A stretch of DNA of 30,025 bases from Fibrobacteria bacterium. Lineage in GTDB: Bacteria > Fibrobacterota > Chitinivibrionia > Chitinivibrionales > FEN-1185. The stretch covers positions 1 to 30,025 of the forward strand of contig JBBIGR010000053.1 of the NCBI GenBank assembly GCA_037447435.1, written 5' to 3'. Both the position numbers and the translations under genes were made by a program. Below are positions 1-30,025 of this stretch, in pieces. The notes under the pieces are model-generated. The model ran no database searches. It was not told where the DNA came from and was given only the letters and a program-made list of their open reading frames with translations. The number at the start of each line of letters is the position of its first letter. Position 1 is the first letter of the stretch.

Positions 1-138
1 GGGTGCCGGATCAAACAATAATCAGGTGCCGAATGGGGCAATATTATGCACTTCATGAAATTATGGGAAAGCCGGTGCGGAATGTCTCGGCTTTATCAGC
101 CCGCGAAGCCTATCCCAATATGAGAAAGAATTTAACAA

Positions 139-1776
139 TTATTTAATCAAAAGCTTTAATTCTTGCATTGTTTTTCCATATTTGATAAACGCTACATAAA
201 ACCCGCATGGGGTAATATAGCCATTAATGTTTTTCCTATCCCAAACATTTTCATTTGATAATGTGCGGATCAAAGTGCCATTGATATTGTAAATATTAAT
301 TTTTGAATTCAAAGGTATTTCGTTAAATCGGACACCTTTATTTGGAAGATAAGAAACTTCAATTTTCGTGGGCTCTTTGAGAGGTAAAAAGCCTTTTTCT
401 GTTTTAGTTGTAATTGGCCCAAAAAGCGTGTCAATATCCTCTTTAGAAAGGACACGGTTATAGATTCTAACATCGTCAATTTTTCCTATAAAATGATAAC
501 CCGAGCCCCCAGTATGGTCTTGCCCAATAAACAGCCTATGATTGTTGCCTATTGCGCCTGAATCGATCATTGATGTATCAAGTTTTCCGTCAATATATAA
601 CCTTAAATTGTGAATTGTGTCTTTGGTAAGCGTTACCATATGCCAATTCGGAGTACCATCCACTTTTGCAGAGGATTTTAAATCATTATCTAAAAACGGA
701 TCTGAAAAATTTTGCCAAGCACCTAACCTCGCCCCAATACTACCGTTTCCTACGCAATAAATTTGTAAGCCCGGCATAGACATATCTTGCCAATCTATTA
801 AAGTTCGCCAGACCGTATTTACATTGGGTGAATTAAACCACAAAGATACGGTCATTGGAAGTACGAAAGATTGTGTCCCTGCTGTAAGGTAACTATTCAA
901 ACCATTAAACAAATACGCGCTATTAGAATTGCCAAATCTATCGGTCGTTAACGTAGCATTAGAAACAGTGCAATTTTTACCATTTCCACTTTCATCATTA
1001 GCATTTCCGTTAAATGGATAATAGACCGATAAACCCGCTTTAACGTTTTGGGGTGGATTTACAACGGTGCTAATAGAATCAGCAAAAAGGCCTTGGATTT
1101 CCTGTTTTGATAAAGCCCTATTGTACAATCTTATTTCGTCAACCGTTCCTGAATAATAGTCTCCTAATTCTGACGATTCGCAACCTATATAAAGCGGTTG
1201 GTCTGAGGGGAAAAGCGAATCCAAATTGAATTTGCCGCTATTGGCAAGATTTGTATCTGACCAAAGGCATATTGAATCTCCATTGTAAGTAATGGCAGCA
1301 AAATACCAATCAGCAGATTTTAAATTTGCAGGCGCTGTAAAATTATAATTCATGCCTTTATACCCTGGCATGTCGTTGTTAAAGCATATAGATTCACCAC
1401 TTTTGCTAACGTCAAACCGAATTCCAGACCCCCCCAATTTTCTTGGAATGCTGACAACCGCCCCGTTTGCTGTGGGTTTGACCCATGCCGTTATTGTAAA
1501 GCTGTTTTTAAAATGAAAGCAATTTGCGCTTGGTACTACAATCCAGCCACCATTTAGTGAAAGGGCACTGCTATCGCGACCATTTCTATCTTTTACAAAT
1601 TGGGCGCCGGTACTTACACCATGGACTGCACCATTGTTAGCGTTTACAGTACTGTCTTTTAAATTGCCATTAAACGGATAATACGCAACCAACCCGGTCT
1701 GTAAATCAATTGCGCCAGCATTAAAACCGCAGAATGCTAGGATCATTCCGGATACTAATAAATAAAAATGTCGCAT
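139..1776 (-). CDS. Secreted protein with two LamG-like jellyroll (concanavalin-like) domains and a C-terminal FlgD-Ig/T9SS type A-like tail
   Basis: Signal peptide; tandem repeats GLVAYYPFNGN...GTVDEIRLYNRALS and GLSVYYPFNGN...GKIDDVRIYNRVLS; C-terminal KINIYNINGTLIRTL...WD...GFYV tail; AGGAGG RBS upstream. Confidence 0.85.
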   Translation of the reverse strand: MRHFYLLVSGMILAFCGFNAGAIDLQTGLVAYYPFNGNLKDSTVNANNGAVHGVSTGAQFVKDRNGRDSSALSLNGGWIVVPSANCFHFKNSFTITAWVKPTANGAVVSIPRKLGGSGIRFDVSKSGESICFNNDMPGYKGMNYNFTAPANLKSADWYFAAITYNGDSICLWSDTNLANSGKFNLDSLFPSDQPLYIGCESSELGDYYSGTVDEIRLYNRALSKQEIQGLFADSISTVVNPPQNVKAGLSVYYPFNGNANDESGNGKNCTVSNATLTTDRFGNSNSAYLFNGLNSYLTAGTQSFVLPMTVSLWFNSPNVNTVWRTLIDWQDMSMPGLQIYCVGNGSIGARLGAWQNFSDPFLDNDLKSSAKVDGTPNWHMVTLTKDTIHNLRLYIDGKLDTSMIDSGAIGNNHRLFIGQDHTGGSGYHFIGKIDDVRIYNRVLSKEDIDTLFGPITTKTEKGFLPLKEPTKIEVSYLPNKGVRFNEIPLNSKINIYNINGTLIRTLSNENVWDRKNINGYITPCGFYVAFIKYGKTMQELKLLIK

Positions 1777-1905
1777 TAAACACCTCCTATTTACATGAAA
1801 TGAATTTCGATATGAATTGATTTATACAAATTTTTGCTTTATATCTTTAATACGAGCGCTGTCTTACTTTGAAAAGAAAAAAGGACGCGACTCTCATTCC
1901 ATCCC

Positions 1906-2014
1906 GTTTCGAGGTACTGGTATACCCAACTGACAAGACGAAAGAAAGCGCGTCCCATACGGGACGCATCCTTCTACTCGTTCTGTCAGTTTGAAAATTA
2001 CCAGTTTTCGAAAC
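1906..2014. ncRNA. Putative structured RNA / long imperfect hairpin
   Basis: Nested complementary segments GTTTCGA/TCGAAAC, ACTGGTA/TACCAGT, AACTGACA/TGTCAGTT and apical GCGTCCC-ATAC-GGGACGC. Confidence 0.5.
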
Positions 2015-2149
2015 AGAAACAAGCAAAGCATGTGTAATCATTTTCAAGTTTTCTTTATCGTGTTTCTATCTATAATCCTTTATTAAAGTCTTCATATTCT
2101 GAACAAAAAATATAAATTCCACCGCTCCAAAATCCTTGACCTTTCCCTT

Positions 2150-2692
2150 TTATTTCCCAAATCCCATTTTCTTTTTTTCTTCCGGCGAATAGTGCTTTTC
2201 TGGCAATTCCGGTTTTGGATGAAAAAGGCTCTTAAGCGCATCGAAAGCAATTTGTATTTGCCTGTCATGAATATTGAGCCGTTTTTCGATGTTGGTAATG
2301 GCTTTTTTTATTTCCGAATTATCGGACACGACATTTCGAAGTTTTACAAAGGCGCGCATAATTTGTACATTGACCTGAATTGCGTGTTCTGAATTTAATA
2401 CGCTCGACAACATGGCCACACCCAACTCTGTAAAAGCATAAGGCAAATATTTTAAATGTTGACCGCGCTTTAAGATCACATTTTGTGATCTTAAAGAATC
2501 ATGTTCCTCTTTGGATAATTGGAACATGAAATCTTCGGGAAATCTTGTGATATTGCGGCGAACCGCCTGGTTCAGCATCCTTGTCTCTACATCGTAAATA
2601 GTAGCAAGGTCGCGATCAAGCATTACTTTTTTCCCTCGTAGGGAATAAATCTTGTTTTCAATCAAATCTTGCGATAGTATGTCCGTCATCAT
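2150..2692 (-). CDS. ORF6N-domain DNA-binding protein (mobile-element associated)
   Basis: IENKIYSLRGKKVMLDRDLA..Y.VETRMLNQAVRRN..RFPEDFMFQL, YLPYAFTELGVAMLSSVLNS; start moved to MMTDIL, which follows an AAAGGA RBS. Confidence 0.9.
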   Translation of the reverse strand: MMTDILSQDLIENKIYSLRGKKVMLDRDLATIYDVETRMLNQAVRRNITRFPEDFMFQLSKEEHDSLRSQNVILKRGQHLKYLPYAFTELGVAMLSSVLNSEHAIQVNVQIMRAFVKLRNVVSDNSEIKKAITNIEKRLNIHDRQIQIAFDALKSLFHPKPELPEKHYSPEEKKKMGFGK

Positions 2693-2798
2693 TTTTCCTT
2701 TCAAAATAATAAAATATAAATTGTCTGACCATTTTCCAAACAAGAACCGCCACTACTTGCCCAAAGTTAACGGCAAGGGCAGCCTCAATGCAGGCATA

Positions 2799-2874
2799 GA
2801 ATTACATAATGGGATCTTATGTGCCCCGGCTTTGCCGGGGTCTCCCTTCGGCGCATAAGCCCATTATGTAACCT
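2799..2874. repeat. Inverted pair of dif-like XerC/XerD-type sites able to fold into a bulged hairpin
   Basis: Plus strand TCGGCGCATAA-GCCCA-TTATGTAACCT (2848-2874); minus strand GGGGCACATAA-GATCCCA-TTATGTAATTC (2799-2827); 12-bp perfect stem 2802-2813/2860-2871. Confidence 0.65.
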
Positions 2875-3140
2875 TGCACCCTGGTTCAAAACGCGGCATC
2901 ATCATTATTTCAGCTTTTGCCGATTAAAAGAAACCTGAATAGCCAATTCTGTCAAAAATCAAAAATCCCTATGGCTATTGATTGATGACTAACATCGGAT
3001 GATATTATTTGGGGCATTTTGACCTTTGCGCTTTTCGGGTCCCTAAGGAAATGAAAAACTGAAAAGGTCGAATTGTACTTTCCCCTTTTTTCCGTAAATG
3101 GTCATATCCGGTATTCGGTTTTAGAAATCCACTTTTTGCT

Positions 3141-3176
3141 ACTCTTGACAAGAGTGACTATCACAGCACTATCACA
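3141..3176. repeat. Short palindrome plus tandem 9-bp direct repeats (possible integrase arm-type sites)
   Basis: ACTCTT-GAC-AAGAGT (3141-3155); ACTATCACA at 3157-3165 and 3168-3176 (11-bp period). Confidence 0.45.
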
Positions 3177-3241
3177 CTTACGGAGAAAAGGGGGGCTTTT
3201 TGGGGTATTTGAGGGTTTTCGGCAAATCGGTTAAAAACAAG

Positions 3242-3286
3242 AAAACCCTCTAAAAATGGCTAATTTGCACACTTTTAAGGGGTTTT
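3242..3286 (-). terminator. Hairpin just 3' of the tRNA, probable intrinsic terminator
   Basis: Minus strand AAAACCCCTTAAAAGTG...CATTTTTAGAGGGTTTT followed by a U-rich CTTGTTTTT tract. Confidence 0.5.
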
Positions 3287-3289
3287 TAA

Positions 3290-3366
3290 TGGTGCGCCCT
3301 GAGAGACTCGAACTCCCAACCGTCTGGTTCGAAGCCAGGTGCTCTATCCAATTGAGCTAAGGGCGC
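3290..3366 (-). tRNA. tRNA-Arg, anticodon UCG
   Basis: GCGCCCT TA GCTC AATTGGATA GAGC A CCTGG CT-TCG-AA CCAGA CGGTT GGGAG TTCGAGT CTCTC AGGGCGC ACCA; perfect acceptor stem, encoded CCA, A20 Arg identity base in the D loop. Confidence 0.96.
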
Positions 3367-3394
3367 ATGGGATTAAAATACATGGAAAACAGGA

Positions 3395-4639
3395 TTATCG
3401 GGCAAAATCCTGTAATTTCATGCCGTCTATCGAAATGTTGTCTAACCAAAGCGTAACTGTGTCGCCGGGGTTATTATCGGGATATTTTGCGACGAACGCG
3501 ATTTTGTAAATCGCGGTGCAGACTTTTTTCCAGGTATATCCCTGGGAAAAGGCGACCGAAGGAATGAAAAGGGAATCGATTGGAATCGAAATGCTTGTCC
3601 ATGTCGAAGGAATCGGTAAGACATGAGAGAATTGAAAGCTGTTGTTTCCGGCCAAGGTATCCAGGATTCGGGAATAAAATCTGACCTCGATTTTGCCCGA
3701 TCCTTTTGCTTCGAATGAAAACGATTTCATTTTCGACAAATCATAAAAGTCGGTCGAATTCGTTGCTCCGATTCTGAACCCGCAAATTGCCCAGGGGAAT
3801 ATCGTGTCGCCCAGCGCGTAAACGATTTTTCTGCTTTGACCTGAAAATGCTTCCCTTCCGTTCGAGTTGTTCTGGAGGATCGTCGAGGTGCCGCCATACG
3901 GCGCATCAAGGACGGAATACCATTCCCCTCCGCCAAGTAACAGCCCCATGGTCGTTTGGCCGGTCGTACCGGAAAAATCGTCAATAAGAACGCTGCTTGT
4001 CGTGATCGGAATATTTCCAAGCGCAGTCGATATCCCCGCTTGGGCGGTGATGTTGCTGCACAGGAACCAAGAAGTTGCGGAATCCGTGGAAACGGACGAC
4101 ATGATGTTGAATGTCCCCTGTGGCAGGCTCGGAAAATAAAAATCGGTTCCCTCGCCGAATGTGGCTTTATAGGCGGTGCCGCTCAATACCATTTTTTGAA
4201 CAACGCCTTGATCGGTGGAAATAAATCCCGAGTATTTTGCAACCGGATGCATGGATAAACTTACCGTATCAGAATCGTGTCCGTACAGGGAAATAATATT
4301 CTTAACGAATACTCCTTCGATGCCGTTGTCGATTTGAATATTGTATTCCGCAGTGTCGGGGACAGAAATCGAATAGTTTCCTTGTGCATCGGTCTGTACC
4401 GAATCAACGACAACCGATTGGTTTTTGTAAATATTATTCAGCCAATTGCGATTGTCGATAAGCAGGATCTTTTCATGGGCGGCAGGCATGCCGTCGCTGG
4501 TAAAAACCCGTCCCTTAAGATTGCCGTTTTCGGAGGTACTGACGCCTCCGGCCACCTTTGTCGGCGATGAGGTACAAGAAAGTAACGAACTTGCCGTCAA
4601 AACGGACAAACACGTTATCATCGTCAATAAACTTTTCAT
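3395..4639 (-). CDS. Lipoprotein: carboxypeptidase-regulatory-like Ig/beta-sandwich domains plus a C-terminal CBM11/CIA30-like carbohydrate-binding domain
   Basis: Lipobox LLSC; SPTKVAGG; C-terminal LIDDF...GGEWY...YDLSKMKSFSFEAKGSG...WTSISIP...LWLDNI; start overlaps the upstream stop (ATGA). Confidence 0.75.
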   Translation of the reverse strand: MKSLLTMITCLSVLTASSLLSCTSSPTKVAGGVSTSENGNLKGRVFTSDGMPAAHEKILLIDNRNWLNNIYKNQSVVVDSVQTDAQGNYSISVPDTAEYNIQIDNGIEGVFVKNIISLYGHDSDTVSLSMHPVAKYSGFISTDQGVVQKMVLSGTAYKATFGEGTDFYFPSLPQGTFNIMSSVSTDSATSWFLCSNITAQAGISTALGNIPITTSSVLIDDFSGTTGQTTMGLLLGGGEWYSVLDAPYGGTSTILQNNSNGREAFSGQSRKIVYALGDTIFPWAICGFRIGATNSTDFYDLSKMKSFSFEAKGSGKIEVRFYSRILDTLAGNNSFQFSHVLPIPSTWTSISIPIDSLFIPSVAFSQGYTWKKVCTAIYKIAFVAKYPDNNPGDTVTLWLDNISIDGMKLQDFAR

Positions 4640-5493
4640 GATAGCGGCCCTTGCGCTTTGTTTTCCATTACGCCGACGTCCTCGCTTATAGGGAACAATT
4701 GGAAGTTAAATTGGTAAACCTGCGAGCTGTGCTCGTCTCGGGTCACGATGGTTTTTACGCGTTCCTTGAATGCAGCCAATTCGGTGAGGAGTACGTCATA
4801 GCAAACGGGTGAAATGCCAAGCGTCATTGAGGAAATATTCCGTTTTGTCGTGGGCAGGCTTTCATTGGCTTCCTTTGCTCTTTCAAGCATGGCGCTATTG
4901 AAGGATCGCCGCGCCAAAGCAACCATTTCATCGTTGCTCACAATGGCCTGATTCGATTGCGCGTAAGTACCGTCGGGTTGCTTTACCAGAAGCTTGAGCC
5001 GTAAAAGGAGCTGAACCGATTTTTCGGCATCCCGCGTGGAAATCGCCGGGCGAACCGCCTTTCCAAGCAAGGAAAAATTGTCCTTAAAATCATGCAAGCA
5101 AACCAATTCCCGAATGATGCTGTGATACCAACTTTCAAAATATGAGAAATGGTCTGCCGATAATTGAAATTCTTGAACATAATCGCCCATGCTCAACAAG
5201 ACGCTGTAATGTTCTTGTTTTTCATTTGCGGTTCGTGCTTGATTGAATAAAACGAGATTACGAAAAAACAGGCTTTCCTTTTTGTTCAAATCCAGGGATT
5301 TTGCAAATTTATCAATCATCGGCGGAGTTAAGTTACGTTTCCCGTCGATAACTTCCTTTAAAAACGCCGGAGATTTTATATCGGAATGCTGGGCAAAATA
5401 GCGATATGAAAAATATCGTGTCGTTTGTTTCTTGTGATTATAAAAATCAGCAAGAAAAACGCGATAATCGATATAACTAAAAATTCGTTTCAT
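4636..5493 (-). CDS. TIGR02147 family protein (N-terminal HTH-like region, C-terminal DUF4423), putative regulator
   Basis: IFSYIDYRVFLADFY..KK....FSYRYFA...SPAFLKEVIDGKRNLT, FRNLVLFNQA, WYHSIIRELV, RNISSMTL, VYQFNFQLFP. Confidence 0.88.
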   Translation of the reverse strand: MKRIFSYIDYRVFLADFYNHKKQTTRYFSYRYFAQHSDIKSPAFLKEVIDGKRNLTPPMIDKFAKSLDLNKKESLFFRNLVLFNQARTANEKQEHYSVLLSMGDYVQEFQLSADHFSYFESWYHSIIRELVCLHDFKDNFSLLGKAVRPAISTRDAEKSVQLLLRLKLLVKQPDGTYAQSNQAIVSNDEMVALARRSFNSAMLERAKEANESLPTTKRNISSMTLGISPVCYDVLLTELAAFKERVKTIVTRDEHSSQVYQFNFQLFPISEDVGVMENKAQGPLS

Positions 5494-5497
5494 ACTA

Positions 5498-5509
5498 GTA
5501 TAAATATAC
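5498..5509 (-). promoter_or_regulatory. GTATATTTATAC element 4 nt upstream of ATG (-10-like box of a nearly leaderless mRNA, or operator)
   Basis: Identical 12-mer at identical spacing before the ATG at 13778; no Shine-Dalgarno. Confidence 0.5.
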
Positions 5510-6025
5510 GCGCTTTATTGTTAGAAAAAACAGAGAAAATCATTATAATGCGCATCTTTTAACAATAATGAGAATGCATATAGTTGTAACATGCTAAAAT
5601 ATAACACTTTAGATATTAGGTTGTTACTGTCTGTAATAGTTTTGAGTACAAAAAATTCAATATTCGGACATAGTTCCGGTTTTGTCGGAAGTTTTAGAGA
5701 TCAGTAGGCTGCTTTTTTTTGTGAGGGGCAATGCGTTTATGTTGTGGAATAAAGGCTTGTGAATAAAATTTAAATATATGAAACATATAATATATAATAA
5801 ATACAATGACTTATGAATAAAAATGATAAATTAATAAAAAAAATAGAAAATATTGAAAGAATTTTAATTGAAATAATGCTATATTATTTGCAATAAAATT
5901 TGAGTTAAAACAAGAGGTTTCAGGAGGATTGCGCCATAGCGGAAGACGTTTGCTATAAATTAAGTGGTCTGCACAGTAATTCGAAAAATGTCTTTATATA
6001 ATCTTTAATCAACGAAGGGGAGTGT

Positions 6026-7189
6026 ATGTCGTTTTTTTCTCAATCGGCCCGTTTGGGGCTCTGGACAATGGCTGCTGTTGCTTGTTTACATGCGCAAACG
6101 GCGACCATGACGGGAATCGTAAAAAACAACACCGGATCCGCATTGAACGGCGCAAAAGTATCGCTTTCCGTTCTCGGGTTGACTACGCAAACGTCGAGTG
6201 ACGGCAAGTTCTCTTTCAGCGGAATAACTTCTGCAGCGGTCGGCTTCCGGGCCCATGCGGTAAATTCGGTAAAATTGCAGGGGACAAAATTCAATCTGAC
6301 GATCGCTTCACAAAGAGAAAAAGTTTCATTGGAATTGTTCGATCTGGCAGGCCGTAACTGCAAAACTTTGATAAATCGGGAACTGCAGTCCGGAGCATAT
6401 GTCCTCGATGCCGCTTCTGCGCAACTACCCGCATCGATGTATGTGGCAAAAATACGGATAGGCACGGTCGTCAACTGTTATACCGTATCATTGCTTAGCG
6501 GAAACGCGGTAAAATCGTTAGGATGCACTCGGTCGGGCAATGCGTCGGGAATCCTTTCAAAGCAAGCCATTGCGATCATCGATACTATTGTCGTCGATAT
6601 GGCCGGATATGGAAAAAGTTATACGCCTATAGCAAAATATGCCAGCGATTACACCATAGTTTTGGATCCCAAAGCAACAGCCGTGAACACGAAGATTTTT
6701 TCCGAACGTGCATTTGCGCAAATCGATTGGGGAAAGACAAATGTTCAAGTTTGGGATAATGCGGGCGGACCTTCCGGGACACAGTTGAATGGCAGCTATC
6801 CGGACGCTTTTGAAGGAGCGGTCGGTTGGAAAGCGGTTTGCGGGTACGGTTTTTCGGTATGGGTTTTTCGTACCGCAAATCCCAATGGTGTCGATATGTC
6901 GGCTTTTGAGGGCGGTTATTTGCATGTTGCCGTTAAAGGAAGCGTTCCGAGTTTAGGCATGTTTGTGACGTCGGTGGGCAGCCAGAATCCGCGATTGGAT
7001 TTGTCGACGCTGGGCTATTCCGACGATGGAAAATGGCATGAACTCAAAATACCTTTGACGAGCTTCGGTACCATCGATTTGTCGAAGCTCGATGTTTATT
7101 GCGGGTTTGCCGCGCCGGCTGTTGATAACGGGGATTATGCCGCCGGATTGTCGTATGTTATAGACGATTTATATTTCATGCCGAAATAA
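6026..7189 (+). CDS. Secreted modular protein: carboxypeptidase-regulatory-like N-domain, internal FlgD/T9SS-tail-like domain, C-terminal CBM-like domain
   Basis: Signal peptide; GIVKNNTGSALNGAKVSL; VSLELFDLAGR..KTL...LPASMYVAKI; DMSAFEGGYLH..KG...DGKWHELKIPLTSF...YVIDDLYF; GGGGAG RBS. Confidence 0.7.
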   Translation: MSFFSQSARLGLWTMAAVACLHAQTATMTGIVKNNTGSALNGAKVSLSVLGLTTQTSSDGKFSFSGITSAAVGFRAHAVNSVKLQGTKFNLTIASQREKVSLELFDLAGRNCKTLINRELQSGAYVLDAASAQLPASMYVAKIRIGTVVNCYTVSLLSGNAVKSLGCTRSGNASGILSKQAIAIIDTIVVDMAGYGKSYTPIAKYASDYTIVLDPKATAVNTKIFSERAFAQIDWGKTNVQVWDNAGGPSGTQLNGSYPDAFEGAVGWKAVCGYGFSVWVFRTANPNGVDMSAFEGGYLHVAVKGSVPSLGMFVTSVGSQNPRLDLSTLGYSDDGKWHELKIPLTSFGTIDLSKLDVYCGFAAPAVDNGDYAAGLSYVIDDLYFMPK

Positions 7190-7228
7190 TAACACCGTGA
7201 TGATATCTTTGCCGAGAGGGGTACAATA

Positions 7229-7255
7229 AAAACGGACCGAAATTCGGTCCGTTTT
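7229..7255. terminator. Bidirectional intrinsic terminator between convergent genes
   Basis: Perfect 12-bp stem AAAACGGACCGA-AAT-TCGGTCCGTTTT flanked by A and T tracts. Confidence 0.85.
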
Positions 7256-7304
7256 ATTTTACCCGGTGTTTGGGGAATGGATCAAACCTGTTGCCTGCTT
7301 TTTA

Positions 7305-8612
7305 TCACCTCATGCGTAAAGCCCAATAAATTGAATTCTCAAACAACGTCCAACCCAGTGCGTTAAAATGGACCATTGCGTCGGCATGAAACGAGAATGC
7401 AACCCGCCGTGCGGGTGCTTGCATGGTAAACATTTGCGCCCCTATATCATACGTAAATAAAATAACATGATTGACATCGCCGTAAACCGATACGACAAGT
7501 TTGCTGAAATCGTTCGGCCTTCCCCAAACCATTGGTAAAGAATCCGTTTCGACGATTTGAATGCCTGCTAATCCCGGTGAAATCGGGTTTGCGACATCGC
7601 GCATTTCAACAATGGTCAGTTTCAGGGAATCCGGAATCGAGGAAACGCTGTCCTTGTTATAAACGGTAAAATCGGTTCCTCTTATTTTTCCGGTCATATC
7701 GAGCAATGGATAGGTTGCCGGTTGGCAAGTGATTATCGGAATGGACAATGTTTTCAAAAAGCCGAGTGAAGCGCCGCTTACCAACGGGGATATCAGCACA
7801 AGGTCCTTGTTATTGCAATCTGCGGCCAAAACAGCTGATTCTGCTTTTGTCACGACCGCCAGGCCGGTTCGTCCGATATTGGAAACGATCAAATCCTCCG
7901 CAGGGGCAAGGGCCGAATTCGCACAGATGAGCAAACAGGTCGCAGTACCGGCAGCGGTCGTGCAATTCGGTTGAACCTGAATGTTTTTCGCGACAGAAAA
8001 CGTCGGCTCTTCGCTGTAATAGTCGTAATAGGCAAGAGACGGCAATGAGCCGGCCGGAATATGATCGATAATGACGGCACTTTGGGTGGTAGGGATCCTT
8101 GTATAAACGTCGGTACCGGGTATGAAAAGAAAAGCGCCTGGCAATAAGGGCTTGTTGGGCAATAATGCGACAAAAAGCGCTCCCGGCTTTCTGAGTGAAT
8201 CGCTGCGCAGCACGATCGTATCGGCGTTTTTGACGGCTATGTTAGGAATGTATAACGATGTCCGAAGATCGGGGCCTGCTTCATAAACCGCATACACCGC
8301 ATAATTATTGCTTTTAACGTCTGAGAAACTGTACACTCCGTTGGAATCTGTCGCGGTACTATATGAAAAAGAGTCTGTAGAAGTATCTTTAGTTTGCAAA
8401 GGATTGTAGTCTTGAGGCAATAGTCTGACCGTTATTCGCGATACTGCCGTACCGCCGGCTGTGGTTATAGAGCCCGATATTTTTGCATTGGAAACGTCTG
8501 TCCCGCCTCCGGCAACGGTAGGGCTTTTCGACGCACATCCAAAGAATAACGAAGCGCAAATTGTTAGGCCAAGCAAGAGGAACGAGGCGGTATTACGGTT
8601 TACCATGCGCAT
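7305..8612 (-). CDS. Lipoprotein: carboxypeptidase-regulatory-like domain plus a C-terminal alpha/beta (class I GATase-like, apparently non-catalytic) domain; alternative start 8606
   Basis: Lipobox FFGC; SPTVAGGGTDVSN; TDSNGVYSF; C-terminal DLVLIS...PARRVAF...GWTLFENSIYWA; overlaps the end of the upstream TIGR02147 gene. Confidence 0.7.
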   Translation of the reverse strand: MRMVNRNTASFLLLGLTICASLFFGCASKSPTVAGGGTDVSNAKISGSITTAGGTAVSRITVRLLPQDYNPLQTKDTSTDSFSYSTATDSNGVYSFSDVKSNNYAVYAVYEAGPDLRTSLYIPNIAVKNADTIVLRSDSLRKPGALFVALLPNKPLLPGAFLFIPGTDVYTRIPTTQSAVIIDHIPAGSLPSLAYYDYYSEEPTFSVAKNIQVQPNCTTAAGTATCLLICANSALAPAEDLIVSNIGRTGLAVVTKAESAVLAADCNNKDLVLISPLVSGASLGFLKTLSIPIITCQPATYPLLDMTGKIRGTDFTVYNKDSVSSIPDSLKLTIVEMRDVANPISPGLAGIQIVETDSLPMVWGRPNDFSKLVVSVYGDVNHVILFTYDIGAQMFTMQAPARRVAFSFHADAMVHFNALGWTLFENSIYWALRMR

Positions 8613-9450
8613 CTGCCTTTGTCAAAGGAAACAGATTGACGTTTACCTGATAAACCCTGTTAACATGAGAATCGGCTTTTGCAATTTCTAAAAGTTCGAG
8701 CCGCATTTGTTCTATTCGTTTGATTGCCATATCGTAGCTTTTTTCGGAAAGGCTGAGCGTTGTATTGGATGTGTTTCGTTCGGTTTTAAGCCTTTCACTG
8801 AGCGACTGTGCGGCAAAATGAACCATAGTTTTGTGAAATGCCCTTGCAATCGTATTGAGCATTTCCTGTTCGCCGATATCGCCGGTTGCCAATGTCTTGT
8901 CTTTTTTTACCAGTTTTCCGCTCTCATTTCTGCCGATAAACCCTTTTTTTTCGAGAAATGCGAGCGAGCCTGCAACGTCGCCCGAATCGACGGAAAAAAG
9001 CAATTTTTTGGCAATCCAATTGGGATCGTCGACAAAATCGGGTAATTCCACCATTTCCCTGATTACACAATGATACCATTTCGCAAGGTAATCAAATTCT
9101 TCAGGTAAAAGCTTTTCAGGCCTGTTTTTTTTTCGGAATTTATTTATCGTGTCGAGGTGCATCCCTTTTTCTTCGAGGGATGTCGCTTGATTAAAAAAAA
9201 CGAGTTCGGTAAAGTAGTCCGCTTGCTTTTTCTTTAAATGCAACCCCGTTATTATCTTTTGAATGCTTTGAGGCGTGAGGTTTTTTTTGCCTTGCATGAC
9301 CAATTTTAAAAAACTGGGCGATGAAAACCCGGTCATTTCGGCAAATAAACTGAAAGTAAATCGATCCGAAGAGGTTTTTTTTCTGGAATAAAATTCCTTT
9401 AAAAAAAGCCTGAAATCGGAAAAATTAAAAATTTCCTTATTGATGTTCAT
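8593..9450 (-). CDS. TIGR02147 family protein (second copy)
   Basis: IFNFSDFRLFLKEFY..KK, SPSFLKLVMQGKKNLT, LVFFNQA, WYHCVIREMV, RNTSNTTL, VYQVNVNLFP. Confidence 0.88.
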   Translation of the reverse strand: MNINKEIFNFSDFRLFLKEFYSRKKTSSDRFTFSLFAEMTGFSSPSFLKLVMQGKKNLTPQSIQKIITGLHLKKKQADYFTELVFFNQATSLEEKGMHLDTINKFRKKNRPEKLLPEEFDYLAKWYHCVIREMVELPDFVDDPNWIAKKLLFSVDSGDVAGSLAFLEKKGFIGRNESGKLVKKDKTLATGDIGEQEMLNTIARAFHKTMVHFAAQSLSERLKTERNTSNTTLSLSEKSYDMAIKRIEQMRLELLEIAKADSHVNRVYQVNVNLFPLTKADAHGKP

Positions 9451-9641
9451 AGTTGCATTCTCAATCAGTATGGTTAAAGAGTGTAAAAGCAGGTGCTTTC
9501 ATACTCATTGTACCACTTTTTATAGGACTATTCTATAATAAAAATAATGAAAAATTTTCCATGTATTATGAAAATCATTTTTACAACAATGTAACATATT
9601 GAAATATAAGGCCTTTAACTAATATAAAAAATAGAATAAAG

Positions 9642-11810
9642 TCATGTTCCAAAGGGGGCCGGATGATTAGGATCCACAATTTCAAGGACCTTTATCAACT
9701 CCTGCAGACTGTACGGTTTTCTTAGTACGGCGGCAAACCCGTACTCATGATAATTTGCGATTTCCACATTTTCGGAATACCCGCTGGAAAGGATAATCGG
9801 AATCGAGGGGGAATAATGCGCAATTTTTTGCGCAAGTTCTTTTCCTCCCATACCTGCGGGCACGGTCAAATCGGTAATGATGAATTTATATGATGAGTTC
9901 GAATTAAAACCGTCTTCAAATTTACTCAGCGCCTCTTCGCCTGTTTCTGCTTCGTCAACATGGTAGCCGAGTTGCTTTAAGAGCATAGACAAAGTCAGAC
10001 GGATGACTTTAACGTCGTCCATAATTAATACCCGCTGTGAATTTTCGTTATAGGGCGCAACGGGAAGAAAATTCGTCTGACTGTCTCCGGATACGGCCAA
10101 GGGAAGATACACGACAAACGTAGATCCTTTGCCGATTTCCGACGATGCGACAATATGGCCGTTGTGGCGTTTTAACACCATGAACGCGATGGCAAGCCCC
10201 AGGCCGTTGCCAGATTTCTTTGTTGTAAAATACGGTTCGAAAATTCTCGGCAAAATATGAGAAGGAATACCGCATCCTTGGTCTGAAAAAGATACGACGA
10301 AATATCGTCCGGCTCCCAGGGAACTTATGTGTTTTTCCGAAATATCCTGGATTGCGCTGCACACTTTAAGTATGCCGCCCGACGGCATTGCCTGGCATGC
10401 ATTGATTACGATGTTTTGAAATACCTGGCGGATTTGACTTTCATCGGCATGTATTCGCACACTTTGTTTGGGTTGATCGAACAATAATTTTACCTTGCTT
10501 CCGCGGGTGGAAAAAGTACATGCGTCGACAAGAATATCCAATACGTTGAAATCTTCGCATACGGGTCTGCCGCCTTTTGCAAAGGTCAACAATTGATGGG
10601 TGAGGCCCCTGGCCTCGAGCGCAGCCCGTTCGCCCTCTGCAAGGACATCATAAACCGCCTTGTTTTGTTCCGTGTTGATTTTTGCATAGCTGAAACTGGA
10701 AACAATGCCGCAGAGAAAATTGTTGAAATCATGGGCTATTCCTCCGGCCAAAACGCCGAGAGCTTCAAGTTTCTGCGTGCGCAATTGCTCGGCTTCTACT
10801 TGTTTCATTTGGGTGATGTCGCGTATCGTCAGAATATAATGCAACGTTTCGTCTGCTGCGCTCAGGTTTGTTTTAGTGATGATGGTCGAACGCTTGATTC
10901 CCGCAACATTGAATTCGATTTCAAAATTGTAAAAAGATTTTTCCGAGGCGATTTCGGGAATGATGTCGGGAATTGAAAGCGTTTGAATGGTCTCGGGTTT
11001 GAGTCCGAAAAGTTCGATGGCCGCATCATTTGCCCGGACAACGACTCCGGTTTGATCCAGTAAAAATATCGCATCCCCCGATTCTTTGAAGACCTTATCC
11101 AGAATTTCTTCGAGCTGGTGTATATTGACGGTGAGAAAATTGTGCCTGCGGACCGACCAATAGGCGAACAATTCAATTATAATAGCCGCAATTGATCCGT
11201 ACGTAGAAAGTCTTTGGGTATGAAAAAACGTCGGCGCGATGAGGTGTATACAAACAAGGTAAAAAAAGGACGTTAATATCCCGCAGAGCCAAATAAACAC
11301 TCTTTTTTTATACGATTTGTCCTTTTCCTTCAAGTAGGAGATCACCGCAAGCCCAAGCCCGTAGAGGAAAATCGGGGAAACGTAAACCGCGAATATGATC
11401 CAAAAAATCGCATTCGGCAAGGGCGTATTTATACCGCCGACTATGTTGATGGTGCTTTTATGCATGGGTAAATCGATAAGCGGTAATACGATTGCAATGC
11501 AGGTCGCAAAAAGGCAAATGAAGAAAATCGTGTCCGTTTTCTTTTTGACAAGAGCATAAAAGAAATACAGGACCATGAGGTTGGTCACGAAGAAAATGCT
11601 CGTAGCCGCTTCGAGCAGCAAGTGGCTGGTTTTACCGGGCGGTAAAACACGCATGCAGAAATCACAAAAAGTCAAAAAGAAAAATGCCGCCGCTAATCCC
11701 AAAAAAGCATTGTTCAAACGGTTTTTCCGGCGTTGACCATAGACATATCCGAACAAAAATAAGGTAAAGAATGGCGAAGCAAGCAGTATAGTGGTACTGT
11801 ACAGGATCAT
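9642..11810 (-). CDS. Hybrid sensor histidine kinase: multi-TM (HisKA_7TM-like) sensor, PAS, HisKA, HATPase, receiver
   Basis: About 7 hydrophobic segments; GDAIFLLD...ANDAA PAS; LAGGIAHDFNN; QNIVINACQAM, DQGCGI, FEPYFTTK, GNGLGL; LIMDD...ITDLTVP...KP receiver. Confidence 0.92.
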   Translation of the reverse strand: MILYSTTILLASPFFTLFLFGYVYGQRRKNRLNNAFLGLAAAFFFLTFCDFCMRVLPPGKTSHLLLEAATSIFFVTNLMVLYFFYALVKKKTDTIFFICLFATCIAIVLPLIDLPMHKSTINIVGGINTPLPNAIFWIIFAVYVSPIFLYGLGLAVISYLKEKDKSYKKRVFIWLCGILTSFFYLVCIHLIAPTFFHTQRLSTYGSIAAIIIELFAYWSVRRHNFLTVNIHQLEEILDKVFKESGDAIFLLDQTGVVVRANDAAIELFGLKPETIQTLSIPDIIPEIASEKSFYNFEIEFNVAGIKRSTIITKTNLSAADETLHYILTIRDITQMKQVEAEQLRTQKLEALGVLAGGIAHDFNNFLCGIVSSFSYAKINTEQNKAVYDVLAEGERAALEARGLTHQLLTFAKGGRPVCEDFNVLDILVDACTFSTRGSKVKLLFDQPKQSVRIHADESQIRQVFQNIVINACQAMPSGGILKVCSAIQDISEKHISSLGAGRYFVVSFSDQGCGIPSHILPRIFEPYFTTKKSGNGLGLAIAFMVLKRHNGHIVASSEIGKGSTFVVYLPLAVSGDSQTNFLPVAPYNENSQRVLIMDDVKVIRLTLSMLLKQLGYHVDEAETGEEALSKFEDGFNSNSSYKFIITDLTVPAGMGGKELAQKIAHYSPSIPIILSSGYSENVEIANYHEYGFAAVLRKPYSLQELIKVLEIVDPNHPAPFGT

Positions 11811-11894
11811 AGGCGGAGGAAATCGGAATATGTTTTTCAGTCAATACGGCCGTTTGACAGAAAATATATGATACGATTAAAGAAAACCTAATTT

Positions 11895-12725
11895 TTAATG
11901 GCTTCCATTGCTTCGAGCGATTGAAGCGCCGGCATTAAATTTGTAACGGTATTTTTTATAATAGAACAACAGGTACAGCAATATCGAGATTGCCGCAAAA
12001 GGTACGTAATAAAGCATTTCTTCGATAGTGGTTCTTGCGGTTAAAAGATTAAACGGCATGATGCTTCTTTCCTCGACCATATACCATAAATTGAATATGC
12101 CGATGCAAATGTATTCCCAGACCACGCCGGTTGCCCAAATGATTGAAAGTGTCAGGAAAAACGCCGAAATGTCGGATCGTTTATGCGCTAATCCCGTAAA
12201 AATCAGAATGGACATGAATGGGGAAAATGCATAAAAGAAAATGATGTTTTCCAAAATGAAAGTGACGTCATTTCCTATATGTATTGCAAATACCGTACTA
12301 TTTGTGTAAATCCAACCCGATTTTGTCCATATCAAGAGCGTCTCCAAAACAAGCAAAAGAATCCATACGAAAAAAATACTCGGAAAGCAAAGTTTCAGAT
12401 CGACATGACGAATCCATGCTTTAAAGAAAGCCAACGCGAGCATCGTCCCGGAAAAAAAAGCCAAAAAATATCCGATTTGATGCGGCCTCGAGGGCGCAAG
12501 TTTATGCCAAATCAAGAATATTATGCAAACGACAATGGCGAAAAATCCCAAAAAAAGAATGTCTTTCCATAAAGGGGTTTTAAGCCGTTGTTCGATCCTG
12601 TTTTCCAAGCGAGGGTGATACCGGTATTTCGAAAAAACCGGAACATACAAAAGAGCGGTAACGACATATAAGAGTAATTCCAAAGACAAATAAAGATATT
12701 TTAAGAAAAAGGAGAGGATTACCAT
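11895..12725 (-). CDS. Integral membrane protein with two lycopene-cyclase-domain-like (CarR/CrtY membrane type) repeats
   Basis: Repeated E...GWIY...LENIIFF and WE...LWYM...TTIEEMLYY motifs within hydrophobic helices. Confidence 0.55.
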   Translation of the reverse strand: MVILSFFLKYLYLSLELLLYVVTALLYVPVFSKYRYHPRLENRIEQRLKTPLWKDILFLGFFAIVVCIIFLIWHKLAPSRPHQIGYFLAFFSGTMLALAFFKAWIRHVDLKLCFPSIFFVWILLLVLETLLIWTKSGWIYTNSTVFAIHIGNDVTFILENIIFFYAFSPFMSILIFTGLAHKRSDISAFFLTLSIIWATGVVWEYICIGIFNLWYMVEERSIMPFNLLTARTTIEEMLYYVPFAAISILLYLLFYYKKYRYKFNAGASIARSNGSH

Positions 12726-12860
12726 AACATCAATGTCTTTCTTTCATAAAAAAGTATTGCAAATTACGGTTTATGCTCTAAGGGATGCGCATAACGATAA
12801 CTATAAAAAAGAATTACGTAAAACTTTTATGACAAACGGATAAACCTGCGTAAATTTGAT

Positions 12861-13508
12861 TTACAAATTTGCAGTAGTTGTCGATGGCAAAATCGAGGGG
12901 CTGCGGAATTCGAACGTTTGCACCCGCACCCAATTGTTCGGTTGCGCATCGAATTTGGGCCAAAGCGTTAAGAACCCTGGCGTTTGTTTTGTAACCGTAT
13001 CGCTGGACAAAGAGACAAAACAATCGGCTTTTTTTAATGAAAAATTTTCCGGTGCAATTGTGCTTTTTTGATTGTATCCGGAAATATGTCCGTCAAAGCT
13101 CTTGAATGATAAAATCTCCCTGACAGCATTTCCATACCATGAAGGGGTTTCATGGTTCGGCGAGTTCTGGTCGATCCCGGGGTTTTGCTGCAAATGAATG
13201 GCCATTTCCTTTAAAATGATAAAGTTTTCCCGGCGCTCGGAGCTGGTTTTTGCTTGGTTAAAAAGAACAAGATGCCGGAAAAACACGGCTTCACTTTTAT
13301 TAAATCCGATCGCTTTTGCGAATTTATCTATGGTTTTGCTCGATAAATTTCTCTTGCCTTCGATAACCACTTTCAGGAAATTGGGAGAATTAATATTTGC
13401 CCGTCGTGAAAAATACCGGTAGGAAAAATGTTTTTTCTCAGCTTTTAATTCCGTATAATAGTCTTTGAGGAAAATACGGTAATTGAGATATTGAAATATG
13501 GATTTCAT
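12861..13508 (-). CDS. Truncated/divergent TIGR02147 family protein (N-terminal domain intact, DUF4423 region missing)
   Basis: IFQYLNYRIFLKDYY...FSYRYFS...SPNFLKVVIEGKRNLS...LVLFNQA and SWYGNAVRE; after that no match to the other two copies; 215 aa versus 285 aa. Confidence 0.8.
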   Translation of the reverse strand: MKSIFQYLNYRIFLKDYYTELKAEKKHFSYRYFSRRANINSPNFLKVVIEGKRNLSSKTIDKFAKAIGFNKSEAVFFRHLVLFNQAKTSSERRENFIILKEMAIHLQQNPGIDQNSPNHETPSWYGNAVREILSFKSFDGHISGYNQKSTIAPENFSLKKADCFVSLSSDTVTKQTPGFLTLWPKFDAQPNNWVRVQTFEFRSPSILPSTTTANL

Positions 13509-13761
13509 AATTTAGCCTGGTTAACATCGATGAATTGAACCAAAATATCAATAACAATATACAAGCAATTTTGAGATTTTTTTCAATAAAACAAAACCGA
13601 TTCGATAAAACCGTTCTCAAATTGAGTACTGATGCAATTATACCACTTCGTAAAAAAAAATGCCCTAATTTAATGAATAAACCCTTGTTTAAACGAGCGG
13701 ATATCAAAATAGGTAAAAGAGTTTTTCTGCGTATCTGATGTTCCGCTTAACGAGGCTAAAG

Positions 13762-13773
13762 GTATATTTATAC
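13762..13773 (+). promoter_or_regulatory. GTATATTTATAC element 4 nt upstream of ATG
   Basis: Identical to 5498-5509 (minus strand) in sequence and spacing. Confidence 0.5.
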
Positions 13774-13777
13774 GTAA

Positions 13778-14941
13778 ATGATCAAACCTTTCGATATTAT
13801 CGTCATTGGGTCCGGACCTGCCGGTTTAAATGCCGGGTTGCATATTCTTTCGAGCAACCCTCAACCGTCCGTATTATTGGTCGATAAACAAGCTTCCTGG
13901 GAAGAGCCTATCGCCTGTGCCGAGGGGGTTTGGTGCGAGCCGCTTCATGAAGCTATCGAGGTAAAAAAAGAATGGGTACGATTATTAATTAGCAAAGCTG
14001 TCTTGCATTCACCGAACGGTAATTGCATAACTTATTTCGACAAAGACAAAGGATGCATAATAAACAGGGCCAAAATGCAGGGGGATATGGCGCAAGACTG
14101 CATGGCCAAAGGGGCAAACACAAAATTTAACGATCGTGTTATAGATGTTTCGACTGCGGAAAACGGTTTCCGATGTGTAAAATTTCAATCGGGTACGACC
14201 GAATTCGCAAAAATCGTTATCGACGCCTCCGGCCCGCTATCCAAATTCGGGAAATCCGAATCTCTTCAATGTAAACCCCAAGATCTGGAACCAGCTTATT
14301 TCGGTATTGCCGAAAACACGGGTATTGAAAATGATGCGATTCATGTTTTCTTAGGGAAGTCGATTGCTCCCGGCGGTTATGCGTGGGCTTTTCCAAGGGA
14401 AGACGGTACAGCAAACGTCGGCCTGGTAATAGGGGCCGATTTCAAGGGTAAAGTCGATATCAAATCGCTAATGCAAATGTTTTTAAATCAATATTATCCT
14501 CACGCTTCAATGGTGAGCCGCTTTGCCGGTACGATTCCGTGCGAGGCTAAGCCCGCATGTATTGCAGTACCGGGACTTATTAAAACCGGGGATGCGGCAG
14601 GTACCGTAAACCCGATTTCACGTGCGGGAATCACGGAAGCGCTTTGTTGCGGCGGTTTGGCCGGAGAGTTTGCCGTGTCTATGCTGCGCGCAAAAACTAG
14701 TTTGCAAAAGAAAGATATATGTCGCGAATACCGGGACGCATGGGTCGATAAAATCGGCGCTAAGCACGGAAAATTATCTCGTGTTAAGAAGGCTCTGGCC
14801 AAAATTCCCGATACCGATTATAACAAGGCGTTCGGCGCGCTCAGCAAAATACCTCAAGACAAATTGACAATTTCAAAAATTATCAGACTGAGTCTCGGGC
14901 GTTCGCCCGGCCTGGTTTTTGCAATGCGGCATTTAATGTAA
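13778..14941 (+). CDS. Geranylgeranyl reductase family FAD-dependent oxidoreductase
   Basis: DIIVIGSGPAG, PIACAEG, PGGYAWAFP (PxxYxWxFP), GDAAG...P...AGI. Confidence 0.88.
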   Translation: MIKPFDIIVIGSGPAGLNAGLHILSSNPQPSVLLVDKQASWEEPIACAEGVWCEPLHEAIEVKKEWVRLLISKAVLHSPNGNCITYFDKDKGCIINRAKMQGDMAQDCMAKGANTKFNDRVIDVSTAENGFRCVKFQSGTTEFAKIVIDASGPLSKFGKSESLQCKPQDLEPAYFGIAENTGIENDAIHVFLGKSIAPGGYAWAFPREDGTANVGLVIGADFKGKVDIKSLMQMFLNQYYPHASMVSRFAGTIPCEAKPACIAVPGLIKTGDAAGTVNPISRAGITEALCCGGLAGEFAVSMLRAKTSLQKKDICREYRDAWVDKIGAKHGKLSRVKKALAKIPDTDYNKAFGALSKIPQDKLTISKIIRLSLGRSPGLVFAMRHLM

Positions 14942-14946
14942 TGGTT

Positions 14947-15912
14947 TTACGTCGCAACGTCTTCCGCTCTCATGCGCTCATAAAATTTGACATACCCGTC
15001 TACCTTTCCTCCGTCGCGCTGCGTATCGACGTATTTTAATGCGTCAAGCGGATGCGTATTGAGCATCCCCGCGATCATATAGGGAATATTGTACCCCCAT
15101 TCCATTTCTTTGCGAAGAGGAAGAATGGTCGATTCGATCACTTCGATGATCGGGCTGATGTCGAATTTCGGGTTTTTAAGAAAAGCAAGCAACAATTCCA
15201 ACGGGCAATTGCCGGCAGCCCTGCCAAAGCCGTACAAGGTGCCGTCGAGGTAATTGACGTTCTTTATAATTGCTTCGATGGTATTTGCATACGCAAGTTG
15301 CATGGAATTATGACAATGTATACCGATTTCCTTGGTTTTAAGATACCGTTGAAACTTGTGCACTAAATAATCGATGTCTTCACTGTATAAAGCGCCAAAG
15401 CTGTCCACGATGTAGCAGGCAGTAATGGAAGTTTCACTTTCGATTTGCTGCAAGGCCTCGTCCAAATCCCGTTCCAACACATGTGAAATTGCCATTATAT
15501 TGATTGTTGCTTCATAGCCTTTTTTTATCGCGTTATTTGCAAGTGCTATGGCCTTGTCGACGTCTTTCACATAGGTGGCGACCCGGACAATATCGATTAT
15601 GCTTTCCGATTTCGGAATGATGTCGTCGCCGGACGCTTTATGCGCATCCTGCATGACCGCGATTTTAGCCGTTTTTTCGATTCCCGCGGTCGCTTTTATC
15701 AACATGTCTTCTTCGCAGAAGCGCCAATCCCCGTACAGATCGGGAGAAAAATGTTCTTTGCTGTTTTTATAACCGAGTTCGATAATGTCGACGCCGGCTC
15801 TGCTGCAGGCTGAATAGATGCTTCGAACAGTTTCCAAAGTAAATTTCGATTTGTTCATCAATCCGCCGTCCCGAATCGTACAATCGACAACTTTAATTTG
15901 TGGTCTGAACAT
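14947..15912 (-). CDS. DRE-TIM metallolyase, 4-hydroxy-2-oxovalerate aldolase-like
   Basis: DCTIRDGG, YIVDSFG, GIHCHNSMQLAYAN, GFGRAAGNCPLE; start MFRPQIK follows an AAGGAAG RBS. Confidence 0.85.
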   Translation of the reverse strand: MFRPQIKVVDCTIRDGGLMNKSKFTLETVRSIYSACSRAGVDIIELGYKNSKEHFSPDLYGDWRFCEEDMLIKATAGIEKTAKIAVMQDAHKASGDDIIPKSESIIDIVRVATYVKDVDKAIALANNAIKKGYEATINIMAISHVLERDLDEALQQIESETSITACYIVDSFGALYSEDIDYLVHKFQRYLKTKEIGIHCHNSMQLAYANTIEAIIKNVNYLDGTLYGFGRAAGNCPLELLLAFLKNPKFDISPIIEVIESTILPLRKEMEWGYNIPYMIAGMLNTHPLDALKYVDTQRDGGKVDGYVKFYERMRAEDVAT

Positions 15913-16133
15913 GTCGGCTTCCTTTATAGTATGTTTTTTAAACACGCTTTTCCAATGGGAAAAAACAATGTCGTGGTACTGCTCTGATCGAGAGATAGTA
16001 AAGTGAAAAATAGTACATGTTTTATTGAATAGGGAGCATGATTTCATACAAATGACTCTCCTGCAATACTCATACCCCTATTATTTTAATTTCACTGACC
16101 GGATAGGTGAATATGACGTTACCTGGGGGAACA

Positions 16134-17198
16134 ATGGCAACGGATATGATGTTTCTTCCTACTGCAATAGGCAGTTTGCCGCACAAGGATGCGGAAGCGG
16201 CGGTTGATCTGGTGTTGGATTCGATTCCGCAATGCCCGCATTGGCCGCAACTACCCAATCTCGGCTTGCGTCAGCGTATGGAAATTCAGTTTACCGAAGG
16301 TTTTCCCGGCGCAGTCATCGACGAGGCCAATGCGAGACTGTTTTTCGACACGTCTGATGAGGAAAAATGCGCCGAAGAATTGTCGGCTTTTTATGAAAAG
16401 TATATGAATGCGCAGGAATCCGACAATTGGTCCGTTTTTGCGATGTCCGACCGGTATGCCCCCGGCATCTCCCTATTGGAATCCGAAATGAGCCGCAGGG
16501 CCATACGGCCGTCGTGGCTTAAGGTGCAAATTACCGGGCCGTTGACCATCGGGCTTTGTTGTAAAGATGAAAAAAACAGGCCTATATATCTAAACGAAGG
16601 ATTCCGGGATAGCATCGTTAAAGGATTGGCTGCTAAAGCAAGGTGGCAAATCGACACGTTTAAAGACTATTGCGACAACCTCATTTGTTTCATCGACGAG
16701 CCGATGCTTTACAAATTCGATGTGTCTTCCGAGGAACCGTTTCCGTACGAGGATGGTGTTGCCGCCGTGGCGGAAATTGCCGAAGCCGTTCACGGCGCGG
16801 GCGCATTATGCGGCGTGCATTGCTGCGGAAAAGCGCCGTGGACGATAGCAATGGACGCAGGGGTGGATATTCTCAGCTTCGACGCCATTACCTTCGGCGA
16901 TTCGATGCTTGCGTATGCAAACGAACTTAAAGCTTTTCTTGAAAACGATAATTATCTGGCATGGGGGATTGTGCCGACATCCGACAGGATTACGGAAGAT
17001 ACTGTCGGGCCGCTTATTGCGAAATATGATGAAATCGTCGGGATGTTGGCGGGACAGGGGTTAGACAAAAATATGATTTTCAAGCAAACGATACTCACCC
17101 CTTCCTGCGGTACGGGAACGTTATCGGTTGCGTCGGCCCGGCACGTCTATGAAACGGTGCGTACTCTGTCGGCCGCTCTAAAGGAAAGAGGTTTGTAG
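16134..17198 (+). CDS. Core (single-domain) MetE-like methionine synthase, MesB/Dehalococcoides core-MetE type
   Basis: TAIGSLPH, WPQLP, KVQITGPLT, FIDEP, zinc motif GVHCC...TPSCG, LAWGIVPT; start follows a GGGGGA RBS. Confidence 0.75.
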   Translation: MATDMMFLPTAIGSLPHKDAEAAVDLVLDSIPQCPHWPQLPNLGLRQRMEIQFTEGFPGAVIDEANARLFFDTSDEEKCAEELSAFYEKYMNAQESDNWSVFAMSDRYAPGISLLESEMSRRAIRPSWLKVQITGPLTIGLCCKDEKNRPIYLNEGFRDSIVKGLAAKARWQIDTFKDYCDNLICFIDEPMLYKFDVSSEEPFPYEDGVAAVAEIAEAVHGAGALCGVHCCGKAPWTIAMDAGVDILSFDAITFGDSMLAYANELKAFLENDNYLAWGIVPTSDRITEDTVGPLIAKYDEIVGMLAGQGLDKNMIFKQTILTPSCGTGTLSVASARHVYETVRTLSAALKERGL

Positions 17199-17203
17199 GG
17201 CTT

Positions 17204-18241
17204 TTACCCGACGATAAGAGACTTTTCTTTTTTAGCAATAACCCTTCCAATGATTTCGGCGGATTGATACCCGCGGTCGATAAGATTGCATTTGCACTCG
17301 TCGGCCTTCCATTCGTCGATGCACATGAGCAGGCCGCCCGACGTTTGCGCATCGCAACAAATCATTTTCATCGTATAATCGATGTCCTTTGCAAATTCGC
17401 AATCCTTTTCCACGAATTCGAGATTTCTGAATGCCGCGCCGGGAATACATCCTGATTCGGCTAATTCATACGCGCCACTCAGAACCGGAATATCTGAACT
17501 TTCGATGCGTATCGTGACTTTTGAAGCTTGCGCCATTTTCAATGCATGGCCCAATAATGAAAATCCGGTAATATCCGTTGCCGCTTTCACTCCGAATACC
17601 TGCATTATTTCCGCTCCGGCTTTATTCAGGCGTTTCATTGAATCAAGGCAGGTCGCATAATCGGCATCCAACACTTCCCCGAGTCGTTTACCGGCAATAA
17701 TAATACCGCACCCGAGGGGCTTTGCCAATAGTAAAACATTGCCGACTTTGGCCTTGTCGTTGGTGATGATTTTATCCGGATGGACCGTTCCGGTTACCGC
17801 AAGTCCGTATTTGGGAGGGAAATCGTCGATAGTGTGGCCCCCGGCCACGACCGCGCCGGCTTCCTCGATTTTTTGCAATCCGCCTTTTAAAATTTCCTTG
17901 AGAACCTCCAAGGGGATTTTTTCAGAGGGAAACATGCACAAATTTAAAACCGCTATGGCCTTACCGCCCATGGCATAAACGTCCGACAATGCGTTTGCGG
18001 CCGCGATCTGGCCGAATTCAAAGGGGTTTGAGCACATCGGCGGAAAAAAATCCGTGGTGAGAATGATCGCCGTGTTTTCGGATATTTTATACACGCCCGC
18101 ATCGTCGTGAGTGTCGATGCCGACGAGCAAATTCTCGTTTGTTAGTTTCGGCAATCCCGAAAGCGCCGCCGATAATTTTTCGGCCGAAAGTTTTGCGGAA
18201 CAGCCGCCGTACTCTACCGTCGAAAGAAGGTCGAAGTCCAT
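17204..18241 (-). CDS. selD: Selenide, water dikinase (Cys form)
   Basis: GGCSAK, DDAGVY, TTDFFPP, AAANALSDVYAMGG, GGHTI, ATDITGFSLLGH, DAQTSGGLL. Confidence 0.96.
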   Translation of the reverse strand: MDFDLLSTVEYGGCSAKLSAEKLSAALSGLPKLTNENLLVGIDTHDDAGVYKISENTAIILTTDFFPPMCSNPFEFGQIAAANALSDVYAMGGKAIAVLNLCMFPSEKIPLEVLKEILKGGLQKIEEAGAVVAGGHTIDDFPPKYGLAVTGTVHPDKIITNDKAKVGNVLLLAKPLGCGIIIAGKRLGEVLDADYATCLDSMKRLNKAGAEIMQVFGVKAATDITGFSLLGHALKMAQASKVTIRIESSDIPVLSGAYELAESGCIPGAAFRNLEFVEKDCEFAKDIDYTMKMICCDAQTSGGLLMCIDEWKADECKCNLIDRGYQSAEIIGRVIAKKEKSLIVG

Positions 18242-18360
18242 AGTATACTGTATCCTATTTGGTCATAAGAACGTGATGCGAACAATGGCATAGACAAAGC
18301 CGATCCGAAAATTATATGATCAACAGGGAATGCATTTCATGAATTCACAAGGAACGTTTC

Positions 18361-18768
18361 ATGAATAAAATCGGCCTCATGGTTATTCTCTGCGCAATAA
18401 CCTCTGTTTTTGCCTGGAAAAAGGAGACGCATTTCATCAGTTTGCCGCTTATCGAAGGGGCCGGATTGTACTCGTCAATCATGCTGACCAGGGAATCGGG
18501 ATCGCCATCGACAACTATTCCGGCGTATTCAACCATGACCTTACTTTGCATGAATGCCGCAGTGGGCGGTTTTACCGCGCTCGGTCCTCAGGAATATTAT
18601 CCCACGTTTCGCGCAATTCACCGCTATGTGGGGTTCGCCGTAACGGCGGTCGGGCTATGGATGAGCATCGCAGCCGCTAACGACAAAGACATAAGGCCCC
18701 TTGAACGCAACGTTTCATATGCGTATACGGGGCTTACGGTCGTGCCCCTCATCCTATTTTCATTTTAA
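18361..18768 (+). CDS. Hypothetical exported/membrane protein
   Basis: Signal-peptide-like N-terminus, hydrophobic segments, AAGGA RBS; fills the gap between selD and the ferritin-like gene. Confidence 0.6.
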   Translation: MNKIGLMVILCAITSVFAWKKETHFISLPLIEGAGLYSSIMLTRESGSPSTTIPAYSTMTLLCMNAAVGGFTALGPQEYYPTFRAIHRYVGFAVTAVGLWMSIAAANDKDIRPLERNVSYAYTGLTVVPLILFSF

Positions 18769-19250
18769 TCATCCGCCAAGTGATTGAATTCGGCCGTTTC
18801 CAAAAAAACGTTCGGCTCATTTACAAATTCGATCAGATGTTCCAAGAGATGTTCATGTCTTTCTTCTTCGGTAATGAGAAACGACAACGTTTTTTTATCC
18901 TGTTCCGAAGTCGATTTCGCAAACATGTCCTCATACATTTTTATGCTTTTGCGTTCCATTTCCAATGCGCGCATATACGCGGCAGTATAATCGTAAAACA
19001 TTTCAGGCAGCGCAAAATGGGAAGATAATTGGCTGAACATTTTTTTCGCTTCGCTCGACGACGTGCCCGGAATCGTGGAAACGGGAGTTTTGTTTTGCAT
19101 GGCCGTGAAAATGTCGTAATGAAGCTGTTCTTCTTTGGCAAGAAACTGGAACACGCCGGCAAGCGACGGTTCGGGCGATTCCTTCGCGAGTTTCAGATAA
19201 TATTCTTTTCCTTCTTTTTCGATATTTTTGGCAATTTCAAAGATGTCCAT
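18765..19250 (-). CDS. Ferritin-like (rubrerythrin-domain) di-iron protein
   Basis: A..IEKEG..YY, LAKEEQLH, ALEMERKS..MY, LITEEERH (two ExxH motifs). Confidence 0.85.
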   Translation of the reverse strand: MDIFEIAKNIEKEGKEYYLKLAKESPEPSLAGVFQFLAKEEQLHYDIFTAMQNKTPVSTIPGTSSSEAKKMFSQLSSHFALPEMFYDYTAAYMRALEMERKSIKMYEDMFAKSTSEQDKKTLSFLITEEERHEHLLEHLIEFVNEPNVFLETAEFNHLADD

Positions 19251-19259
19251 ACGTGCTCC

Positions 19260-19805
19260 TTATAAGGTGATTGATGTTGACGCGTCATTTGAATGTTTTT
19301 TGCGAATATCGTTGGTCGATCCGCACGAGAAAATGACCTTGATTTTTTGGCCTTTCACGAGTTTCGTGTCTTTTGGGTCTTTACTGTCAAGCGGAATGGT
19401 AAATGTCATCGTCGTAATGCCGTTTTCCTGTTTTACATCCCCCGACAATATGTCGTATTTCCCGCCTATCAACGTGTCCGGCTTGTGGGCATACAATTCC
19501 ACGCCGTAATCGTCGGAAATGAGGGGCTTGCCGTTTTCTATGGTCCCGATGATGATGTTGGCATTCAACATAATTGCTTTCGGCGCAAACCCCATAGCGA
19601 TCCAGCCGTTTGTTTTTGCCCATACCTTGGCCGAGAACGTCGAATCGGTTGTCCAATAGGTGCAATTGAATTTTCCAGCTTGCACGGTAACTCCCGGATT
19701 TGCCGGAGACGCGGTACGAGGCGAAGCACTGGGCAGATCGGCTGCGGAAACCGACATCGTGGGGCACAAGAGCGCAAATATTGTCAAAAAAGAAATTGTT
19801 TTCAT
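19260..19805 (-). CDS. Secreted DOMON-domain protein
   Basis: Signal peptide; TNGWIAMGF.P...M..ANIIIG, DDYG...HKPD...GG, TMTFTIPLDS.D..D, C-terminal KKH. Confidence 0.8.
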   Translation of the reverse strand: MKTISFLTIFALLCPTMSVSAADLPSASPRTASPANPGVTVQAGKFNCTYWTTDSTFSAKVWAKTNGWIAMGFAPKAIMLNANIIIGTIENGKPLISDDYGVELYAHKPDTLIGGKYDILSGDVKQENGITTMTFTIPLDSKDPKDTKLVKGQKIKVIFSCGSTNDIRKKHSNDASTSITL

Positions 19806-19810
19806 TGTAA

Positions 19811-20362
19811 TTATGCCGCTCCCTTGGCTTTCAACGCAGCCTCGACGCCTTTGGAATAATCGGTTGGAACAGCGACTATCCTGGCGGCCAGATCCTTGTC
19901 CAACAGGAATAAGGCGGCAGTATCGTTGCCGATAAGTTTAAGTTGTGCGATGATATCGTTGTCGTTTTCCTCTTCCTCCGTTTGTTCCGAAACATACCAT
20001 TGCAGGAAAACTTCCGATGCGTGGTCCTTTTCCTTTTTAGCAAGTTCGACGAGGTCGCCGATGCATTGTGTTATGAATTGTTCATGGGCCAAGGTTTTTT
20101 CAAACATATCCATAGGAGAGCTGAATTCCGATGGCGGCTCCTTGATGCCGTAAAGCACGACTTTTCCGCCCATTTTTATGACATATTCATAGAATTTCAT
20201 TGCGTGCAGCATTTCTTCATGGTACTGGACCATGAACCAGTTTGCAAATCCTTTAAGCCCCTTGAACGAACAATCGGCTGCCATGGCGCTATACAAATAG
20301 GCCGAATAAATTTCATTGTTGATCTGGGTATTGAGAGCGGTTTCCATCTTCTTGTTAATCAT
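19811..20362 (-). CDS. ftnA: Non-heme ferritin
   Basis: LNTQINNEIYSAYLY, GFANWF.VQYHEEMLHAMKF, HEQFIT, FLQWYVSEQTEEE. Confidence 0.93.
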   Translation of the reverse strand: MINKKMETALNTQINNEIYSAYLYSAMAADCSFKGLKGFANWFMVQYHEEMLHAMKFYEYVIKMGGKVVLYGIKEPPSEFSSPMDMFEKTLAHEQFITQCIGDLVELAKKEKDHASEVFLQWYVSEQTEEEENDNDIIAQLKLIGNDTAALFLLDKDLAARIVAVPTDYSKGVEAALKAKGAA

Positions 20363-20610
20363 ACGCGTACCCCTTTATGGAATGGTTTTTTGTCGAATTA
20401 TTAAATTTGTTGTAAGAAAGTAATATAAATAAAATCCAAAATGATCTTTCTTTGAATATGAAAAATGATTTTTGCAGGAAAAAAGCCATGGTTTGATAAC
20501 AATCGGCGAGGGGTGGATACTTTTAGGGTGGTTCGCACGTATATTTCAAATCTGTGTGTGTTGCGCCGCGGCGTAATTTCTTCCAAACCGTTTTTTTTAT
20601 GGAGAAAATT

Positions 20611-21036
20611 ATGAAGATGACCGTATTGTGCTTGGTTTCAGTATTTATGGTTTTGCTGGGATGTTCAAAACAAAAGGCAGCCCAAACTGCAGATGCCATT
20701 GAATCCGTTATTACCTATGCCGGCGTTACGACGAGAATCGAGGCGGCCAAAGATTCTTTGATTGCTTTCGATTTGTATGCCGATTGGTGCGGCCCATGCA
20801 GGATTCTTTCTCCAACAATAGAAGAAATTGCCAAGGAAAATAAAAACAAAGTGACGTTTTACCGGGTGAATATCGATAATGTACCTCAAGCTGCCCAGCT
20901 TTTCGGCATCCGCGGAATACCTTATGTTGTTTTTATGAAAAATAAAAATGTGGTCGCCGCTTTTACAGGTATACAACAAAAGGAAGAGTATGTGAAAATT
21001 ATTGCCGCAAACGGCATTGTTCCCAATCGGCTGTAA
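20611..21036 (+). CDS. Thioredoxin-family lipoprotein (WCGPC)
   Basis: DLYADWCGPCR, IRGIP; lipobox LLGC; start follows a GGAG RBS. Confidence 0.85.
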   Translation: MKMTVLCLVSVFMVLLGCSKQKAAQTADAIESVITYAGVTTRIEAAKDSLIAFDLYADWCGPCRILSPTIEEIAKENKNKVTFYRVNIDNVPQAAQLFGIRGIPYVVFMKNKNVVAAFTGIQQKEEYVKIIAANGIVPNRL

Positions 21037-21179
21037 TTTATAAAAATTATTCTGAGCACCAAGATTTATCCTCTTTCTCTTCTATTATTGCATATCGTTG
21101 GTTTCTTACGATTATTTCAAGTATTTTTATACGCTTGCATTGACTGCGTTCATAAATTTTCATACAGGAGAAAAGATTC

Positions 21180-22655
21180 GTGGAATCACCAGCGCCCGTA
21201 ACCGATCAAAGAGACGTTCGTATTGAAAAAATCAAAATGCTGCGCCAAGCAGGAGTATTGCCGTTTGCCGAACGTTTTGAGAAAAGCCATTTTCTTAATG
21301 CTGCAAAAGAATTACCCGACGGAACCAAAGCGGTCCGGGCTGCCGGACGGATCGTGGCGATTCGCGGTTTTGGAAAACTGACTTTCTGCCAGTTACTCGA
21401 TTATTCGGGGACTATGCAGTTTGCATTGCAAAAAAACAAGCTGGCCGAATCTTTTGATTTGTTTATGAAAACCGTTGATATGGGAGATTTCGTCGGCGTT
21501 GAAGGCGAAATCATCACCACGCGTACGGGCGAAAAAACCATAGACGTGTCTTCATGGACGTTTTTATCCAAATCGCTGAGGCCCTTGCCTGAAAAGTTTC
21601 ACGGTCTCACGGATCAGGAACAGGTATATCGTAAGCGCTACCTCGATTTGATCACGGAGCCAAGCCACATGGAACGGTTTAAAAAACGCGTGCAAATAAT
21701 CAGGACCATACGCGACTTTCTTGATAAAAATGAATTTGTCGAAATAGATACGCCGGTTCTTACAAATAAAGCCTGCGGCGCGCTTGCACGCCCGTTCATC
21801 ACCCATCACAATGCGCTGGACATCGACATTTATTTGCGAATTGCCCCGGAAACGTATTTGAAACGTGCCATTGCCGGCGGCTTTGAACGCGTGTATGAAT
21901 TTGCCCGCAGTTTCCGCAACGAAGGCATCGATGCGTCTCATTTGCCCGATTTTACCTTGCTCGAATACTATGCCGCATATTGGAACTATATAGACAACAT
22001 GAATTTTACCGAGCAGCTGTTCAAGCATCTGCTCACAACCGTATGCGGCGGCCTCACGATTACCTATGAGAATACAACGATTTCCTTTGAAGGGAACTGG
22101 CCGAGGATTTCCTTTAGGGACCTCATTCTTCGCGATTGCGGCATCGATATCGATAGGTTCGAGACAAAAGACGGACTTCTTGCCGAGATAAAAAACAAGG
22201 GTATAACCATTGAAACCGATGTGGATATGAAAAAAACAGGCCGGGGAACGCTCATCGACCTATTGTATAAAAAAGTATCCAGGCCGGCCCTTATCAATCC
22301 GATTTTTGTGACGCATCATCCGCTCGACTTATCGCCGCTTGCTCGAAAAAACGACACGAACCCGCTTGTCGTTGACCGTTTCCAGCTTGTCGTCAACGGT
22401 TGGGAGGTCGTCAACGCCTATTCCGAGCTTGTAGACCCTGTTGATCAGGCGGAACGTTTCGAAGTACAGGCCAAGGCGCGGGCGCAAGGCGATATGGACG
22501 CGATGGAAGTCGACAACGATTTTCTGCTCTGCATGGAACACGGCATGCCGCCGATTTCCGGATGGGGAATGGGCATAGACCGCATTGTCGCGCTTTTGAC
22601 AAATGCATCGAATCTCAGGGACGTTATCCTGTTTCCGCTCATGCGACCGGAGTAA
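21180..22655 (+). CDS. lysS: Lysine--tRNA ligase (class II)
   Basis: GKLTF, LRPLPEKFHGL, YRKRYLDL, LRIAPETYLKR..GGFERVYE, FRNEGID..H, NAYSEL.DP, GMGIDR, DVILFP. Confidence 0.97.
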   Translation: MESPAPVTDQRDVRIEKIKMLRQAGVLPFAERFEKSHFLNAAKELPDGTKAVRAAGRIVAIRGFGKLTFCQLLDYSGTMQFALQKNKLAESFDLFMKTVDMGDFVGVEGEIITTRTGEKTIDVSSWTFLSKSLRPLPEKFHGLTDQEQVYRKRYLDLITEPSHMERFKKRVQIIRTIRDFLDKNEFVEIDTPVLTNKACGALARPFITHHNALDIDIYLRIAPETYLKRAIAGGFERVYEFARSFRNEGIDASHLPDFTLLEYYAAYWNYIDNMNFTEQLFKHLLTTVCGGLTITYENTTISFEGNWPRISFRDLILRDCGIDIDRFETKDGLLAEIKNKGITIETDVDMKKTGRGTLIDLLYKKVSRPALINPIFVTHHPLDLSPLARKNDTNPLVVDRFQLVVNGWEVVNAYSELVDPVDQAERFEVQAKARAQGDMDAMEVDNDFLLCMEHGMPPISGWGMGIDRIVALLTNASNLRDVILFPLMRPE

Positions 22656-22657
22656 TC

Positions 22658-23905
22658 ATGGCACGTACCATGGAACTGTTCGTTGCCCTGCGGTATTTGC
22701 GGGGCAAACGAAGCATGGGAATCGTTTCGCTCATTACCTACATTTCCGCTGCGGGCGTATTTCTGGGAGCGCTCGTATTGGTCGTCGCATTATCCATTGC
22801 CAATGGTTTTGAAAAAGAGGTACGAGATCGGATCGTCGGAACCACGGCACACGCAAAAATTATGCAATACTTTTCCAGGCCCATCGTTTCTTACGATTCG
22901 TTGCGGACCCGTGTCCTCAAATGTCCCGGCGTATTGGGGGCAACTCCCTATATCATGGAAAAGGGCGGCATAGAGTGCGATGAGGTCAAAGAGGGGGTCA
23001 TGATCATGGGTGTTGCCGCAGCTTCCGAAACCACAGTCACCGATATCGGCAGAAAAATCGTTTTCGGTTCGTTTGCATTGGATTCTGCAAAGTCAACAAA
23101 AGACCGCAAGTTGCCGGGGATTGTCATCGGCATCGGAATGGCCGACAAAATGGGGGTTCGTCCGGGTGCCGAGGTCATCGTCGGCGGTCTCACTGCCGAG
23201 GCGGCAAACGGAGAAATCACCTCTGTTCCCATGGCCCGGTACGTCATCAGGGGTATTTTTGAAACCGGGATGTACGAATACGATTTGAACCTGGTGTATT
23301 TATCCTTGGAATCGTGCAGATCGTTGTTTTCCCTCAAAGGAGTCGAGGGTATTGCGATACGAACCGCGGATCTTTACAATGCCGATATCATCGCACGCGC
23401 TGTCAAGGATTCGCTCGGTGGATATCCCTATAGGTCAATAGACTGGAAAACGCAAAACAAGTCGCTTTTCGATTGGATGCGGTTGGAACGCATCGTCATA
23501 TTCATAGTCATTTCGCTCATTATCATCGTGGCCGCATTCAACATCATTTCTTCGCTTATTATGATGATTCTCGAAAAACGCCGCGAAATCGGAATTCTCA
23601 TGAGTATGGGAGCTTCTCGAGCTTCGATTATGCGGATTTTCATGTTCAATGGCATCGTTATCGGCGTTTTGGGTTCGACATTGGGAGTTTTATGCGGAGT
23701 TGCTTTATGTTATTTGCAATACCGGTATCGTTTCATTCCGCTGCCGGGCGATATTTATTTCATCGATACCGTGCCGGTGCTCATTCGCTGGATCGATGTG
23801 GTGGTGATTTACATTTCGGCAAATATTCTTTGTTTTGTGGCAACGCTGTATCCGGCATATAGTGCGTCCCGTATTTTGCCTGCCGAAAGCATACGGATAG
23901 AATAA
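22658..23905 (+). CDS. lolE: Lipoprotein-releasing ABC transporter permease LolC/E
   Basis: FVALRYLR, GIFETGMYEYD, VAAFNIISSL.M...EKRREIGIL.SMGA, IYFID..P, ATLYPA. Confidence 0.9.
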   Translation: MARTMELFVALRYLRGKRSMGIVSLITYISAAGVFLGALVLVVALSIANGFEKEVRDRIVGTTAHAKIMQYFSRPIVSYDSLRTRVLKCPGVLGATPYIMEKGGIECDEVKEGVMIMGVAAASETTVTDIGRKIVFGSFALDSAKSTKDRKLPGIVIGIGMADKMGVRPGAEVIVGGLTAEAANGEITSVPMARYVIRGIFETGMYEYDLNLVYLSLESCRSLFSLKGVEGIAIRTADLYNADIIARAVKDSLGGYPYRSIDWKTQNKSLFDWMRLERIVIFIVISLIIIVAAFNIISSLIMMILEKRREIGILMSMGASRASIMRIFMFNGIVIGVLGSTLGVLCGVALCYLQYRYRFIPLPGDIYFIDTVPVLIRWIDVVVIYISANILCFVATLYPAYSASRILPAESIRIE

Positions 23906-23906
23906 G

Positions 23907-24584
23907 GTGGCAACGTCAATGGTCGATGTTTCGAACCTCACAAAAACATATATCGACGATGAAGGCGCCTTTGACGTCATCAAAGACACGACGTTCAAGA
24001 TAGACAAAGGTGAAATGGTGTCCCTTATCGGCGTTTCCGGTGCGGGAAAAACAACGCTGCTGCAATTATTGGGAGGGCTCGATAGGCCTACTGCGGGTAT
24101 CGTTCGGATTGCCGGAAAAGACATCGGCAAATTATCCAGCGCTCAACTGGCCTGTTTTCGGAATGTTTCAATCGGGTTCGTGTTCCAATTCCACCATTTA
24201 TTACCCGATTTTACCGCGCTTGAAAATGTGATTATCCCCGGCATGATTTTGGGAAAAACAAAGCAGCAATGCCTTACAAGAGGTAAGGAGCTTTTGGGCC
24301 TTTTGGGACTGAATCGCCAGGCATCGCATTTTCCGGCCGAGCTTTCCGGCGGCGAACGCCAAAGAGTGGCCCTGGCGCGAGCCTTATTCAATGAACCGGC
24401 GCTCATCCTTGCCGACGAGCCAACCGGAAACCTCGATAAGGAAAACGGGAAAACCCTTTTGGAATTGTTTCAGAAAACCAATAAAGAACTTCATCAGACG
24501 TATCTTGTTGCGACTCATAATCCGGAATTATCCGACGGCATGCACCGGGCGATTCACATTGCTCATGGAACGGTGTTGCCCTAG
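23907..24584 (+). CDS. lolD: Lipoprotein-releasing ABC transporter ATP-binding protein
   Basis: GVSGAGKTT, GFVFQFHHLLPDFTALENV, LSGGERQRVALARAL, LADEPTGNLD. Confidence 0.93.
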   Translation: MATSMVDVSNLTKTYIDDEGAFDVIKDTTFKIDKGEMVSLIGVSGAGKTTLLQLLGGLDRPTAGIVRIAGKDIGKLSSAQLACFRNVSIGFVFQFHHLLPDFTALENVIIPGMILGKTKQQCLTRGKELLGLLGLNRQASHFPAELSGGERQRVALARALFNEPALILADEPTGNLDKENGKTLLELFQKTNKELHQTYLVATHNPELSDGMHRAIHIAHGTVLP

Positions 24585-24615
24585 TAAAGAACTTTTGGGA
24601 AAGAAAAATTGCTTT

Positions 24616-25068
24616 ATGGAAATGTGTGAACAGTGCGGGAAACAGGCCGCAACGGTCCATTTGACCAGGATTGCCAATGAGGGCACGAAGGTATCGCATT
24701 TTTGCCAGGACTGTGCCGCGTCACAAGGGTTATCCGCTCAACAGGACATTCAACAGGATTTGCGCGAATGCAGGCATTGCCATATGAAGTTTTCCGAATT
24801 TGCAATCAGCGGGCGGCTTGGCTGTCCCGCCTGCTATCTTGAATTCGAAAAGGAAATCGATGCCATGTTTGTGCAAATGCATGGCGCAAAAAACCATAAA
24901 GGCAAGGCTTATTCCGAGCATTCCGAAGGATCGCTGGGTACAGCCGATATTCAAAGCCTTACCAAGGAGCTTGCCGAAGCAGTTAAACGGGAAGAGTTCG
25001 AGCTTGCGGCGCTTATTCGGGACAAAATCCGTCAACGTTCGGATCACGCTAAGATCGACCGTACCTAA
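24616..25068 (+). CDS. mcsA: McsA-like protein arginine kinase activator (CxxC motifs, UVR domain)
   Basis: MCEQC...ATVHLT...FCQDCA, CRHC, GRLGCPACY..F, HKGK, EEFELAALIRDKI. Confidence 0.9.
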   Translation: MEMCEQCGKQAATVHLTRIANEGTKVSHFCQDCAASQGLSAQQDIQQDLRECRHCHMKFSEFAISGRLGCPACYLEFEKEIDAMFVQMHGAKNHKGKAYSEHSEGSLGTADIQSLTKELAEAVKREEFELAALIRDKIRQRSDHAKIDRT

Positions 25069-25085
25069 TAGAGCGGCAGTGGTTT

Positions 25086-26162
25086 ATGGTACAATCTATT
25101 TTGACGCATGCAATTCCTCCCTGGCTTTGTGCCGCAGGCCCGCATAGCGATATTGTCATTTCCAGCCGTATCCGCCTTGCGCGTAATCTTGCACATCATC
25201 AATTTCCGGCTCGGGCGTCGTTATACGAACGCAATGCGATTTTCAATGAAGTTTCCGAAGGTTTTTCCCGAGCCAACCCGGGCAATTCATTTAATGTCGT
25301 CAATTTCGGCAATCTTGACAAAAATCAAAGGGACTTCATGGTCGAAGAACGGCTCGCAAGTCCCGACCTTGCGACCTTCGACGGCGACAGGGGCGTCATT
25401 CATGACTCGGCACGTCGTATAAGCATTATGGTCAACGAAGAGGACCATATACGATTTCAATGCCTTGACTCCGGTTTGCAAACTCTGACGCTCTGGTCGG
25501 AAATCGACGGTATTGACGATGCGCTGGGAATGCAAATCGATTATGCCTTTGACAAGCGCCTTGGTTTTTTGACCTGTTGCCCTATCAATGCCGGAACCGG
25601 ACTTCGCATTTCTTTTCTCCTGCATCTACCGGGATGCGTTTTAACCCGGGCCATTGATGCCGTTCTTTGCGGAGCAGGTCAAATGGGCGTTTCAACCAGG
25701 GGCTTTTTTGGGGAACATTCTGCGATTTCCGGGGCCTTGTTTCAATTGTCAAACTCCGCGGCCATGGGCAATACGGAATCTGAATTTTGCGAAAGCACTC
25801 GCGCGGTTGTCGAGAGCATTGTCGATCACGAGCGTAAGGCGCGCGAAAAATTGCTTGCCAATGCGCGCCTTGAGTTGACGGACAAAATTTACCGGGCTTA
25901 CGGCATCCTTTGCAATGCATCGTTACTCAGCCTTGAAGAATTTTTTAACCTGACTTCTGCCATACGGCTCGGCATCGAATGCACGCTGTTCGATAAATGC
26001 ACGATTCATGAATTAAACCGTCTCACACTGTTCGTGTTGCCCGAGCATTTGCGCGTTTGCATGAAAAAAGAAATTCCCGAAAACGATATTCGCGCTCAAA
26101 GGGCCGAGCTGGTAAAACTTTTTTTCTCTAAACATTCAACCCCGCAATTTCCCCTTCGATAA
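25086..26162 (+). CDS. mcsB: Protein arginine kinase McsB (ATP:guanido phosphotransferase)
   Basis: SSRIRLARNL, IMVNEEDHIR, YAFDKRLGFLTCCPINAGTGLR, FQLSN, RAELV. Confidence 0.92.
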   Translation: MVQSILTHAIPPWLCAAGPHSDIVISSRIRLARNLAHHQFPARASLYERNAIFNEVSEGFSRANPGNSFNVVNFGNLDKNQRDFMVEERLASPDLATFDGDRGVIHDSARRISIMVNEEDHIRFQCLDSGLQTLTLWSEIDGIDDALGMQIDYAFDKRLGFLTCCPINAGTGLRISFLLHLPGCVLTRAIDAVLCGAGQMGVSTRGFFGEHSAISGALFQLSNSAAMGNTESEFCESTRAVVESIVDHERKAREKLLANARLELTDKIYRAYGILCNASLLSLEEFFNLTSAIRLGIECTLFDKCTIHELNRLTLFVLPEHLRVCMKKEIPENDIRAQRAELVKLFFSKHSTPQFPLR

Positions 26163-26224
26163 GTTTCGAAGGACCTGTTTCTGCGGGAAAAAGTGCAGAC
26201 ACTAAAACTCAGTGGATATTAACA

Positions 26225-26824
26225 ATGGAGACATTAGATTGCAAGGGAATGGTTTGCCCCAAGCCGCTTATACTGACGAAAAAAACGCTTTCCGCCACTA
26301 AGCCGGGAGACTCTTTTCTCGTCATAATCGACAATGACACTTCTCGGCAAAATGTAAAACGGTTTTGCCAAGACAATGGCTGTGATGTAGCTGAAGCACG
26401 GGAAAAAAACGATTATGTTTTGACAGTCACGAAAAGAAGTTCGATGCCTGGAGAAAAAGAATTCGCAGAGTATTGTTCGACTCCGCAACGCAAACACGTC
26501 ATTTGCTTTAAAAGCGATGCAATGGGCGTGGGGCCTGCCGAGCTCGGCACTATTTTAATGAAAGCCTTTATCAATACCATTAAAGAATGCAGTCCCCTTC
26601 CCGGTCATTGCGTATGTTATAACTCCGGCGTTACTCTTGCCGTGCAAGGTTCCCCTTTGGTGGAACCGCTTAAAGCCCTGGAAAATTGCGGGGTAAAAAT
26701 TCTAGTCTGCGGTACGTGTCTGGATTATTTTCAGATCAAAAATAAGCTTTCCGTTGGAACGGTTTCGAATATGTTTACAATCCTGGAAACCTTGAATGCT
26801 GCTTCTCATGTGATAACTCCCTAA
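26225..26824 (+). CDS. yedF: Sulfurtransferase-like selenium metabolism protein YedF (TusA-like plus DsrE-like domains)
   Basis: LDCKGMVCPKPLILTKK, DN..SRQNVKRF, ELGTILMKAF, YNSGV, ILVCGTCLDYF, VGTVSNM. Confidence 0.9.
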   Translation: METLDCKGMVCPKPLILTKKTLSATKPGDSFLVIIDNDTSRQNVKRFCQDNGCDVAEAREKNDYVLTVTKRSSMPGEKEFAEYCSTPQRKHVICFKSDAMGVGPAELGTILMKAFINTIKECSPLPGHCVCYNSGVTLAVQGSPLVEPLKALENCGVKILVCGTCLDYFQIKNKLSVGTVSNMFTILETLNAASHVITP

Positions 26825-27037
26825 ATGGACCGGCTTATCGTCACTTTTTCTTCGACCCGTGACGCCATCATGGCCGAGCGCACATGCCTGCAAAACGGGC
26901 TTGCATGCCAAGCAATTCCCCTTCCTCGCGAAATCAGCGCAGAATGCGGAATAGCGCTTCAAATAAATCCTTTGGACAAAGATGCGGTTGCGTCCCTGTT
27001 AACCCGATCCAAGATCGTGTTTGTAATTAATTTATAA
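26825..27037 (+). CDS. DUF3343 family protein
   Basis: TFSSTRDAIMAE...IPLPREISAECGIAL; directly follows yedF. Confidence 0.8.
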   Translation: MDRLIVTFSSTRDAIMAERTCLQNGLACQAIPLPREISAECGIALQINPLDKDAVASLLTRSKIVFVINL

Positions 27038-27224
27038 ATGATTGCAATATCAGCCTATTGCCGGCCGAATTCTTAGCCCTTATTTTAATAATTGCTCGGC
27101 TTGTTGAATCATGCTATTTTATCCCTAGCAATAGGATAGAACTGGTAAAAAAAGTGTTATAGGCATTTCGATATATACGTCCAAACAATAGTTAACAACA
27201 TTAACAGTAATGAAAGGGTGTATT

Positions 27225-27800
27225 GTGAAAAGTATTAAAGGAAGCAAAACCGAAAAAAACCTTTGCGCATCATTTGCGGGCGAATCTCAGGCGAGAAACC
27301 GTTATTCGTATTTCGCAAGCGTTGCAAAAAAGGAAGGATATGTCCAGATTTCCAAGATTTTCGAAGAAACCGCTGATAATGAAAAAGAGCATGCAAAACG
27401 GATGTTTAAATTTCTCGAAGGCGGAATGGTAGAGATAACCGCTTCATATCCGGCGGGAAAAATCGGTACAACGATGGAAAACCTTGCAGCATCCGCTGCA
27501 GGCGAACATGAGGAATGGACGTTATTGTATCCCTCGTTTGCGAAAACAGCCCGGGAAGAAGGATATCCCGAAGTCGGTGCAATGTATGACGCAATTTCAA
27601 ATGCGGAAGCTCAGCATGAAAAACGCTACAACGGATTGCTTGCCAATCTGACCGGCGGCAAAGTCTTTAAAAAGGAAACAAAAGTCAAATGGCGTTGCGA
27701 TAATTGCGGTTATATTCATGAAGGCACCGATGCTCCAAAGGTTTGTGCGGCATGCGGTCATCAACAAGCGCATTTTGAAGTACTTGCCGAAAATTGGTAA
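27225..27800 (+). CDS. rbr: Rubrerythrin
   Basis: KTEKNL..SFAGESQARNRY, NEKEHAKR, GEHEE, AEAQHE, WRCDNCGYIH...CAACGH; probable GTG start. Confidence 0.95.
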   Translation: MKSIKGSKTEKNLCASFAGESQARNRYSYFASVAKKEGYVQISKIFEETADNEKEHAKRMFKFLEGGMVEITASYPAGKIGTTMENLAASAAGEHEEWTLLYPSFAKTAREEGYPEVGAMYDAISNAEAQHEKRYNGLLANLTGGKVFKKETKVKWRCDNCGYIHEGTDAPKVCAACGHQQAHFEVLAENW

Positions 27801-27813
27801 GAAACGGTTGCGC

Positions 27814-27850
27814 TTCACCCTGCGGCTCCATGTTTCGGTTGCAGGGTGAA
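27814..27850. terminator. Intergenic stem-loop between rbr and rubredoxin (no U tract; stabiliser or weak terminator)
   Basis: TTCACCCTGC (27814-27823) pairs with GCAGGGTGAA (27841-27850). Confidence 0.5.
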
Positions 27851-27911
27851 CTCATTCTAATACATTTTAACATCAATACGGCTTTTGCCCTAAAATCATG
27901 AGGAGGTTGTA

Positions 27912-28070
27912 ATGCAACGGTATGTTTGTAATGCTTGCGGATGGATTTATGATCCTGCAATTGGCGATCCGGACGGCGGCATAGCTCCCGGTACGCCCTT
28001 CGACAAAATTCCCGACGATTGGGTATGTCCGCAATGCGGCGTTGGCAAAGATGACTTTTCCGCAGAATAG
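27912..28070 (+). CDS. Rubredoxin (52 aa; not in the supplied ORF track)
   Basis: [61 protein letters not shown]. Confidence 0.96.
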
Positions 28071-28233
28071 AAGTAATTGATTCATGCATGACAAGGCACA
28101 CCGTAGGTTGCAAATAAAGAAAAAACACCCTTGTCCCGATTGTACAATGTGTCAATGGTGTTCCGACGATCGATGTGCCGCATGCAGAAATTGCGGCTCA
28201 AAGCTATTAAAAAAGAAAAAATGAAGGAATACT

Positions 28234-29571
28234 ATGCCCCCTATTTGCGGTGCAATAGTCATTTTGGGTGCATCAGGTCATTTGGCAGGGACAAAACTTG
28301 TCCCTGCCCTTTTTCATTTATTTAAAAAGGGCGAGTTGGCCGAATGCAGCTGTATTATCGGTGAAGGCAGATCGGACCTGACGACCGAAGACTTCAGGAA
28401 ACGATTTGCCGTTTCGGAAGAATTTGCCCAACTGCTTGAATATCATAAAGGCATTGCCGGATTAAAAAAAATCATTGCGGAGAAAAAAAACGTTTCTCGA
28501 ATCATTTTTTTCTTTGCGTTGCCGCCGTCGGCGTACAGCGATACTGCCAGGGAATTGTTTAAAGAGGGGTTTGGGGCCGAATCGTCCATTATAATCGAAA
28601 AACCATTCGGTTCAGATTTCGAGTCTGCAAAAGTCCTCGATGAAAATCTTAAACAATGTTTTTCCGAGAATCAAATTTTCAGGAACGATCATTATCTTGC
28701 CAAAGATGCGGTTCAAAATATTCTCGTGTTCCGATTTGCCAACACATTATTCGAGCCGATTTGGAACAGCAGATACGTCGAATCGATTCAGATCAATGCT
28801 TTCGAAACCGCATCGGTTGCCGACAGAGCACAATATTTTGATACTGCCGGCATTGTTCGCGACATGATGCAAAACCATCTGATGCAGCTGCTCTGTCTGA
28901 TCACGATGGAAAAACCGCAGTCTCTTGATTCTGAAGAAATACGCAGGGGAAAATTGGATGTCTTACGGTCGATTTCCGTTGTACAATGCATCAGATATCA
29001 ATATGAGGGCTATTTGCAGGAAAAAGGCGTCGCACCGCAATCGAACACCGAAACGTTTGCAGAATTAAAATTTATGATTAATAACGAACGATGGAAAGGT
29101 ACCCCGGTATATGTTCGAACGGGAAAAGCAATGCCGAGAAACGGTACCGAGATCGGCGTTCGTTTCAAGCCTCCGATCCATGAGTTGTTTTCAAAAGAGA
29201 ATTCATCGAAGCAAAATTCCGTTGTTTTTTCCATACAACCGTCCGCGGGTATTTTCATGTCCATGTTGTCGAAAACGCCCGGAATGGGTATAGATATCGC
29301 CCACACGAACATGTCGTTTTGCTATAATACCGCATTCGATGTCGCAATGGCCGATGCGTATCAGAAATTGCTCTTGGATGCATTCAAGGGCGACCATACC
29401 CTGTTCGTGAGCGCGCAGGAAACCGAAAAATCCTGGCAAATCCTTGAGCCGATTCTGGACAAAGGTACCTGTTTGCCCTATACAAAAGGATGCGTTCCCC
29501 CGACCTCACTCGGTGTGCAATGGATCGATTTTGACGCATATGAATCCATTTGCGGGCCTGTTCGTTCATAG
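28234..29571 (+). CDS. zwf: Glucose-6-phosphate 1-dehydrogenase
   Basis: GASGHLA..KLVPAL, FFFALPP, IIEKPFG.D..SA, FRNDHYLAK, RFAN..FEP.WN, RDMMQNHL, RW.GTP.Y.RTGK. Confidence 0.93.
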   Translation: MPPICGAIVILGASGHLAGTKLVPALFHLFKKGELAECSCIIGEGRSDLTTEDFRKRFAVSEEFAQLLEYHKGIAGLKKIIAEKKNVSRIIFFFALPPSAYSDTARELFKEGFGAESSIIIEKPFGSDFESAKVLDENLKQCFSENQIFRNDHYLAKDAVQNILVFRFANTLFEPIWNSRYVESIQINAFETASVADRAQYFDTAGIVRDMMQNHLMQLLCLITMEKPQSLDSEEIRRGKLDVLRSISVVQCIRYQYEGYLQEKGVAPQSNTETFAELKFMINNERWKGTPVYVRTGKAMPRNGTEIGVRFKPPIHELFSKENSSKQNSVVFSIQPSAGIFMSMLSKTPGMGIDIAHTNMSFCYNTAFDVAMADAYQKLLLDAFKGDHTLFVSAQETEKSWQILEPILDKGTCLPYTKGCVPPTSLGVQWIDFDAYESICGPVRS

Positions 29572-29583
29572 CAAGGGACGCTT

Positions 29584-29970
29584 TTGCAATACCCCAAAAA
29601 TGCCAATCTCATTTTGCAGCATCTCGACGTGTACGGTGTGCGCGATAAGGATGCCATAGCAAATAAAATCGCTTCCCGAAAGAAAAGTGCAAACGTCGCA
29701 ACGCGTCGCGGTGTCGCACGAAAGACCCTCGATTTGCACGGTGCGAGAATTTCCGAAGCAATCCCCTTATTGCGCGATACCATTGAAGATTGTAAAAGTA
29801 AGGGCATAAAAGAGCTTTTGGTGATCCATGGGTATGGACGTCATTCGAAACCCGGAGAAATAGGCGTTCTCAAATCGTCGGTATTGGATTTTTTGGAAGA
29901 AAGACTCGGAACTTCCGTTAAAACGTATGTACCGGCCCGCCCCAAAGACGGGGGTGAAGGGGCCACGCTA
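29584..29970 (+). CDS. Smr/MutS2-domain protein (not in the ORF track); extreme C-terminus apparently disrupted, no stop before the window end
   Basis: TTG start after AAGGGA; HLDVYGVRDKD...TLDLHG...VIHGYGRHS...GVLK...KDGGEGATL. Confidence 0.85.
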
Positions 29971-30025
29971 AGGTCTAGTCCGGAAATATGTTTACAGTTT
30001 CCGGAGGCAAAATGGGAGAACGTAA
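29971..30025 (+). mobile_element. Probable left end of an insertion sequence (IS5-like) with the start of a new ORF
   Basis: Smr homology stops abruptly at ...CTA|AGGTCTAGTCCGGAAATATGTTTACA; internal IR TCCGGAAA/TTTCCGGA; GGAGG RBS (30003-30007) and ATG at 30012. Confidence 0.45.

Follow-up and report, generated by a model that had tools for sequence, protein, structure and literature searches.

A Folded Pair of dif-Like Sites

In this work, we ask what two inverted dif-like sites, lying 20 bp apart and neither of them with a 6-bp spacer, may be doing near a tRNA gene of a Fibrobacteria bacterium. Together they make up a 76-base hairpin at positions 2799-2874 of the window, that is, the whole 30,025-nucleotide stretch of DNA analysed here. 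Its parts are the following:

2799..2827, minus strand: site A, GGGGCACATAA-GATCCCA-TTATGTAATTC read from 2827 to 2799, with a XerC-like arm (2827-2817), a 7-nt spacer (2816-2810) and a XerD-like arm (2809-2799)
2848..2875, plus strand: site B, TCGGCGCATAA-GCCCA-TTATGTAACCT, with a XerC-like arm (2848-2858), a 5-nt spacer (2859-2863) and a XerD arm (2864-2875)
2814..2815: bulge of 2 nt, separated from the XerC arm by one base pair
2816..2859: key pair C2816:G2859, which adjoins the predicted XerC cut and encloses the XerC arms and the loop
2824..2840: competing GC hairpin CCCCGGC-TTT-GCCGGGG, inside the variable loop

Folding of 2799-2874 as DNA gave -22.6 kcal/mol for the plus strand and -22.7 kcal/mol for the minus strand (z of -6.2 and -5.6, respectively), and none of 200 shuffled sequences was equally stable. 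A preliminary description of this DNA had reported two inverted sites with 7- and 5-bp spacers, 20 bp apart, and the sequence agrees. The perfect stem, the AT bulge and the CTTATG/CATAAG pairing that it proposed are likewise borne out by the predicted fold, in which the pairs 2802-2813/2860-2871 and 2816-2821/2854-2859 have probabilities of 0.91-1.00 on both strands. The competing GC hairpin that it mentioned is present, with the qualification that it overlaps the outer half of the XerC arm of site A, so that only 5-6 bp of this arm pair in the predicted fold (the outer pairs have probabilities of 0.24-0.47 on the plus strand and 0.04-0.06 on the minus strand).

A relaxed finder run on the 96 contigs of this 5.05-Mb genome returned the hairpin as the sole one of its form. 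BLAST of window positions 2700-2960 against 40 relatives gave no matches, and the hairpin region matched nothing in a plasmid collection. Close copies were found on two contigs from other runs (single low-depth contigs), beside ORF6N-type sequence. Both copies are changed at bulge base 2814 and at the weak pair 2860 (C2860T) and both retain the key pair, while one of them additionally gains a stem pair at 2801. Runs X2-X5 cover small shares of the stretch only, too little to claim a habitat, and X4 and X5 contained no sequence matching the hairpin.

A Widespread Family of Covarying Hairpins

Hairpins of the same layout were found at no fewer than 120 genome loci (at least; a lower bound from a scan that is not a random sample), mostly in Bacteroidota and also in the window's order; they lie at dif, in tRNA islands or beside elements with recombinase pairs. 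With the first spacer left free between 4 and 14, the 123 matches listed had a first spacer of 7 in 78 cases, 6 in 14, 5 in 8, 11 in 7 and other lengths in 16. Among the listed 7/5 forms (first and second spacer), 77 of 78 fold. In viral contigs, the 7/5 pattern gave nine matches, of which four are distinct and fold; four others belong to one AT-rich coding look-alike family without a stem, and two of the nine are one sequence. When the first spacer was left free, 9 of 10 viral matches were 7/5 and the tenth does not fold; a second spacer of 6 nt gave 11 matches, including 7/6, 11/6 and 12/6 forms. A further spacer class is represented by 7/6 hairpins at dif in two Flavobacteriaceae genomes (L177, L178).

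Closer to home, a short-loop pattern run on 296 genomes of the phylum matched in the window's genome (G000) and G079 alone, and a match in G019 was set aside as chance. A longer-loop search matched in 7 of 81 genomes of the order, with folding matches in G041, G044, G045 and G020 and non-folding ones in G056, G031 and G027. The first four carry 13 folded 6/5 hairpins, mostly with C:G at the key pair, and their dif centre, TACATA, lies elsewhere. Five of the 13 lie immediately within the 3' end of a tRNA and are oriented with their 5-site towards it, as in the window, and a further, G:C hairpin in G045 faces the opposite way. The multi-copy 6/5 hairpin loci of these genomes are L225-L227 and L231-L240. 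In G041, G044 and G045 the copies lie within a 600-800-bp non-coding repeat with differing neighbour genes, often by tRNAs, and split copies flank single genes on contigs C10 and C127 of G041.

The preliminary description had envisaged covariation that preserves the bulge, and this was found. Across 55 unique 7/5 cores from the matches listed, the window's register, with the same 2-nt bulge, came out best of six, scoring 190 of 275 cells, with 167 for the runner-up. Four core positions held 164 Watson-Crick pairs, whereas shuffled cores gave 84 +/- 6. When double changes were counted independently in 36 of the 78 sequences, the window included, there were 93 of them; shuffling gave 30, and slid controls no more than 35. 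Each position shows three to four pair types, which, in sequences that are not independent of one another, appears to go beyond what shared descent readily gives.

The pair next to the XerC arm is Watson-Crick in 47 of the 55 cores (T:A in 20, C:G in 18 and G:C in 9, on the strand that reads the 5-site first) and a T:C mismatch in seven; G:C or C:G thus occupies the key pair in 27 of 55, while T comes first in 6 of the 7 unique 6/5 cores. Since complementarity is kept across three identities, self-pairing is retained where a match to dif is not.

The wobble pairs carry a strand signal. At the first core pair, read on the 7-first strand, C.A occurs 20 times and G.T not once in the 55 cores, a bias pointing to the 5-first strand as the one that probably folds (in the window, the minus strand, which codes for the island's rep gene). 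The wobble total is 57 versus 38, with the outer flank positions leaning the opposite way. For the window copy the signal is mixed, given that the wobble T2822.G2853 and the C2860T of its relatives favour the plus strand.

Taken together, the dif-like arms, the conserved bulge and the covariation uphold the earlier proposal of a compact Xer-type site, folded from single-stranded DNA and without 6-bp spacers, and we are highly confident that the hairpin is a real, selected site of this kind. We found no description of the family in the open-access literature. Judging from sequence comparisons, the hairpin belongs to a widespread and apparently undescribed family, whose members likely recombine only as a folded single strand.

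The tRNA-Arg Island

The hairpin lies 0.4 kb from the 3' end of a tRNA-Arg gene, within a genomic island whose other features in the window are:

1..56: terminal part of a multicopy IS, up to position 50, followed by the 6-bp target duplication CTTCAT (51-56)
139..1776, minus strand: LamG-domain cargo gene
2150..2743, minus strand: ORF6N-domain gene, reading away from the hairpin; start likely the ATG at 2692 (by eye)
3157..3189: double repeat of ACTATCAC, which recurs at the integrase end (C9:140710-140741)
3290..3366, minus strand: tRNA-Arg(TCG), whose 3' 45 bp (3290-3334) are duplicated at C9:140593-140637 as the island att core

Next to the att copy, the end of contig C9 carries a tyrosine integrase, an excisionase-like gene, a 351-aa protein (Rep) and frames of 75 aa and 256 aa. 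This contig end and the start of the window are opposite ends of one multicopy IS, and among 15 left and 13 right IS flanks the CTTCAT duplication is common to these two alone. The IS ends and the common duplication thus join C9 to the window, giving an island of about 7.5 kb without the IS. Its order is int, xis, rep, two small genes, LamG, ORF6N, hairpin and att, all on the window's minus strand, and the double repeats of ACTATCAC are likely integrase arm sites.

Rep alone is weakly G2P-like, below the Pfam cut-off (E 0.0026; nothing at 0.001). Its homologues are more telling: 42 of 56 aligned match Phage_CRI/G2P, their alignment has invariant R126, D128, Y175, K177, R200 and E202, and in the Atlas Rep scored 0.97 to Phage_CRI clusters. 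The structure model was poor (pLDDT 47, too low for a fold search). Comparison with solved structures gave no significant match, and no Rep was found in phage records. A Rep search found one other genome among 296, plus one short metagenome match; the other Rep-bearing island of the order (in G061) has no exact dif-like site in 20 kb. Proteins of the G2P kind start rolling-circle replication and release the coding strand.

Three sister islands have homologous Int (70%, 36% and 33% identity), Xis and ORF6N, two of the islands being close kin. In each of the three, a single plain pseudo-dif, with a 6-bp centre unlike that of dif, lies upstream of xis, whereas the hairpin island has none there. 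We read the hairpin as the probable single-strand counterpart of this plain site. Lone 6-bp pseudo-dif sites with non-dif centres also occur in mobile elements of relatives (L213-L216 in G002, L253 and L254), three of them directly upstream of xis-int.

The ORF6N gene adjoins the hairpin in four Bacteroidota loci as well, and a DUF1016/YhcG gene takes its position beside a hairpin or dif-like site at L182 (by Pfam), L257 and G045:C50 (both by eye). According to the preliminary description, the hairpin could be a cassette boundary beside the ORF6N and LamG genes. No further dif-like site (at most one mismatch, spacer of 5-7) was found in window positions 1-3400 or at the C9 end, and the two genes are therefore not established as Xer cassettes.

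A second, long hairpin lies upstream of the LamG gene at 1877-2026 (z of -4.7/-4.8, no Rfam match), with copies at C23:63875-64026, at C93:1741-1899 and on several contigs of other runs; it is possibly a leader RNA or another DNA site. The C23 copy falls within a second island-like end (C23:61230-70046, L023) with a divergent tyrosine recombinase and, by eye, a LamG-like gene. Beyond the tRNA, window positions 3395-9450 contain a paralogous cluster in which two DUF4423 genes are each accompanied by genes with carboxypeptidase-regulatory-like domains; DUF4423 paralogues point to Fibrobacterota as the probable phylum.

Host dif and a Proposed Role for the Hairpin

A search for the host's own Xer system, which the preliminary description had pointed to, proved informative. 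The host dif, AAGTCGTATAA-TATATA-TTATGTAACCT, lies at C17:17839-17866 near the GC skew change, has a 6-bp centre and is the sole such site. The TATATA centre recurs in four of five genus mates (4/4 of the well-assembled ones, the fifth being 73% complete) with the same neighbouring genes, as judged by eye. The XerD arm of site B is identical to that of the host dif over 12 nt, and this 12-mer occurs twice in the genome (dif and site B) against 158 times for its first eight letters; the XerC-like arm of site B has CGCATAA, the same as in the genus dif. The genome has a xerC-like gene on contig C22 (322 bits, NCBIfam cut-off 335) and a xerD-like gene on C61 (298 bits, just below the cut-off, and truncated by a contig end). 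An integron integrase above the TIGR02249 cut-off is also encoded in this genome (C10:452-1387, L211), on a separate contig from the hairpin.

At the predicted XerC cut, the hairpin has G:C on either strand and the host dif has T, so neither joint could pair and entry into dif is not expected. A G-first 6-bp site combining a TTATGT(A/T)A arm with a CATAA core is absent from the host genome. Integration of the island at dif was rejected, as dif is on contig C17 and the att duplication is at tRNA-Arg, and a look-alike on contig C7 was dropped, being at a stop codon and without a partner site.

The reading we favour, tentatively and at a little under even probability, is that the hairpin may serve the island as its own single-strand Xer resolution site, likely bound by the host XerC/XerD only after the single strand folds. 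Int and Xis would excise the island at tRNA-Arg, and the G2P-like Rep would make island single-stranded DNA by rolling circle. Folding would then hide the unusable 7- and 5-bp spacers and yield a single duplex resembling dif, in which the XerD arm is outermost and the XerC arm lies at the loop, with one base pair beside the XerC cut and the 2-nt bulge. XerC could exchange one strand pair between two folded copies, which would turn a single-stranded dimer directly into two circles, that is, resolve multimers. In integrons, attC x attC exchange resolves a single-stranded dimer the same way. The G:C at the cut would fit a second copy of the hairpin and not the T of the host dif, so that the latter would be avoided. 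Xer exchange between two folded sites was not found in the literature searched. Other results that speak against this reading are the G061 island with Rep and no exact dif-like site, the Bacteroidota islands with intact hairpins and no rolling-circle Rep recognised nearby, the low score of Rep itself, the mixed strand signal, the seven T:C mismatches at the key pair, the loci beside element-encoded recombinases and the small number of sister islands compared.

Relatives at dif and Alternative Readings

Part of the family is found at dif itself. In 5/5 genomes tested, chosen from 11 folded 6/5 matches listed, the 6-bp site of the 6/5 form is the host dif and the sole TT(T/A)ATA centre. Five other Bacteroidota genomes have one such centre each (one of them TTTACA), away from their 7/5 hairpin; these dif-centre searches gave 0-2 unrelated matches each, as did the control. 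Given the reversed geometry, a single exchange with dif on the XerC side would be expected to produce an isolated site with the long spacer at one end and, at the other, a junction of 5-site, loop and 6-bp dif. In G297, a lone 11-site lies 11.3 kb from a 5/6 hairpin, as expected for the exchange product, and the interval holds restriction-modification-like genes and no recombinase recognised by eye. G296 and G299 have 6/5 forms at dif and intact 11/5 or 7/5 hairpins at inner junctions. In the kin joined to dif, the exchanged strands are pairable at the first base alone (T:A or T.G), which suggests that one base pair next to the cut suffices for compatibility. Earlier reports describe pairing next to the cut as deciding compatibility (PMC3089051, PMC4246890, PMC3442271).

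These products argue for taking the hairpin as an attP for integration at dif, a second entry route or a remnant, usable where a dif or pseudo-dif starts with G and idle here. Islands of the same order do contain 6-bp pseudo-dif sites that start with G (GGTCGA in two cases), and in Vibrio cholerae difG likewise begins with G, with a CTX variant of its own (PMC3089051). However, the dif centres seen in the order begin with T or C and none with G, the host genome lacks a suitable G-first site, and the XerD arm shared with the host dif, together with the G:C kept in both copies from other runs, fits current use. We consider this reading rather unlikely. As to the IMEX attP remnant suggested in the preliminary description, the comparison holds insofar as kin are joined to dif as attP products would be, and fails for the window copy, which is intact, off dif, misfit at the key pair and part of an island with its own integrase. 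The same picture emerges from four integrase-bearing Bacteroidota islands, which have one intact hairpin each over 40-53 kb, far from dif, three of them unfit for dif. No rolling-circle Rep was recognised near the site in Bacteroidota islands with intact hairpins.

The stacks of G296 and G299, with their intact inner sites, could instead point to an integron-like Xer cassette system, the hairpin being a seam at which ORF6N or LamG was captured or excised between folded sites. Cassette-like arrangements of this type, in which copies flank variable genes, do occur in kin: G041 has two cases of a hairpin-gene-partial hairpin repeat, G045 has two direct copies 10.8 kb apart, and in most Bacteroidota loci the variable cargo stops 130-400 bp short of the 7-site. 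Nevertheless, the island and genome studied here have a single site, a second hairpin was present in just 3 of 64 folded loci mapped (up to 6 kb on each side) and the four islands mapped over 40-53 kb have one hairpin each, which makes a cassette seam improbable for the window copy.

Some relatives lie in elements with recombinases of their own. One recurrent element combines an XRE gene, a primase-helicase, two tandem tyrosine recombinases, sometimes ORF6N, the hairpin and often Rhs pieces (L075, L076, L095, L107, L115, L116, L118, L121, L194-L195, L247 and L256); G304 has tandem copies 7,046 bp apart, and L095 has two inverted hairpins. In Flavobacteriia islands, 25 loci (L055-L124) have on the 5-site side a conserved module (e.g., L198:1147-2327) coding for a 250-aa protein without a Pfam match, DUF5675, DUF6943, small membrane proteins and in some cases a nuclease; this may be a minimal module of a virus-like or lysis kind.

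A tyrosine recombinase gene lies near 13 loci, mostly as a tandem pair beside a primase, and these element-encoded enzymes may be the acting ones there. The site might then serve such pairs or act double-stranded, as a cruciform mimicking a Xer Holliday junction and leaving two hairpin ends; we infer that 7 and 5 average the 6-nt strand length of a Xer junction. Yet a cruciform needs no pairing of the 7 and 5 spacers, which covary, and would give no strand bias, and the hairpin's island has no recombinase pair, so that we hold this to be very unlikely. A structured RNA, a terminator or a palindrome arisen by chance deserves almost no credit as an explanation of the hairpin: an RNA stem would show the G.T bias too, but the tRNA was the sole Rfam match, a promoter and terminator scan stayed at chance level with no terminator-like site at the hairpin, the arms are dif arms with kin fused to dif itself, and spacer enrichment and covariation exclude chance.

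Implications

In the literature searched, CTX-like filamentous phages are the only elements for which Xer recombination on a folded strand is described. The family offers natural covarying substrates on which to test XerCD on folded DNA and target choice by one pair, and also whether integron cassettes arose from Xer-using elements. The hairpin signature would moreover flag defence or toxin islands at dif that are missed by integrase-based island finders. A wider reading, possible although we doubt it more than we believe it, is that widespread attC-sized folded Xer sites run an integrase-free cassette system on XerCD in which the key pair is the address: T types would enter and stack at dif, and C/G types would be private island channels. 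They would then be a living intermediate between phage-type IMEX sites and attC. An intermediate between such sites and integron attC is proposed in an earlier paper (PMC4792948), and the hairpin is a candidate for connecting phage-type integration sites with the gene cassettes of integrons.

Comparison with Known Xer and Integron Sites

The preliminary description likened the hairpin to the CTXphi attP. The likeness to attP(+) stands for the folded pair, as in both a pair of inverted sites resembling dif, with centres other than 6 bp, folds up into a single Xer site; in addition, the hairpin arms resemble the host dif, the host has xerC-like and xerD-like genes, the products at dif in kin are consistent with a single XerC-side exchange, and compatibility depends on the position beside the XerC cut (PMC3089051, PMC4246890, PMC3442271). 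The layout, in contrast, is the mirror image. In the CTXphi attP, the XerC arms are outside and the XerD arms at the loop (PMC3089051), whereas the hairpin family has XerD arms outside and XerC arms at the loop. The CTX spacers are 12/7 over about 150 nt, against 7/5 with a fixed 2-nt bulge over about 60-100 nt. Unlike a CTX-type IMEX, the island sits at tRNA-Arg with its own Int and Xis, the dif location being seen in the tested kin, and its G:C key pair is mismatched to the T-first host dif TATATA.

With integron attC sites the hairpin shares a compact folded single strand, outer and inner boxes, an asymmetric centre, extrahelical bases, a variable loop, strand bias (mixed for the window copy) and micro-homology at the cut (PMC4792948). 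In contrast to the structure-only recognition of attC, the family has conserved Xer arm sequences, and its exchange would take place at the inner, loop-side arm instead of the outer R box. The core boxes of attC read RYYYAAC ... GTTRRRY, and the hairpin lacks them as well as the GTT/AAC triplet. There is also one site in the island and genome, without repeated sites round single-gene cassettes, although some kin form stacks.

Acinetobacter pdif/dif modules and other plasmid or island Xer sites are similar in being element-borne Xer sites with a centre differing from dif, and the plain sites of the sister islands are of the pdif-like kind. For inverted pdif pairs, one report proposes folding and has XerC/D binding a mismatched fold in vitro (PMC7399989). 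Still, pdif sites have 6-bp centres, act in double-stranded form and flank a gene, whereas both sites of the hairpin are non-canonical and lie 20 bp apart. Going by the features that its letters allow us to compare, the hairpin is predicted to act like both CTX attP(+) and attC, yet it would appear to be a member of neither.

What the first reader, a model, noticed from the sequence alone, without database searches (positions are those of the whole stretch)
3395..9450. Repeated two-gene module: TIGR02147 regulator coupled to a lipoprotein with a shared juxta-lipid VAGG motif and a swappable C-terminal domain (candidate undescribed sensing system)
Seen: the module occurs twice (5493->3395 and 9450->7305). 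Both regulators are 285 aa and each overlaps the start of its lipoprotein gene (ATGA overlap; 14-20 nt overlap), implying translational coupling. The lipoproteins look unrelated overall but share the segment after the lipidated Cys: C-TSSPTKVAGGVSTSENGNLKGRV versus C-ASKSPTVAGGGTDVSNAKISGSI, followed by an Ig-like domain. Their C-termini differ (CBM11/CIA30-like versus alpha/beta GATase-like). Known: TIGR02147/DUF4423 is an expanded family of unknown function in Fibrobacter. Inference: an HTH-like cytoplasmic regulator paired with a surface sensor of variable ligand domain, functionally analogous to clostridial SigI-RsgI polysaccharide sensing but built from different parts. A lipoprotein has no cytoplasmic domain, so the signal may pass through processing at the AGG motif or through the released signal peptide, as with enterococcal pheromones derived from lipoprotein signal peptides.
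Basis: partly seen in the sequence, partly recalled or inferred. Interest (0 to 1): 0.85.

Follow-up and report, generated by a model that had tools for sequence, protein, structure and literature searches.

The report
Regulator plus tagged-lipoprotein gene cassettes
The window holds two copies of a two-gene unit found throughout the phylum Fibrobacterota, an unstudied protein predicted to bind DNA followed by an overlapping gene for a lipoprotein with a short conserved tag; the first protein likely switches its own unit on and off, and nothing found here shows that the lipoprotein signals back to it.

Summary
Both 285-aa proteins are TIGR02147/DUF4423. Each overlaps a lipoprotein gene (ATGA; 20 nt). 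The two lipoproteins share only the post-cysteine tag and Ig-like stalk.

- **Own genome:** 25 of 27 TIGR02147 genes are followed by such a tagged lipoprotein. All 24 tag-profile hits lie behind a TIGR02147 gene.
- **Five other Fibrobacterota genomes:** 67 of 76 tag hits start within 400 nt downstream of a TIGR02147 match.
- **Five genomes without TIGR02147:** none has a tag hit at E<=1e-3.

The regulator model (pLDDT 89.7) shows an XRE-type helix-turn-helix domain plus a winged-helix domain. The lipoprotein heads are variable binding-type domains.

- signal peptides are the least conserved part of the lipoprotein;
- regulator and lipoprotein trees conflict;
- carbohydrate-enzyme genes are not enriched nearby.

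Best reading: a self-contained cassette in which the regulator controls its own operon. The tag is an unexplained, strongly conserved linear motif.

Two full-text searches found no paper that describes the pairing. This scan has noted the same cassette before on other DNA: 57 notes in at least 37 genomes.

The parts
4636..5493 (-). Regulator 1, 285 aa, TIGR02147/DUF4423. Predicted XRE-type HTH (about residues 7-93) plus winged-helix domain (about residues 110-208) and long C-terminal helices.
   Evidence: 264.1 bits; model pLDDT 89.7; VIA-align matches; hhalign to HTH_3, 88%.
3395..4639 (-). Lipoprotein 1, 414 aa: signal peptide, Cys22, tag, Ig-like CarboxypepD_reg stalk, CIA30/CBM11-like head.
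   Evidence: CIA30 E 1.4e-4, below cut-off; homologues.
4526..4555 (-). Tag of lipoprotein 1 (VAGGVSTSEN, residues 29-38), seven residues after the lipobox Cys.
   Evidence: The tag-profile hit has E 3e-10.
4636..4639 (-). ATGA stop/start overlap of regulator 1 and lipoprotein 1.
   Evidence: coordinates. The same -4 overlap occurs in 8 of 21 immediate pairs in the genome.
5494..5627 (-). Upstream region of cassette 1. It holds a -10-like TATATT (5503-5508) 9 nt before the ATG, which suggests a near-leaderless transcript. It also holds imperfect inverted repeats at 5515-5526/5557-5568 (92%) and 5586-5604/5609-5627 (79%), which are candidate operators.
   Evidence: Function is inferred, not shown.
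8593..9450 (-). Regulator 2, 285 aa, TIGR02147/DUF4423.
   Evidence: 241.2 bits. It also has a weak FabT/MarR-family hit at residues 143-219 (E 4.9e-4).
7305..8612 (-). Lipoprotein 2, 435 aa: signal peptide, Cys26, tag, two Ig-like domains (model residues 43-213), head of no known family.
   Evidence: Only 5 homologues turned up among 5.8 billion proteins.
8487..8516 (-). Tag of lipoprotein 2 (VAGGGTDVSN, residues 33-42). G35-A43 is invariant in all 6 orthologues.
   Evidence: alignment A2; tag identity 0.81 against 0.52 for the rest.
8593..8612 (-). 20-nt overlap of regulator 2 and lipoprotein 2 (14 nt if the start is Met3 at 8606).
9451..9641 (-). Upstream region of cassette 2, with an imperfect inverted repeat at 9476-9491/9494-9509 (81%).
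   Evidence: Function is inferred.
12861..13508 (-). Third TIGR02147 gene, truncated. Only profile positions 1-141 (the HTH half) are present. There is no remnant of the C-terminal half and no tagged lipoprotein behind it.

Best explanation
Each unit is a two-gene cassette in which a cytoplasmic TIGR02147/DUF4423 protein, predicted to have two DNA-binding-type domains, likely binds near its own promoter and so would set the expression of itself and of the translationally coupled lipoprotein gene behind it.

Shown here:
- The pairing is systematic, and almost always involves overlapping reading frames.
- The tag is nearly exclusive to lipoproteins encoded behind these regulators.
- The tag and the regulator family occur in the same genomes.
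- The regulator gives a confident predicted XRE-HTH plus winged-helix fold.

Inferred:
- The regulator binds DNA at a site private to its cassette and autoregulates, much as controller proteins of restriction-modification systems do.
- The lipoprotein is the regulated cargo. It would be an envelope or surface protein with a common stalk (tag plus two Ig-like domains) and a changeable binding head: lectin-like LamG, CBM11/CIA30-like, LRR, Kelch, NHL or unknown.
- The tag is a short linear motif in a flexible tether, read by an unidentified envelope component for sorting, export or processing.
For: Pairing in the window's own genome:
- It has 27 TIGR02147 genes.
- 21 are followed at once by a tagged lipoprotein. 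19 of these 21 start before or at the regulator's stop, and 2 have gaps of 12 and 22 nt.
- A profile built from those 21 N-termini found three more (E 2e-7 to 7.5e-5), each behind one of the apparent exceptions.
- One more, behind a frameshifted regulator, was seen by eye. That makes 25 of 27.
- No profile hit at E<=1e-3 lies elsewhere: 24 of 24.
- Of 95 other ORFs with a canonical lipobox, none hit the profile.

Pairing in other genomes:
- 55 of 61 genomes sampled from the phylum carry the regulator family.
- In 34 loci from 15 genomes, 37 of 38 TIGR02147 genes have a same-strand downstream ORF with a lipobox. 24 loci were hit by the tag profile and the others were judged by eye.
- In 5 further genomes, 67 of 76 tag hits start within 400 nt downstream of a TIGR02147 match.
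- In 5 genomes without TIGR02147, 0 of 5 have a tag hit at E<=1e-3.

DNA-binding type:
- Pfam HTH_3 passes its own cut-off on one paralogue: 24.7 against 23 bits.
- HTH_3 or HTH_31 gives weak hits in 7 of 25 paralogues.
- hhalign of the family against the genome's own HTH_3 proteins gives probability 88%, E 3.1e-6.
- The AF2 model has pLDDT 89.7.
- VIA-align matches for residues 7-93: HigA bound to DNA (Z 7.8, rmsd 2.7, 75 aligned), DdrO (Z 7.8), P22 c2 (Z 6.9).
- VIA-align matches for residues 110-208: ArsR/SmtB, PadR and MarR winged helices (Z 6.4-7.6).

Own promoter:
- A -10-like cGTATATTAT element lies 7-60 nt before most start codons.
- Exact repeats of 9 nt or more are upstream of 14 of 25 regulators, against 67 of 400 AT-matched control regions (Mann-Whitney p 0.004).

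Cargo rather than partner:
- Head type follows the lipoprotein stalk tree: 6 changes, and only 2 of 300 shuffles do as well.
- Head type does not follow the regulator tree: 9 changes against a shuffled mean of 8.5.

Tag as a linear motif:
- It is the best conserved stretch in the orthologues.
- It lies in a low-confidence, unstructured segment of the model, residues 1-39.
Against: - There is no direct evidence of DNA binding or of regulation.
- The two window cassettes have only imperfect inverted repeats upstream, 79-92% complementary. Neither has an exact repeat of 7 nt or more with at least 3 G/C.
- Foldseek gave no match at E<=0.001.
- The VIA Z-scores (8.8 or below) are in the range the tool itself calls middling.
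- A plain regulator-and-cargo model does not explain why this one regulator family, and almost no other gene context, goes with this one tag. It also does not explain why the two are lost together.
- The regulator tree is poorly resolved: 13 of 20 inner branches are open. The lack of co-phylogeny is therefore partly lack of signal.
- The AU test's group was named after the trees had been seen, and one of its two cassettes is atypical, with an extra gene between regulator and lipoprotein.
Confidence: 0.55

Rival explanations
1. Trans-envelope sensing. The lipoprotein head binds an external ligand. The signal reaches the cognate cytoplasmic regulator through cleavage at the tag or through the released signal peptide, as in SigI-RsgI or the enterococcal pheromones.
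For: - The genetic and phyletic coupling of tag and regulator is strict.
- The coupling is translational.
- The tag is the most conserved stretch in the orthologues, with an invariant Asn.
- The heads are binding-type domains.
- The regulator has an XRE-type HTH, as do the peptide-sensing RNPP regulators. That comparison is from recalled knowledge and was not tested.
Against: - Signal peptides are the least conserved part: 0.21-0.29 identity.
- Regulator and lipoprotein trees are weakly correlated (r 0.29).
- One well-supported conflict exists: AU p 2e-6.
- Sister regulators at 51-55% identity sit in front of lipoproteins with different heads.
- No membrane-spanning or cytoplasmic part of the lipoprotein exists beyond the signal peptide.
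- The regulator's second domain looks like a winged helix, not a peptide-binding repeat domain.
Confidence: 0.1
2. Polysaccharide-utilisation-type loci. The regulator responds to an imported sugar. The lipoprotein is the surface glycan-binding protein of a small locus that may continue into secreted glycosidases, a Fibrobacterota counterpart of Bacteroidota PULs.
For: - The heads are lectin- or CBM-like: Laminin_G_3 in 6 of 24 and CIA30/CBM11-like in 2 of 24.
- Some cassettes run on, on the same strand, into GH95 (28-nt gap), a beta-helix protein, a GH16-like protein and a GH99/71-like protein.
- 12 of 24 non-window cassettes have a GH or PL Pfam family within the fetched flanks.
Against: - A leave-one-out count shows no enrichment: 4 of 36 other members of those enzyme families lie within 7.5 kb of a cassette, against 7.1% expected, p 0.25.
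- The two window cassettes have no such neighbour.
- Other heads are LRR, Kelch or NHL, or are absent, as in three lipoproteins of 231-242 aa.
- Other cassettes run into a response regulator, cytochromes or membrane proteins.
- The regulator model shows no evident sugar-binding domain.
Confidence: 0.2
3. Switchable repertoire of surface proteins. Each private autoregulator makes its cassette bistable, so that cells display varying subsets of lipoproteins with different heads, comparable to fimbrial operons that carry their own local regulators.
For: - There are 14 to 39 cassettes per genome in five relatives, and 27 here.
- Cassette content differs greatly between species of one genus. No DNA-level orthologue of cassette 2 was found in 7 genomes of the family. 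For cassette 1 only the regulator part matched, at 63-68% identity.
- Lipoprotein 2 has only 5 homologues in 5.8 billion proteins.
- Promoters look leaderless and repeats lie upstream.
Against: - There are no expression data of any kind. No RNA run holds this DNA.
- No invertible elements or slippery repeats were seen in the two upstream regions.
- Bistability is pure inference from the analogy with controller proteins.
Confidence: 0.15

Closest known systems
TIGR02147 ('Fsuc_second') / Pfam DUF4423 (PF14394)
   Same: Both window regulators are full-length members well above the curated cut-offs.
   Different: The family is a name without a function. Two full-text searches found one paper, which lists a DUF4423 protein of Bdellovibrio in a proteome table (PMC12546842, passage read). 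Nothing was found on the lipoprotein pairing. The family is large: 20,650 clusters at 50% identity with E<=1e-3.
XRE-family regulators, especially controller (C) proteins of restriction-modification systems and HigA-type antitoxins
   Same: - The N-terminal domain has the same fold type: HigA-DNA Z 7.8, C.AhdI Foldseek TM 0.58 over 68 columns.
- A profile match to C.BclI and HigA lies at residues 24-74, E 0.3-0.8.
- The gene sits first in its operon, overlapping the cargo gene, and its promoter abuts the start codon.
   Different: - The window proteins are 285 aa, not about 70-140 aa.
- They carry a second, winged-helix domain and long helices.
- The cargo is a lipoprotein, not a nuclease or toxin.
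- No C-box-like operator was demonstrated for the window cassettes.
Bacteroidota lipoprotein export signal (LES), K-(D/E)2 or Q-A-(D/E)2 (Lauber et al. 2016, PMC5080379, abstract read)
   Same: It is a short motif directly after the lipidated Cys of lipoproteins, in a sister phylum of the same superphylum. It acts as an address for surface exposure.
   Different: - The sequence is different: hydrophobic-A-G-G-x-[ST]-[DE]-x-x-N, placed 3-10 residues after the Cys.
- The window lipoproteins have neutral or basic residues after the Cys (TSSPTK, ASKSPT).
- The tag is confined to lipoproteins behind TIGR02147 genes and is not general to lipoproteins: 0 of 95 other lipobox ORFs hit the profile.
- Its function is untested.
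SigI-RsgI polysaccharide sensors of clostridia (features recalled, not read here)
   Same: They are multi-copy regulator-plus-exported-protein pairs, with variable carbohydrate-binding-type heads on the exported partner.
   Different: - The regulator is not a sigma factor.
- The partner is a lipoprotein without a cytoplasmic anti-sigma domain.
- The partner phylogenies are not congruent.
Kfla_6221 of Kribbella flavida (PDB 4g6q), function unknown
   Same: It is the only solved chain that covers most of the DUF4423 part of the model: residues 107-269, 148 aligned, Z 7.5, rmsd 5.6. Foldseek gives E 0.2.
   Different: Similarity is low (14% identity, high rmsd). It has no XRE domain and no known function.

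Membership tests
TIGR02147 (NCBIfam) / DUF4423 (Pfam) | Score above the curated cut-off over the full profile. | tested here: met
   264.1 and 241.2 bits against 50, profile positions 1-271 and 2-271 of 272. DUF4423 scores 107.4 and 112 bits against 30.
XRE-type helix-turn-helix (Pfam HTH_3 clan) | Sequence match to HTH_3 or HTH_31 at the curated cut-off. | tested here: inconclusive
   The two window regulators have no HTH_3 hit at E<=1. One paralogue passes, 24.7 against 23 bits. 7 of 25 paralogues give weak hits. The family profile against own-genome HTH_3 proteins gives hhalign probability 88%, E 3.1e-6.
XRE-type helix-turn-helix (Pfam HTH_3 clan) | Five-helix lambda-repressor-like fold. 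| tested here: met
   Model residues 7-93 align to HigA-DNA (Z 7.8, rmsd 2.7, 75 aligned), DdrO (Z 7.8, rmsd 2.5) and P22 c2 (Z 6.9, rmsd 2.6). This is a predicted model with middling Z.
Winged-helix regulators (MarR / ArsR-SmtB / PadR) | Three helices plus a beta-hairpin wing. | tested here: inconclusive
   Model residues 110-208 give Z 6.4-7.6 to CmtR, CzrA, PadR and MarR chains. Foldseek E is 0.07-0.9. Regulator 2 has one weak FabT hit, E 4.9e-4 against a 200-bit cut-off. This is fold level only.
SigI-RsgI sigma/anti-sigma pairs | The regulator is a sigma-70-family sigma factor. | tested here: not met
   None of the 25 paralogues has a sigma-family Pfam hit at E<=1. The domains found are XRE-HTH and winged helix.
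SigI-RsgI sigma/anti-sigma pairs | The partner has a cytoplasmic anti-sigma domain and a transmembrane helix. | tested here: not met
   Only 21 and 25 residues precede the lipobox Cys in the two lipoproteins. These form a signal peptide and nothing else.
Bacterial lipoprotein | Signal peptide ending in a lipobox [LVI][ASTVI][GAS]C. | tested here: inconclusive
   LLSC and FFGC in the window fit or nearly fit. The Cys is invariant in 25 of 25. The residue before the Cys is not G/A/S in 14 of 25 in this genome (read). No dedicated predictor was run and lipidation was not tested.
Bacteroidota LES-bearing surface lipoproteins | K-(D/E)2 or Q-A-(D/E)2 just after the Cys (abstract of PMC5080379). | tested here: not met
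   The window lipoproteins read C-TSSPTK and C-ASKSPT.
Controller (C) proteins of restriction-modification systems | A small single-domain XRE protein beside restriction and methylase genes, with C-box operators. | tested here: not met
   The window proteins are 285 aa with two domains. The neighbours are lipoproteins and no restriction-modification genes are present. Only imperfect repeats lie upstream.
CBM11 / CIA30 (head of lipoprotein 1) | Pfam CIA30 at the curated cut-off. | tested here: inconclusive
   22.4 bits against a cut-off of 24, E 1.4e-4. The paralogue L024 scores 21.2 bits. JGI names a homologue CBM family 11.

The most novel reading that the evidence does not exclude
The tag is the handle of an undiscovered envelope pathway dedicated to this class of lipoproteins, for surface export, anchoring or regulated release at the invariant Asn. 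The TIGR02147 regulators are wired to that pathway and sense its load or output. The cassette would then be a new kind of envelope-to-genome feedback device. This would explain why tag and regulator family are gained and lost together, and why the tag occurs almost nowhere else.
Probability: 0.15. Interest if true: 0.85.

Novelty: new variant of a known kind. Interest (0 to 1): 0.6.

Why it matters
TIGR02147/DUF4423 is a large protein family, with over 20,000 clusters at 50% identity, and no known function. In Fibrobacterota, a phylum of major plant-fibre and chitin degraders, it occurs in 2 to 39 copies per genome in those that carry it.

Two results give this family a concrete, testable role:
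- It is a predicted two-domain DNA-binding protein.
- It is hard-wired to one class of tagged lipoproteins with exchangeable binding heads.

They also point to a lipoprotein tag whose reader is unknown. If the tag turns out to be an export or release signal, it would extend what is known about lipoprotein sorting beyond the Bacteroidota export signal.

Tried and rejected
- **Complex prediction:** regulator 1 (with the paralogue alignment) against residues 1-45 of lipoprotein 1 gave 'no answer', scores 0.01 and 0.00. This is not evidence either way.
- **RNA evidence:** no RNA holder is listed for window 3395-9450. Only DNA runs of one subsurface metagenome study hold it.
- **Phylogenetic footprinting of the upstream regions:** not possible. 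No DNA-level orthologue of cassette 2 was found in 7 genomes of the family. For cassette 1 only the regulator part matched, at 63-68% identity.
- **The search for related loci with the regulator alignment:** the alignment had no stretch conserved enough. The context of the family outside the phylum, for example in Bdellovibrionota, was therefore not examined here.
- **Sequence searches of the two lipoproteins against PDB:** nothing meaningful.
- **Foldseek of the regulator model:** nothing at E<=0.001.
- **Lipoprotein 2 model:** too poor after residue 290 to name the head.
- **MarR profile comparison:** the genome has only one MarR-family hit, so no profile could be built.
- **Similarity of lipoprotein 1 to the divergent secreted protein at 6026-7189:** none.
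- **Four of six AU tests:** did not finish in time.
- **Neurotoxin-domain hit:** a weak Pfam hit of the neighbouring ORF 139-1776 to a clostridial neurotoxin receptor-binding domain (E 1.4e-4, below cut-off) reflects its lectin-like fold and was not pursued.

Full report
**1. What is in the window**

ORF listing shows two 285-aa proteins on the minus strand, 4636-5493 and 8593-9450.
- Both are full-length TIGR02147 (264.1 and 241.2 bits against a cut-off of 50) and DUF4423.
- They are 32% identical to each other.
- Each overlaps the start of a downstream ORF: 3395-4639 (414 aa, ATGA overlap) and 7305-8612 (435 aa, 20-nt overlap).
- Both downstream proteins begin with a signal peptide ending in a Cys (LLSC, FFGC).
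- BLASTP aligns the two lipoproteins only over their first 80-odd residues (E 0.001).
- A third TIGR02147 gene at 12861-13508 keeps only the N-terminal half and has no lipoprotein behind it.

**2. The pairing is systematic in the window's own genome**

The window's own genome (5.05 Mb, 96 contigs) has 27 TIGR02147 genes, one of them frameshifted.
- 21 are followed at once by an ORF with a lipobox Cys and the motif C-x(2-9)-[VIL]-A-G-G-x-[ST]-[DE]-x-x-N. 19 of those 21 start before or at the regulator's stop.
- A 45-column profile of these 21 N-termini, run over all ORFs of 80 aa or more, found exactly three further hits (E 2e-7, 1.9e-6, 7.5e-5). Each lay behind one of the apparent exceptions. 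Two sat one gene further down and one had been missed by my ORF rule.
- A fourth, behind the frameshifted regulator, shows the motif by eye.
- So 25 of 27 regulators have a tagged lipoprotein, and 24 of 24 profile hits at E<=1e-3 are behind a regulator.
- The 21 training rows are circular. The three new hits are not.
- Among 101 ORFs with a strict canonical lipobox, only 6 are tag proteins, and none of the other 95 hits the profile. The tag is therefore not a general lipoprotein feature.

**3. The pairing holds across the phylum**

- TIGR02147 was found in 55 of 61 sampled genomes.
- I fetched 34 loci from 15 genomes of eight further families. They were chosen from the top-scoring matches, so they are not a random sample. 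In them, 37 of 38 TIGR02147 genes have a same-strand lipobox ORF right behind. The profile (E<=0.01) hit 24 loci and the others were judged by eye.
- As an independent count I made a reference-only alignment of the 25 N-termini (A5) and searched whole genomes with it.
  - Five genomes with 9-39 TIGR02147 matches gave 76 tag hits at E<=1e-3. Of these, 67 start within 400 nt downstream of a TIGR02147 match on the same strand, 1 lies 1.9 kb downstream and 8 lie elsewhere.
  - Five genomes without TIGR02147 (completeness 89-98%, two genera) gave no hit better than E 0.004.
- Tag and regulator family therefore go together both in position and in which genomes hold them. Related genomes are not independent samples.

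**4. The regulator**

- Sequence: one paralogue passes Pfam HTH_3's own cut-off, and 7 of 25 give weak HTH_3 or HTH_31 hits.
- The family profile matches HigA and C.BclI in PDB at residues 24-74, at E 0.3-0.8.
- It aligns to a profile of this genome's own HTH_3 proteins with hhalign probability 88%.
- The AF2 model from the 25 paralogues is confident: pLDDT 89.7, pTM 0.61.
- Foldseek found nothing at E<=0.001. Its weak list is MarR-type regulators plus C.AhdI and a HigA-like protein.
- VIA-align against 48,161 chains splits the model in two.
  - Residues 7-93 match XRE-type domains: Caur_2278 Z 8.8, HigA-DNA Z 7.8, DdrO Z 7.8, P22 c2 Z 6.9.
  - Residues 110-208 match winged helices of ArsR/SmtB, PadR and MarR type, Z 6.4-7.6.
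- The Z values are middling by the tool's own warning. The N-terminal assignment rests on sequence and fold together, and the winged helix rests on fold alone.
- The family has 20,650 clusters at 50% identity with E<=1e-3. It also occurs in Bdellovibrionota.

**5. The lipoproteins**

Of the 24 complete ones in this genome:
- 21 hit CarboxypepD_reg at E<=0.01, usually twice, and 7 of those are above the cut-off.
- The heads are:
  - DUF2341 plus Laminin_G_3, or Laminin_G_3 alone, in 6;
  - CIA30/CBM11-like in 2;
  - NHL in 2, one of them weak;
  - Kelch in 1;
  - LRR in 1;
  - none in 3 short proteins of 231-242 aa;
  - no family in 9, including lipoprotein 2.

Lipoprotein 2 has only five homologues in 5.8 billion proteins, and lipoprotein 1 has six.

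In both orthologue sets the tag is better conserved than the rest, and the signal peptide is worse:

| Orthologue set | Tag identity | Rest of protein | Signal peptide |
|---|---|---|---|
| Lipoprotein 2 family | 0.81 | 0.52 | 0.29 |
| Lipoprotein 1 family | 0.51 | 0.43 | 0.21 |

In the lipoprotein 2 set the nine residues GGGTDVSNA are invariant.

The lipoprotein 2 model (pLDDT 54):
- places the tag in an unstructured N-terminal segment;
- shows two beta-sandwich domains at residues 43-213;
- shows a beta-alpha-beta pattern at 225-297;
- is unreliable after residue 290.

**6. Do the partners recognise each other?**

- Pairwise distances of regulators and lipoprotein stalks correlate weakly: Mantel r 0.29, reached by 23 of 5000 permutations.
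- Head type follows the stalk tree: 6 changes, matched by 2 of 300 shuffles.
- Head type is random on the regulator tree: 9 changes against a shuffled mean of 8.5.
- The three well-supported sister pairs of regulators sit in front of lipoproteins with different heads.
- The two NHL lipoproteins have sister stalks (support 99), but the regulator data reject their regulators as sisters (AU p 2e-6). One of these cassettes has an extra gene, and the group was named after the trees had been seen.
- A second such test was not significant (p 0.34), and four did not finish.
- This looks like reassortment of regulator and cargo, which fits a regulator that acts on DNA in cis better than one that recognises its lipoprotein.
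- The complex prediction gave no answer and counts for nothing.

**7. Promoters and candidate operators**

- Most regulator genes have a -10-like cGTATATTAT 7-60 nt before the start. Several leave room for almost no leader, including cassette 1: TATATT at 5503-5508 and the ATG at 5493.
- Exact direct or inverted repeats of 9 nt or more with at least 3 G/C occur upstream of 14 of 25 regulators, against 67 of 400 AT-matched controls (p 0.004). The repeats differ from cassette to cassette.
- The two window cassettes have only imperfect inverted repeats.

**8. Link to polysaccharides**

- Some cassettes continue into secreted enzymes: GH95 after 28 nt, a beta-helix protein, a GH16-like protein and a GH99/71-like protein.
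- 12 of 24 non-window cassettes have a GH or PL family within about 5-7.5 kb.
- A leave-one-out count gives 4 of 36 against 7.1% expected, p 0.25.
- The window cassettes have no such neighbour.
- Others run into a response regulator, cytochromes or membrane proteins.
- The link is possible for a subset but is not a property of the system.
- Envelope proteomics of F. succinogenes detected four 'carboxypeptidase regulatory-like domain' lipoproteins, all lower on cellulose than on glucose (PMC6851124, passages read). I could not check whether they belong to such cassettes.

**9. Novelty and earlier notes**

- Full-text searches for TIGR02147, DUF4423, PF14394, IPR011873, CHP02147 and related terms found one table entry and nothing on the pairing or the tag. 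Supplementary tables are not covered by these searches.
- The scan itself has noted the same cassette many times on other DNA: 57 notes in at least 37 genomes.
- Those notes gave me the controller-protein comparison and the LES paper. I tested pairing, tag, fold, repeats and sugar linkage myself, as cited above. Their claim that the pairing extends to other phyla was not tested here.

**10. Verdict**

- The sensor interpretation is not supported.
- The most likely mechanism is a self-regulated regulator-plus-cargo cassette.
- The near-exclusive bond between this regulator family and this tag remains unexplained and is the interesting part.

Noticed in passing
window 12861-13508 (-) and 11895-12725 (-): A truncated TIGR02147 gene keeps only the HTH half (profile positions 1-141). 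It is followed by a 276-aa polytopic membrane protein with no Pfam family instead of a lipoprotein. Similar N-terminal-only matches (profile positions 1 to about 110) occur in three related genomes. This may be a stand-alone HTH form rather than decay.
   Followed up: partly
window 9642-11810 (-): A hybrid histidine kinase (multi-pass N-terminus, PAS, HATPase, receiver) lies directly upstream of cassette 2 on the same strand, 191 nt away. No link to the cassette was tested.
   Followed up: no
window 6026-7189 (+): A secreted protein (not a lipoprotein) with a CarboxypepD_reg domain and an unknown C-terminal part. It is divergent from cassette 1 across a 532-bp spacer of 33% GC and convergent with cassette 2. 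It has no similarity to lipoprotein 1.
   Followed up: partly
window 139-1776 (-) and 2150-2743 (-): A protein with two Laminin_G_3 domains and a weak type-9 secretion tail, next to an ORF6N-domain protein. A KilA-N protein and an integrase lie near other cassettes.
   Followed up: no
G000, the 25 tagged lipoproteins: The residue before the lipobox Cys is not G/A/S in 14 of 25 (Q, H, R, K, F, L, N). The Fibrobacter-like genome G028 uses canonical S/A/G. Either signal peptidase II is lax in this lineage or these precursors are handled differently.
   Followed up: no
G028:C9:1281600-1296200 (L033): Four regulator-lipoprotein cassettes lie in tandem within 14.6 kb in a Fibrobacter-like genome. 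Two more adjacent cassettes are in L032.
   Followed up: no
G000 loci L087 and L088: The three short lipoproteins (231-242 aa, stalk only) are followed on the same strand by other genes: a DUF2271 periplasmic protein and multihaem cytochromes, a response regulator, or an unknown 236-aa protein. The 'head' may be supplied as a separate gene in these cases.
   Followed up: no
G000 upstream regions: Several TIGR02147 genes appear leaderless. A -10-like TATAAT/TATACT/TATATT ends 7-9 nt before the ATG, with no room for a ribosome-binding site.
   Followed up: partly
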